Source: a virus
Lineage: Duplodnaviria; Caudoviricetes
DNA: 64,000 bases
Direction: 5' to 3' (one strand)
IMG/VR virus record: IMGVR_UViG_3300001598_001791
Coordinates: 1 to 64,000 of that record
The notes under the pieces were generated by a model, which worked only from the letters and a program-made list of their open reading frames with translations, made no database searches and was not told where the DNA came from. Of the stretch, positions 1-64,000 are shown one piece after another (positions within the stretch are counted from its first letter, which is position 1; each line of letters opens with the position of its first letter). Position numbers and translations under genes: made by a program.

Positions 1-1
1 C

Positions 2-862
2 GATTTTGCTGCATTAACTAATGCTCAATTCGTTGCTGATGCTGCTGGTGTTCAAATTACTGGTACAATTGATAAACCTGCTATTAACTTAACATCTGCT
101 TCACAAGATATTTTAACTGGTGTTGCTACTGCTGGTACTTTACCATCATTCACAGAAGGCAAATTTACTGCTGCTTCAATCGATGAAAGTAAATTCTTCA
201 ATGCTGGTTCATTAGCTTTCGGTACTTTCAACGGTGGTACTGTTCCAACATTAGGCGAAGCTACTAAAGGTTCTTTCGCTACTGCTGGTCTTATCTTCTC
301 AGCATATAGTGCTGATGATGAAATGATTACATTCGGTGATGCTACTTTAGCTTCTGCTGTTACTGCACAAGGTACTTTATCTGGTGGTGTTGCTGCTACT
401 TGGACTGGTTCTGCTTTCACTGCTCCATCAATCGATGTTGCACAAGGCTTCAATGGTGGTTCAAAAGCTGCTGATACATTTGCTTCTGGTGCTATGCCAA
501 CATTCGCAAGTGGATCATTCAACAAGATTACTGATGCTGCTTTAGCTTCTAACCCAGTCTTCACTGGTGCTAAATATGGCTTAAGTTTAGCTTCTGATAC
601 AGCTTTAAAGAGTGTTGCTTTCACAGGTACATCTGCTGCTATTAAATTAACAGGTGCTAAATACTTGAAACAAGAAATTAGTGCTGCTACATTCAGTGGT
701 ACTGCTGCTACATTAGGTTTCAGTGGTTCTACATTTGCTAGTGGTATTGTTACTGGTGTTAAATACAATCAAGCTGCTGTTAGCTCTGCTACATTCGCTG
801 GTTCTGCATTTACTCCAAGTGCTACATTCACTGGAAGCTCTGCTACAATTTCTGTTAACTAG
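2..862 (+). CDS. 5'-truncated Ala/Thr/Gly/Ser-rich probable virion structural protein
   Basis: Frame 2 is open from the window edge to TAG at 860-862; ATFSG-like repeats; high-expression codon style (GCT, TTC, AAC) like the capsid exons; followed by a hairpin terminator. Confidence 0.7.
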   Translation, partial: DFAALTNAQFVADAAGVQITGTIDKPAINLTSASQDILTGVATAGTLPSFTEGKFTAASIDESKFFNAGSLAFGTFNGGTVPTLGEATKGSFATAGLIFSAYSADDEMITFGDATLASAVTAQGTLSGGVAATWTGSAFTAPSIDVAQGFNGGSKAADTFASGAMPTFASGSFNKITDAALASNPVFTGAKYGLSLASDTALKSVAFTGTSAAIKLTGAKYLKQEISAATFSGTAATLGFSGSTFASGIVTGVKYNQAAVSSATFAGSAFTPSATFTGSSATISVN

Positions 863-873
863 TAGAAAAATTA

Positions 874-923
874 AATATCTTAGAGGAGAGGTTGAAATAT
901 ACTTCCCTCTAAGTATATTTTTT
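874..923 (+). terminator. intrinsic terminator
   Basis: CTTAGAGG (879-886) pairs with CCTCTAAG (906-913), followed by a T-rich tract. Confidence 0.6.
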
Positions 924-972
924 CAGTATATTAAATAGTTAGTATATTGAAAAGCTATAAGGAGAATTAGAT

Positions 973-1215
973 ATGGCAAAGAAGAAGAAAGTTATTAAAG
1001 AAGAAGTTGTTTCTGAACCTATTATTGAAGAAGTTGGAAAAGAAAATACAGGTAAAGAAATTGAAATGAGACTTTTAGACATTATTGAAATACCTTCAAC
1101 TGCGCTTAATTTCGTTCCAGTTAGAAATGATATTTTTGAATTCGCTGGTTGTGAAGTTAAGTGTATTAGAAATTTTGGAAGTAGAATTTTTATTAAAGTT
1201 TTAAAACAAATTTAG
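973..1215 (+). CDS. hypothetical protein (80 aa)
   Basis: AAGGAG RBS, ATG, TAG stop. Confidence 0.7.
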   Translation: MAKKKKVIKEEVVSEPIIEEVGKENTGKEIEMRLLDIIEIPSTALNFVPVRNDIFEFAGCEVKCIRNFGSRIFIKVLKQI

Positions 1216-1244
1216 TTTACAATTATAATAAAAGGTAGTATAAT
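1216..1244 (+). promoter_or_regulatory. sigma70/sigmaA-type promoter
   Basis: TTTACA-N17-TATAAT; the same architecture recurs at 32740, 32842 and 61592. Confidence 0.7.
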
Positions 1245-1361
1245 AAAAATATTATCTTTTTTATTGTATACTATTTTGTGGGTAGCGTTTTATGAGAACG
1301 AGATAAAGATGCCATAACATCGGCCACAACTTAAAAAAATATCTTTATGGAGGTATAAGAA

Positions 1362-2342
1362 ATGAAAAAATTAGATATTTTAATTCCACAATATAAAGAA
1401 ACAGATGAAATTGTTAAACCATTATTAGATAGTTTAGCAATTCAACAAAATGTTGACTTTAAAAAAATTGGTGTAATTATTTGTAATGACGGCACTGATG
1501 TTTACTTATCAGATGAATTATTGAAGTCATATCCATTTGATATTCAATATCACAAAGAGCCACATAGAGGAGTATCAGGAACTAGAAATGCTTGTTTAGA
1601 TTATTCTAAGGCAGAGTATGTAATGTTCTGTGACGCTGATGATATGTTCTATAATGCTTGTGGGTTATGGATTATTTTTAATGAAATGAATAAAAAGGGT
1701 GGGTTTGATAGCATGACTTCGTTATTTGTTGAAGAGGCCAGAGATGCTAATAAAAATGTTATCTATGTCAATAGGGAACAAGACTCAACCTTTGTTCATG
1801 GTAAAATTCATCGTAGAAAGTATTTATTAAAAGAAAATATCAGATGGAATGAAAAATTAACAATACATGAAGATTCATATTTTAATGTCCTTTGTCAGAA
1901 TTTAACAAAAAAATTTAAGTACTGTCAATCACCATTCTATTTATGGAAATGGAGAGATGCTTCTGTCTGCAGACATGACCCGAAATATATTTTAAAGACA
2001 TATAATAATCTTTTAGATGGCGTTGATGCTTTAGTTGATGAATTTGAAAGAAGGGGTAAAGATAAACATGCTAACCTCTATTGTTGTTCTGAGGTATTTG
2101 ATGCCTACTATACAATGAACAAGAAGGAATGGATTGATCAAGAGAACCAAGAATATAGAGATGCTGTTGAGAAACATTTTAGTGAATGGTTCAAGAAGTG
2201 GAAATATATTTGGGATAGAGTTCCTGAAAATGAAAGAATTCAATTATCAACCGGAATTAGACAACGTGGTGTTCAAGAAGGGTCTATGCTAATGGAAAAT
2301 ATTACAATGTCAGATTGGCTTGAACATATTCAATCATTATAG
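1362..2342 (+). CDS. GT2-family glycosyltransferase
   Basis: N-terminal ILIPQYKE, ICNDG, GVSGTRN, DxD motif FCDADD, HEDSYF; all 9 Trp codons are TGG. Confidence 0.85.
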   Translation: MKKLDILIPQYKETDEIVKPLLDSLAIQQNVDFKKIGVIICNDGTDVYLSDELLKSYPFDIQYHKEPHRGVSGTRNACLDYSKAEYVMFCDADDMFYNACGLWIIFNEMNKKGGFDSMTSLFVEEARDANKNVIYVNREQDSTFVHGKIHRRKYLLKENIRWNEKLTIHEDSYFNVLCQNLTKKFKYCQSPFYLWKWRDASVCRHDPKYILKTYNNLLDGVDALVDEFERRGKDKHANLYCCSEVFDAYYTMNKKEWIDQENQEYRDAVEKHFSEWFKKWKYIWDRVPENERIQLSTGIRQRGVQEGSMLMENITMSDWLEHIQSL

Positions 2343-2360
2343 AAAATTAAGATAAATATT

Positions 2361-2376
2361 TGCTAAAATTATTATA
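2361..2376 (+). promoter_or_regulatory. candidate phage late promoter motif TGCTAAA(A/T)TTA(A/T)TATA
   Basis: Near-identical intergenic copies at 14306, 23551, 33546, 35094, 40619 and 57755; a variant at 29905 lies inside intron 6. Confidence 0.65.
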
Positions 2377-2460
2377 AATAAAAGTATTTGAAATTGATAG
2401 TACTTATTAAAATAGAAGTACCTGGAAAAGATAGGTGAATATTTATTTAAAAAAATAGAT

Positions 2461-2496
2461 CCCTGTCTCTTCGAGTATGTAGAGATAGGGTTTTTT
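2461..2496 (+). terminator. intrinsic terminator
   Basis: CCCTGTCTCT/AGAGATAGGG stem followed by T6. Confidence 0.7.
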
Positions 2497-2513
2497 AATG
2501 TGAGGAATCTATC

Positions 2514-2804
2514 ATGTGTTTATTCATATATTTATTGAATATATTTGATTATTTATGCACAATGTTTTGAGTAAATAAATATGGTATTGAAATTGAAGCA
2601 AATCCTATTTCAAGATTTTTTATTCAAAATAATTTACTTGGATTTGTTAAGATAGTTATAGTTGGTATACTTCTTTATTATATAGAGAAGAAAAATAAAT
2701 TTAAGAAATTAAATATTTTTCTGTTAATTATTTATTTGATGTTAGCTGTATACCATATTTACTTATTAGTTATGACAGGATATTTTTTATGAAACAAGAA
2801 ATAA
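2514..2804 (+). CDS. small membrane protein, DUF5658-like (96 aa, code 4)
   Basis: GAGGA RBS; LNIFDYLCT...EANP motif plus hydrophobic segments; two in-frame TGA; absent from the code-11 ORF track. Confidence 0.6.
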
Positions 2805-3010
2805 AGAGAGAAAAGGCAGAAGACTGGGCTAAGGCAGTTAACTTTATCCCAAAGAAAGATGAAATTATTATTTATGATTGTGAAGATGGAACCAAGATCA
2901 AAATTGGTGACGGTGTTCACAAAGTAAATGAATTAGACTTTATTGATAATTATGTATCAATTGCTAATGTTAATAGAGTTGAGGACGAAGTAATTATTAT
3001 GGAGGATTAA
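2789..3010 (+). CDS. small protein resembling a phage fibre N-terminal (Mtd/hyaluronidase N-like) domain
   Basis: W...NFIP..EIIIYD...KIKIGDG...ELDF pattern. Confidence 0.55.
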   Translation: MKQEIKREKAEDWAKAVNFIPKKDEIIIYDCEDGTKIKIGDGVHKVNELDFIDNYVSIANVNRVEDEVIIMED

Positions 3011-3014
3011 TATT

Positions 3015-4793
3015 ATGTCTGAAGTAAGTAAGATAAATGTAAATGGTATTTCTCGGCCATTGAAGGATGCTGTTGCCCGTGAGATGATTGAGAACTTACC
3101 AAAACCAATGGTCTTTAAAGGAACTCTTGGTATAGGTGGTACCATCACTGAATTACCAGAGCCAACATTACAAACAATAGGACATACCTATTTAGTTATT
3201 ACTGAAGGTACTTATGCTGAAAAATATGCTCGTGTTGGAGATATGTTTGTTTGTGATGAAGCACCTGAGTGGGTATTAATTGTTGGTGGTACATCAGTTT
3301 CTGTTAGTAGAGATGGTACTTCAGCTAATAGTGTTAGGTATATTACTATCGATGGACAAGAGAGTAAACTAGATATTGACAGAAAAGACTTTGTTGGGTA
3401 TGTAAGTAATCTTACATCTTTAGCTGGAACAACTGAATTTATTGCTGTTAGTGGAAATAAAAATATTACTACCACCGCACAAACAGACGTTGCTTCATAT
3501 AGCACAGCTACTGTGTCAGATTCAGATTTGGTAGCTTCAAACATTAAAACAGGCGTAAATATTTTAGGTATAAATGGAACATATACTTCAGATGGCACTT
3601 TAGTGGCTAATGCTATTAGAAGTGGTTATACAGGATACTCTAAAGGGACTAAATATACAGGAACAATGGCTAATTATACTGGCTCATATCAAATAGTTCC
3701 TGGAACATCAACGACAACCTTACAAACAAGTGGTAAGTATGTTAATTCAAATATTTATTGCAATGGTGAATCTAATTTATTAGCTGGCAATATCAAAGCT
3801 GGTATTACTATCTTTGGTGTTGTTGGTACATATTCTGGTGGTGGACAAACTGAAATTAATCCAGTATTTAGTGGTTTTATTAGAACAGGTTCTCCACAAG
3901 AACAGCAAAGTGCTAGCCTTAGTTTTACAAACTCTGCTGGTTGGGCACAAGTAACTGATATAATTATAAAATTTTATAGTAGTATGTCAGCTTCTAACTT
4001 TTGCCAATATTTATTAAAGAAAGTTTCGTCAGCGTGGATAAAATATATTGAATCTGGTGATGCATCTGTTTCATCACAAAGTACGGTAATTGTAAACATT
4101 AATGGCACATTATTAACTATTGATGAATCAGCCTATAGTGATTATGGATGGGGATTACATAATTTCACTTTACCCTATACTGGATTTAGTGATTTACCAA
4201 CATTTAATCAATCTAGTGCTAATAAGGCTATTGAATTTACTGCTTCTGGATCAGGTACAACTACTGGAGCTAGTTCACTTTATGGTATTTCATTATCTGA
4301 AGTTAACGGGCCAGCTAATCCAAACTGGTCAAGTGTTATTATTTGTGATAATGGTTCAACTAGTTTTTCAACTACTTATACCTTATCTTATAACTCAGGC
4401 CCAAGTTCACTTCAGGGATATTATTGTGATGACTTAATTAGTGATTATTGTCCACAAGACGGGCCATATCAATCACGATTAAGATATTTAACTAATGCTA
4501 ATGATTACTCATCAATGAGTTCTATTGAACCATCAAATACATATATAGTGTACTCAAAAGGCCAAAATACTTATGTTTGTGTAGCTAGATATAATTTTGC
4601 TAGTGGTACAAATATTACTATCCAAAATGTATATTTAGATGGCGTTGCATTAACAGAAGAAACTATCATTACTGATAATGGCGAAGAACCTGGTTGGAAC
4701 GTTCCGGTTAGTGAAAATTTAAATTTAACTATTGAAACAACACAAAGTGAATATGAAACTTATGGCAACTGTATGTTTACAACAGCTGCTTAG
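3015..4793 (+). CDS. Thr/Ser/Gly-rich fibre-like virion protein (592 aa)
   Basis: Shares KP.VFKGTLG..GTIT.LP and YITIDG modules with genes 4830 and 14714; NIKTGVNILG/NIKAGITIFG repeats. Confidence 0.65.
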   Translation: MSEVSKINVNGISRPLKDAVAREMIENLPKPMVFKGTLGIGGTITELPEPTLQTIGHTYLVITEGTYAEKYARVGDMFVCDEAPEWVLIVGGTSVSVSRDGTSANSVRYITIDGQESKLDIDRKDFVGYVSNLTSLAGTTEFIAVSGNKNITTTAQTDVASYSTATVSDSDLVASNIKTGVNILGINGTYTSDGTLVANAIRSGYTGYSKGTKYTGTMANYTGSYQIVPGTSTTTLQTSGKYVNSNIYCNGESNLLAGNIKAGITIFGVVGTYSGGGQTEINPVFSGFIRTGSPQEQQSASLSFTNSAGWAQVTDIIIKFYSSMSASNFCQYLLKKVSSAWIKYIESGDASVSSQSTVIVNINGTLLTIDESAYSDYGWGLHNFTLPYTGFSDLPTFNQSSANKAIEFTASGSGTTTGASSLYGISLSEVNGPANPNWSSVIICDNGSTSFSTTYTLSYNSGPSSLQGYYCDDLISDYCPQDGPYQSRLRYLTNANDYSSMSSIEPSNTYIVYSKGQNTYVCVARYNFASGTNITIQNVYLDGVALTEETIITDNGEEPGWNVPVSENLNLTIETTQSEYETYGNCMFTTAA

Positions 4794-4829
4794 AAATTTA
4801 TTGTATGATATTATGGAGGATAAAAATAT

Positions 4830-6188
4830 ATGTCTGATGTAAGTAAGATAAATGTAAATGGTACTACCTATGACTTAAAAGATTCTACTGCTCGAGCTCA
4901 GATTGAGGCCTTACCGAAGCCAGTTGTATTTAAAGGCACATTAGGAACTACTGGTACTATTACTACATTACCAGAAGCTAGTGCTAGCACAATTGGTCAT
5001 ATGTATAAGGTTATTACTGCTGGAACATATGCTGGAAAAGAAGCTAAAGTTGGTGACTTATTTATTGGAACTGAGTTACCATCAGCTACTGAAACTTGGT
5101 TAATTAATGATACTCCAGCAGTTGCTACAGGTGTTACTACTTTTACAGTTAATTTTAATTCTAATAACACTGCTTATTCCCAAATGGAAATGACCAAGAT
5201 GACAATGCCTGGTCTTGGAACTGTTAGCACTATTACTTATGGTAGTGATACTGCTTATTCAAGTTCCCATTCACCTAATTGGTATAATAATGATTATAAA
5301 ACAATTACTTTAAAGACAGCTGCCAGTGGAGACTTATTAACTTGGTTAACTAACAATGCTTCAAAAGTTTTATACGATTGGGTATTAGTTCCATCTGGTG
5401 ATGAACCAAGTGGTACTGTTACAAATATTGCTACTGGATCTGGTTTAACTGGTGGACCTATTACAACTACTGGTACTATTAGTGTAGATTATACTGCAGT
5501 ACAAGAAAAATTAGTTTCTGGAACAAATATTAAAACAATTAATAATGAATCTATTTTAGGAAGTGGTAATATTACTGCTGGCTTAGAAATTCCTGAAGTA
5601 GTTATTACTCAAAGCCAAGTAACGTCAGTTGACCCATTAACAATTCAATTAACTGATGCGCAATATACTTTAATTAATAGTAGTGTCAGTAAATTTATTA
5701 AATTGAATGCTACTGATTTAGGCTCTGGCACAATGACATTTAACGTTGAAGATTGAGAAACACTTCTTTACTTAAGTTCTCATAATGGTGTTTGGGATGC
5801 CACCACATCAGTAGCCGCAGCACAACAAGAAAATTTATTTGTAGTTAACAAGACTACTAAAGTTGGTATTTATTCAACTGTATATAGCCAACCACAATTA
5901 ATTCCTGGTAACAATATTGATATTACCAATAATGTTATTAGCTGGGTAGCTCCAGTTACATCAATGACAACAACAATCACTGGTGATGGATCTACAAGTT
6001 TATTTACAATTGATCATTCATTTAATACAAGAGATTTAATTATCCAATTATATGAATTAACAAACTATGAAACTGTTGAAGCAACAGTTAAGAGAGCTAC
6101 AACAAGCACTATAACAGTAGAATTTAAAGATGCTCCAGCTGTTGGTTTAAACTTTAGAGTTTGTATTTATTCATTAAATAATTTATAG
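4830..6188 (+). CDS. fibre-like virion protein (452 aa, code 4)
   Basis: ORFs 4830-5756 and 5964-6188 share a frame and are separated only by TGA at 5754. Confidence 0.7.
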
Positions 6189-6207
6189 AGTTATAGGAGG
6201 CTAATAA

Positions 6208-9081
6208 ATGAAAAATTATGGCAAGATAACTGACAATAAAGATGTTACAACCAAAGAGTTTGTTGATGCTCAAGTTGGTACTAAACAAGATACTATTAGT
6301 GATTTATCAACAATCAGAAGTGGTGCTGCACTAGGTGCTACGGCGTTGCAACCAAATAGTGCAATTACAGCCGGAACAGCAACAAAAGTTACTTACGATG
6401 CTAAAGGTTTAATTACCAGTGGCACAACATTAGCTGCAAGTGATATTCCGAACTTAGATGCTGCAAAGATTACTAGTGGTACATTTGCTGACGCTAGAAT
6501 TGCTAGTGCATCTATTTGGAATGCTAAACAAGCTGCTATTACAGGTGCTGCTACTACTATTACTAGTTCAGATTTAACAGCTTCAAGGGCTTTAATTTCT
6601 AACGGAAGTGGAAAGGTTGCTGTATCTGATATTACTTCAACTGAGCTTAATTATTTAGATGGTGTTACTTCAAATATTCAAACACAATTAAATAATAAAG
6701 AAGCTGCTGATGCAACAATTTTGAAAAAAGCAAATGTTGTTGATAATGTTACTACAACTACAACAAATATTCCATTATCAGCAAATCAAGGTAAATTATT
6801 AAATGATAGAATTAACAATTTAGAATCAGTTGGTAGATTCTTATCAATTTGGAATTGTATTACTGGTAAACCAACATCAGATCCAACTACATTGCCTTAT
6901 GCTTATAAAACAGGTGACTATTATAGAGTTGGTGTAGTTGCTGCGACAGGTGGAACTAACTATAAACCAAGTGGCCAATCTTATACTGGGGCTGCTTCAA
7001 CAACACAAGAAACAGCTACAGTAGACATTGGTTATATTTATTACTATGATGGTTCAATCTGGACATTACAAGCTGGTTCACCTGAAGGTAAAGTACAAGA
7101 TGTTCAAGTTGATGATGTTTCTACTTTATCTGGTGGTATCGCTAAGATTACTTTAGGTAGTTTTGGTGTTACGGCTACTGCATCTGAATTAAATACCTTA
7201 GATGGAATCACGGCTACAACAACAGAACTTAACTATACAGATGGCGTTACCAGTAATATTCAAACACAAATAGATAATATTGGTAATGTTAGAATTGGTA
7301 CTACTACAAGTGGTCATGCCAATGGAGTTATTTTAAACGATTTAACTAACAATGTTGCTAGTGGAAACTATAGTATTGCTGAGGGGAATAGAACGACTGC
7401 TTCTGCTACCGGGGCTCATGCTGAAGGTTATTACACTATTGCCTCTGGTGCATACTCTCATGCAGAAGGTGGAAAGAATGGAGCATCATCCGAAGCTAGT
7501 GGTTACGCTTCTCACGTTGAAGGTATTTCTAATATAGCCTCAGGTGGTGCATCACATGCTGAAGGTATTTTTACTGTTGCTGGCAGTACTTATGCAACAC
7601 ATACTGAAGGTTATGGAACACAAGCATTATCGGATCTTCAACACGTAGAAGGTTCATATAATATTACAGATTCAAATTCAACTTATGTTCACATCATTGG
7701 TAATGGTGAAGATGATAATACAAGATCTAACGCTCATACAGTCGACTGGTCTGGTAATGCTTGGTATTCGGGAAATATCAAGGTTGGTGGAACAAGCTAT
7801 ACTGATGTTAATGCTAAACAATTAGCTACACAAGACTATGTAACAACAGCTGTTAGTGGAAAACAAGATACTTTAGTTAGTGGAACGAATATCAAAACGA
7901 TAAATAATACAACTATCTTGGGTAGCGGTGATATTTCTACTCCAGATACAAAGAATACAGCTGGTTCGACTGATACTTCATCTAAAATTTATTTAATAGG
8001 AGCTACAGAACAATCAGCTAATCCCCAAACATACTCAGATGATCAGGTATATGTTGAAAATGGTACTTTAAAAGCACCAATATTTAGCGGAACATTAACA
8101 GGTAATGCAACTAGTGCTACTACAGCAACTAAACTTAAATCAAATAGAACTATTGCTTTAGGAACTGGCGTTATAGGTACTGCCACGGCATTTGATGGTT
8201 CTTCAAATATAACTATTCCTGTTACTGAAGTAAAAGAGGGCTATTTAAGTTGGGGCGGTCAACATATAACTGGTAAAACATCTCCATTAGGTATGGCTAT
8301 TTCAAATGAACATAATGCTAATAGAATGGCTTATATAAATGGCGATGCTATAACAATGGAATATTCATCAGATGCCGGCTCTACTTGGACTGACTATGGA
8401 CACGGAGCAGCAAGTAAATCATGATTTTTTACATCTGGTTTAGACCTTCCTGTTGGGAGACCTTCTACTTCAACTGCTTATACGTTAGATTCAAGAACTA
8501 GAATTACAATTACAGCACAAAATGGTACAAATGGATATGTATATACTGATCCTAGAAAAATGTTATTACAAGTTTCAACCGCTTGTGGATTACAAGTGTT
8601 AATTGAAACACGTACTGGAGCCAATTATCAAAGCGAAGGATCATGAAGTACATTTGGAACATATGCAGTATCAGGGTGGAGCGGTTGGAATGATATTCCT
8701 CTTGTTTTAAGTACTTTAGGTGGAGCAACTAGTCAGCTAGCTAATATATGGCAATTAAGACTTACATTTAGTGTTACATCTGTTTCGTCATCTTCCTCAA
8801 CACATTGTAATGTTCGTGCGTGTCGTATTTATGGTACTAATCTTTGGACTAGTCCATCAACATTAGCAACTAATGGACATATGTATACAATTGATACTGC
8901 TCAAAATGTTACATTCCCTGCTGAGGTCAGAGATTCGTCTGGGTATAAGTTAGAAAATACGGGTAATAAAGTTACTTCTATTTCAAGTTCATCTACTGAT
9001 ACTCAATATCCAACGGCAAAAGCTGTGTATAATATAGTAGGAAATATTGAGGCTGCTTTAATAGCTATTAGAGGAGTATAA
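6208..9081 (+). CDS. tail fibre/adhesin with YadA-head-like SHAEG repeats (957 aa, code 4)
   Basis: Repeated (S/A)H(A/V/T)EG motifs; reading through two TGA joins 6208-8424 to 8881-9081 in frame. Confidence 0.75.
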
Positions 9082-9083
9082 TT

Positions 9084-10520
9084 ATGAGTATTGAAAGTCA
9101 ATTAACTGCTTTACAACAAGATATTACAAATGCTAGAGCTGCTGTCACCACAAAAGGTGGCACAGTTACTAGTGGAGGTGGGTCATCTCAATTAGCGACA
9201 GATATTGCTACAATTCCAACTGGTATTACTCCGTCAGGAAATATTGAATTAACACAACAAACAGGAACTAATGTTACTAATTATGCTACTGCTTCCGTTA
9301 AGTCAGGTTCATATTCAGCATCAGGTTCTGCAGCTATTACAACAACTCCAATTGTAACACCAGCAATTAGTGGTAATATTACAGATATTACTACTACAAC
9401 AACTCCATCTGGAACGAGTGGAACAGATTATTGGTTATTAGACCCAAGTGGTACTGTTACTACTACTGGTATTGCTACAGCTACTGGAACTGCTACGGTT
9501 GGTACTGCTGGTTGGTTAGCAACAGGCTCTAAAACAGGAACTGGCACAGCTAATATTACTCCAACAGTCGCGGCTGGAACTAATAGATATTTAACAAAAT
9601 CAACAATTACAAATAATACATCAGGTGGTACATCATCGGGAACTATTAATGCTGGTAGTCAAATTAAGTTTGGTGCTGGCTATAATAAAACAGATGTATA
9701 TTATACTGCCCAAGCGGCAAGAGGAACTGATAAAGCTGCAGCTACTTATAATACATCTACTTCAGATCAAACAATTGCTGCTGGTTATTATTTAACAGGT
9801 GCTCAAACAATTAAAGCTGTTACAACATCTAATATTTCAGCTGAAAATATTAAGAGTGGTGTCGTAGTTCAAGTCGGTGATGCTAATAGTGCTGGAAGAA
9901 TTAAAAATGTTACTGGTACTTATACAGGTCCTACTCTAAGAGGTACTGCGGTTGCTAGTGATGTTGCTGCTGGTAAGACGTTCTATAATACGTCAGCTAG
10001 TACAGTTGTAACTGGTACTGCTGCTATGGCTACTGCTACTTATAGTTCTGGTAATATTACTCTTACTAATGGTTTCCCTGCAGGAATTGGATTACAATCT
10101 AAAACAGTTACACCAACAACATCTGCCCAAACAGTTACTGCTGATAGTGGATATATTGGTTTATCAAGTGTTATCGTTAATGCTGCAACTGGTGGAACTG
10201 TTATGCAATATTATCAAGGAAGTGATAATAATACTAATACAACAATGACAGCTACAACTCTTACTTTAACTGTAAACCAAACAGGTACTTATACTGTTAT
10301 TTGGGGTGCTGGATATAATAGAAATTCAGGTTCTCCACAAACACAATTATATATTGGTACTACTGCTTATGGAAGTGCTACAACATATTCAGGAAACGGA
10401 ACATCTATTAAGTTGACTGGTGTTTCATTAACTGCTGGACAAACGGTTACGGTTTATGTAAAATCAGCCTCTAGTTCATACAGGGCTTCTGTATCTAACT
10501 TATTTATTATTAAAGAATAG
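9084..10520 (+). CDS. Thr/Gly-rich fibre-like virion protein (478 aa)
   Basis: Composition; ENIKSGV and GTA.ASDV.AGKTF fibre-type motifs. Confidence 0.65.
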   Translation: MSIESQLTALQQDITNARAAVTTKGGTVTSGGGSSQLATDIATIPTGITPSGNIELTQQTGTNVTNYATASVKSGSYSASGSAAITTTPIVTPAISGNITDITTTTTPSGTSGTDYWLLDPSGTVTTTGIATATGTATVGTAGWLATGSKTGTGTANITPTVAAGTNRYLTKSTITNNTSGGTSSGTINAGSQIKFGAGYNKTDVYYTAQAARGTDKAAATYNTSTSDQTIAAGYYLTGAQTIKAVTTSNISAENIKSGVVVQVGDANSAGRIKNVTGTYTGPTLRGTAVASDVAAGKTFYNTSASTVVTGTAAMATATYSSGNITLTNGFPAGIGLQSKTVTPTTSAQTVTADSGYIGLSSVIVNAATGGTVMQYYQGSDNNTNTTMTATTLTLTVNQTGTYTVIWGAGYNRNSGSPQTQLYIGTTAYGSATTYSGNGTSIKLTGVSLTAGQTVTVYVKSASSSYRASVSNLFIIKE

Positions 10521-10533
10521 GAGAATATAAAAT

Positions 10534-10848
10534 ATGGCAACTGTAAATCAAATAACATTATCAAATGGTACAACATATGATATTAAAGATAATATTAGCG
10601 GATACTTAACAACAGTTCCAACTGCTACTTCATCAGTATTAGGCGGTGTTAAGATTGGAACAAACATCAACGTCTCCTCTGGTGTTATTAGTGTAAATAC
10701 AGCTTCAACTTCTGCCTTAGGAGTTATGAAAGTTGGAACTGGTCTTACTGCTAGTTCAGGAACAGTTAGTGTTGCTGCTGCTACCTCATCAAACTATGGC
10801 GGAGTCAAAGTATCATTAAGTGGTACAACATTAACAATTACTGTTTAG
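10534..10848 (+). CDS. small fibre-associated protein with A(T/S)xSxxGxxK(I/V) repeats
   Basis: Three repeats: ATSSVLGGVKIG, ASTSALGVMKVG, ATSSNYGGVKV. Confidence 0.6.
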   Translation: MATVNQITLSNGTTYDIKDNISGYLTTVPTATSSVLGGVKIGTNINVSSGVISVNTASTSALGVMKVGTGLTASSGTVSVAAATSSNYGGVKVSLSGTTLTITV

Positions 10849-10857
10849 GAGGAATAT

Positions 10858-11364
10858 ATGCCAATTATTTATAATGGTACTACCCTATCTACAGTTAAAT
10901 ATAATGGAACAACTTTAGATAAAGTTATTTATAATGGAGTTACTGTGTTTGAGAGCTGGCAAACAACTCCAATTACTTTATATGATGGATATGTTGAAAA
11001 ACAAACAACCGGTTCATCTAGACAAGATTGTGAAATTTATAGTGGAACTCTTTCTGCCACAATACCAAGTACAATGACATTATATGTCTATGATACTAAC
11101 GGTTTATCTACTGTATCATGCTCTGTTCAAATTTATGGTAAAACATCTAGTTCAGGAAGCTGGACTTTGATTAAAACTTTTGATCCAGGAACTCTTACTA
11201 ATTGTAGCATAATTCCATCTGCGAGTAGCGTTACAACTATAAGTTTAGGTGATGACTTAACTACATCTTATGTTTCATATAGAGCACTTATTCCTAGGTC
11301 AAGTAGACCAGACTTAACTGTTAAATTAGGATATTTTACTTTAACTAAATATAAAAATGCTTAG
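10858..11364 (+). CDS. hypothetical fibre-associated protein
   Basis: GGAGG RBS; N-terminal YNGT repeats. Confidence 0.6.
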   Translation: MPIIYNGTTLSTVKYNGTTLDKVIYNGVTVFESWQTTPITLYDGYVEKQTTGSSRQDCEIYSGTLSATIPSTMTLYVYDTNGLSTVSCSVQIYGKTSSSGSWTLIKTFDPGTLTNCSIIPSASSVTTISLGDDLTTSYVSYRALIPRSSRPDLTVKLGYFTLTKYKNA

Positions 11365-11374
11365 GAGTTAATAT

Positions 11375-12370
11375 ATGAAATCTTATTCATTTGAATATAA
11401 AGGTGTAGATGTTTATGTTAATTGTTCAAATGGTAAAGGAACTATTTCTAGTGATTACTGGGAAACAGGAACAAAACATTTATTAAAAGACTTTAAAGTT
11501 CCTGAATATACAACAAAGAAAAGAAACATTGCAGTTAATGGTGGATTATTCTACACATATGATAATAAATATTATGCTTGTGGAATTGAAAAAGTTAATG
11601 GACAAGTTCACCAAGACTGGGATACTGAATACGATGATGTGTGTGCTATTGGAATTAAATCTAACGGCACTCCAGTCATTGATACTCAAGCAAACATTAA
11701 GGCAAATTTAAGTACATATAAACACGCTGTTACGGGTGCATTTGGTTTAATGAAGAATGGTTCTAAATATTTAGGTAATTATAAAAAGTTAGGTAGTTAT
11801 ACTAAAATGTCAGGTAGAACATTAGTTGGCTGGAGTTCAACCACTAATAAATGAGTTATCATTTCATTTGAAGGTGAAACTGGAGAATCAGGATTAACTG
11901 GATCTCAATGTTATGACCTAATTCAATATATTAATTCTAACTACTCTTTAAAGATCACTGATTGTTTATGTATGGATGGCGGTGGAAGTGTTGGATTAAT
12001 TGTAAATGAAGTACAAAAAATAACAACTTCTAGAAAAATTAAAAATGCTATTATTATTTATGATGATAGTGACGATGAGGAAGAAGAGGAGGAATATGAA
12101 ATGGGAACATTAAAAATGAAATGCACGAAAGGTCAACAAGCGATTAGAGAAGAAATTGAATTTAAATATAATTCAACTAAAAAATGTTATCAACCTTGTG
12201 GAACTATTTTAGAAATTCTTCCTAAAGGAAATACTGAATGCATAATTACTGGATTCGTTGAAGGCTTACAAAAAGATGGTTATCAATGAGTAAAAGTTAA
12301 ACACGATGATGTTGAAGGTTATGCACAGTGGGACTCGATGTATTTCGAAGTTTATGAAATTAAGAAGTAG
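11375..12370 (+). CDS. phosphodiester glycosidase (NAGPA/DUF2233-like) with possible C-terminal SH3-like domain (331 aa, code 4)
   Basis: AVNGGLF, GRTLVG and MDGGGS motifs lie in one frame only if TGA at 11852 and 12287 are read through; ends at TAG 12368-12370. Confidence 0.65.
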
Positions 12371-12387
12371 CCAAATTGGCTACTTTT
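12365..12387 (+). terminator. intrinsic terminator
   Basis: AAGTAGCCAA/TTGGCTACTT stem followed by T tract. Confidence 0.7.
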
Positions 12388-12415
12388 ATTGTATATTATT
12401 TAGAGGTAATGTTAT

Positions 12416-12925
12416 ATGATTAATAATACTTTAGATAATAAGTGAGTTACATTATGAAAAAATAATGATCCATCAGTCAGTTTTGAGAGAAATTTTATTC
12501 AGTTAACTGAAGAGTTACCATCAGTATCCACATGTGGTAACAGAACAGTCATCTTGTCAATGACTGTTTCTTATTTAAACGAAATTGACGAAAGAGTAAT
12601 CAGTCCTATTTTAGTTTGCTACCATACATCAAGGTTAAATGAAATTTTATCAACAGGCGGTCTTAATTTTTCTATTTCAATGGTTACTGAAACGGGAATG
12701 GTCACTGGAACAAGAATATTCTATATTGACCCGTTTGTCAGAGATATTGAAAAGAAAGATCTAAAAAATATTTTTATTTCAGATTTCTTCATTCAATCGT
12801 ATGATGTAAATATTTTAGGTGATAACCAAGATGGACAGCTTAATCAACGAACAGCTTTTGGTTATATAAAGAATAGTATTTCTGTTGAAGGAATTTACTA
12901 CTGTTTAGTAGATGATATAGAATAG
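12416..12925 (+). CDS. hypothetical protein (169 aa, code 4)
   Basis: AGAGG RBS and ATG at 12416; two TGA upstream of the ORF-track start at 12554. Confidence 0.6.
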
Positions 12926-12936
12926 AGGAGTTTATT

Positions 12937-13413
12937 ATGAAATTAGATCAAGAGTTTATTAACCATTTATTATTACTCTTCGGGTTAATGATTGGTTTTA
13001 CTTCATTTAAAATAGCGTCGTGTAAACCATTCAAAGAAGATGGTGAAGAATTTAGTTGGAAAAAATTATTTATTGGAACTACAAGACAGTTAATTGTAAT
13101 TACTGGGTGTTGTATTGTTTATTTAGCAGGATGTCATTGTGGGAAAGATCTCTTACTTGTAGAGATTGGTGATACTACTTTAACAATTCAAGGTGCTATC
13201 GATGTAACTATCTTAGCAGTCTTAGCAGTTTATGCCACCAAGTATATTAAAAATTTGGCTATTTTTTGTGGTATCAAAGAAGAAGACAGTGAATCAACTG
13301 ATAATGAGTCATGTAACCACGGGAAACTAATTGGATACTTATATGGAACAAAAGAAGATGATTGTGGTATACAGACAACCTTTGAAGATGAAGATGATGA
13401 CTTGGTAGGATAA
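12937..13413 (+). CDS. probable holin
   Basis: Three hydrophobic segments and a charged C-terminus; immediately upstream of the CHAP lysin. Confidence 0.55.
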   Translation: MKLDQEFINHLLLLFGLMIGFTSFKIASCKPFKEDGEEFSWKKLFIGTTRQLIVITGCCIVYLAGCHCGKDLLLVEIGDTTLTIQGAIDVTILAVLAVYATKYIKNLAIFCGIKEEDSESTDNESCNHGKLIGYLYGTKEDDCGIQTTFEDEDDDLVG

Positions 13414-13414
13414 C

Positions 13415-14266
13415 ATGAAATTCACTAGGAGATATATAAAACCCACCAAGAAAGATCTATGCTATGTTTTGAGGTCTGATGGCGGATGAAATGATTGTGT
13501 AGTAGGTAAACCGACAGATAAGGAATGTAGATGTCTAAGTAATTGTGTTGGTTATGCTTCAGGTAGATTCAATGAAATTTATAATGAGTTAACTGATAAG
13601 ATCGGCTGTAATTTCCCTTACTTAAACTGTAATGCTGAAAACTTCATTGAAAGAGTAAATAAGAAGTATCCTTCTTTGATTATCTCCCAGACACCTAAGC
13701 CAGGTTCAATAATGGTTTGGGCAAAGGGTGAGGTTGGTGTAAGCGAAGATGGTGCTGGTCATGTTGCTATTGTAGAAGATATATTAGAAGTAAATTCAAC
13801 AGGAGAACCAGTGTCTATTAAAACTTCTGAGTCAAGCTATAATGGAGAAGCTTTTTTTAATAAAATAAGAAATAAAGGATCTGATGGCCGGTGGGGAATG
13901 TCATCAAAATATACTTTTAGAGGATTTATTTTGTGTCCAATCGAAGAAACTGATGAAATAGAATTACCTACTTCATTAAAGTCTAGAGATATCCTAAAAA
14001 ACCAAATATATGTTGGACCAATTAAATTGAGAATGCGTGATATGTCTTCCACTAAAGGTAATATGATAGGAATATGTGATAGATGTTCTTTCTATGATGT
14101 AATATCTGTTTGTAAAAAATCTGATTATACCTGGTATCAATTGTCTAGTAAAGTATACGTAGCTGGAGTTTCTGGTGTTTCGTATTATCCCTCAAAACAT
14201 AGTACGAAAAAACTTACTTCAATAACTACTTTATTTACTTCAATTAGAAATGCTTTAAAAAAATAA
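13415..14266 (+). CDS. CHAP-domain endolysin (283 aa, code 4)
   Basis: Catalytic NCVGYASGRF and AGHVAIVE motifs in one frame; in-frame TGA at 13487 precedes the catalytic Cys; possible C-terminal SH3-like domain. Confidence 0.8.
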
Positions 14267-14334
14267 GAGGTGTAGGCCTCTTTTTATTTTATTAAATAAT
14301 TTTCTTGCTAAAATTAATATAGTGAGGTATAATT

Positions 14335-14703
14335 ATGTACTTGATAAAGAAAAATAACATTATTACATTAACTCGAGGAGATTATCTAGAATTCCCACTA
14401 TGCCTTACTGTGGGAGAATTTCCTGATAAAGAAATATATGAATTAGAAGACTCTGACGTAGTATTTTTTGGATTAACATTTCCGCATCAACCTTTTGAAA
14501 AGGCTATCTTGAAGAAGGAATACACAAAGGATGATCTTGATGAAAATAATAACTTAATTATAAAATTACTTCCAGAAGATACCATTAGATTATTACCCGG
14601 TAATTATTATTACTCAGTAAAAATTTTATATCATGATGAAGTTGATAATATTTCGAAAATCGATACAATAATTGACAAAACAAAATTTATTTTAGTTGAT
14701 TAA
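14335..14703 (+). CDS. BppU-N-like small virion protein
   Basis: ITLTRGD...YEL...D.VFFG...GNYYYSVK pattern; follows the late motif at 14306. Confidence 0.5.
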   Translation: MYLIKKNNIITLTRGDYLEFPLCLTVGEFPDKEIYELEDSDVVFFGLTFPHQPFEKAILKKEYTKDDLDENNNLIIKLLPEDTIRLLPGNYYYSVKILYHDEVDNISKIDTIIDKTKFILVD

Positions 14704-14713
14704 GGAGAATGCC

Positions 14714-17368
14714 ATGAAGAAAATAAAAGTTATAGAAGGAACTATTGCTAATTCCTTGAAAGCTATTTGAGGAAATATTGGTGGTGATATAGAAAACCAA
14801 GATGACTTAGTAGAATATATTGATGAGAAGGTTTCTTCATCTGAAGGAACTCTTGATACCAAGATAACATCAGAAACTAATAATAGAGTTTCCGCTGATG
14901 TTGTTTTACAAAATAATATAAACCAAGAAAAATCTTTACGTGAAAGTGCTGATCAAGTTCTTTCAGATAGAGTTACTACTGAAAAGACTCAAAGAGAATC
15001 TTCTGATGAGACATTATCTAGTAATATCTCGGCTAACTCATATGCTATTTCAAATGAAGTTTCTAATAGGACTTCTGAGATCTTACGTGTCGATGGAAGA
15101 ATTGATACTGAAGCTACCACTAGACAAACAGCTGATTCTTCACTCCAGTCAGCAATAAACCAAGAAGTTATTGACAGAAAAACTGCTATTGAAAATGAAG
15201 AAACCTCTAGAGTTGAAAATGATACCCTGTTAAATGGTAGAATAGATAATTTACCAAAATACAATTTATATAAGGGTACTTTGGGCGTCGGTGGTACTAT
15301 TACTTCATTGCCTACTGCATCAGCAGATACAGTTGGTCATGTATATAGAGTTATTAGTAATGGGATTTACGGTGTTGATAATGCTGTAGTTAATGATTTA
15401 TTTATTGGAGTTAATGATAGTAAAACCTGGCTAATTAATGATATTCCTGTAATTGACAACGGTATTACTACATTTACTGATAATTTTATTTCTAACAATA
15501 TTACTTATTCCCAGATGAAATTAACTGGAATTACCCTGCCAGGGATTGGAAAAGTTTATACTATTGACTATGATGATACCCAAGTTTATTCAAGCAGAAA
15601 TACACCATCATGGGTAGACAGATCATATCAACGAATTTATTTAACCAGTGATCCGTCAGAAGATCTCTTAACTTGGTTGAAGAATAATACTACAAACGGT
15701 GGATATCATTGGGTTTTAATCCCTTCTGGTTATGTAGGAACTGTTACTAAAATTGAAACAGGTACTGGCCTTTCAGGTGGCCCAATTACTTCTACAGGGA
15801 CAATCTCGGTTAATTATAGTGAAGTACAAGCTAAATTAACTCCAGGTGAACGAATTAGTATAAATAATAATACAATTAGTACTACGGCTAATGCTGTTAG
15901 TGTATCAAATACTGGAACTGCGACAGATGAAGTTCAGTATATTACAATTGATGGAGTAGAGAAGAAATTATCTGGATCAAGCATTACTGAGTATTTAAAA
16001 AATGCTTCGGTTGAGAATAATAAATTAACTTTAGTTAAAAATGATTCATCATCTATTATATATAATCCAGATATCCCTACAAAAACAAGTCAATTACAAA
16101 ATGACAGTGGTTTCTTAACAAGCCATCAAAGTTTAAGTGAATATAGAAAATGGGCTGATCAAGATATTATTGATGCTCAAAAACAACCATTGTTAACACA
16201 AGGACAAAATATTGTAATAGAAAATAATGTTATTAGTGCCATAGATACTACTTATACACAAGGTGAAAAAATAGAGATCACTAATAACACTATCAGTACT
16301 ACTGCTAATGAAGTTAGTGTATCAAATGCTGGAACATCAACTGATGAAGTTAGTTATATTACAATCGATGGTACTGAGAAGAAAATTGCTGGTGAACCTA
16401 GTGAATTTATCAAGAGTGCTTCCGTTAGCAATAAGATATTAACTTTAACTAATAAAGATGGTAGTACTGTAACATTTACAGATACAGGATCTATTGTTAG
16501 TGTAAGTAATACGGGTACTTCTACCGACACTGTTCAATACATTACAATTGATGGGGTAGAAAGAAAGCTGGCCGGTGGTGGAACTGGAAGTGGTACCGTT
16601 ACTGAAGTTAGAACTGGTGCTGGCCTTACTGGTGGACCTATTACATCAAGTGGAGAGATTTCTCATTCTACAAGTGGTGTTACTGCAGGAACATATACAA
16701 AAGTAACAGTTAATAATTTAGGACATGTTACTAATGGTACGACCTTGGGCGCAAGTGATATTCCAAATTTAACACTATCTAAGATTACAGATATTACTGC
16801 TACAGCTACAAATTTAAATTACACAAGCGGAGTAACTAGTAATATTCAAACACAATTAAATAATAAACAATCTACATTATCTGCACAAACTGCCTATAGT
16901 GCTAAAGGTAGTTCTACCAAAGTTCCCCAAATTACAACTAATAGTCTCGGACAAGTAACCGGAATTACCGAAGTAGCTATTGCTCACCAGGATATCAGTG
17001 GAAAACAAGATACACTAGTTTCAGGAACAAATATTAAGACAGTAAATAGCACTACACTACTTGGAAGTGGTAATTTAACTACACCATTATCAAGAATTAA
17101 ATCTGGTGTTGATGTTTCTACTAGTAATTGGTCAGGTAGCTCTACTAGCTATTTTACAAAGACAATCACTCTGTCTAATTCAGGAATTACTTCTGACGAT
17201 AACCCAATAGTTGATATTGACTTATCTGAGGTTACTACTAGCTCATCGGCTAAAACTAAATTAACTGAGTACAGTAAAATACTTAAAGTTACTACTGGTA
17301 CTAATAGTATTACTCTGTATGCATTAGAAGTACCTACAGAAGCTTTTAAAATTATGATTAAATATTAG
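14714..17368 (+). CDS. long mosaic fibre protein (884 aa, code 4)
   Basis: ATG at 14714 with GGAG RBS; TGA at 14768 falls in the W-x-NI-x-G-x-I-xx-Q-x-DL fibre motif; coiled-coil heptads, then modules shared with genes 3015, 4830 and 6208. Confidence 0.75.
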
Positions 17369-17380
17369 TTGAGGTAATTT

Positions 17381-17920
17381 ATGGGAAATGCATTTATTCG
17401 TAGACATGGTCTCCCAGTTCAAATAGAGGAGATAACAGAATTTCCACAATGTTGTGGCTCTATTATTAGCAATGATCCATCCTCTACTAACACAGCAGTC
17501 AACTCCTTAACAGGTAATGCTGTTTATAACGCATCAGGTGTTGCTATTTCTCCAACAAAAAGTTTAGATAAATATTATTTGATATTTGATGGCGAAGAGT
17601 GATCATCTTCACCAGACAGAGGATGCTATAATCTTGATACTAATAATTCAATAACTATATATTTATATTTGAAGAATGGACAATCATTTAGACCCACTAG
17701 TGTTACAAATAGTGGCCACGTCATGAGTCACACCGCAGATGCAACAGTAAAGGCATATGGCGGTTATGGTACTTCTGATTTATTGGCCACATTAACTACA
17801 AAAGGTACGACATCAATCACTACAGACAATTATTATTCAATTATTACAATAGTTATAGGCCCAAATACCGCTGAAACTGATGTGGGTGAACTTACATTTA
17901 ATGGGTACTGGAAACATTAA
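17381..17920 (+). CDS. hypothetical fibre-associated protein (179 aa, code 4)
   Basis: 17381-17602 and 17669-17920 are in frame across TGA at 17600. Confidence 0.6.
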
Positions 17921-17965
17921 AAAATAATTGTATTATATATTGAATTCATTGGAGGTACTACATCG

Positions 17966-18880
17966 ATGAATACAGAGTTATTTAGTAATTTATCAGATCA
18001 AGAAAAAGAATATGTACTTAAAATTTTAGATGGTATTTCAAAAAATGATAACTCAGAATTAACTAAACTGTTATATGAAGATTATAGAGAAATACCTGTA
18101 GACATAAATACTTTTTTACATGATCCTTATTATTTAGGAAGAGGTTTGATTGATGGTGAGGGGAGATTTACTTTATTTCCTTATTGAGAGGAATTATTAA
18201 AGAAAATATACCCAGACCCACTGAAACCTGCTATATGTAATACATTAGCTCTTACAGGAGCTATTGGTATTGGTAAATCAACTGAAGCAGTAATCATAGG
18301 TATTTATGAATTATATAGAATGATGTGTTTAAGAGACCCATCAGTTTATTATGGTATCATGAGTACTGATACAATTTCATTTGCAGTTATTAATATTACT
18401 TTAGAGGCATCTAAGGGTGTTGCTTGAGATAAATTTCAAAATCTGATTCAATCTTCAGGATGGTTTATGAATCATGGAAAAATGGCCGGTATAAATAAAC
18501 CTGAATGAGTTCCTGATACTCAATATAAAATTGATTTAATTTGTGGATCTCAGCCAAGACATTTTATTGGTAAAGCATTATATTGGTGTTTAGATGGTGA
18601 TACAGTTATAGCTACAACAGATGGCAATAAGAAGTTAAGTGAACTAACTAATAAAATAATACAAGTGTTTACTATTAACGAAAAAGGTGAAGTTGTTGTA
18701 AGTGAAGAGTGCACAGTAAAACCTACAGCTGTAGAAGATATAGAATATCAAATAGAACTAGATGATGGTTCAGTAATAAAATGTACACCTACACATAAAT
18801 TTATGCTAAAAGATGGTTCATATAAGGAAGCACAATTTTTAACTGAAGAAGATGAATTATATGATGTGGAGGTTTCTTAA
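17966..18880 (+). CDS. terL: terminase large subunit N-terminal part fused to N-intein (Int-N, 97 aa from Cys at 18587)
   Basis: Walker A TGAIGIGKS; three in-frame TGA (18185, 18425, 18506); then intein block A CLDGDTVIAT and block B CTPTHKFM; TAA stop. Confidence 0.9.
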
Positions 18881-19567
18881 ATGAAAGTTATTAAAGAACA
18901 AAAGCATTTTGGCTATATTTATAAACTTACAATGATTCCCACAGGTAAAATATACATAGGTAAAAGAGAAAAAGATAAAATTGATGTAGGTTATTATGGG
19001 TCAGGCAGAGATTGAAAGATTGATCTTAAAAAATATGGTAAAGAAAATGTTAAAGTTGAAATACTTGATTGAGCAGATTCAAGAGATGAATTAAGAGAAA
19101 AAGAAGTTTATTGAATTAAGGAGTATAATTCTCAAAATAAAGAAATTGGTTACAATGTTCATAAAGGTGGTGCTGGTGGAAATTCATTAGGTGATACTGA
19201 AGCTTGAGCAGAATTGCATAGAGGTGAGAAAAATGGTAGATATCATATGCCTGTCAGTCAAGAGACAAGAGATAAAATTGGTGTTGCAAACTCAGGTAAA
19301 ATAAGATCACAAGAAACAAAAGACAAAATTTCAGCTTCAACAAAAGGTGTTCCAAAACCAAATGGATTTGGTGATAAAATAAGTGCTGCAAGAAAAGGTG
19401 TTCCAAACACATGAGCATGAAAATCAGTTCAATGTATAGAAACAGGAAAGATATATAAAACAGTTCATGATGCATCAATTGATACAGGTGCAACAAATAT
19501 CGCAAGATCTTGCAAATTAGGTGTGACATCAGGTGGTTATCATTGGAGATATGTAAATGAAAATTAA
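18881..19567 (+). CDS. free-standing GIY-YIG homing endonuclease with NUMOD3/NUMOD1-like repeats (228 aa, code 4)
   Basis: GYIYKL...KIYIG, YYGSG, E..WIKEY and GYN motifs; SQETRDKI repeats; six in-frame TGA. Confidence 0.85.
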
Positions 19568-21071
19568 ATCAATTAGAAGAACTAAATTATCTTCTTTAAA
19601 ACAATACTATGATGTCATTAATGCTAATCCATATAATAATTTTTTAATTAAAACAAATAAAAGTTATGTTTGTTCTCATAATTGCTTTATGGATGAAGTG
19701 AGTTTTCAACCAAATCAAGACATTAATCGTCAGAAGGAGAAGGCTACAGAATTAGTATCTTCTGCAACTGCACGTATGCAATCACGTTTCATGAGAAATG
19801 ATGTTAATCCTACAATTCTTGTAATGGCATCATCAAAAAGAACTGAACAATCATTCTTAGAAACATGGATTGAAAACAAAAAGAAAAATGATAGTAAAAC
19901 TACTATTGTTATAGATGAACCTCAATGGATTATTAGAGCAGATAAACAGTCTGAAAGAACATTTAAAGTAGCAGTTGGTAATAAATTTCTTGTATCAGAA
20001 GTACTACCCCTAGACTTAACAGAAGATGAAATTGGCTATTATAGAGAAAAGGGGTATAAAATTATCGATGTTCCAATAGGATACTATGAAACATTTATAG
20101 ATAATATTGATATTGCTCTTACTGATGTTGCCGGTATTTCAACTACTAGCATCAGTGCCTATATTTCTGGGGCAAGGCTATCACAAACAAAAACTGAGAA
20201 AATTGAGAATCCTTTTGTTAAAGATATTATTGAAGTCGGTGATGGTAAAGATGACTTACAACAATATTCCGATTTCTTTAATTTAGATAAAGTAGACCCT
20301 AAGATGAAATCAAAACCCTTATTTATACATCTTGATATGTCTCTTACTGAAGATAAGACTGGACTGTGTGGTGTGTGAATAAAAGGTAAAAAACCACCAC
20401 AAGATGGTGTTCCAGAGAGCCGTGAATTATATTATCAACTGTCATTTGTTGTGTCCATAAAGGCACCAAAAGGGCATCAGGTTTCATTTGAGAAGACAAG
20501 AAATTTTATTTATTGGCTAAAAAAACAAGGTTTCAACATAAAGGGGATAACCTCAGATACTTATGCTAGGTCAGGTATAGAACAGGATCTAATTTCAAAA
20601 GGATACAATTATGGGATACTGTCAGTTGATAGGACTAAAGATCGTATCTGCGAACCATATGAATACCTTAAAAACACTATATATGAGCAAAGAATACTAT
20701 TACCTAGATATGGAGTTAATTTACTGACTGAAGAATTGGTTGGCCTGAAGCGAGATAATAATTCAGGAAAAATAGACCATGACCCGTCTGGAATAAATAG
20801 TAAAGATAGTTCTGACGCCTTGTGTGGAGCTTTATGGACTGCATCCCAACATGCTGAAGAGTTTGCATATGACTTCGGTGAAAATGCCCAAGCTTTATTA
20901 GATTTTAATAATGATCTTGGAATAACTGAATATAATGAAGAATTTGAAGAATCTATAAAATTAGCTAAAAAGAAATCTTTATATACACAGAATGAAGATT
21001 CTAATTATCTTGATTTTGGGTATGGTATCCCGATGGAATTACCCTTTGAAGATGGAATAATGCTATTTTAG
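19557..21071 (+). CDS. terL: C-intein (42 aa) fused to terminase large subunit C-terminal part (code 4)
   Basis: MKIKSIRR...YYDV...SHN followed by C-FMDE (Walker B); nuclease motif IHLDMS; read-through of TGA at 20376; SKDSSDA motif near the C-terminus. Confidence 0.9.
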
Positions 21072-21098
21072 TATATAATATTATGGAGGAATTAACTA

Positions 21099-23018
21099 AT
21101 GACACCAAATGAAATAAATGTAGAAAAGGAAGAAATCTTTCAAAACATAAATTATAAAAATAGAGTAATATCAGAGCCAAGCCCTAGTAAAATACCTGAT
21201 GTAGATACCAGGGGTAGTTTTTATGGATATCTCATGGACTCAGCTGAAACATCATCTCTTGATATTAATACTTTGAGCTCATTTACTTCAATTTCTAGAT
21301 CTCGTGATAGTGTTTATACACTATTAGATGTTATGGCAGAAGACCCTATGATATCATCGGCTATTAAAATTTATGCAGCAGATGTATGTGAACCAAATGA
21401 TCAAGGCCAAATAGTCTGGTGTAATTGTGATGATCCAAGAATCTTAAATGAAGTAAATAATTTATTAGATTCGTTAAATGTTAATAAAAATTCTGTAGAT
21501 TGGGTTACTTCATTAATTAAATATGGTGATATGTATTTGAGATTGTATAGACAGTCAGATTTTAGATTATTTGATCGATACATGGATGAATTCAGGAGAA
21601 ACCAAGATGACTATAAGAAAAAGAAACTTGATGAGAATTACATCCCACCTGAAAGAAATACTTTAGAAGAAGATCTCAAACTATTTGATTATTCTAAAAA
21701 TGACAGATATGCTGAGTATATGGAGTTGGTAAAAAATCCAGCACAAGTTTTTGATCTACAAAAATACGGCAAGTCATATGGTTACATTAAGACCACTACG
21801 GCACCAACTAACATCAGAAATGACTCTTTACAACCTAGATTAGAAACAAGATGGAATTATAGATATGATCAAGATGATGTAGAAATATATGAAGCAACAG
21901 AATTTGTTCATGCTTGTTTGACTGATAATTCATGTAGAACTGATGAGGAAATTTCATTAACAACTGGATCAAGTGGTACTACTGAAATTACTTTTAATGT
22001 AAGACGTGGACAATCTTTGTTATATAACTCTTTCAAAATTTGGCGCGAACTTACTTTATTAGAAAACGCTGTTTTATTAAATAGAATCACCCAATCATCA
22101 CTTATTAGATGTGTAAACGTTGAAGTACCTGATATGGATCAAAGTGAAGCTAAAAACATTTTAAGGAGAGTCAAGGGTTTATTTGAGCAAAAGTCGGCCT
22201 TGAATCTTGGAAATAATATGCAAGATTATACAAATGCTGGCCCTATTCAAAATACAATTTATATTCCTACTCACAATGGAATTGGAAATATTTCTGTTAC
22301 AAGTGTTGGCGGTGATGTTCAAGTAGGAGATCTTACTGATTTAGATTATTGGAAAAATAAATTATCTGGATCATTAGGTATCCCGAAGCAATACTTAGGT
22401 GATACTTCCGATTCAACTGGTTTCAATGGTGGTAGTTCTTTAAGTATTATTTCAAGTAGATATGCCAAGACGGTAAAGTCAATTCAAAATATCTATTTAC
22501 AATCTATTACAGATGCAGTTAATCTTATTTTATTAGATAAGGGATTGCGTAATTATATAAATAAATTTACATTAAGAATGCAAGAACCTACTACACAAGA
22601 AGAAAAGGATAGAAGAGATAATCTTTCAACTCAATTAAATTCTATTAGAGAAATAATGGGGTTAGTTGAAGACATTGAAAATAGAAAGATTAAGCTAGAA
22701 ATTCTTAAGTCATTGTTATCTAGTGCCTTAAACAATGAAGATGTTGTACAATTAATTCAAGAAGAGATTGACTCAATTTCTGAAACTACTAATTCTACTA
22801 GAGATGAATTAGGCGACAGTGACTTTGATGATATTAATTTTGAACCTAGTGAATCTGAAGGACCATCTCATATGGGAAATAGTGAACCTTCATCTCCTGT
22901 ATCTTCTGCAGGTGAAAATGAAACACCTATTGAAACGGCAGAAGCCCCAGCTGCCGGCGGAGATGATTTCTTAGAAACTTTTGAAGAAATGGGAGTTTCT
23001 TATAGAAACGTCTTATAG
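21099..23018 (+). CDS. portal protein (T4 gp20-like)
   Basis: Follows terminase; LRLY, RITQSS.IR, DYWKNKL..SLGIP and S.RYAK.V..IQ motifs. Confidence 0.8.
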   Translation: MTPNEINVEKEEIFQNINYKNRVISEPSPSKIPDVDTRGSFYGYLMDSAETSSLDINTLSSFTSISRSRDSVYTLLDVMAEDPMISSAIKIYAADVCEPNDQGQIVWCNCDDPRILNEVNNLLDSLNVNKNSVDWVTSLIKYGDMYLRLYRQSDFRLFDRYMDEFRRNQDDYKKKKLDENYIPPERNTLEEDLKLFDYSKNDRYAEYMELVKNPAQVFDLQKYGKSYGYIKTTTAPTNIRNDSLQPRLETRWNYRYDQDDVEIYEATEFVHACLTDNSCRTDEEISLTTGSSGTTEITFNVRRGQSLLYNSFKIWRELTLLENAVLLNRITQSSLIRCVNVEVPDMDQSEAKNILRRVKGLFEQKSALNLGNNMQDYTNAGPIQNTIYIPTHNGIGNISVTSVGGDVQVGDLTDLDYWKNKLSGSLGIPKQYLGDTSDSTGFNGGSSLSIISSRYAKTVKSIQNIYLQSITDAVNLILLDKGLRNYINKFTLRMQEPTTQEEKDRRDNLSTQLNSIREIMGLVEDIENRKIKLEILKSLLSSALNNEDVVQLIQEEIDSISETTNSTRDELGDSDFDDINFEPSESEGPSHMGNSEPSSPVSSAGENETPIETAEAPAAGGDDFLETFEEMGVSYRNVL

Positions 23019-23071
23019 TCTGTATAATATAACATAATCAAAGTTGTTAATAACAAATTGGAGGTAGACAA

Positions 23072-23527
23072 ATGATAACAAAGTCAGATGTAATTCTTCT
23101 TTTAACTGAATTACAGAATAAAGGTATCGATGTTTCAGGTGAAGTTAAAAATGTCTTGAGCTCACCATCTATTTCTATCGATGCATTGAAAAAAATTAAC
23201 GAAAATAGACCACTTGATGTTTTGAACTTTTACAACAAATTAAGAAAATCATATAACCAAAAAAGATCTAAGTTATATATCAACATCATGAAAAGTGATG
23301 AAAATGTTCTAGAAGACCCAAAGACAATTCTTACAACATTATCTGCTTTATTAAATCAGATATTACAATATAACGCAAATGATCAAGTTATGTTTTATAA
23401 ACATTCTAGAGCTGATGAAATTGTAAAAGTTTTACAGATATATTTTACTAAATACAATTTAGAGCCGGCTAGACAATTGTTAACTCTATATAAGGCTGAT
23501 ATAAAAGTAATGGAAATGACGAAATAA
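23072..23527 (+). CDS. hypothetical protein
   Basis: GGAGG RBS; 151-aa ORF. Confidence 0.7.
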   Translation: MITKSDVILLLTELQNKGIDVSGEVKNVLSSPSISIDALKKINENRPLDVLNFYNKLRKSYNQKRSKLYINIMKSDENVLEDPKTILTTLSALLNQILQYNANDQVMFYKHSRADEIVKVLQIYFTKYNLEPARQLLTLYKADIKVMEMTK

Positions 23528-23593
23528 TATGAAAATAAAGATGTTTTCATTGCTAAAATTATTATATAAATTAAATTATGGAGGTAAGAGCAC

Positions 23594-25852
23594 ATGTTAA
23601 AAAAGTTAGATGAAAATATGTCTCTGAGATTTAGAAATCTAGACCCTAAATATAAAAAAGAAAAAAATGTTTTAGGTAGATTCTACGGTGAGGTTGCTAC
23701 TTTTGGTGGTCAAACTAGAAACGGGAGACTCTATTCTGAAAAGTTATGGGAAAAACTATTTGAATCTGATCTTATTAAAGAGAGATTTGCTAATGGTGGA
23801 ATTTTTGGTGAATTGTGTCATCCTGACAGAGAAGAAGTTGATTTTGAAAAAGTTGCAATTGTAATGCCAGAACCACCAGTTAAAGATAAAGACGGATCAC
23901 TTATCGGATATGTAGATATTTTAGATACTCCATGTGGCCGTATTGCTTATCAGTTAGCAAAATATGGATATAAGTTTGGTATTAGTTCAAGAGGTACTGG
24001 TGACTTAGTTGATGGCCCTAATGGCGAAGAAGTTGATCCTGATACATATTCATTAACCGCCTTTGACCTTGTAGAAATGCCAGGTGTATATGGTGCGAGA
24101 ATGTCTTTTGCCGAATCATTAGATACTAAGAAATATAATAAAACATTAAAACAAAGATTATCTGAAGAATTAGAAAATTCAGAAGGAAGAGATAAAGAAA
24201 TTATGGAAGAGTCTTTAAAAGAATTAAATATCATCTTAAATGAAAATACTAATGAAGACTTCAGCCCTTATGGTTATTCTAAAGCTATTAAAGCTATTTC
24301 TGATGGTATTGAAAATGATACAGATTTAGATGGTTTACAAAAATACTTACAAAATATTGTTGGATTCTGTAAGTCTATTGCTGATGATTATGATCTGGCT
24401 ATAGAAGGTATCAGCGAAGAACTTGTAGAGAAACAATGCCAAGAATCAATTGGAGATGAAATTAAATATATTACAAAAGAAGAAGCTGATAAAGTAATTT
24501 CTGAAAGAAATCCAAAAGGTTTGTATATTATTAATGAACCAGAAAATAATAAAACAGTTGCTATTGATAATTCTACTGGTGATGCTTGGACTGAAGAATT
24601 TGATTCTGAAGAGGAAGCTATTAGATGGTTAAATGGTGAATTTGAAATGGCTGATAGAGTTAATGAAAAATTCTATTTATCACAAGAACCAGAAAAAGTT
24701 GAAAAAGCTAAAGAAGCTTTACAAGCAAATGTTGATTGTAAAGAGTTAGTTTCTGAATTATTAAGAGTTGCTGATAATGATACTATTGCTAAATTATGTA
24801 GACAATTTGGTGTTGAATCAAAAGAATTTGGTTTTAATATCTTAACTAAAGATGAAGTTAAACAAAAATATGGCACAGAAGATATTTCTGAGTTAGTAGA
24901 TGAATCATTAGAAAATGGAAAAACTGATTCAAGAGAAGCTGATGTTTTAGATAAGATATTTACATATTTAAGAGACGAATACACGGATGAAGAATTCGTT
25001 AAATTAGCTAAACAAAAATTTGGTATGACAGATGAAGAATTAGCTAATTTCTGTGGTTTAAATGAATCTATCAGCGAAAGCTGTGGAGATATAGAAGTTG
25101 TTAAAGAAAATGAAGAAGCTGACTGTGTCAGAGATGAATTATTAGTTAACGAACTTCAACAAACTTTATTGAAAAATAAAGAGTTAGAAAAAGATAATTT
25201 GGAACTTCAAGAAAAATTATCGGTTTGCAGTGCAAAAGAAATTAGTTTAGAAGAAGAGCTAAAGAAGTATAAAACTTCTACAGCTTCATTAAGTGAAACT
25301 GCTAAAAAGGTTAAAGATCTGAAAGAAGAAAATAGCCGTTTAACAGAAGAACTTAGACAAAATGAAAAATTACTTATTTCTGACAAAAGAAGATTCGAAA
25401 GATTAGGAGAACAAAGAAATAGCTATTCAAAGAAACTTGAAAAATCTATTGATGAGGTCAACAGTCTTAAGGATCAAGTAGTATCTCTTAAAGAGAATTT
25501 AGAGAAATCCTCTAAGAGAACTGAGGACTATGAATTATCTATTAAGAAATACCAAAAAGCTTTAAAAGAATCAAAAGATTTATATATTAGAGCTAAGGCT
25601 GACTCATACAACCTATCAGTTGATGAAGTTAAGTCAAATTTGAGTGAATCATTCAAATTAAAAGAAGTTGATTCAATTTGTGAAGATCTATATAATCAAA
25701 AGAAGAATTTAAATAAACTACCATTCAGAATCACTGAAGATGTTAAGATAAATGCTAAATCATCTAAAAATGAATATCTTGGTAGAGACACTTTCTATGA
25801 TGATGATAATATTGATTCTTTACTTAAGATGGCCAACTTATTTGAAAAATAG
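23594..25852 (+). CDS. prohead protease (T4 gp21-like) fused to a coiled-coil scaffold
   Basis: NGRLY, GELCHP, ILDTPCG, GISSRG.G and FDLV..PG motifs; long acidic coiled-coil C-terminus; directly upstream of the capsid gene. Confidence 0.85.
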   Translation: MLKKLDENMSLRFRNLDPKYKKEKNVLGRFYGEVATFGGQTRNGRLYSEKLWEKLFESDLIKERFANGGIFGELCHPDREEVDFEKVAIVMPEPPVKDKDGSLIGYVDILDTPCGRIAYQLAKYGYKFGISSRGTGDLVDGPNGEEVDPDTYSLTAFDLVEMPGVYGARMSFAESLDTKKYNKTLKQRLSEELENSEGRDKEIMEESLKELNIILNENTNEDFSPYGYSKAIKAISDGIENDTDLDGLQKYLQNIVGFCKSIADDYDLAIEGISEELVEKQCQESIGDEIKYITKEEADKVISERNPKGLYIINEPENNKTVAIDNSTGDAWTEEFDSEEEAIRWLNGEFEMADRVNEKFYLSQEPEKVEKAKEALQANVDCKELVSELLRVADNDTIAKLCRQFGVESKEFGFNILTKDEVKQKYGTEDISELVDESLENGKTDSREADVLDKIFTYLRDEYTDEEFVKLAKQKFGMTDEELANFCGLNESISESCGDIEVVKENEEADCVRDELLVNELQQTLLKNKELEKDNLELQEKLSVCSAKEISLEEELKKYKTSTASLSETAKKVKDLKEENSRLTEELRQNEKLLISDKRRFERLGEQRNSYSKKLEKSIDEVNSLKDQVVSLKENLEKSSKRTEDYELSIKKYQKALKESKDLYIRAKADSYNLSVDEVKSNLSESFKLKEVDSICEDLYNQKKNLNKLPFRITEDVKINAKSSKNEYLGRDTFYDDDNIDSLLKMANLFEK

Positions 25853-25886
25853 GCCAAATATTAATTGAAAGGTATAAAATTTTAAA

Positions 25887-28800
25887 ATGGCAAAAAACTT
25901 ATTAGAAGACTACAAAGGTAGACTTTCTGTTAGATTTTAAGCAGCGTAGTGAAGTAATTTATTATGATGTTTCTTATTGTACCTAAATACAATACTTTAA
26001 TCTACTGTCTCTAATAAGAGAAACAAACCTGGTGAATTCATGGAAAATCTAAAACTTAACGGGACCTCCCAACCCGGTTTTAGACAATCATGAGCCAAGC
26101 CCATTCGGGAAGGTGCAACGACTATCGAAATGGTAGTTTAGGAGAAAAACCTAAATAAGAACAAAGTAGAGTACATCTAATTAGGTGGAAGTACCAGGGT
26201 CCTTATAAAGGATAAAACAACATAAGGATATGATATAGTCTGATCTCCGTGGTGACATGGAGTTAACACAAATGTTCTGAAAAATTCTATGGCGACCGTA
26301 ATGAAGGCGCTAAGATGGGAAACGCTAAAAAACTTTTAACTGCTCAATGTTTAGACAATGTAGCTAAATATTTAAATGAGGCATTCACAATGACTGCAGG
26401 AACACAAAGAGGCGATTTAGGCGCTTTCAAAGTTTTCTGTATGGACATTACTACATTAACAATGCCAAACCTTATTGTTAATGACTTATTTATGGTTCAA
26501 CCAATGAGTTCATTCCAAGGTTATTAAAAAGTTATAGTAACCTAGCTGCTATAATAAAAAGAAGGCAGCTACAATAAACCTCATAAATTCATGGAAACTC
26601 CTTACCTTTCAGGACAATCATGAGCCAAGCTTTCAATTTCTCAGTTGAAAGAAGGTGCAACGACTATCGAAATGATGGCTAGTAATAGCTAGAACAAAGT
26701 AGAGTACAATTCAAATGAATTGGAAAGATGAGGCTGCCAGAAATGGTAGATAATATAGTCTAAACTATATGGTAACATATAGAAAATATTTTGAGAAATT
26801 ATTAATAAATGGCTACTGAGAAATAAAAAGCTTAAAATAATTTCAATGATTTATTTGTAATACAATTGTTAACTTACATGGAATATGCTTTAGCACCAGC
26901 TAAGGGTGGTGTTGCTGAAGGTACTGTTGTTCAAAATCCATTCCAATGGGCACCAATGACAGAAGCTAGAATGCAATACACTGGCGAAGCTGTTGTTGAA
27001 AAGATTGATGCTACTGGTGGTATTACCTTCGCTTGGGGACCAGTTGTTTATGGTAAAGCTGAAGACATCAGAGTTGAAGTAAACGGCGCTTACGTTCCAG
27101 TTCCAGCTGACAGACTAGTTAAAGATGCTAATGGTAAAGTTATTGGTATCGCTGCTGGTTATATGGCTGAAGGTACAAGAGTTGCTTATAGATATGACAA
27201 CCAATTAATCCCACAAGAAAAACTTCCTGGCATCAAAGGCCAAATGAAGGGTATCGCATTAGTTGCTAAAGCAAGAAGAATTGGTATTGAATATTCACAA
27301 TTCGCGGCTTAACTCAAGATACAAATCTTGAAAAGGTCCCTTACACAGTAATGTGTATTGAATAACCTATTTAATTGCTGGGAAACCTTTATAGCTAACT
27401 AAACTACAACGCAATTTGAAAAGATAATCGTGAAAGTTTTAAAATTAGTTAGATTAGGCAATCAGCAGCGAAGTTCCTTTAAAATGGAAAACGTTCAACG
27501 ACTATCACCGGCGGGTGAGTAGATATTATGTAATATCAAAATAATAGGTATTTTTAAATCAAAAAAATAAATTATGGAAAAGAAAAAGAGAATTCCTTGA
27601 AACAAGGGTCTTACAAAAGAAACAGATCTAAGGGTTGCTAAGGGAGCTGAAAATACTAAAAACACAGTATTATCTAGATACGGTGTTAGTAATATATTTC
27701 AGTCAAAAGAAGTACTTGATAAACTTTCTGCAGATAGACATTCAGGTGAACTTGCAAGAAGAGCAATGGACACAAAGAAGTTAAGATATGGCGATCCGAA
27801 TTATAATAATATTGAAAAGAATCATCAGACTAAATTAGATAGATATGGTGATCCAAACTATAATAATCAAGATAAAAACTATGAAACAAGAAAAATAAAC
27901 GGCACATTTAATACATCTAAACCAGAAGAAGAATTAAAACAAGAACTAGTAAATAAATACGGTGAGGAAGACGTAGAAGTTGAATATAGAGATCCTAGAT
28001 ACCATAATAAAGAAGGGTATAAATATAAATGTGATTTCTATGTTAAATCTGAGGATTTATTTATTGAACTTAATTACTGGCAAGGACACGGACCACATCC
28101 CTTTGATGAAAATAATGAAGAAGATTTGAAATTATTGGTTAAGTGAGAAGATAAGGCTAATTCAGGATTACCTCAATACAAAAATTATATTTATGTATGA
28201 ACTGTTGATGATCCTAATAAATTAAAATGCGCAAAGGAAAATAATCTTAATTATCTGATGATTTATAGGAATGGTTTAAAAATAAAGATATAGTCTCCTC
28301 TCTTACGAAAGTAAGAGGCAATAATTATTGCATTATAGAGTAACGATCTATAATAAAGAAAAGGTTTCAAGCTAAGCAAGATTACGGCATGGACTTCGAA
28401 GCTACTATCGCTCAACAAGCCCAAGCTGAATTAGAGTATGAAATTGACTCTGAAGCGGTATTCATGATCAAGAATGCTGCTGATGCATCAGCTCCAGTTG
28501 TTACTTGGGTTGATGAAGAATTGGATTAAGAAAAAAAAGTTTACATTTTCTTACAATTATTGTTACATTTATTATAAAGATAATGGAAATGATATAAGAA
28601 GATGTACTACATATTTTACATATTTATTTAATAATAAAGAACATACTTATACTCCTGATTTTATTATAGGAGATGAATATGCTGATGTTAAAGGTACACA
28701 TTTTATTAAAGATAACAGAATGATTAACCCGTATGATCGATCTTTAGATGATCAATATGAAGCAAAACATCAATGTATAATTAAAAATAATGTAAGACTT

Positions 28801-31800
28801 ATTTTAGAAGAAGAAATAAATAATTGTAAATTATTTGTAGACCAAGAATATGGTTGTAATTATATAAACCAATTTGAGGTGACTAAAGGTCCCTTAATAT
28901 AGAAATATATTTAGAAAACGATGTGAATTTCTGGGACATCTTATATACTTGCATACATATATAAGACAATCAGAAGCCAAGCAAATAGAAATATTTGAAG
29001 GTTCAACGACTATCGAAAAGTTAGTTTAAGAGAAATACTGAAATGAGAACTTAGTAGAGTACACTTTAAGTAAAGTGGAAGCGCATCGAAACTTACAGAG
29101 GTTCAAACAATGTAAGTTTATGATATAGTCTGATCTTATAGGTAACTATAAGAAATTAGATGGAAACGATCTAATTGTAACATAAATGACAATCAGCTAT
29201 TCAATGAAGGCTAAACCTATTTTGGTCTTGGCGTAAGTAATTACGTAAAAATATAAACCGCATTAACTCAGGGGAACTCCCACAGGGAAAATCCTGATCC
29301 GAGCCTCTACTGTAAGAGGAAGGTGCAACGACTATCGAAAAGGTCATTAATAAGAAATATATTAATGAGAACTTAGTAGAGTACATCTCAAAAGAGATGG
29401 AAGTGTGCGGCAACCTAGAGAGGATAAAACAATCTAGGCTGAAGATATAGTCTGAACTCTATAGCAATATAGAGAGAATTAAATTTAGTTTAAATATGAA
29501 CAATATAGAAGAAAAACAAAAAAATCACGCTGGAGGTACTAAAGGTTTAAAGTACTACAATGAGTGTAATTACAACTGAACTCATGGAAATACTGAACTC
29601 ATGGAAATCATGCATATGATTAAAATAATGAAGACGATCTTGAGAAGGTTGTTGAATGAGAAGATAAAGCCAATGAAGGAAAAAATTATTATAAGAATGC
29701 AATCTATACATGAACAATTTTGGATGTTCGTAAACAAAAGACTGCTAAAGATAATAATTTAAACTATATTGTTATATATAAATAATTGTTTAATTCGTAA
29801 CATAATTGGAAGGCTTTGCTAGAGCTATCGAAAGAGCTAAAGCTCATGTTTATAAAGCAACTGGCAGATTTATGCCTAACTGGATTAAAAATCTTGAATT
29901 TTGTTGCTAAATTTATTGTATAATATAATAAATAAGGCAATTTGGCATGAATGAACAAATAATAAAATTTTACAAAACACATACTGGTGCAAAAACTAGA
30001 AAACAATTTAGTTAATATATGGTAAAAATTATTTAAAGTCATTCAAAATTTAAAGATATGTCCCTTATTAAAGAAATTTAATATAGAAAACCACGAGAAT
30101 TCATGGAAACGCCTATTCACATTGGAGAGTGATTAGGTCAATCATGAGCCAAGCCCATTCGGGAAGGTGCAACGACTATCGAAATGATATGCATATACTT
30201 AATATGCAGAGTAACAGAGTAGAGTAAGACTTAAGAAATTCTGAAGTACGTGGGATCTAGAAATAAAGTAATCTAGATTATGATATAGTCTGAACTTATA
30301 AGTAATTATAAGAAAATAAACGGATTCGGTTTATTTGTAACACAATTGGTTAGTTTCTCCAGATATGATGACTATCCTTCCATTCGTTCCTGGTTTCGTT
30401 CATGCGAACAATGCTATTGCTAACGGACCATATGTTGCTGGAAATGTTGCTGGAATGAAAGTTATCGTATCACCAGCTTTAGGTAACAAAGTTTGTTACT
30501 TAGGTGTTTTGGGTGCAGATGGCAAGACTGCTGTTGGTGTATATGCTCCATTAAAAAATTATGCTTTCGCATAATGATTACAGTGGCCTTAAACAGAGAT
30601 GTTTAAGTGAAAACAAATTTAATTGCTGGAAAGTCCTTAGAGCTCTTTTGGCTACAACGAAAGAAGTAATTCTAATCGTGAAAGCTTAAAAACAAAAGAG
30701 ATTGGATAATCAGCAGCTAAGTTACTTATTTATGAAAACATATTTATTTAGGTATATTGGTAGGACAGTGGGTTGCAAACCATTTTCTATTACTCCTAAT
30801 AATAGAATTACTACCTATATATAAATTTAATTTTAGAGGATTATATTTTGTATGGATATGTTTATTTAACTGAAAATTTAATAAGTAAAAAGTTCAACGA
30901 CTAAGGGGTAGCACCCTGTAATAATCAAATGATTATGAAAGAGTTTGCATCTTATCCTAAATAAGATGATAATATAGTCTCTTCTCTATAGAAATATAGA
31001 GCTACAAATTGTAGTAGTTAAAGTAATGAATTAACTAAAAGATAAAAGATATGCCAATCGTCCCAACTCAATTATTAGGCTTTGCTGATGGCACTATGAG
31101 CCAAGGTTTGACAATCGCGACATGGCAGTTCGCGTAAGACCGTTTACTTAGCAATAAGTAAAATAAATCACATATTTAATTGCTGGAAAATCGTAAAGCT
31201 CACAAGCCTGAATGGTTACGAAAGTAGAAACAAGTTGTGAGATATCTATATGGTGTAAACCTAAGTAGATGTAAATCGATAATCAGCTTCCAAGCTTCTG
31301 TTTAGAAGAAGGATCAACGACTATCCCCTAGTGGGAGTAGAGAAGAAGTCTTCTCGAAAAGGTATGCATCTTAAAAAGATGATGATATAGTCTATACTTT
31401 ATTCGAAAGGTAAAGGAGAAATTATTTTGGGAAAAAGAACAAATTATATTAACCCTGATACAAAAGAAGTTATTTGATGTATTAGAGGTAATCAACCAGA
31501 AAACTGAGTTGAAATAAAACATTTTAAAAAGGTAGATGAGTTAAAGAATACTATTTCTAAAGAAGAATTATTTATTTATTATATTATAGAAAATAATAAT
31601 TTTATAACTACTGCTAAATATTTCAATATAAATCCTGCAAATGTATTACATGATTTACTAAAATATTACGGTATACATAAAGATAGTGTTTCTTCTAGTA
31701 AAAATAATAAATATAAAAGATCAAAAGAAGAATCCATTTTAGTTGGACAGAAATCTTCTTTAACACAAAAAGAAAAATGGAAAAATAAAAGCATTGAGGA

Positions 31801-32561
31801 AAAAGAAGAATATAAGGAAAAACAAAAAATAGCTCATTCAACTGATACTTTCAGAAAAAAAATAAGTGATATAAATAGAGAATATAGAAAAGAACTAAAA
31901 GATACTGATCCTGAATTAGATTTTGAATTAAATAGGCGTAGGTCTATTTCATGTAAAAAAACTTGGTCTAATAAAGATTTAATAGACAAAAGGAATGAAA
32001 CAGCTAAAAAGAACAGATTAGAAAGAAAAAATCAAATTTGTAGAACTAAGGCTGAACAATCAGTCTATAATGTACTGATTAATTTATTTCCAGATCTTAT
32101 TTATGATAAAATAATTGATGAAAGATATCCTTATCATATTGATTTTTATATTCCAAGTGAAGATCTATTTATAGAACTAAACGCACATCCTTCTCACGGT
32201 AAACATCCTTTTACTGGTGATCTGAATGAATGCTATAATATCACTGGTAATTGGCTAGATACTTATATTAGACGAGACGTAGAAAAAAGAAATTGTGCTA
32301 TTTCAAATAATCTTAATTATTTAGTTATTTATCCTCAATCATCTTTAAGAGAAAACATCTCATTTAATCCCGAAAAATATAAAGACTTAATAAAAATTAT
32401 TTATAATTCCCAGAATAAATCTCACTAATGATTAACGACCATTAGTAAATATATTAGTTAGCACACTTTATGATATGCGAATCTTAAATGAAAAATTATT
32501 AGCAAAGATCAACGTTGTTGAAGGCGATGAAGCTGCATTGGTAAAAGTTTTAGAAGCTTAA
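25887..32561 (+). CDS. major capsid protein (T4 gp23-like), 454 aa, spliced: join(25887..25930,26275..26524,26869..27309,28365..28526,29189..29212,29809..29885,30349..30551,31049..31108,32458..32561)
   Basis: Exons sum to 1365 nt with no internal stop; junctions give VQPMSSFQGYLTY, YSQFAAFQAKQDYG, ELDTISYSMKAEGFARA, MPNWMLVSPD, GVYAPYMPIVPT and SQGFSTLYD, matching gp23-type motifs. Confidence 0.9.
25931..26274 (+). other. group I intron 1 of the capsid gene (344 nt, no ORF)
   Basis: Exon ends in U, intron ends in G; P1 CUGU/GCAG; P3 CCUGGU/ACCAGG; P7 GACUA...AUAGUC. Confidence 0.85.
26525..26868 (+). other. group I intron 2 (344 nt, no ORF)
   Basis: P1 GGUUAU/GUAACC with U.G at the splice site; P3 CCUCAU/AUGAGG; P7; terminal G. 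Confidence 0.9.
27310..28364 (+). other. group I intron 3 with endonuclease ORF in P8
   Basis: AUUGCUGGGAAA, AAUCAGCAG, UUCAACGACUA and AAGAUAUAGUC core elements; P3 ACCUAUU/AAUAGGU; terminal G. Confidence 0.85.
27574..28293 (+). CDS. intron-encoded putative PD-(D/E)XK (Vsr/DUF559-like) homing endonuclease (239 aa, code 4)
   Basis: P(TGA)NKGLTKETD motif; RYGDPNYNN repeats; YKCDFY...LFIELN; the TAG stop lies inside the P7 3' strand. Confidence 0.75.
28527..29188 (+). other. group I intron 4 with ORF remnant in the P1 loop
   Basis: Exon GGAU pairs with GUCC about 365 nt downstream; P3 CGAUG/CAUCG; P7; ends GUAACAUAAAUG. Confidence 0.85.
28528..28902 (+). pseudogene. start-less TnsA/PD-(D/E)XK-like endonuclease fragment
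   Basis: YTPDFII..EYADVKG motif; no in-frame ATG upstream of the nuclease motif within the intron. Confidence 0.5.
29213..29808 (+). other. group I intron 5 with decayed endonuclease in P9
   Basis: P1 AAGGCU/GGUCUU; P3 CCGCAU/GUGCGG; P7; ends GUAACAUAAUUG. Confidence 0.85.
29496..29785 (+). pseudogene. degenerate homing endonuclease, paralogue of the intron-3 ORF
   Basis: C-terminal WEDKANEGKNYYKNAIYTWT...KDNNLNYIVIY matches intron-3 ORF WEDKANSGLPQYKNYIYVWT...KENNLNYLMIY; most of the N-terminal part is missing; 17-nt tandem duplication at 29575-29608. Confidence 0.75.
29886..30348 (+). other. group I intron 6
   Basis: Exon GGAU pairs with GUCC near 30060; P3 CCACG/CGUGG; P7; ends GUAACACAAUUG; splicing creates the AUG codon of MPNWMLV. 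Confidence 0.85.
30552..31048 (+). other. group I intron 7 with GIY-YIG remnant
   Basis: P1 CCAU/GUGG; AUUGCUGGAAA, AAUCAGCAG, UUCAACGACUA and AUAUAGUC cores; RBS plus LYGYVYLTENLISKK at 30848-30892. Confidence 0.85.
31109..32457 (+). other. group I intron 8 with endonuclease ORF in P9
   Basis: P1 GGUU/GACC; core elements at 31167-31392; terminal G at 32457 restores SQGFSTLYD. Confidence 0.85.
31427..32428 (+). CDS. intron-encoded putative PD-(D/E)XK homing endonuclease (333 aa, code 4)
   Basis: AAGGAG RBS plus TTG start; two TGA; RYPYHIDFYIPSEDLFIELN..HG.HPF motif shared with the intron-3 ORF. Confidence 0.7.
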
Positions 32562-32572
32562 TCCCAAAAATT

Positions 32573-32601
32573 AAAAGAAGCTGAAAAGCTTCTTTTTTTT
32601 T
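32573..32601 (+). terminator. capsid operon terminator
   Basis: AAAAGAAGCT-GAAA-AGCTTCTTTT followed by a T tract. Confidence 0.8.
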
Positions 32602-32655
32602 AGTTTACTTTTTGATATATTAATTGTAGTATAATTATCATTGTATATTATTATT

Positions 32656-32737
32656 GTAATCACCCACTGTGGTTATTCTAGTGTTTTAAACACAATCCTC
32701 TTTATTCAGAAGACTTAAATAAGTCTTCTTTTTTTTT
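32656..32737 (+). ncRNA. candidate small RNA 1
   Basis: TG-TATATT -10 at 32642-32649; 5' hairpin GUAAUCA/UGGUUAU; UCCUCUUUAU linker; terminator 32708-32737; no ORF. Confidence 0.5.
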
Positions 32738-32774
32738 AGTTTACAAACATATTTATTTGTTGTATAATAATAAT

Positions 32775-32837
32775 GTAATCAAATTAATGGTTATATTTTC
32801 CCCTTTATGACAGTAGAGATCTCTGATCTCTACTTTT
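32775..32837 (+). ncRNA. candidate small RNA 2 (paralogue of sRNA 1)
   Basis: Promoter TTTACA-N17-TATAAT at 32740-32768; same 5' hairpin at the same distance from the -10; UCCCCUUUAU linker; terminator 32812-32837. Confidence 0.55.
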
Positions 32838-32841
32838 CTAG

Positions 32842-32870
32842 TTTACAAGAAATAAATTGTATTATATAAT
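32842..32870 (+). promoter_or_regulatory. sigma70/sigmaA-type promoter
   Basis: TTTACA-N17-TATAAT. Confidence 0.7.
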
Positions 32871-32891
32871 AAATATATAGAGGTAAATGAG

Positions 32892-33146
32892 ATGGTAAAT
32901 CAGTTAATACAAGAGTTAATTAATTCTGAATATATCACATATAATAATCCGGCGATAACTGAAAAGGGTGATGCTTTTGTTTATAGATTAAATGATGGGA
33001 AATTATTATATACTCCTGTTGTTAAAGACTTTCCCTACAACAGCGGAAGTTATATAGTTAAATTAAATGATGAAGAATTTGATTTAACCGGGCAAGAATT
33101 TAGCAGATTGCAGTATGAAATTTTAGTTAGGTTTAGAAAACAATAA
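32892..33146 (+). CDS. hypothetical protein (84 aa)
   Basis: AGAGG RBS; own promoter. Confidence 0.65.
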   Translation: MVNQLIQELINSEYITYNNPAITEKGDAFVYRLNDGKLLYTPVVKDFPYNSGSYIVKLNDEEFDLTGQEFSRLQYEILVRFRKQ

Positions 33147-33170
33147 AAAGAGGGTTAATCCCTCTTTTTT
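33145..33170. terminator. bidirectional terminator
   Basis: AAAAAGAGGG-TTAAT-CCCTCTTTTTT between convergent genes. Confidence 0.8.
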
Positions 33171-33496
33171 CATACTCTTTCTTTCCATGATTTCTTTTTT
33201 CTTTCTTTGGTTTTTATTCCATGAACTTCTTTGTGACATTTGATACATAAAAGAGTCAGATCACTATCTTCTTCATTACCTACTCTATCATAAGTTAGGT
33301 GGTGTACATTGGCATCCCTTAGTTGTATAGCTTTACCACATTTAGTACATCTTCGATCATATTTCCTATAAATTTCTATTCTCTTGAATTTTCAATGTGA
33401 AGTTTTGAGATAGTTCTTATACCCAAGAACTTTCTCATTAGTATCTTCACAGATAATCTCTCTATTTTCTCAGAATTCTTTTGATTTGTATTTCAT
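33155..33496 (-). CDS. free-standing HNH endonuclease (113 aa, code 4)
   Basis: YLKTSH(TGA)KFKR, CTKCG, VHHLTY..VGNE..DL.LLCIKCH..VH motifs; three TGA; ends at TAA; the only supported minus-strand gene. Confidence 0.8.
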
Positions 33497-33576
33497 ATAA
33501 TATCATACATTTAAATTTGAAGTGTATTTTATTTTGAATAGTTATTGCTAAAATTAATATACAAAGGAGGTTATCT

Positions 33577-34335
33577 ATGTTTATTAAGAGATCTTTAAAT
33601 GAGGCATCCCGTGGTCAATTGATAAGCAAATCAAAGAATGCTGATGTAGTAAAATCTTATGGGACTACTAGATATGGACGAAAAGACTATCAACACGTTG
33701 AAGATACTACTGATAACCTAAATAGAGTTGATTTTAATGCGTTGTTTAAAGCTGATCTGTTATCTCTCATAATCCCTGTTCAGGGTGAAACTTCTGAGTA
33801 TAATGTAGAAATACTTTTTGAGGGTGTTTGTTCCAATATAAAAGATCAAATAAAAAATAACAACTATATTCGAGAATATAAATGTATATATAGAGCTCTA
33901 ATTGATGCGATAAATAAATATGATTTATATGTTAGTTGTGACTGCAAAGATTTTAAATTTAGACAGGCCTATTATGCATCAAAAGGGAGATACAATTCAG
34001 GTCAAACACAAATTACTCCTTCGAGGATAACCAACCCAAATGATACTAAAGGTGCAGGGTGTAAACATATCATGAAGGTTATTTCTGACCTAGATTGGTT
34101 GCTTAATTTATCTACTTGCATAAATAATTATATTACTTATATAGAAGAAAATTATAATGATAAATATAGAGATATTATTTTTCCAGCTATTTATGGAATT
34201 GATTATGATTCTGCTATAAATAGAGGGATTATCGACATTGATGACAATGAGATAGATAATATCAATATTGAAGAAGAGCCTATAGAAGATAGTTCTACTG
34301 AGCCTAGTGAAGAAAGCCAAGAGGAGGAATTATAA
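33577..34335 (+). CDS. SWIM-type Zn-finger protein
   Basis: CDCKDFKFR...GCKHI motif; downstream of the late motif at 33546. Confidence 0.6.
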   Translation: MFIKRSLNEASRGQLISKSKNADVVKSYGTTRYGRKDYQHVEDTTDNLNRVDFNALFKADLLSLIIPVQGETSEYNVEILFEGVCSNIKDQIKNNNYIREYKCIYRALIDAINKYDLYVSCDCKDFKFRQAYYASKGRYNSGQTQITPSRITNPNDTKGAGCKHIMKVISDLDWLLNLSTCINNYITYIEENYNDKYRDIIFPAIYGIDYDSAINRGIIDIDDNEIDNINIEEEPIEDSSTEPSEESQEEEL

Positions 34336-35042
34336 TGGAAAAAAGTGAATATATAGATCAAATTAAACTTCAATTATTTGGTGGTATTTTAGAATCTGAG
34401 ATAGACGATAATACTTTTAGTAAAATAATGGATATGTCTCTAAGTGAATTGAATAGATATTACAATGGAACGGCTTTAATTGAAGTTCCTGCCAGTAGTT
34501 GTATTGACCTAGCTTCACATCCTGAGATCAGCACTGTTGTTGCTATATATAGACCAAACCCATCTGGATTCTCTACTACTAGTAATTATTCAGGTGACCC
34601 AGTATACATGTCTCAGTTACAGATGTATAACTTTGGATCTAGTTATTATTCTAATAGTTGGATCTATAACTATTTAACATACTCACTCAATCAAAAAATA
34701 CGGAATACTATGTCTACTGATCTTGATTTTAAAGAAGATAAGAAGGATAAAAAATTATATATTAGTTTTAGTAATGGAACTCCATCTAAAATAGCGATTG
34801 AGTACGTACCTCAATTACGTGATTGTTCAGATGTATTTGAAGATTATTGGCAAGATATTCTTCTTAGACTAGCTCTTGCTCATACAAAGGTAGCTTTAGG
34901 TAGAATTAGAACTAGATTTACTCAAAGTGATGCCGTGTGGTCAGGTGATGGTGCTACTATCTTGGCAGAAGGAAGTACTGAGTTAAAAGAACTCAGAGAA
35001 TTACTTAGATCCCATACTGATTTAATTTACCCAATAGACTAA
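34335..35042 (+). CDS. probable neck/head-completion protein (gp13-like)
   Basis: Position after capsid gene; LA.AHTK..LG.IR..F and LNG/DG..I..EG..E..EL pattern. Confidence 0.55.
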   Translation: MEKSEYIDQIKLQLFGGILESEIDDNTFSKIMDMSLSELNRYYNGTALIEVPASSCIDLASHPEISTVVAIYRPNPSGFSTTSNYSGDPVYMSQLQMYNFGSSYYSNSWIYNYLTYSLNQKIRNTMSTDLDFKEDKKDKKLYISFSNGTPSKIAIEYVPQLRDCSDVFEDYWQDILLRLALAHTKVALGRIRTRFTQSDAVWSGDGATILAEGSTELKELRELLRSHTDLIYPID

Positions 35043-35119
35043 TGTTCTAGCATGAGTTTTGAAAAATTTTTTGTAAAATATCTAATTTTTTATTGCTAAA
35101 ATTATTATAGTACATATCT

Positions 35120-36340
35120 ATGGGAAAGGAAAAAATATTAATGAAAAATAATGATAATTATTACATCAGAGAAGCCTTTAATAGATTAAAATGTCTCGAT
35201 GAAGAAGTATTTGATCTATCTGTTGATTCAGGAAAATTAGATGATTTAAGATCATTTGTTAAAGATGATATTGAGGCACCATTTGATGAATATGTTATTG
35301 AAAGAGATGCTGAAACAGTAGATGACTTAAGAGATAATAATCTCGGAAGAATTGTTACTGCCTGTGAAAGTTGTGGTGCTAAAGTTTATACCGATACTTT
35401 GGTAGAAGATGAACAAACCGGTAAAATGAATGTTGATGTTGAATGCCCTAATTGTGGAGCTAAACTTGGATATTTTGTCGTAGGTAAAATTGTTCCTTTT
35501 GAGAATAAAGAAGTAGAAGAAAACCCAGAAGTAAATGATATTGAAGATGGCGCTATCACAGATGATATTATTCAAAATGCATTAAAAGAAGAATTACAAG
35601 AAAGAGAAATTTGCCCTGAATGTGGTGAAGAAGAATGTGAATGTGATGAATCTTGTGAGAATGATGAATCATTGTCTAACTCTAAATTAGCGTCAGATGA
35701 TTCAAAGAAATTAGATGAATCTATTGAAGAAGTTGAAGTAAAAACTGAAGATGGTGAAGTTGAAGTCGAAAAAGAAGATAATAAAATAACTATTGAATTT
35801 AAAGAAGAAAATAAAGAAGAAAATGGCCTTGAACAAATTGCACCTCTTTCAGATGAAGATATCAGAGAAATTGAAAATGGCTCAAAAGCTGATATTGATT
35901 TAGAAGTAGAAGAACCTATAGAAGATGACGAAAATGCTGAAGAAGGAGATATTGATGACTTCGATGAAGAAGGCTTTGAAAATATCAGTGAATCTTTCTT
36001 AACTAGAGTTTATGATAATGTCAAGTCATTTAGAGTTAATGAAGTCAAGGAAAATGAAAATAAAGGATTAGTTATTGAAGGATTAATTACTTTTGAATCA
36101 GGGAAACAAACAAAAACATCATTTGTATTTGAAAACGCTAAGAAAACAAAGAGAGGAAAAACTTTATTTGAAGGAAGAAATACTATGTTCTCAAAATCAA
36201 ACAAAGCTTTCTTATTAAAAGGTAACGTTAGTGATAATAGTTTTGTCTGTGAAAGCTTAACGTACAATTATAACGCTTCAAATATCAATGAATCAAACCA
36301 ATCTGAAACTATTAGAGTTTACGGAAGAGTTGTTAGATAA
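35120..36340 (+). CDS. acidic protein with Zn-ribbon motifs, possible head-internal protein
   Basis: CESCG/CPNCG and CPECGEEECECDESC; very Glu/Asp-rich; late motif at 35094. Confidence 0.6.
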   Translation: MGKEKILMKNNDNYYIREAFNRLKCLDEEVFDLSVDSGKLDDLRSFVKDDIEAPFDEYVIERDAETVDDLRDNNLGRIVTACESCGAKVYTDTLVEDEQTGKMNVDVECPNCGAKLGYFVVGKIVPFENKEVEENPEVNDIEDGAITDDIIQNALKEELQEREICPECGEEECECDESCENDESLSNSKLASDDSKKLDESIEEVEVKTEDGEVEVEKEDNKITIEFKEENKEENGLEQIAPLSDEDIREIENGSKADIDLEVEEPIEDDENAEEGDIDDFDEEGFENISESFLTRVYDNVKSFRVNEVKENENKGLVIEGLITFESGKQTKTSFVFENAKKTKRGKTLFEGRNTMFSKSNKAFLLKGNVSDNSFVCESLTYNYNASNINESNQSETIRVYGRVVR

Positions 36341-36356
36341 TTAGAGGATTATTATA

Positions 36357-36842
36357 ATGGGAAACTATGGACGTCTGGTATTACCACCTATTGAATTACA
36401 AAGACAAAATTTTAAAGAGTGTTGTAAATTATTGGGCGTCAAGACTCAATATCAATACCCACTAGAAAATAAACAGTATAATACTCAGACAGAGTTAGAA
36501 AGTAGTTATTCACTACCACAGGAAGTGTTCTGCATTTTTAATGAAAAGATGGATCAAAAAACAGCAAAGAGATTAGGTTGGAACGCTGAAGCTGATACAA
36601 AAGCTTCTATTATAAGTGTCCCATATGATCTAGAAAATCTTCAACTTGGGTGTCTATTTGAAATACCTAGTACTTTTGATAATACTCCCGGTAGAAAATT
36701 TAGAGTAATAGAGATGAGTGCTATCATGATATATCCTGCATCTATTACCTGTAAATTAGCTCTTGAATATGAAACAGAAATGGAAAAATCAGATACTGAA
36801 TTTTTTGTAAATAGCAACTTTAATTTACTATACGAGGGGTAA
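36357..36842 (+). CDS. probable neck/head-tail protein
   Basis: Position; 161-aa ORF. Confidence 0.5.
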   Translation: MGNYGRLVLPPIELQRQNFKECCKLLGVKTQYQYPLENKQYNTQTELESSYSLPQEVFCIFNEKMDQKTAKRLGWNAEADTKASIISVPYDLENLQLGCLFEIPSTFDNTPGRKFRVIEMSAIMIYPASITCKLALEYETEMEKSDTEFFVNSNFNLLYEG

Positions 36843-36846
36843 TTCA

Positions 36847-37695
36847 ATGAAGATAATTAAATTAAGTGAAGAATCATCTGATATTAAAAAGAGGATTAAC
36901 ATTGGTAAAATTTACTCAACTCCGGGAGAGGCCTATAATAATTCTAAAAATCTTAAAGAACTAGACAATGCTGTAGCTTGACAAATAAATATAACTACTG
37001 GCAACCTAGATCCAATCAAAGATATGTTAGGGAAAGATAGTTATCTAGGAAAAGAAGAATCATTTAAAGGTAAGGGTGATGATCTACTGAAGGTTCTCCC
37101 ACCTGGAACTCTTACAGAATTTGCTTCATCAATTGGATGAGATGAACTAACCAACAAAAATAACTTATTCATGAAAGTTCTGTCAAAAGTTAAACCTGAT
37201 GAGATAAATAAATTCTTTTCTAACAATTCAATTAAAGATAAACCTTATGATAAGTTTATTACTATTTATAATGGATACGTAGATGGTTTATACAACCTAA
37301 ATGATATTGAACATGCATTGAATGAAGGTAACAGTTGGAATACTGCAAAAATCAATTCAGGTAGAAAACATACTAATCAGATTAAGAGTAATCGAGGTAA
37401 TAACTCAGGTGAAGACATAAAATCTCCTGATAGTAAAAATATGAATACTGACCTATTAACAACTCTTTATAATAAGTGTAAAAATTTACCACTCACAAAA
37501 GATAAACTCCCTACACAGGATAAAGATGAATACTACGACATACCTGATGATATTTTAGATAAAATACAGAAACTTGGTAATGATAATAACGGTACTGATA
37601 AATTAAGAAATGCTTTTTATAATTTAGAGGGGAAAGATCAAAAATCTTTAATTAACTCATTAAAGAAATTATCTGATGGATTAGATGAGAATTAA
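36847..37695 (+). CDS. hypothetical protein (282 aa, code 4)
   Basis: ATG at 36847 is in frame with 37171-37695 across two TGA. Confidence 0.65.
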
Positions 37696-38050
37696 ATTAA
37701 TTAAAAATGATTTTGATAGAAATTTTGTCTATTACTATTTACCAAAGTTTATGTATAGTATACTAAACAATGAGTTGATCTATAATAGATCTAGTATCCA
37801 TAGACTAGATTCTCTCTTAAATATAGATTGTCAAGAAATTATGCTATCTTCTTTTAGGAGATTAGATATTTCATATGATAATGATTATTATTATATAAAA
37901 ATAAATCAAATTGATTTACCTTTAATCAGAGAAATTACTTATGGAAATCTTTCTTGCCGTGGATATGATCTTGTAATGAAAATATTTCAATTAGTTAGTG
38001 ATAAAAAATATACTATTTATAGTGAATGGAAAGGTAATTATGGCTATTAG
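37685..38050 (+). CDS. hypothetical protein
   Basis: Overlaps both neighbours in operon fashion. Confidence 0.6.
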   Translation: MRIKLIKNDFDRNFVYYYLPKFMYSILNNELIYNRSSIHRLDSLLNIDCQEIMLSSFRRLDISYDNDYYYIKINQIDLPLIREITYGNLSCRGYDLVMKIFQLVSDKKYTIYSEWKGNYGY

Positions 38051-38654
38051 ATACTATGATTTGGCTCTAGTGGAAAAGATCAAAAAATGAATTAAAGATC
38101 CTAATTTAACAATATTGAGTCCATCAGATGCTTCAAGATTATTTCAGGTAACAGCAGATCAATTAAATGATCAGCCCTTAAAGTTACCATTAATTTCTAT
38201 CTCAAGAGACCCAACTGTTGAGATTTTATCAACTACTAAAAAGGCCTTATCTTATGACGGTGGTCATATTTCAGCAAATAGTAAAAAATCTGAAGTATTA
38301 AATGCGATACCTATTAAAATATCTTATCAGATAGATATCTATACAAAGTTTTTTGCTGAAGCTGATGAGTATGTTAGAAATTTCGTGTTTAACCTTATTA
38401 ACTATCCAAAGATTAGAATAGAGATCCCTTATAATAACTCTAAAGTTTTACACGATTCAAACTTAATGGTCGAATCAAATATATCTGACAATTCAGATAT
38501 ACCAGAAAGATTAATTAACGGACAATTTACTCGGATGAGTTTAAAAGTTAATATAGATGATGCATATTTATTCAGTGTACCATTTATGGATAACTGGAAC
38601 ATCGAGTATATTGGAGATATAGATATAAAAGAAAAAATAGAAGGAGAAAAATAA
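38040..38654 (+). CDS. probable tail completion/sheath terminator protein (204 aa, code 4)
   Basis: ATG at 38040, one TGA; LPLISISRD and PIKISYQIDIYTK motifs; directly upstream of the sheath gene. Confidence 0.55.
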
Positions 38655-38655
38655 A

Positions 38656-39981
38656 ATGCCATATATTAATATTAATGAAAGCGAAATTTCAACACCTTCA
38701 TTATTTGATGTGACTGAGAATACGGTATTAATTCCTATTTTATATGTAAGAAAATTAGAACTAGTTCCAGGTTCAACTGAATTAGAATATACAGAAACTG
38801 AAGTTCCTGCCGCTAAGTTGTATACATCGGCTACTGAGTTTAATAAAGATTTTTCAAGTGGCGGTGGCAAGAATGGGCAAGGCGCTCGATATATTTATTA
38901 TAAAGATGATGAGTCTGGTATTGATAAGTCCTATCTCATGGCTTATGAGTTATTACTAAGCGGATTAAACGTAGTGATCAAGCCAATTAAATTTGATAAT
39001 AAAGAATTGTGGGATTCTGCATCATTTCAAACAAAAATTACATATAATGCTGCCCTTATTAAAATAGCCAATGAAGTAAATGATGGTTTATTAAAAGAAT
39101 TTAATGATAGAAATAATTTTAATATTAAATTCCTTACCACTGGTGGCTACTATAATGTAAAAGTACCTATTGGATATGATGAAGTAAAACAAGAAATAAT
39201 TTATAGTAACCCATGTCTTGAGCTTGAAAGTATTGCTAATTCCAGACAAGATTGTGTAGCATTATTTGAATTTAAAGAATTTGATAATACTGATGATTTC
39301 TTAACATTACTTAATGATCAAAACCCTGGCTCGGGAAGTATTTATTCAACTGCTTTCTTCCCTTGGTGTTTATTTAACACTACTAAACAATCAAATATTA
39401 TAATGCCTGCATGCTTTGGATATCTAATGGCCTATGCTAATTCAATCCAAAACAATGCTAACTGGTTTGCTGCTTCAGGAGTTAACCGTGGTTATATCCC
39501 TAAAATGATTGCACCAGTAGTTGAAGTAGGTGAAGCATTTATGCATATCTTACAAGGTGACAATACAGGTAACAAATTAAGTTGTAGAGTTAATCCAATT
39601 ATGAATGCCGGTTCATATGGATATCGTATTTGGGGTAACAAGGTATATTATCCAACACCTGTTACTGAAAATCAATACAGAGAATATTTGAATGTCAGAA
39701 TCTTACTATGTGATATTAAGAAACAAATTTATCATTCTGCCATGAGAACAACTTTTGAACCAAATGATGATTTAGTTTGGATTAATTTCAAGAGCTTATG
39801 TAATTCATTATTAGATACAATGAAGAGTGGCCGTGGAATTAAATGGTATAAATGGGAAAAAGTTAAATCAGATAAATATGCTACTATTACTGCTAAATTA
39901 TGAGTTACACCTATCGAGGCAGTTGAATCATTTGACATCAGTGTCATATTAACTTCTGAAGAAGTAAATGTTACAGAATAG
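38656..39981 (+). CDS. contractile tail sheath protein (441 aa, code 4)
   Basis: WFAASGVNRG, VNPI, IWGNK, LNVRILL and FEPND motifs; reading TGA at 39901 as Trp restores the C-terminal VTPIEAVE.F.I strand. Confidence 0.85.
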
Positions 39982-39993
39982 GAGAGATAAGTA

Positions 39994-40572
39994 ATGGCGA
40001 TTAATACAACAACAGATTTTGGTGTCTATCATTTAGCTGATACTCCAGATGCATATCAACCAGTAAGAACAAATAATTTTAGATTCTCAGTTACTGGATT
40101 AAACGGAATTTTAAGAGTTGGTGATGATTCAGAAGTATTTGATAAGGCTGAAGAAGTCCTTGACTTCTCAGTAGTTAAATTTGATGCTCCACATTTTAAA
40201 CAAGATGAAATTCCTGTTCAAAGAGGTAACTCAACTATGTATTTTGCTGGTAAAGCCTCATTTGATACTGGTAATTTAGTTATCAATGACTTTGCCGGAG
40301 CAGAAGGAAAATCAATTCTTGAAGCTTGGCAAAATTTATCTTATGATGTTATTAATGATATTATACCTTCATCAACTGTATATAAGAGAGATGCTATTGT
40401 TTTAGAATATTTACCTGATAATACTTTAATTCGTTATTGGGAATTAAAAGGATGTTGGGTAAAAGGTATTACTGAAACAGGATGGGATAATGAGTCATCA
40501 ACTAAGAAAGTTGTTACGGCAACAATCCGTTATGATAGAGCAATTCCACATACATCAAAAGCTGAATTATAA
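39994..40572 (+). CDS. tail tube protein (T4 gp19-like)
   Basis: Follows sheath; YFAGK, YKRD, W.L.GCW and YDRA motifs. Confidence 0.8.
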   Translation: MAINTTTDFGVYHLADTPDAYQPVRTNNFRFSVTGLNGILRVGDDSEVFDKAEEVLDFSVVKFDAPHFKQDEIPVQRGNSTMYFAGKASFDTGNLVINDFAGAEGKSILEAWQNLSYDVINDIIPSSTVYKRDAIVLEYLPDNTLIRYWELKGCWVKGITETGWDNESSTKKVVTATIRYDRAIPHTSKAEL

Positions 40573-40664
40573 TAATTAAAGGCTGATTATAAAATCAGCT
40601 TTTTATTTGAGAAACCTTTGCTAAAATTATTATAATTAGACATATAGATAGGAGAAAGAGAGAT

Positions 40665-40895
40665 ATGATAATCAAGAAAGAATATAAGTCTAAAAACGCT
40701 ATAAGTTACACATTGACAGACAATATAGAAAAAATTGACTCAGGAGTCCTTGAGAACGGTACTAGCTTTATAAATGTATATAAGCGAGATCGTAAGAAAG
40801 ATGATGATTTTGAGACTATTTTAATTGAGTCTGTCAATATTTATGTTTGTAATGATGAGGGAAAAACTTTATCAATTTTTAGATCAAATAGATAG
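40665..40895 (+). CDS. hypothetical protein
   Basis: GGAG RBS; late motif at 40619. Confidence 0.6.
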   Translation: MIIKKEYKSKNAISYTLTDNIEKIDSGVLENGTSFINVYKRDRKKDDDFETILIESVNIYVCNDEGKTLSIFRSNR

Positions 40896-40904
40896 GAAGA
40901 TATT

Positions 40905-41657
40905 ATGGGAAAAGAAATTATTACAGAAGAATACACATTACCAAGTTTAGGTAATATTTACAAAACTAAATTTAATCCAGAAGTAAAATTAAGATCGATG
41001 ACTGTCGCTGAAGAAATGAAGAGATTATCTCCATCTAAAAATCCTTATAAAACAATGTCTGAAATTATTGAAGATTGTTTAGTTGAGAAATTACCTATAC
41101 CTGTTTATAACTTATGTATCGGTGATTATACTTATTTATTACACAAATTAAGAGTTACTACCTATGGCCCAGATTATGTAATTAACTATAGATGTCCTGT
41201 TTGTGGAAATAATGAAAAAATAATAATTAATTTAGATGATATTGAAGTATTTAAATATAATGACTCTATTATTAATGATATGAGTTTTACTTTACCTAAG
41301 TTAGGAAACGTAGTAAAACTAAGATTCCAAACACCACGTGACTTAGATACTATTGAAAGAAAGAAAAGAGAATTCGAAGAGAAATTCCCAGACCACAAAG
41401 AAGATCAAACAATACTTCTTACATTAGAATCACTAATTGATACAATAGATGACGAACCACTTGATCCTATTTTAGGAAAAGAATGGTTAAGACAATTAAA
41501 TATGATGGATATGAACACTATTGCACAAAAAGCTACACAACTACAATCAAAAATAGGTGTTAATAATTTAGTTAATTTAAAATGTAGTAAGTGTGGTAAT
41601 GAGGTAACGACACCCTTTCGCTACACAAGTGAATTTTTTGGACCCTCTATTGGATAG
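40905..41657 (+). CDS. baseplate hub/tail assembly chaperone-like protein (gp26-like)
   Basis: LPSLG..Y, LRSMTVAEE, two CxxC pairs; upstream of the tape measure candidate. Confidence 0.55.
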   Translation: MGKEIITEEYTLPSLGNIYKTKFNPEVKLRSMTVAEEMKRLSPSKNPYKTMSEIIEDCLVEKLPIPVYNLCIGDYTYLLHKLRVTTYGPDYVINYRCPVCGNNEKIIINLDDIEVFKYNDSIINDMSFTLPKLGNVVKLRFQTPRDLDTIERKKREFEEKFPDHKEDQTILLTLESLIDTIDDEPLDPILGKEWLRQLNMMDMNTIAQKATQLQSKIGVNNLVNLKCSKCGNEVTTPFRYTSEFFGPSIG

Positions 41658-41865
41658 TAGAGGAAATCCATATGGACCTACTAGACTAAAAGAAATAATA
41701 AAAGAATGTTTTATGATTTCTAAAAATTGTAGTACTTCATACGTAGATATTTTAAAAATGACTCCTACTGAGAAAAAATATCTATGTGAATTTATTATTG
41801 AGGATGCCAAAAAAGCACAGGAAATGATAGAAGAAAATAGAGACCGATTGAGAAACAACCAATAA
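41629..41865 (+). CDS. small tail assembly chaperone-like ORF overlapping the previous gene in the +1 frame
   Basis: SY.DILKMTP.E...L pattern; no RBS before the GTG. Confidence 0.5.
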   Translation: MNFLDPLLDSRGNPYGPTRLKEIIKECFMISKNCSTSYVDILKMTPTEKKYLCEFIIEDAKKAQEMIEENRDRLRNNQ

Positions 41866-41881
41866 AGGAGGTAACTAAACT

Positions 41882-43693
41882 ATGCCAAATAGAATGGGGA
41901 ATGGAAATAATTATACCCTGAACTCTGCTATTAAATATCTAGAAAATAATAAGAAAACAGATCAAGATGAAGCCTCCCTTGAGATTTTAAAAGACGCCAA
42001 AAGAGAAGAGATTGCCAAGAAGGAACTAGATCAGAGAAAAAAAATTGAAGAATTAGTCCATCAAGCTAAATTAGAGAATTTAAAAAAAGAAGGTAAAGTA
42101 CTTCAGGCTGGACTTGAAGAGGCTGGAGATAAGTTTCAAGAAAAACTTGAAGAGGCGACAAATAAGCTAGTATCAGGTATCCAAAGCGGTGACTATACTA
42201 AATCTCTAACTTCTACATTGGACGGAATTATTGATAATTATATTAGCGCACAAGAAAGTTTATCAGCACACTTAGTCGGAAGCAATACTCAGCTATCAGA
42301 TATGATAAATAACCTAAATGGTGCATTATCTTCAACTAGTTTAGTAAAACAAGAAAGTGTCTATAATAATTTATCTAAATTAGTTGAGTCTGGTATTGTT
42401 TATAACGTTGAACAAAGAGCTTTTCTTGAAACGTTATCACAAGATCTTGATATGACCTTCAATGCCGCTGACGGTACTCTTTCAAGATTAATCAGATTAC
42501 AAACAGAAGATTTGAGTGCTAATAGAATGGCTATTGAATATAGTTTACAAGAGTTCTTGAATCAAAACTATAATACATCTGAGTATATCAAAGGAGCTTT
42601 TACTGACGTATCGTCTGCTATTATTGAGATGCAATCATTAGTATCTGCTAGTCAAGCTGTTTCATTAGAAACAGGAATTCAAACTTGGTTAGGTACTTAC
42701 TATAGTGCTGGTGTCGACAAGTCTACAGTAACTAGTTTAGCTAGCGCTATTAATGCTTTGGGTAGTGGTGACATTTCTAATTTGGGAAGTGGTATTTCTA
42801 ACTTGGTGTTAATGGGTGCTGCTAGGATGGGTATGGATTATGGTGGACTTCTTACTAATGGATTATCTACGGCAGACCTTGATAAATTAATGACTGGTAT
42901 TACCGGATATCTACAAGAAATAAATAGCGGTTATTCTAGTAATGTTGTTAAGTCACAATTAGCCAGCTTATTCGGGGTTAAAGTATCTGACTTAGTAGCA
43001 TCAGGTAATCTTAGAGCAACTACAGGAACAGTTAGCTCAGATATATATTCAACTGTTTTAAGTGATTTAGGTAGTTTAGTCCCATGGCAACAATGGATAC
43101 AGAATTCATTAGGTAATGCTATGTTTACTTGAGGTACTTCAATTGCTTCTGATTCTGGTGAATATATTGCCTATGAAATAGAGAAGTTAATATCAAATTC
43201 TGGTATTGGGACAATGGTTAATGAATGAGGTAATACTCTTGGTGGATTAGGTGGCTTGGCCCTCAATCTTTTGGGGACTGGGTTAAGTAACGCACCTCTT
43301 CTTTCTTTATTCACCTCAGGTGCCTTTGAAAATATTTTAAGTTCAATTTCAGGAACGGTGACTTCTGGTGCTTCTAATATATTTGATAGTTTATATAGAG
43401 CTAATACTTTAGGATCTGTTTTTAAATTTTCAGGAAGTAATCAATCTGGTACCATGTATATATCGACTGGTACTGAAGATTTATTGAATGGGTCAAGTAG
43501 CACAGTTACTGATTTTAGTAATTCTATCAACAATTATACTGGAGACACTGAAGAACCAATTGATTTCATAAGATCTGATGTTGCTAGTATTTTAGATTTT
43601 TTAACTAATAACCTTTTGGATTTATCAGGTAAAGTAAGTGAGTTAAATGAGACAATCGGTAAAATGGACTTTGGTCAATTGGGTGGATATTAG
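41882..43693 (+). CDS. probable tape measure protein (603 aa, code 4)
   Basis: Coiled-coil N-terminus, Ser/Gly/Ala/Leu-rich; 41882-43132 joins 43256-43693 across TGA at 43130 and 43226. Confidence 0.55.
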
Positions 43694-43704
43694 GAGGTAA
43701 TTAA

Positions 43705-45141
43705 ATGAAATATAACTTTCAAGATACATCTATTATTGTTGGTCAAATAAAAGAGTTATTAAGAAACTTTAATTTACCAATGATACCTGTCTATTCAGAA
43801 AAAACAGTTTTATATGATAATAGAGTATATATAAAAAATAATGATATCGTGAAATATCATAAACTAGATAATTCATTTGAGGTTTTAGGCAATTATATGT
43901 ATGGAAAAGAGTTTCTGAACTTAACAAAGAAAATGGAACTCAATTCATCTAATTATGATACATATACTCATAAATGTTTAGGTGATTATTTAAGATTTAT
44001 CCGTGATTATAAAAAAATTAACTTAATGTCTATGTATAATTGTTTTGGTAATCAACAACCCTCTAGAATATATAGTTCAGTAAAATTGTCTTCAGGTAAC
44101 TATTTAATTGATACCGATGATAAAAGATACAATTTTTATATTATTCCAGTAAAATTTAATGAAGTTTACACTATTGCAATTGATTCAGCTGCTAGATATG
44201 ATATTTTCTGTTGTTTTTATAATAATAAGTTCATTACAGATACACCAGTTAATTTAATAGAACAATCTTTATTAGTGAAAAATGGATCTAACTTTAACTC
44301 ACCCTTTATTTATAACACTAATTTCAAGTGTGCTGAAAATTGTTGGAGGAAAGAGAAAGATCTCATGATGGTATTAAAATTACCACAAATAGTTAATTCA
44401 TCAGTTGTTATCTTAGAAGGAAATTATACTGAAAGTTGTAATATCGTAGATGGTACACTAGTAACTGATTATCATTACAACGATAATAACTTACCAGAAA
44501 ATTATTTATCAAAAATTTCACTACTACAATACAATAATAAAATAAGTTATCCCTTTAGTGATAGGTTAGTTGAATACTTAACAAATAATGCTATTACTTC
44601 ACAAGATACAATTAATAAAAATATCGAAAGAGTTCAAGATGGGTTGTATCCAGTAGTTTTAAATGGATATTATGGATTATGAGATGAATCCATCAGAAGT
44701 GATATCTATAAACACTCAATTGAAGAGGATAAGACTAAAGGTAAAATTGGGAGATATGGTAATATTATTAAGCGTGACATAACTAAACTAAGAATACCTA
44801 AGTCTTTCAGAGATCTGTATAAAGACTTAATTTACTGTGTAGATAAAGATGTAGAGACTATGATCTCAGTTCTATGAGATACCCTAATTATTTTAGATCA
44901 CGGAGTTGGTATTACCTTTGATAAAAAGATTGTAAATCCTGTTACAAAAATAGTTGTTAAATATGGAGAAGACCTACCTGTTATCAGTGTACCTTCAAAA
45001 TCTGGGTTTAAATTAGATGGTTATTATAATAAACCAGATGGTGAAGGGATAAAATATTACAATGATAAAGGTAATCCATTATTAAAATGAAATATTCTTA
45101 CAACTAAAGAAACTCTATATGCATATTGGGTGGAGGTATAA
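43705..45141 (+). CDS. virion protein with C-terminal InlB-B/Listeria-Bacteroides-like repeat (478 aa, code 4)
   Basis: Three TGA read-throughs to TAA at 45139; P...GFKLDGYY...LYAYW motif. Confidence 0.65.
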
Positions 45142-45143
45142 TT

Positions 45144-45866
45144 ATGGAAAATAAAGGAATTAGTTTATTAGATAATTACATTTATTTATACCACTTAGAG
45201 AAATTTTGTTTAATACCTACATACCCAGATTCTATTCAAGATTCGATGAGATCATCATTTGAAGAAACACAAGCACTATCAAGATCAGCACCTGTATTTT
45301 CTTATAAAAATTCAGGACCTAGAAGTGTCCATATTTCTCTAACATTACATCGTGATATGATGAATGATCTTAACAGAGATATCTCTAATTTAAAGGATAA
45401 TGTAGTAGATTTCAGAGGAGATGACTATGTAGATACTTTAATAAAATATTTGCAATCATGTTCTCTACCAAAATATAATAGTTATAGTGGAGGCTCTAAG
45501 GGTGTTATTCCACCAATGGTAGCCGTTAGATTTGGTAATAATATTTTTATAAAAGGTGTTATTAACTCTGAAATTTCAATTACTTGGAAGAAACCTATCA
45601 CCGTAAATAATAAGTATATTCAATGTGAGATATCATTTAATATAACAGAGTCAGATCCATATGATGCAGTGTCAGTTGCCTCTGAGGGATCATTTAGAGG
45701 TCTTACCAGAACGTTTAAAGATGGAATATTTAAATCTGAGACATTAGGCCCAATTATGAACACAGTTAATTCTGTAGATACTAATAATGCTAGTGGAAGT
45801 AATGAAGATATTAAGAGTAAATCAGTTAACCAAAAAATTACTCCAAGAGTATGAGGAGGTAAATAG
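45144..45866 (+). CDS. baseplate/tube initiator-like protein
   Basis: P.SIQDS...F..T..L.RS.P...Y..SG.R pattern; in code 4 the TAG abuts the next ATG. Confidence 0.55.
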
Positions 45867-46187
45867 ATGAGTGTGTTAATTAATAAAGGAAAAAAAGACT
45901 ATAATTACACTTCAAGATATGCTATCTTCCCCTATTACTATAATACAAATGATAAAAAATATGTGTATGGTATTACAGGAAGCCTGAGGCAAGATACTGA
46001 GTATACATTACATACAGTTGAAGATACTGATACTCTAGACTCTCTTGCTTTAAAATATTATGGTAGACCTGATTTCTTCTGGATCATTGCTGATTTTAAT
46101 AGAATAAATGATTCATATACTAATCTAAAAGAAAATTATAATTTTTTATATATTCCATCATTAAGTGGGATCAGATACAAAAAATAG
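45867..46187 (+). CDS. LysM/tail-X-like baseplate protein
   Basis: HTV..TDTLDSLA.KYYG....FWIIADFN.I motif. Confidence 0.75.
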   Translation: MSVLINKGKKDYNYTSRYAIFPYYYNTNDKKYVYGITGSLRQDTEYTLHTVEDTDTLDSLALKYYGRPDFFWIIADFNRINDSYTNLKENYNFLYIPSLSGIRYKK

Positions 46188-46197
46188 GAGATAATTT

Positions 46198-47481
46198 ATG
46201 GGTGATATTTTAAGTAGATCGAATGGCCCTACATCTTTAATTTCAACAGTTTGCTTAGTTGAAGCACCTTTTATTAGAGTTCAATTAGGTGGTTTTACTA
46301 TGGGGGTTTATGAGGGAAAGACATCTGTTGAAAATACTGCCAATGGTGTCGTTACTACGGTTACGAATAAATACCCAAATTACGTTCAGGAATTAAGTAT
46401 AAAGAAAATTAATGGCAGTGTTAACCAATATAGTTTAACAATAAAATATCCTATTACAGAAAACAACGACCCAAATTTCTTTGAAAAATTACTTAGTTCA
46501 GTTTCAACAACTAGAAAGATTTCAATTACCTATGGTGACTTTATGTTACCAGATTATATTTATAGAGATGAAGAAGCTATTATTACTAAAGTTACTAATA
46601 GGTTTAATATTGCTACTTCAGTTATCGATTATACTATAGAAGCTGTGTCTGCTGCAAAATTAACACTTAGCGGTACCTATAATTTCCCGTCAGTATATGC
46701 TAAACCTAGTGATATTATTATTCAAAAACTATATGAAAGCTCATATCATTTAACTGATGTTTTTGTGGGAATGAGAGATCGGTCGTTAGTTGAACAACTA
46801 GGATTGATAGCGACTGATGATCAACCTACTCAAATACCTACATGCACAAACGTTTCTATTCTTGAATATATTTCGACTCTAGTTGATTATATGGCACCAG
46901 AAGGTAGTGGTAATTCAGCTATCAAGTCAAACATATATTCACTTGCTACTTTTGAAGACACCACCGGTACTATAGGTGGAGCTTATTTTAAAGTTCAAAA
47001 AATTCAAAAGTCATCAAATTCATTGAATCAGTTATGTACTTACAACATTGATATTGGCTACCCATCATCAAATGTAATTACTGACTTCAGTGTTAATAAT
47101 GATGAGAACTGGTCGATGTATTATAACTATAATAGGGATCTAGGTAATTCTGATTACATAAAAAGAATTGACAGTAAAGGTGAAGTTGAGTACATATTTT
47201 CACCACAATTGATGGGTACTAATTTTAGTTTTAAGGAATCAGACTCAACTTGGTGGACTAGAGTTACTGAGTATCCAATAACTGCTACTATAAAATTAAA
47301 GGGTTTATTAAAACCAGCAGTATTGATGAGTTATGTTAAATTAAATGTTTGGTTTTATGGCCATAAACATATATTGAGTGGGTTCTATTTAATTAAAAAC
47401 CAGGTTGATAGAGTAGGATATTCAGGTTATTCCACAACATTAACCTTATTAAGAGTAGCCCCAGATGAGGATATGCAATAA
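46198..47481 (+). CDS. probable baseplate hub protein
   Basis: Position between the LysM and spike genes; C-terminal LSG.Y.I..Q.D....GYSTTL.L. Confidence 0.55.
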   Translation: MGDILSRSNGPTSLISTVCLVEAPFIRVQLGGFTMGVYEGKTSVENTANGVVTTVTNKYPNYVQELSIKKINGSVNQYSLTIKYPITENNDPNFFEKLLSSVSTTRKISITYGDFMLPDYIYRDEEAIITKVTNRFNIATSVIDYTIEAVSAAKLTLSGTYNFPSVYAKPSDIIIQKLYESSYHLTDVFVGMRDRSLVEQLGLIATDDQPTQIPTCTNVSILEYISTLVDYMAPEGSGNSAIKSNIYSLATFEDTTGTIGGAYFKVQKIQKSSNSLNQLCTYNIDIGYPSSNVITDFSVNNDENWSMYYNYNRDLGNSDYIKRIDSKGEVEYIFSPQLMGTNFSFKESDSTWWTRVTEYPITATIKLKGLLKPAVLMSYVKLNVWFYGHKHILSGFYLIKNQVDRVGYSGYSTTLTLLRVAPDEDMQ

Positions 47482-48059
47482 TGATAGTTACTAAAGCTTA
47501 TATAACAGAGATGCCAAAAGATGGCGATAATATCTTTAAGGTTAATGTACCCTTGATGTCAGATAACACTTTAAATGATGCTATATTTGATGCGTTATTG
47601 TGTACTGACCCTATTAGTTATAGTGGTTATTCTGTTGGTGACCCAGTCTTTGTGACATTTGAAGATGAAAAATATAATATTGCTATAATTTTAGGTAAAT
47701 TATTTGTTTCTATACCAACAGAGTCTAAGTCATATACTATTACAAATGAATTGAGAGTAACTGGACAAGCAAACTTACCACCAAGTACAAAATTTGGAGA
47801 GTATACCGTTCAAGACTTCACTAATTTATATAATGCTACACTTAATTCAGGTGGAGGATCGCTAGATAAAGAAGGATTAGAAAAGTACTTAAAAGAATAT
47901 GTTAAGTGAGAAAGCACTGAAGAAATAATAGAAGAAGAACCAGTAGAGGTTTTTGCGAATAAAATTTTATGTATGTCAGGTGAAACCTACTCTCTGATAA
48001 CACCAGTAGATAATACATTATACTTCTTAACAAGTGTACCTACAGAGGAAACTCAATAA
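47481..48059 (+). CDS. probable baseplate spike (gp5/gpV-like OB fold; 192 aa, code 4)
   Basis: FKV.VP, VGD.VFV.FE....IILG pattern; TAATG overlap with the next gene. Confidence 0.55.
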
Positions 48060-49105
48060 TGCCAATTAAGTTAAAAATAGAAGATATTTTAAGAATTAGA
48101 TTAAAAGATAAACAAATTTGGAGAGTATATAACAAAGATCAACTTATCTGAGGATATTATCTAGTTAATTATAACTTTGCTGAGGGAATTAACGACCCAG
48201 ATAATCCTAAAGATTATGTTTGAGGTATTAAAGATATTACTTTATTACCAGCTGAATGAGAAGAAGCTGATGACTTTATGGGTTGATATGATAGTATAAC
48301 TCTTGAACGAGTTATTGATAAAATAAGCAAAGATGATCACCTTGATTTTAACTTATATGCAAAGTGAGTTAAACATAAGTTGCAATACAGAGGATGGTAT
48401 ACTTGGACAGAGCCATTTACTCCAACTTGGACTATTAGAACAGCCAGGCCTACAGTAACCAGACCAGATGTGTTCCCTTATACAAATGATATTTATTGGG
48501 GGTGGAGTCCACATACTTGTGCCTGGTATTGTTATGGTAGAACTGCCGAAGCAGCAGTCAATAGTGGTATAAGTAGTGAATCCAATGCGTTTTTTGCACC
48601 AAATGGAAACCCACCATGGGATGGTAAGTCGGGTGGTCACTATGGAGATGCCAAAGACTGGATTAACAGTGTATATGCAGTAACAGACTCTACAGTTGGT
48701 GTTCAACCTGGAAATGTTGTTATTTGTACCTATACTGGAGAAACATCTGGATATAAACCAGGTCACGTTTTATTTATTGAAAGAGTTGAGTCAACTAGAA
48801 TAACTACAACTTGTACTGCATATGGTTTCCCCTATTACTGAGATCCTGGTGCCTTGAATATGGGTCAAAATTTATATAATATTCCAGGTGATAGTGGTTA
48901 CTTTACTGTTATTGGTTATATAGATAATCCTCAAATGGGAGGCACTGTTATCAAAGAAGCTGAACAAACTGAATGGAGTGATAACCCAAACCCACCCAAG
49001 GGAAGTTGAAAAGAAGGTTACCCTGAAACAAGAGGACTTGAAAGTGTGTATGATTATGAAAGTGAATCATGGGGAGAATGGAGGGAGATAAATGAGATCA
49101 ATTAA
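48059..49105 (+). CDS. virion-associated CHAP-like peptidoglycan hydrolase (348 aa, code 4)
   Basis: TCAWYCYGR and PGHVLFIE motifs; seven in-frame TGA. Confidence 0.7.
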
Positions 49106-49463
49106 ATTTCCAGATATGTTTAGTCGTACTAAAACAAATTTAGTAACTGACTATGACGCAACATTACAAAATTTAAAAATGTTATTATGGTCAGAAAAAG
49201 GAGAACTGTTTGGAGACCCTTATTATGGAACAGGTCTTAAAAAATATCTATTCGACCAAAATGATTACGTATTACAAGATATCTTAATTGATAATATCTA
49301 CACGGCAATATGTTTATTTATACCTCAAATAAAGATTGAGAGAAAAGATATAACCTTGGTAAAAGAAGAAAATGGTAAATTAACTATTACTATAAAAGCG
49401 ATAAATAGAGCTGACTTCACTACAAACCTATACTCAATAGTTTTACTTGAAGCTGAAGTTTAA
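49092..49463 (+). CDS. baseplate wedge protein (gp25-like)
   Basis: L..LL..EKGE..GDP.YG..L..YLF motif. Confidence 0.8.
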   Translation: MRSIKFPDMFSRTKTNLVTDYDATLQNLKMLLWSEKGELFGDPYYGTGLKKYLFDQNDYVLQDILIDNIYTAICLFIPQIKIERKDITLVKEENGKLTITIKAINRADFTTNLYSIVLLEAEV

Positions 49464-49499
49464 TCTATATATTATACAAATGAAAGGAAATTTGTAAAA

Positions 49500-52400
49500 A
49501 TGAAAGATCCTAATATCTCAGCAATGAGTTATACCTCAAAAGACTTTGGTCAAATTTATAAAGAGGCGCTTGATCTGGCTAAAGAATTAACAAACAGATG
49601 AGATCCTTCACAATCAAATGAAAGTGACCCTGGAGTTGTTCTTTTAAAAGAAGGTGCTTTTTTAACAGACCACAATAACTATAATATTGATAAAAATGTT
49701 TTAGAAAACTTTTTACCTAGTGCTACACAAGATAGATCTGTCCGTAATATTATGGAGATGAATGGCTATACACCAAGATATTATGTATCAGCTATGGGTA
49801 AAGTATCATTCAAATGGGAAAATCCAAATGCCACAAAAGGTGATTACTCAGGGACTAGCTTTACTATACCTAGATTTACCTTAGTAGTATCTGACGCTGA
49901 TGGAACTGTTTCATATACTCAAGCTGATGATCTAGCTATCTCGATAGATTATGAAAACCCATCTTCTGCCTCATTAGTATCATCATGTAACTTCATTGAA
50001 GGTACTTTACAAACATTAACGATAAATAACTCTGATACTGTTTTCTTGGAAAATATCGACGACAACAATAGAGTTTATTTACCTGAAACAATGGTTGCCC
50101 AAAATGGTGTTTATATCAGATACTCAAATGATTCTGAGCATAAAGAATATGGATTCTGGGAAAGAAATAATTATTTATCTACACAACCAGCCGGTTCTAG
50201 ATTATATAAAATTGATTATGACTCATTTAAAGGATTACCTTATATTGAATTCCCTTCAGATATTTCTAACATTATTTTAAGTGGGTTATTAGTTCAATAC
50301 ATTTCAACATCAGGTGAAGCCGGTAATGTTAGTGCTAACACTTTAGTTAATATTGTTACACCGACAGAATTTTATGATAGAGACGGATATTCTAGGTCAA
50401 CTGAGTACTTAACTTTAAATAACGTTTCAGCAATTACTAATGGCAAAGACCCTGAAACAATTGAAGAGATGTACCAATCGTTTAAAAAAGTTGTTGGTAC
50501 TTTCGATACTTTAGTTTCATGTAATGATTATAAAAATAAAATTAATTTATTGGATGATGGTGTCAATTATCTTGTATCAAATAACTATGTTACGGATAGA
50601 AGAACTGATTACAATAAATCAGCTAATGTAGTTACTTTTGATAGTAAAGGTGTTTATCAGGCTAATTTAAGTATTAAACCATGTTCACTAAGACTTAAAG
50701 GATCAGCTGATGAGTGTACTTCCATAGGTGATATGTACTATGATTCTGTCTCTAAAAAATTAAAAGTTAAAATTGGAGTCACTGAAGATAATTTTGAAAG
50801 TTGCGATACAATTAATTTAAATGACTTCTCTTTATTGACAGAGGCAATGACTCCATATGATTTAGTTGTTTACGCTTTAAAGAATTTTTCTCTTTCAGAT
50901 TATAATAGATCATATCCTTATAGGGCTTTACAAAATTCTTTTACTCCTATTTCATCTTCAGTTAGAAATGATTTAGAGAATTTAAATTATGGATATCTAA
51001 GTGATAGTAAATGTATTTGCCATACATTTAACGATCCTAAATCAGGTGAAGTTTACTGTTTTAAAAATTATGTACCATTAAATGTTACTATTATACCATA
51101 TAACAAAATTACTGCTGATGAAAAGTCTAATATTATAAATAATATTTATATTGCTTTGTCAGAAAACTTTAACCCTAGAAATATTGAATTCGGTGAAGAT
51201 TTAGATATTACAGCTGCAAAAGAAGTTATTCTAAATAGTGATAGCAGAATTAAAGATTGTAATATTGATTATAAATATGAAACCTATGCTATGAACAGTA
51301 TTTCTGGTAGTGATGGTATTTATGAAGAGAAAAAACTAAATGGTACTCTCACCGGATCTTCATCAGTATTACTACTTGATTTAGTTACTAAAAATATTTT
51401 AGCTGGTAGAGTCTGTTTATTTGAATTTGATGAAGACTTTACTTATGACTATGAGCAATCTGATTGTAAATTTATCGATAATGCTACATCATTTAAAACA
51501 GCACTCCCATTACCACTTAAACAGTCAGCCGTAAAAAGTGTAACAACTGCGAAAACAACTACAACAACTTCAGTCATTGATGGTTCTTCTAGTGGTTATA
51601 CAATTTACTATAATTTTAATGCACCTAACTTAGATTCACCTGAAAGTAGAGTAAATGTAACAAAGGGAACTTCATATACACTACAAACAGATGAAGATGG
51701 AGTATATGTTGACTCCTTTAGACTAGAAATTATTCAAGGCACTGGCACTGAAAGTAAAGTTATTAGTGATGTTACCTATAAAGCTTCACTTGACACTACA
51801 TATAGTTTCAGTTTAGATGATGCAAATATCATTAACACTGCTGATGATACATTAACTTCGATAACTGGTAAATTAACTATTGTTACTATTAGGGTTGATG
51901 CATCAGATGATGAAGGAACAGAGAACCTTAATTATACTTTAGATAAGAATGAATATATTCAAATCCTTTATCCAAATTACTACTCAACTGATACATATGG
52001 AATCTATGTTAATTATAGATATCAATCAACTGATCCAGACAGTATAATCAGAGCTAACACTGAACATACATTGAGATCTGATGAAAAACTAGTATTAGTT
52101 TATACAAATAATGGTGTTACTGTAACTGATGTACCTGTTACTGGTACTATCATTAGATCAAGTTTTGATATCAATCAAACTGATAAATTATCGGCAACAG
52201 GAACCAAAAAGAGTTGAACTGATTTAGATGGTACTTACCATGATAATGAAAAATTCATGTCATTGTCATCAAATCAAACTATTTCAAAACGTTCTCAATT
52301 TAGTACTATTCTAAATGGTACTAATATTAACTGTTATTGGATGGTTAATAATTCAACAAATACTCTATTCTCAAATAAAGGACTGAGTGAAGAAAGAGTT

Positions 52401-53807
52401 TTAGGCAATAATGAATATTTCATTTATACCAATTCAACTAAAGATGAGATGATGATTCTAGGTTCTGGGACTAAACTTTTGAAGTCTAGTAATGATAAAA
52501 ATAATTGGATAATTGATAAAGATACTACTCAAACTATTGAGTCTATTACTACAAACGGAATTACATCTTCAATTCCGTGGTCAGTTATGGACTTCTCACA
52601 AGCACCATTTGAGATAGTTGAAATGAATTTTATTACATTATCAGAAGGTGATTCTATTAAGATTAGCGGATGAGAAGGATTAAAATCAGGTGATAAGATT
52701 AATAACTCATGGGTATATTGTAATGGTACAATAGCCTATACGTCAGGTGGAACTACTACAATTTTACCAAAAGTTTCAAATTTTTATAAAATTAGAAGTA
52801 GACTTGATTTAGTTTGTGGCCCAACAACTCCACAAGAAATAATCTATCGAGGAACTGACGGAATAAACCAAGAAGTACATATTAACAGTACTGCCTTATC
52901 CGGGTATAAAATCCAGTCATCTATTCAATTAAATTTATTAGGTGATGAAAATATTGATGTTTCTGTATATACTCAAAATGGGATATCAATTAACATCTTA
53001 GGATATAAGACAGAAGAAAAAATGACAGCAGTATTAACTCCTGATGGATTAGACCCTATAAATCTAACTCCAGGTAGATCTGTTAATATTGATTATAATA
53101 AGTCATATCCAAATAGAAAACAAACTTATACATACACATACCCGTTCTATTATTTCAATTCAGCTGAACATGTTCGTGAATATCTTGTACCTGTTTATAT
53201 TGAAGGTGATGAAATTAACCTCAACGCTAAGATGCAGAAAAAGTCTGGAGAAGATAGTTGGGAAGATATTTATTTCATTGATTATAATGTTGATACTTCT
53301 TCAGTGCTTTCAAAAACTCTCACTGGAAATAACATGTATTTCTTATCACCGTCTACATCAGGAGGAACAACCCCTCTAGTTTATACAGGTGAATTAAGAT
53401 TAGTTCTAACATGGGAATTCCCGGAATCATTTACTGGAATGAAAAACTTACAAACTTTAATAGTTGATGATTTAACAGTTATTAAGGGTATTAATAATAA
53501 ATTATCTATTGATATTACTAATATAAATAAAACCAATATACTTTCAAGAATAAATGGTATTATTAGTGGATCTGATAAACCAAGTACAAAGTTCTATTAC
53601 TCATATAGACCAGATTCATCAATGGAAATTAATTTAGATAAATATTTGAGTTATACTATTAACAACAATCAGATAGTTTATGAAATGAAGGCCTTTGATA
53701 ATCCATTAATTATGTGAGATACAAATAACGTTGCCAATAAAATGACTATTGCTCAATTAGATTTGGCCAATTCTAGAATTGATACAGATAGTAACATGGT
53801 GGTTTAA
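49500..53807 (+). CDS. baseplate wedge/baseplate-J-like protein (gp6-like; 1435 aa, code 4)
   Basis: SYTSKDF...(TGA)D...ESDPG..L motif; three code-11 fragments (49752, 52257, 53022) join in one frame across four TGA. Confidence 0.75.
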
Positions 53808-53808
53808 T

Positions 53809-54453
53809 ATGATTGATGTTGTAAAAAATACTCCAAGTGAGTACAGTAAACAATCAAGAGATTTCCAGGTGATTGCAAGATTATATACAGCAATGTTCAA
53901 TTACACAAAGATGTATATTGATAATATGTCAGTGTGGAATACTAATATTGACGATAATCTTGCTTCACTTAGAGCAACTACGTTAAACCTAATTACTGAG
54001 CACCAATGAGATCTTTCTGATCTAGAGGCAATTACTTCTTGTTTTAAGTACTTAATTATCAGAAAGGGAACTATCGAGGCAATTAAGGCACTTATTTGTA
54101 TTTTAATGAAGGTTCAACATTTAGAAGGAACTGTTGATGACACTACGGTAACCTTTGAAAATAATAATCTAACAATTAGAATTGAAGATGCTCTAGTTAC
54201 GGTTGGCATTATTGAAGACCTATTTAAATATCTATTACCGGCAGGATTAACCTACAGAATTGTTAGATATAAATCAGTTAATATTAATGATTTACTAAAT
54301 ACCAACATTTATTACAATGATGAAAAAGTTAAATATAGTGATCTAAGTAGAGGTGATTATTTATATGTTGGAAATAATAACTCAAGTGACAGAATAATTA
54401 CTAGAACATACGTATATAATAATAGATGAGACCCTAGTTTGAAGGAGGAATAA
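53809..54453 (+). CDS. probable baseplate wedge (gp7/tail protein I-like; 214 aa, code 4)
   Basis: RKGT..AI motif; LLPAG..Y; two TGA. Confidence 0.55.
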
Positions 54454-54455
54454 TT

Positions 54456-54989
54456 TTGCCAAAAAAGAAAAAACAAATAACTTTATATAATGAAGTTAAA
54501 GAGGTTAAAGTTAAAGAAAACAATAATATAGCCGGTAATGTTAAAATAACTGTGGTTCAGGGTGGAAGAAAGATAAGATCTTTCACCCGCCACAATGAGG
54601 CAACACAGGCTTTGTGTGAATACATTAGAGATGCTCTTTTAGGTGATTATGTTATAGCCAAACGACCTGGAATAATTATCCCTTGTAGAAAAGTTGATGG
54701 TGTTTTAACTGAAATTTTCTCTGCCGGTATACCAGATGAAGGAGTCTTGGGAAGAACCAGCCCATCAACAGGATCAACTGATATCTGAGCAGGTGGTACT
54801 CTAAAATTTATCATACCTGAAACATCTTTAACATCTGGTATGTCCATAAATGGATTTAACCTTTACAGCAGAGGGTATGATAGAAAATTATTTGCTACTC
54901 TAGACTTAGGCGACTCTTCTATTATTGTAAGTGGAAACATAAGTCTAGAAATAGAATGAACAATGAAAGTTAGCCCAACAGTAGGCTAA
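54456..54989 (+). CDS. baseplate/fibre attachment protein (177 aa, code 4)
   Basis: GNV.I...N pattern; C-terminal IE(TGA)T strand; TTG start with GGAGG RBS. Confidence 0.5.
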
Positions 54990-55008
54990 GGAGAGGAAAA
55001 AATATTTT

Positions 55009-55806
55009 ATGAGTTATATATCATCTTCAAACGTTAGTGTGTTTCCTTCAACATATAGAAACCAATACCAGACAAGCAAGCTAACAAGTGAAAATAATTT
55101 TGTAAATATAATTAATGCCATTATCAATAGACCTAACGGTAGCTATGTAGTATCACATGAAAATAATGTATTACGATTAGTTATTCATGGTTATTATTTC
55201 GAAGTAACCAATTGGACAAAATCTCCAAATTTAGTTGCATCAATTAAAGTTGAAAATAACGGTTTCAGTTTGGTTAGACATGATAATTTATCAATTGATA
55301 ATTTAGATCAAAATTCAATTTTTTATGGCTTAGATATTTCAGAGGGTAATCCTGTTAATGGCTCTGATGAAAATTATACAACTTATTCATTACAAATAAC
55401 AGACTCATCTAATAATATTATTAACCAAGAAAGACTTACTACAGATGTTATCGAATGAGGTAAGTCAGGAAAAACGTTATCTACAAGATTAGATGAGCTT
55501 CAAGAGCAATTAGTTGTGGGAGATAATTCAGGTCTTACTTTATCATCTGACAAGAAAACGCTTGCTCTCAATCTTAAATATAAAAATAGCCTAGATAACT
55601 TAGGTAACAAAGGTGGTTCTGGTAATAAATTAATCTACTTCGATAACGATGGCGTTGTCAAAGATTCAACTTCTACAATAGGAACAGATCATCAAATTGT
55701 TTATGTGAATAATGGAACATTAACAGCAGGAGCTAAAATAACTATTAGTAATTCTAATCCATCTGGTGGAAATAACGGTGACATCTGGCTTAAATATGGA
55801 GGCTAG
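55009..55806 (+). CDS. fibre-associated protein (265 aa, code 4)
   Basis: One TGA; C-terminal ISNSNPSGGNNGDIWLKY fibre motif. Confidence 0.6.
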
Positions 55807-55811
55807 ATAGT

Positions 55812-57623
55812 ATGTCAATAAATGTTGTTATACATACATACGATACAGAATTATCAAGAAGTGGTAATGTTACTGGGTATCATTATGACTCTAGTGGAAC
55901 TTCAATTAAAACAATCAATATTCCATCAGGAACTATTAAAAAAACATATCAATGTAATTATGGAGATGTTTTATATTCATTAAAATATTCTCATGTGGGT
56001 TATACTATAGACCATTGATATGGAGAAATATCAACAGGATCTTCAGCTAGATCCACAGTATATTTACCAACAGAAGGTATAGTAAATATTGATATAACCT
56101 CTGATATGAAGGCTCTAGAGCTATGGCCAGAAGTTAATGCTAATACCTATACAGTAACTGCATCTGCTAGTGGAAGCGGTGGTTCTGTAAAACCTACTTC
56201 AACAACAGTAGAGTACAAAAAAACTGCTACATTTACAGCTAATGTAGATTCTGGATATGTAGTTGATTGTTGGTATTTTAATAATGCTCCTAAAACTTCG
56301 GCCGGAACTAGCTCAACGTATACTACTCCAGAAATAACAGAAAATAGTACTGTTAAAGTTGTATTTGCGAAAACCCAATTGAAGTATTATTTTTATGATA
56401 ACGGCCAAGAAGTAAAATCAGGTGATGGATACCTGGGTGAAACGATTAACTTTTCTAAGTATAAAATATCTAAAGATAATACTGTAACACAGAGAACTGG
56501 GTATAAGATGTCTTTTTATGATTATCAAGGTGGAAGTAAAATTGGTGAGTCTGACATATCTGGTGGACAAATTATAACATCATATACTTTGTCAGGTTGA
56601 AATAACGGGTTTGGTAATTTTTTTGAGGCAGATGGAATTGAAACTATAAAACCACTATCAGGAAATCGAGAATTCTATGCACAATGAACAGAGTCTTCTA
56701 CATCTACTAATAACAAATTACAATCAATACTAGATTCACCTTCTAGATTAGGGTATACTTTTAATTTCTGGAAGTGAAATGGTGAACAGCTATCAAAAGG
56801 ACAAGAGATTACCGAAGATGGTAATCAAAATGCTTATGGTGATTGGACTCCACGTATATATAATGTATCATTTGCACTTGGATCTTCTGATACAACAATT
56901 GGAAAGTTACCAGAACCAACTTGAGGAACTGGATCAAAACCGTCTACTCAAACAAAAACATTCGGTACTGCTATAGGGAAACCTGAAGTTATACCTGAAA
57001 GATTTGGTTATACTTTTGTTGGTTGGCATATTGATAAAAATGTATCACCAACAGATTCTAGTATAATTACTGGTACTACTATTGATGATAGATTCTTTAC
57101 CTCAAATTCAACTACTACTGTAACATTATATACTATTTGGAAACCAAAAGAATTAACAGGTAGAAAAAATTATTACTATAACGGTGTCTCTTATACTGAA
57201 GACTTCTCCTACACTATTGAAAGTGTTAATTCTAGAGGTGAAAGAATTTATGATGTAGGATTGCCGGATAAGGGATCTACCGACGGTGAGTGGGTTTTTG
57301 CTGGATGAGTAAAAGATAAACCTTCTAGTTGAACAGATAAAAAGGGAAGATATAGAAATCTTATCGAAGTAGGAAGTGAGCCTAAATTACCTTATGAAAT
57401 TAAGGTAATCACTATCACTGACTGGGACAGTAAAGACACAGAACAATTTTATGGCATCTGGTCTTCAAGTGGTAAATATGTTAAAATAAATGGTGAATGA
57501 GTTCAAGTTCCGGTAGCATATGTAAACGTTAATGGTGAATGGAAATTAATGTATGATTCAGATGGTTGTTCATTCTATGTTAATGTTAATGGAAACTGAA
57601 AACCTGAAGCAGGTGGAAATTAA
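55812..57623 (+). CDS. tail fibre/receptor-binding protein with InlB-B-like repeats (603 aa, code 4)
   Basis: Nine in-frame TGA; P.R.GYTF..W repeats; terminal YV(K/N)(I/V)NG.W triplet. Confidence 0.7.
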
Positions 57624-57647
57624 GAGAGGATTAATCCTCTCTTTTTA
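57623..57647 (+). terminator. late operon terminator
   Basis: AAGAGAGGA-TTAA-TCCTCTCTT followed by T tract. Confidence 0.8.
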
Positions 57648-57769
57648 ATAGTTTACTTTTTATAAAAAAGTGATGCAAGATATAAGGTATGCTTTAGCTT
57701 AGCCTTGTGAATTGCATCTATTTTGTAAAAATTAAAATTTTTGTAAAAATCTAATGCTAAATTTAATAT

Positions 57770-57937
57770 ATGGAAAAATACAAAGCAACAGACAGAATTG
57801 TGGCGTCAATAAAGCCAGACAACCCTCTAATGAAACAACTAATTAGGTATTTAGAGGAAAATGACTACTCTATGACAAGTGTAGTTAAAAAAGCTTTGAA
57901 GATGTACCTTGACAGTGAGGAGAATAAACAAAAATAA
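57770..57937 (+). CDS. small ribbon-helix-helix-like protein (55 aa)
   Basis: Short strand-helix-helix pattern, S.TSVVKKAL..YL; not in the ORF track. Confidence 0.45.
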   Translation: MEKYKATDRIVASIKPDNPLMKQLIRYLEENDYSMTSVVKKALKMYLDSEENKQK

Positions 57938-58439
57938 TTTTAAGTCAAGAAATCATTCAAAGTTTCTATTGCAATTTCATGTGATTTTAGTTTGTAAATA
58001 CAGATTAAAATTATTGGATAGTAATGTTTCAATCGAAATAAAAAAATTATCTGATGAAATTGTGCAAAAGCATGGTTGTTCTATTAAGTATGTTGAGTCT
58101 GATTTAGATCATATTCACTACTTAATAGAAACATTGCCAACAACAAATCTTTCAAATCTAGTAAGAGTACTTAAACAATACACTACATATCACATTTGAA
58201 AAAGATTTGATTTTTCAAACTATTTATGAAAAGAACATACTTTTTGAACTGATGGCTATTTTATTAGCTCAATAGGTAATGTGTCAGAAATGACAATAAG
58301 AGAGTATATAGAAAACCAAGGGAGAAATCATGGTCAAAAAACAAAGCATACAAATTTAAACTTGAACCAACTAAAGATCAAGCTATTTTGATCAATAAAA
58401 CTTTTGGTTGTGTTCGCTTTATTTACAATAAAATGCTAG
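57909..58439 (+). CDS. tnpA: IS200-type Y1 transposase (code 4)
   Basis: FHVILVCKYR, HUH motif DHIH, KEHTF(TGA)TDGYF..SIG, catalytic Tyr in IREYIENQ; C-terminus extended by an extra A near 58340. Confidence 0.85.
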
Positions 58440-59459
58440 CTGACAAAAAAAGAAGCTTGAGAAAAAGATAAAATAAATTTAAAAGTTTCTCCAGCACAAT
58501 ATAAAGAAGAATTTGAATGGCTGTCTGAAGTAGATAGTCATGCACTTGGTAATGCTCAATTAGATTTGAATGCCGCATATTCTAATTTTTTCAGAGGACT
58601 CAAAAAGAAACAAAATATTGGATTCCCCAAATTTAAGTCAAAGAAATTTTCGAAAAGAAGTTATACAACTAATATAGCGAATAAAGACTCAACATCAATA
58701 AGGCTTGAAGATGATCATTTCTTAGTTCTTCCTAAGCTAGGTAGAGTAAGATTTAGAAAATCTAGGGATGTTGTTGGTAAAATAAAATCAGCTACAATTT
58801 TTCAAAATGCAGTTGGAAAATACTTTGTAAGTATCTTAGTCGAATACGAATGAGAAAAACCAAATTATCAAATAAACTTAGAAAATTCAATTGGTCTAGA
58901 TTATTCATCTCCTGATTTCTATGTAGATAACTTTGGAAACTCTCCTGAAAAGATTAAATTCTTTAGAGAGTATGAAGATCAGTTAGCTAAAGAACAAAGA
59001 AAATTAGCAAACATGAAATTAAACTCAAACAATTATCAAAAGCAAAGAAAGAAAGTTGCAAAAGTATATGAGAAGATAGCCAATTCTCGTTTAGATTTTT
59101 GTCATAAACTTTCTACACAACTTGCTAACCAATATGATATTGTTTGTGTTGAAGATATAAATTTAAGAGCTATGTCTCAATGTCTTACTTTAGGCAAAGC
59201 AACTATGGACAATGTGTTTGGAATGTTTAGATCTTTTCTACAGTACAAACTAGAAGATAGAGGTAAAGAATTTGTAAAGATAGACAAATGGACTCCAACA
59301 TCTACGGTATGTTCAGTTTGTGGAACGTATCATAAAGATATAGTCTCTAATCTCTCTGTTAGAGAATGGACATGTCCAGATTGTGGGACTATCCACAACA
59401 GAGATATCAACGCTGCTGAAAATATTAGATTAGCTGGAATTAGTTTACTCACAACATAA
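58330..59459 (+). pseudogene. tnpB: TnpB RNA-guided nuclease gene with two +1 frameshifts in A-runs
   Basis: KAYKFKLEP and GCVRFIYN N-terminus; RuvC IGLD, VEDIN and RDINAA; CSVC/CPDC Zn finger; frame changes at 58336-58341 and 58445-58451; two TGA. Confidence 0.8.
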
Positions 59460-59571
59460 GTTGTGTTAAAATAATTATACAGGGTAGGGACTACCCGGTG
59501 AGCCTGTTGATACTGTGCCAGTTATGGCACTTGAGCAGGAATGGTCTTAGCTTTAGCTGAGACCTAGTTCA
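59460..59571 (+). ncRNA. TnpB omega/reRNA scaffold and IS right end
   Basis: GGGTAGGGACTACCC, CCTGTT/GAGCAGG and terminal hairpin downstream of tnpB. Confidence 0.55.
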
Positions 59572-59592
59572 AATATAGTAAAGGAGATCTTT

Positions 59593-59919
59593 ATGAATAT
59601 AGAAAAGAAAATTCCATTAATTGTTTGCCCTGTTTGCGGACAAACCTATGTTCCATCTGAAGTATTTATCCCTGAATCATTTTTTGGAGATCAAAAAGAA
59701 GTTATTAAAGATAACCAAGGAAAAGTTGAATTCTACACTGGGGATGACATGGATCTTGAAGAAGAATATATTTGTGATGGATGCGGTACTAAATTGAAGA
59801 TAATTGCAGATTTAAGTTTTGATGTTATACCTGAAGATAAATTTGATGATGAATATACTGTTGAAATAAATAAACCTGCTAAATTAAAACTAAGAGAAAC
59901 CGACTTATTTAATGATTAA
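59593..59919 (+). CDS. Zn-ribbon protein
   Basis: CPVCG and CDGCG; AAGGAG RBS. Confidence 0.7.
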   Translation: MNIEKKIPLIVCPVCGQTYVPSEVFIPESFFGDQKEVIKDNQGKVEFYTGDDMDLEEEYICDGCGTKLKIIADLSFDVIPEDKFDDEYTVEINKPAKLKLRETDLFND

Positions 59920-61591
59920 AATAACTGAGATACCATCAATAAAGGTAGTAGGTGAAACGTCACTATCAATAGAGTTTCCATTTGATGAAAAGGTTATTAA
60001 AATTATAAAAGAAGCAGGAGATTCTGTTTGGAATAAAAAATTAAAAATATGGGAATTACCAACAAATAAATTATCATTTTTAATAGATAACTTAACATAT
60101 ATTAGTGATATTGAAATAAATTTATTACCGGATATTGAGAAAACTAAAACATTATTAAATAAAAATTATAAAACAACACCTTTTAGTTATCAAGAAGAGG
60201 GAATACAATACATTGTTGATAATAAAAATATTTTACTCCTGGATCAGCCAGGTACTGGAAAGACATTGCAAACAATCTATGCCGCACAAGAGTTAAAAGA
60301 AAAAGAAGGTTATGGACATTGTCTTGTTATCTGTGGGATTAATTCATTAAAAACCAATTGGGAAAAGGAGATTCATAAACACTCAGAACTTGATTGTATA
60401 ATTATAGGTAAACAAATAACCAAAAAAGGTACTGTTAAATATGCATCTATCAAAGAAAGAGCTGATCAATTATATAATAAAATAGATGAATTCTTCGTTA
60501 TTATAAACATAGAATCATTGAGAGATAACTTAGTTATAGATGCTATTTTAAATAGTGTTAATAAGTGGGATATGATTGTAATAGATGAGTGTCATCGAGT
60601 AAAAGATCCTGGAAGTATTCAAGGTAAGAATTTCTTAAAATTATCTAAGGTAGGTAAGTCACATTTAGGTTTAACTGGTACCTTATTAGTAAATGAGCCA
60701 ATGGACTCATATGTACCTTTAAAATTCATTGGAAAAGAAAAGGGTACCTGGACTAATTTTAAACAATTCTATTGTATTTATGAACAAAAATTTGGACACA
60801 ATCAAATAGTAGGATACAAAAATCTAGATGTATTAAAAGAAGAAATAGGTGAATGTTCAATCAGGCGAACAAAGGATCGTTTAGGATTTCAATTACCGCC
60901 AAAAACTATTTTACCTGAATATATTGAAATGAGTGATAGGCAGTTAAAATTTTATGATGATATTTCTAAAGGTGTTTTAGATGAAGTAGACCGTGTTGAG
61001 ATAAAAACAACATCATTATTAGGTTTGGTTATCAGATTAAGGCAGGCCTCAACGTGCCCATCTGTCTTAACAACTTCAATTGAAATAGATTCATGTAAAG
61101 TAAAAAGAGCGATTGAACTAGTTGATGAGATAGTAGGTAATGGTGAAAAAGTTGTTATATTTTCTACTTTTAAAGAGCCATTGAATATCTTAAAAAATAT
61201 ATTATCAAAATATAATCCATTATTGGGTACGGGTGACATCTCAGATGATGAAGTATCCCAGAATATAGATAAATTTCAAACAGATGATAAATATAAAGTA
61301 TTTCTAGGAACATTTTCTAAAACATCAACAGGTGTAACCTTAAATGCTGCTAGTTATATGATTATGCTTGATGAACCGTGGACATATGCCCTATTTGAGC
61401 AGGCAACAGATAGAATTCACCGTATTAATAACGTTAATCCGGCTTTTATTTATGTATTAATAGCTGAAAACACTATTGATGAAAGAGTATTCTCATTAGT
61501 TGAAAAGAAAAAAGAATTAAGTGATGACATAATTGATGATTCATTACAAAGAGAAGAACTGTTAGAATTAATAAAAGGAAGTAAATTCTAG
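59912..61591 (+). CDS. SNF2-like superfamily 2 helicase
   Basis: LDQPGTGKT, IDECH, LTGT..N, RRTK, LIRLRQ, KVVIFS, GVTLNAA and QATDRIHR motifs. Confidence 0.9.
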   Translation: MIKITEIPSIKVVGETSLSIEFPFDEKVIKIIKEAGDSVWNKKLKIWELPTNKLSFLIDNLTYISDIEINLLPDIEKTKTLLNKNYKTTPFSYQEEGIQYIVDNKNILLLDQPGTGKTLQTIYAAQELKEKEGYGHCLVICGINSLKTNWEKEIHKHSELDCIIIGKQITKKGTVKYASIKERADQLYNKIDEFFVIINIESLRDNLVIDAILNSVNKWDMIVIDECHRVKDPGSIQGKNFLKLSKVGKSHLGLTGTLLVNEPMDSYVPLKFIGKEKGTWTNFKQFYCIYEQKFGHNQIVGYKNLDVLKEEIGECSIRRTKDRLGFQLPPKTILPEYIEMSDRQLKFYDDISKGVLDEVDRVEIKTTSLLGLVIRLRQASTCPSVLTTSIEIDSCKVKRAIELVDEIVGNGEKVVIFSTFKEPLNILKNILSKYNPLLGTGDISDDEVSQNIDKFQTDDKYKVFLGTFSKTSTGVTLNAASYMIMLDEPWTYALFEQATDRIHRINNVNPAFIYVLIAENTIDERVFSLVEKKKELSDDIIDDSLQREELLELIKGSKF

Positions 61592-61620
61592 TTTACTTCC
61601 TTTTTATTTTGTTGTATAAT
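61592..61620 (+). promoter_or_regulatory. sigma70/sigmaA-type promoter
   Basis: TTTACT-N17-TATAAT with TG upstream of the -10. Confidence 0.7.
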
Positions 61621-61647
61621 GATAAGGTAGTAATTAGAGAGGTAGAT

Positions 61648-62190
61648 ATGAGTGATGTATTGGTTATTCATCTAGATGACAGAAGCACAGATTTTTTAAA
61701 ATTAATCTATAAAGATAAAAATTATGATATTATAAATGATGGTAATATGAGAAATAGTGAGTTAGTAGATCAAATTAGAAATCATAATAAAATTATTATG
61801 ATGGGTCATGGTCTTCCTTATGGGTTAATTAATGTAAATAGAGGACCTAAAAATTTGAATTTATTTTTTATCAATGACTCACATGCCGACTTATTAAGAG
61901 AAAAAGAAACTGTTTCTATATGGTGTTTCTCAGATGAGTATTTTAGTAGAAATACTATTAAAGGTTTTCATACAGGGATGATCATATCAGAAACTTCAGA
62001 AGAACGTATGGTTTTAAATTATGAACCACTTAATAAAGATGAATTGCTTGATAATATGAATTTTATGGCAACTATATTTAGTGAATGTATTGAGTTATCT
62101 CCTGAAGAGATAAGGTCTTATATGCTAACTAATTATAATAGACATGATCCTGTTAGTGAATTTAATAGAAAAAACATGATTGTTATTTAG
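61648..62190 (+). CDS. hypothetical protein, possibly clan CD peptidase-like
   Basis: AGAGG RBS favours ATG at 61648 over TTG at 61609; IIMMGHG...VSIWC motif. Confidence 0.6.
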   Translation: MSDVLVIHLDDRSTDFLKLIYKDKNYDIINDGNMRNSELVDQIRNHNKIIMMGHGLPYGLINVNRGPKNLNLFFINDSHADLLREKETVSIWCFSDEYFSRNTIKGFHTGMIISETSEERMVLNYEPLNKDELLDNMNFMATIFSECIELSPEEIRSYMLTNYNRHDPVSEFNRKNMIVI

Positions 62191-62202
62191 TAGGTGAGAT
62201 AG

Positions 62203-62973
62203 ATGTTAGAAGATGTATATAAAAGTTATAGAAAACTTGCAGATGAGGTAAGTTGGAAAAAGTATAATATCAATGAATTATTTTTTAAAACAATAGAATA
62301 TGAAAATACTGATTTGTATGAAAAATACTATGCAGGTGTTATTTGTAGAGTATGGGGTTATTCTGGTAAAGTGTTTAGATCAGTTAACCGTCATATACCA
62401 TTTGATCAATGTTATGATATTGTAATAGATGCAGTAAATTATGTGTTATCTAAAAGAGTTTGGGAAAGTGAGAATAGTTCACTATATGGTGATAAATCAG
62501 CCCCTGATAAAGCTTTTCATATTGCCCTTAGGAGACAGAGATCCATTATCCTTTCTAGCCTTACAGCTGATAAAAGGCAGTCTAATTTTAATAATTTAAG
62601 TATAGATTCTTTTAGAGAAGAATATAATGATGCCTCTGATGGGTTACTAATATTCAATCAAACAGAATACTCAGATAATACTAAAATCAGAAGTTTAATA
62701 ACTCATTATTTTGATCATAATTATCCTGTAAAAGGTTTTGCTTTAGATTTCATTTGTTTTGGGAATTCAGATCAATTTTCTACTGATAGAATAATCAAAC
62801 AAATAAAGGAAATAAATTGTAATGAATATAATTATTACAACTTAGTTTACGGGATATCAAAACAACAATATAATAGATATGTTAATGAAATTAAACATAC
62901 TAGTAAACAGATTATAAATTATCAAATAAAGGGTTTACTATATGAGTTAAGAAAGGAGTATGTTAATGCGTAA
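62203..62973 (+). CDS. putative sigma-factor-like protein
   Basis: Region-2-like CYD.V.DAV.Y.L...W followed by KR..NF..LSID; weak, by-eye call. Confidence 0.35.
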   Translation: MLEDVYKSYRKLADEVSWKKYNINELFFKTIEYENTDLYEKYYAGVICRVWGYSGKVFRSVNRHIPFDQCYDIVIDAVNYVLSKRVWESENSSLYGDKSAPDKAFHIALRRQRSIILSSLTADKRQSNFNNLSIDSFREEYNDASDGLLIFNQTEYSDNTKIRSLITHYFDHNYPVKGFALDFICFGNSDQFSTDRIIKQIKEINCNEYNYYNLVYGISKQQYNRYVNEIKHTSKQIINYQIKGLLYELRKEYVNA

Positions 62974-63790
62974 TATTGATGCAAGATTTTTTGTAATTCA
63001 TGGGTGGATGATGAGTAAATTAGGTTTATGCGGATGTGATCGTGACGTTTATTCAATTATATATGGTTTCTCACAAGATGGTGAAAGTGACTATCATGGT
63101 AGTATCGGATATCTATCAGATCTCACTCAATACTCAAAAAGATCATGTGGTAACTCGTTAAAATTTCTAACTGACTCAAAATTAGTAATTAAATACTGGG
63201 AACCTAATGCTAAGTCTGCTACCTATAAAATTAATTTTAATATTATTAATAATTTCAATAATGAAGATAATTCTGGCAATGAAGATACTTCCTCTCTACC
63301 AGAAAATACTTCTGGTGAACAAGAAGATACTTCTGGTATAACGGAAAATACTTCCTACAATAATATAGATATAAAAAATAATAATAAAATTATAAATAAT
63401 ACTGATTCTCTTTTAGAAAATAATAAATATATTAAAGAAAAGAGTTTACAAGAGACTGTCGATGAGGTGATTGATTTTATGAACACTACGTGCCATACCT
63501 CATTTAAGAAAACAACCAATGGGACTAAGCGGAAAATTAAATCACTAATAAAACAAGGTTTTAGTTTACAAGATATGAAAAATGTTATATTATGTAAATA
63601 TGAACAGTGGGGAAAGAAACCTATTAAATTTAGTAATGGCCAAATGAGTGATGCCTATCTAAGGCCAGATACTTTATTCAGTGATAAATTTGAAAGTTAT
63701 CTATCTGAATACCAAAAGAATACCCCAAAACAACGTTCAAATGAAAATAATATCGATATCAATAATATAGAAATAATTGATGAGTATTAA
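62960..63790 (+). CDS. replication initiator-like protein (N-terminal HTH, C-terminal TIGR02220-like domain)
   Basis: IYSIIYGFSQDGE..Y.GS..YL; VIDFMN...F...LI..GF...D..YLRPDTLFS.KFESYL. Confidence 0.75.
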   Translation: MLMRNIDARFFVIHGWMMSKLGLCGCDRDVYSIIYGFSQDGESDYHGSIGYLSDLTQYSKRSCGNSLKFLTDSKLVIKYWEPNAKSATYKINFNIINNFNNEDNSGNEDTSSLPENTSGEQEDTSGITENTSYNNIDIKNNNKIINNTDSLLENNKYIKEKSLQETVDEVIDFMNTTCHTSFKKTTNGTKRKIKSLIKQGFSLQDMKNVILCKYEQWGKKPIKFSNGQMSDAYLRPDTLFSDKFESYLSEYQKNTPKQRSNENNIDINNIEIIDEY

Positions 63791-63801
63791 AGGAGGTAAC
63801 C

Positions 63802-64000
63802 GTGGATAGTAGTAAATGTTGGTTAAAGAATGATTGCAGTTGTGTTGATTGTGATTCTCCTAGTTGTATAAGGTTAGTAAAATTAGATTATTTATATACT
63901 AATGCCAATATCTCACTGAATCAAAGATATGATGTAAAATTAAAAATAATTTCAGGTGTGAATAATGTTGATAGTGAATCATTTAAACGATTAGGAGATA
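63802..64000 (+). CDS. 3'-truncated protein, possibly a DnaC-like helicase loader
   Basis: AGGAGG RBS, GTG start, Cys-rich N-terminus, follows the initiator. Confidence 0.45.
   Translation, partial: MDSSKCWLKNDCSCVDCDSPSCIRLVKLDYLYTNANISLNQRYDVKLKIISGVNNVDSESFKRLGD

Follow-up and report, generated by a model that had tools for sequence, protein, structure and literature searches.

The 300-nt stretch at positions 32573-32870, behind the major capsid gene of the phage contig studied here, can be read with about even confidence as a tandem triplication of a composite cassette, in which a terminator is joined to a sigma-70-type promoter, an analogue of the promoter-early stem-loop (PeSL) elements of T4-type phages, and which lies in a hypervariable slot bounded by that gene and the late structural gene that follows. 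For the origin of this array, we infer an ancestor with the order cassette, short body, cassette and ORF, in which duplication most likely occurred by unequal recombination between two cassettes and was followed by divergence. The present array would act in cis in two ways: three terminators in series would keep the heavy capsid transcription out of the module of ORF84 and an HNH gene, and ORF84 would be expressed from the third promoter (P3) plus any read-through from the second (P2). We class the RNAs of the first two units as candidate sRNAs within the cassette array and do not claim an established sRNA family.

The window analysed is the first 64 kb (64,000 nucleotides) of a 78,431-bp IMG/VR viral contig with 31% G+C and an estimated completeness of about 47%. 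Its proteins include Pfam matches to Portal_T4 (E = 8e-36) and to Peptidase_S77, the prohead protease, and the homologous loci of relatives matched the Gp23 and gp13 families; judged by these genes, the contig is a distant T4-like myovirus. Its host is probably a low-G+C bacterium. Genes of the relatives can be translated only with TGA read as Trp, and many long frames in the contig are open only with TGA as a sense codon, for example 49464-53807 with four in-frame TGA and 55794-57623 with nine. No tRNA gene was found by ARAGORN in the window or in the whole 78-kb contig.

Upstream of the array, the intron-split gene for the gp23-like major capsid protein has its last exon and stop at 32475-32562 on the plus strand, in an open frame ended by TAA at 32560-62, and the intact capsid homologues in relatives have the Pfam Gp23 domain. 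The capsid gene region (25887-32561) is split by several group I introns, with five Rfam matches at 25987, 26515, 28871, 29203 and 30040, and endonuclease-like ORFs lie in the region of these introns, including one of 306 codons at 31508-32428. Downstream of the array, the cargo of the third cassette is ORF84, an orphan accessory gene of 84 codons at 32892-33146 on the plus strand, which belongs to no PHROG or Pfam family and which found only itself among 5.8 billion protein clusters. Its end overlaps that of a free-standing HNH homing-endonuclease gene on the minus strand (33155-33496; 113 aa with code 4, three TGA being read as Trp; Pfam HNH, E = 2.5e-5), which is directed toward the ORF84 cassette and shares its terminator. 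The terminator-like hairpin at this overlap (33145-33169, scored on the minus strand) is so positioned that it could stop transcription of both genes. Between the HNH gene and the next conserved structural gene (33577-34335) lies a late-promoter-like box, TTGCTAAAATTAATAT. A second conserved box, TTGCTAAA(T/A)TTAATAT, was observed throughout the lineage just 5' of late structural genes, at 33537-33560 in the window, at 4968-4986 in L004 and near 4985 in L021, L022 and L024. The late promoter of T4 is TATAAATA, and by analogy this box is a candidate late promoter with a similar role.

The three terminators of the array were located by scanning for terminator-like hairpins, which placed them on the plus strand at 32573-32596, 32708-32729 and 32812-32834, and by folding. 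The first, T0 of cassette a (32573-32602), is bidirectional and has a 10-bp stem followed by 10 U (-13.1 kcal/mol, z = -4.4); T1 of cassette b (32708-32738) has a 9-bp stem and 9 U; and T2 of cassette c (32812-32840) has a 10-bp stem with the weaker tail UUUUCU, which is the weakest U-tract of the three. Counting both strands, the surrounding 2.5-kb region holds five terminator-like sites, against 0.3 expected from shuffled sequences. In each of T0, T1 and T2 the T-run is followed by TAGTTTAC and stops 2 nt before the -35 box, and the first 20 nt of the junction (CTTC, the T-run and AGTTTAC) show no difference between units 1 and 2, unit 3 being 85% identical. The three stems also have a common base, AG(A/T)AG...CT(T/A)CT, in which T2 carries a compensatory flip from A-U to U-A; this likeness extends beyond the promoter and indicates that the entire cassette was triplicated.

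The claim of the earlier note that three terminator and promoter units are stacked within 300 nt is borne out for the terminators, each with its TAGTTTAC, and for the second and third promoters, which are canonical; the first promoter is not intact. P2 (32737-32773) consists of TAGTTTAC, 18 nt, TATAAT and then AATAA, and its 16 nt from the -10 box through TGTAA are identical to the post-capsid promoters in L011, L014 and L015. P3 (32839-32870) drives ORF84 via the leader AUAUAGAGGUAAAUGAG. Both promoters, taken as 32740-32768 and 32842-32870, agree with the sigma-70 consensus at 11 of 12 positions. The damaged promoter region P1 (32601-32649) retains the TAGTTTAC box and two -10-like boxes: from TTTACT (32604-09) there are 20 nt to TATAAT (32630-35) and 34 nt to TATATT (32644-49), which the earlier note had taken as the -10 box, and the sole correctly spaced alternative is TTGATA-18-TATCAT at 32612-32641. 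Between units 1 and 2 the repeat register moves from 136 to 119 nt, which points to a 17-nt partial duplication of the -10 region of P1 together with a 3-nt insertion.

These promoters belong to a family that repeats throughout the genome. The pattern TAGTTTAC-N18-TATAAT occurs in the contig at 1213, 32737, 32839, 61589, 66754, 70777, 73563 and 77410, the cassette family has about nine copies on the gene strand of the contig, and the gene-strand counts of the pattern in relatives are 13 in G001, 9 in G002 and 12 in G003 (0-1 for the reversed control pattern). Nearly always the family promoters stand directly 5' of a ribosome-binding site and a small ORF. The start motif that had been noticed 5 nt after the -10 box in both gene-less units, TGTAA, is indeed seen; in unit 1 the box used to place it lies 34 nt from the -35 box, and the motif recurs 4-5 nt past the -10 box at family promoters that drive mRNAs (77411 in the contig, and in L005, L010, L011, L012 and L014-16), where AAAGAGGTAA and a start codon come next. 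Compared over these sites, TGTAA is evidently a feature of the promoter family rather than an sRNA signature. The result is a usable promoter definition for the lineage, namely TAGTTTAC-N18-TATAAT, often with (A)TGTAA 4-5 nt further on. Since the -35 box of 8 nt, TAGTTTAC, exceeds the plain sigma-70 hexamer, a phage factor may be involved.

Some promoters of the family precede structured sequence. Downstream of the family promoter AGTTTAC...TAAAAT at 59442, a 134-nt intergenic stretch (59455-59600, plus strand) is G+C-rich for this genome. Three or four strong hairpins are predicted in it (-46 kcal/mol, z = -4.3), it matches no Rfam family, and on this modelled fold it is a candidate for a structured leader, or for a non-coding RNA, that precedes the ORF at 59593-59919. 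In relatives, structured non-coding sequence replaces the ORF behind family promoters at 9776, 10837 and 11058 on the plus strand of G002 (the record of L009), and it also follows those at 12104 in G003 and 14847 in G004, both on the minus strand. Some of these promoters lie in an apparent tRNA region, and tRNA-like T-arm sequences were seen in the relatives at 5811 and 13338 in G002, 99278 in G001 and 8047 in G003.

The variability of the slot was examined in 13 relatives, which were found via the capsid protein, whose identity to that of L004 is 65-79%, and the downstream 252-aa protein (at most 62% identical); with 62% as the best identity for a neighbouring protein, none of them is close. 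In 8 of them (L007, L009, L010, L011, L012 and L014-16), the capsid terminator is directly followed by a terminator and a family promoter, which in L005 come one small ORF later; in L021, L022 and L024 the slot has no family cassette and holds the late-promoter-like box only. The small ORF driven by the post-capsid promoter varies between phages, and in the present contig the slot also houses the homing endonuclease gene. From the variable ORFs and the variable occupancy it follows that the slot is hyperplastic and that the composite terminator/promoter is its constant element.

Between the cassettes lie two bodies, for which the earlier note had proposed ORF-less transcripts of a common design. 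No credible ORF exists in either body, on either strand, in code 11 or code 4, rare starts included, so this part of the proposal stands. Body 1 (32655-32707, plus strand) comprises a 5' hairpin (32656-32676), an extra hairpin of 13 nt that unit 2 does not have (32681-32693) and a CU-rich linker (32696-32705), and the candidate sRNA1 extends to about 32738; body 2 (32774-32811, plus strand) comprises a 5' hairpin (32774-32795) and a CU-rich linker (32799-32808), and the candidate sRNA2 extends to about 32840. The proposed common anatomy is likewise supported by folding: in both units an 8-bp hairpin right at the expected start of the RNA, an unpaired linker and a terminator are predicted (-18.8 and -17.4 kcal/mol, z = -4.5 and -4.2, respectively), and the linker decamers have predicted unpaired probabilities of 0.995 and 0.975. 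On the sense strand of the 78 kb, TCC[TC]CTTTAT occurs only at 32696 and 32799, and the other sense, non-coding, non-terminator C-rich tracts of the contig lie only inside two introns.

The comparison of the two copies yields evidence that weighs against the triplication account. The 3' hairpin arm TGGTTAT is kept at 7 of 7 positions and the linker at 9 of 10, hence 16 of 17 together, which is as well as the -35 and -10 boxes are kept, whereas identity falls to about 60% in the promoter spacer, and the loops (CCCACUG and AAUUAA) and upper terminator stems are unrelated. The 5' arm is identical at 8 of 8 positions, five of these bases being those of the promoter family, and only TCA plus the 3' arm are specific to units 1 and 2. 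The stems being the same in both copies, the pair shows no covariation. Outside the promoter-linked bases there are 19 identities in 20, with a probability of about 5e-4 against a neutral identity of 60%, for blocks that were picked post hoc; over the whole bodies, the alignment scores no better than shuffles. The hairpin would form only in the plus-strand RNA because it includes two G-U pairs, and this strand preference, together with the rarity of the C-rich tract in sense non-coding DNA, is also unfavourable to triplication as the full explanation. Furthermore, clean recombination between PeSLs either removes or adds cargo, with one chimeric cassette as its product, and on its own it creates no gene-less body of 40-55 nt, so that the ORF-less unit must predate the duplication. 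From this pattern, the bodies look like diverged paralogues in which a hairpin arm and a linker were selectively kept, and the retention suggests constraint on the bodies themselves. Compared with the leaders of the family, whose 5' hairpins have a median of -0.4 kcal/mol, strong 5' hairpins are unusual; the six most stable ones, that of unit 2 included, all belong to promoters with no ORF start within 60 nt. Body 2 might derive, by decay, from a leader with its start codon such as that of the small ORF in L011 and L014, but the sequence in common, GGTTAT and TTATGAC, is too short to carry this origin.

As to the transcripts, an RNA of about 65 nt that starts from P2 and ends at T2 is almost certainly made, to judge from the signals in the DNA, whereas the damage to P1 makes a unit 1 RNA of about 83 nt doubtful. 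Unit 2 is predicted to be a credible small transcription unit, and unit 1 appears as a decaying copy. Of the findings that the earlier note had named as telling against it, two hold in part: covariation of the hairpin in relatives was not seen, no relative carrying the units, and a degraded promoter duplication does describe unit 1, whose promoter is degraded and partly duplicated, P2 being canonical.

Homologues of the bodies were sought widely. The region has no match in 50,697 phage records by megablast or blastn, a neighbouring 406-aa protein has none in the same records by tblastn, and ORF84 and the adaptor protein led to no related loci among viral contigs. The exact pattern of hairpin plus linker was found in none of the viral contigs and none of the GTDB genomes; its two metagenome matches were rejected as chance, both lying within the apparent antisense of an ABC-transporter ATPase gene. 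Short-word BLAST matched elsewhere only the promoter part and not the bodies. In relatives there is no ORF-less promoter-to-terminator unit, and among 49 family promoters only the one at 32738 was flagged. The sense, non-coding, non-terminator C-rich tracts in five relatives are only four tRNA-like stretches and one terminator arm. Rfam gave only introns above the gathering score, and a permissive run gave terminator-driven noise with E of at least 1. MAFFT misaligned sRNA1 and sRNA2, and a covariance model built from sRNA2 alone, which failed to recover sRNA1, gave nothing at E < 0.2 in 468 kb of relatives; these searches for family members, which the earlier note had suggested, thus returned none beyond the introns, with a single-sequence model that is too narrow.

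The explanation that survives best beside the triplication account, possible though unlikely in our judgement, is that the units are two trans-acting sRNAs, each with its own promoter and terminator and with a protective 5' hairpin that begins where transcription starts, whose C-rich tract (UCCUCUUUAU or UCCCCUUUAU) blocks the Shine-Dalgarno sequences of host or phage mRNAs. It draws on the confirmed architecture with unpaired linkers, on the hairpin arm and linker selectively kept between the paralogues, on the rarity of sense-strand C-rich tracts and of strong 5' hairpins among the leaders of the family, and on the precedent of RoxS (PMC5419742). The linkers also bind phage ribosome-binding regions more strongly (mean -7.9 and -7.4 kcal/mol) than random windows (-4.1 and -4.5 kcal/mol), which agrees with the complementarity proposed in the earlier note; however, the strength of linker pairing correlates with canonical 16S anti-Shine-Dalgarno pairing, and the scan of phage targets revealed no early/late bias and no outstanding target. 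The best phage-wide duplex of the second linker is within the best of ten shuffled linkers, and that of the first is about 2 kcal/mol beyond it. Perfect linker complements of 10-12 nt near 69983 and 20537 fall, by eye, in apparently coding stretches with no obvious gene start. The linkers pair with ribosome-binding sites in general, and the phage targets scanned include no specific one. This generic pairing, the damage to P1, the absence of homologues, covariation and an Rfam family in the searches above, and the shuffle-level alignment of the bodies all count against two trans-acting sRNAs. What speaks for a trans-acting anti-Shine-Dalgarno role is thus the conservation between two copies, and we treat this role as tentative. 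As for the functional sRNA family that had been suggested, the sRNA-like anatomy is retained, especially in unit 2, and relatives with the units and covariation are missing. If the RNAs do act as regulators, few known phage sRNAs would be simpler, and they would indicate that the shuffling of promoter-terminator cassettes can carry RNA genes besides orphan ORFs.

A stronger form of the trans-acting reading, which we consider improbable, takes the array as a duplicated minimal sRNA pair with a 5' protective hairpin, an anti-Shine-Dalgarno-like seed that differs by one base and a terminator, which would block ribosome-binding sites or mimic the 16S anti-Shine-Dalgarno and so shut down classes of host or phage mRNAs; the early-type promoters of the pair would then lie within the late capsid region of a TGA-recoded T4-like phage. 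T4 shuts off its early mRNAs with the proteins RegA and RegB, of which such a pair would be, if true, an RNA-based counterpart.

Still less likely is a role of the CU-rich tract in cis: in read-through transcripts past T2, whether they come from P2, P1 or the capsid gene, it would mask the ORF84 ribosome-binding site, so that ORF84 would be translated only from P3 transcripts. In T4, a hairpin that covers the ribosome-binding site sets the long transcripts of some genes apart from the short ones, and the cis model would resemble this discrimination. For the P2 read-through (32774-32915), the minimum-energy and centroid structures agree in predicting a helix between CCUUUAUG at 32802-32809 and UAUAGAGG in the leader of ORF84, across the hairpin of T2, and the U-tract of T2 is the weakest of the three. 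On the other side, this fold scores no better than shuffled sequences do (z = -1.3), with an ensemble frequency of 0.005 for the minimum-energy structure, the ribosome-binding site of ORF84 is an average partner for either linker (-7.4 kcal/mol), and the model leaves the 5' hairpin, the strong T1 and the presence of two copies without a role. Hardly credible, finally, is a micro-protein in unit 1: a frame for a hydrophobic peptide of 25 residues is open from TTG at 32641 to TAA at 32718, but it has no upstream ribosome-binding site, its start codon falls at or before the 5' end of the transcript, unit 2 has no equivalent frame because the loop lengths differ, and the peptide is conserved nowhere. 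Minus-strand and other micro-ORF readings were rejected, having no start codon or ribosome-binding site.

Among known systems, three were compared with the array. In type III toxin-antitoxin loci, ToxI consists of tandem near-identical repeats under one promoter, followed by a terminator and a ToxN-type toxin gene; likeness to it was rejected, each unit here having its own promoter and terminator, the bodies being diverged and ORF84 belonging to no family, and the roles of antitoxin mimic or protein-binding decoy that the earlier note had considered found no support. The RoxS/RsaE sRNAs of Firmicutes use C-rich regions that pair with G-rich Shine-Dalgarno sequences and block translation initiation (PMC5419742, PMC6158497). 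Units 1 and 2 are like them in the accessible C-rich tract fit for such pairing and in the small transcript with an intrinsic terminator that is predicted, though doubtfully in the case of unit 1, and unlike them in that no sequence or Rfam relationship, no specific target beyond the generic Shine-Dalgarno match among the phage mRNAs scanned, and no conservation or covariation in relatives or in a curated RNA family was found.

The closest likeness is that to the PeSLs of T4-type phages (Arbiol et al. 2010, PMC2839356; Comeau et al. 2014, PMC4122927). These join a terminator stem-loop and an upstream A/T-rich tract to a sigma-70-like promoter; they repeat, shuffle and duplicate in hyperplastic regions, where they flank orphan ORFs and bring about the shuffling of these ORFs. 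The earlier statement that no listed feature type explains the stretch is therefore to be withdrawn, since composite cassettes of this kind have been described (PMC2839356, PMC4122927). In the present array, too, a stem-loop predicted as terminator or attenuator adjoins the promoter, an A/T-rich tract lies upstream of the -35 box, and sigma-70-like -35 and -10 boxes follow at 32740 and 32842, while the spacing in P1 is wrong; the 3' ribosome-binding site and start codon of a PeSL are present in cassette c, with ORF84, and absent in a and b. The cassette likewise recurs throughout the genome, mainly in variable regions and beside orphan ORFs, what fills the slot varies among relatives, and the setting is a phage with T4-type portal and prohead protease whose relatives have the T4 Gp23 and gp13 families. 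It differs in that its stems are A/U-rich with classical U-tracts, instead of the polyG/polyC of PeSLs, in its -35 box of 8 nt, in the probable low-G+C host and in reading TGA as sense; and of the recombination between cassettes known for PeSLs, with its indels among close relatives and its mini-circles, a duplication is what the paralogy of the units suggests here. On the evidence of the sequence, then, the terminator and promoter unit is the general composite cassette of this lineage and a close analogue of the PeSL, and the finding chiefly widens the range of PeSL-type cassettes, which now takes in a distant, low-G+C, TGA-recoded branch of the T4-like phages.
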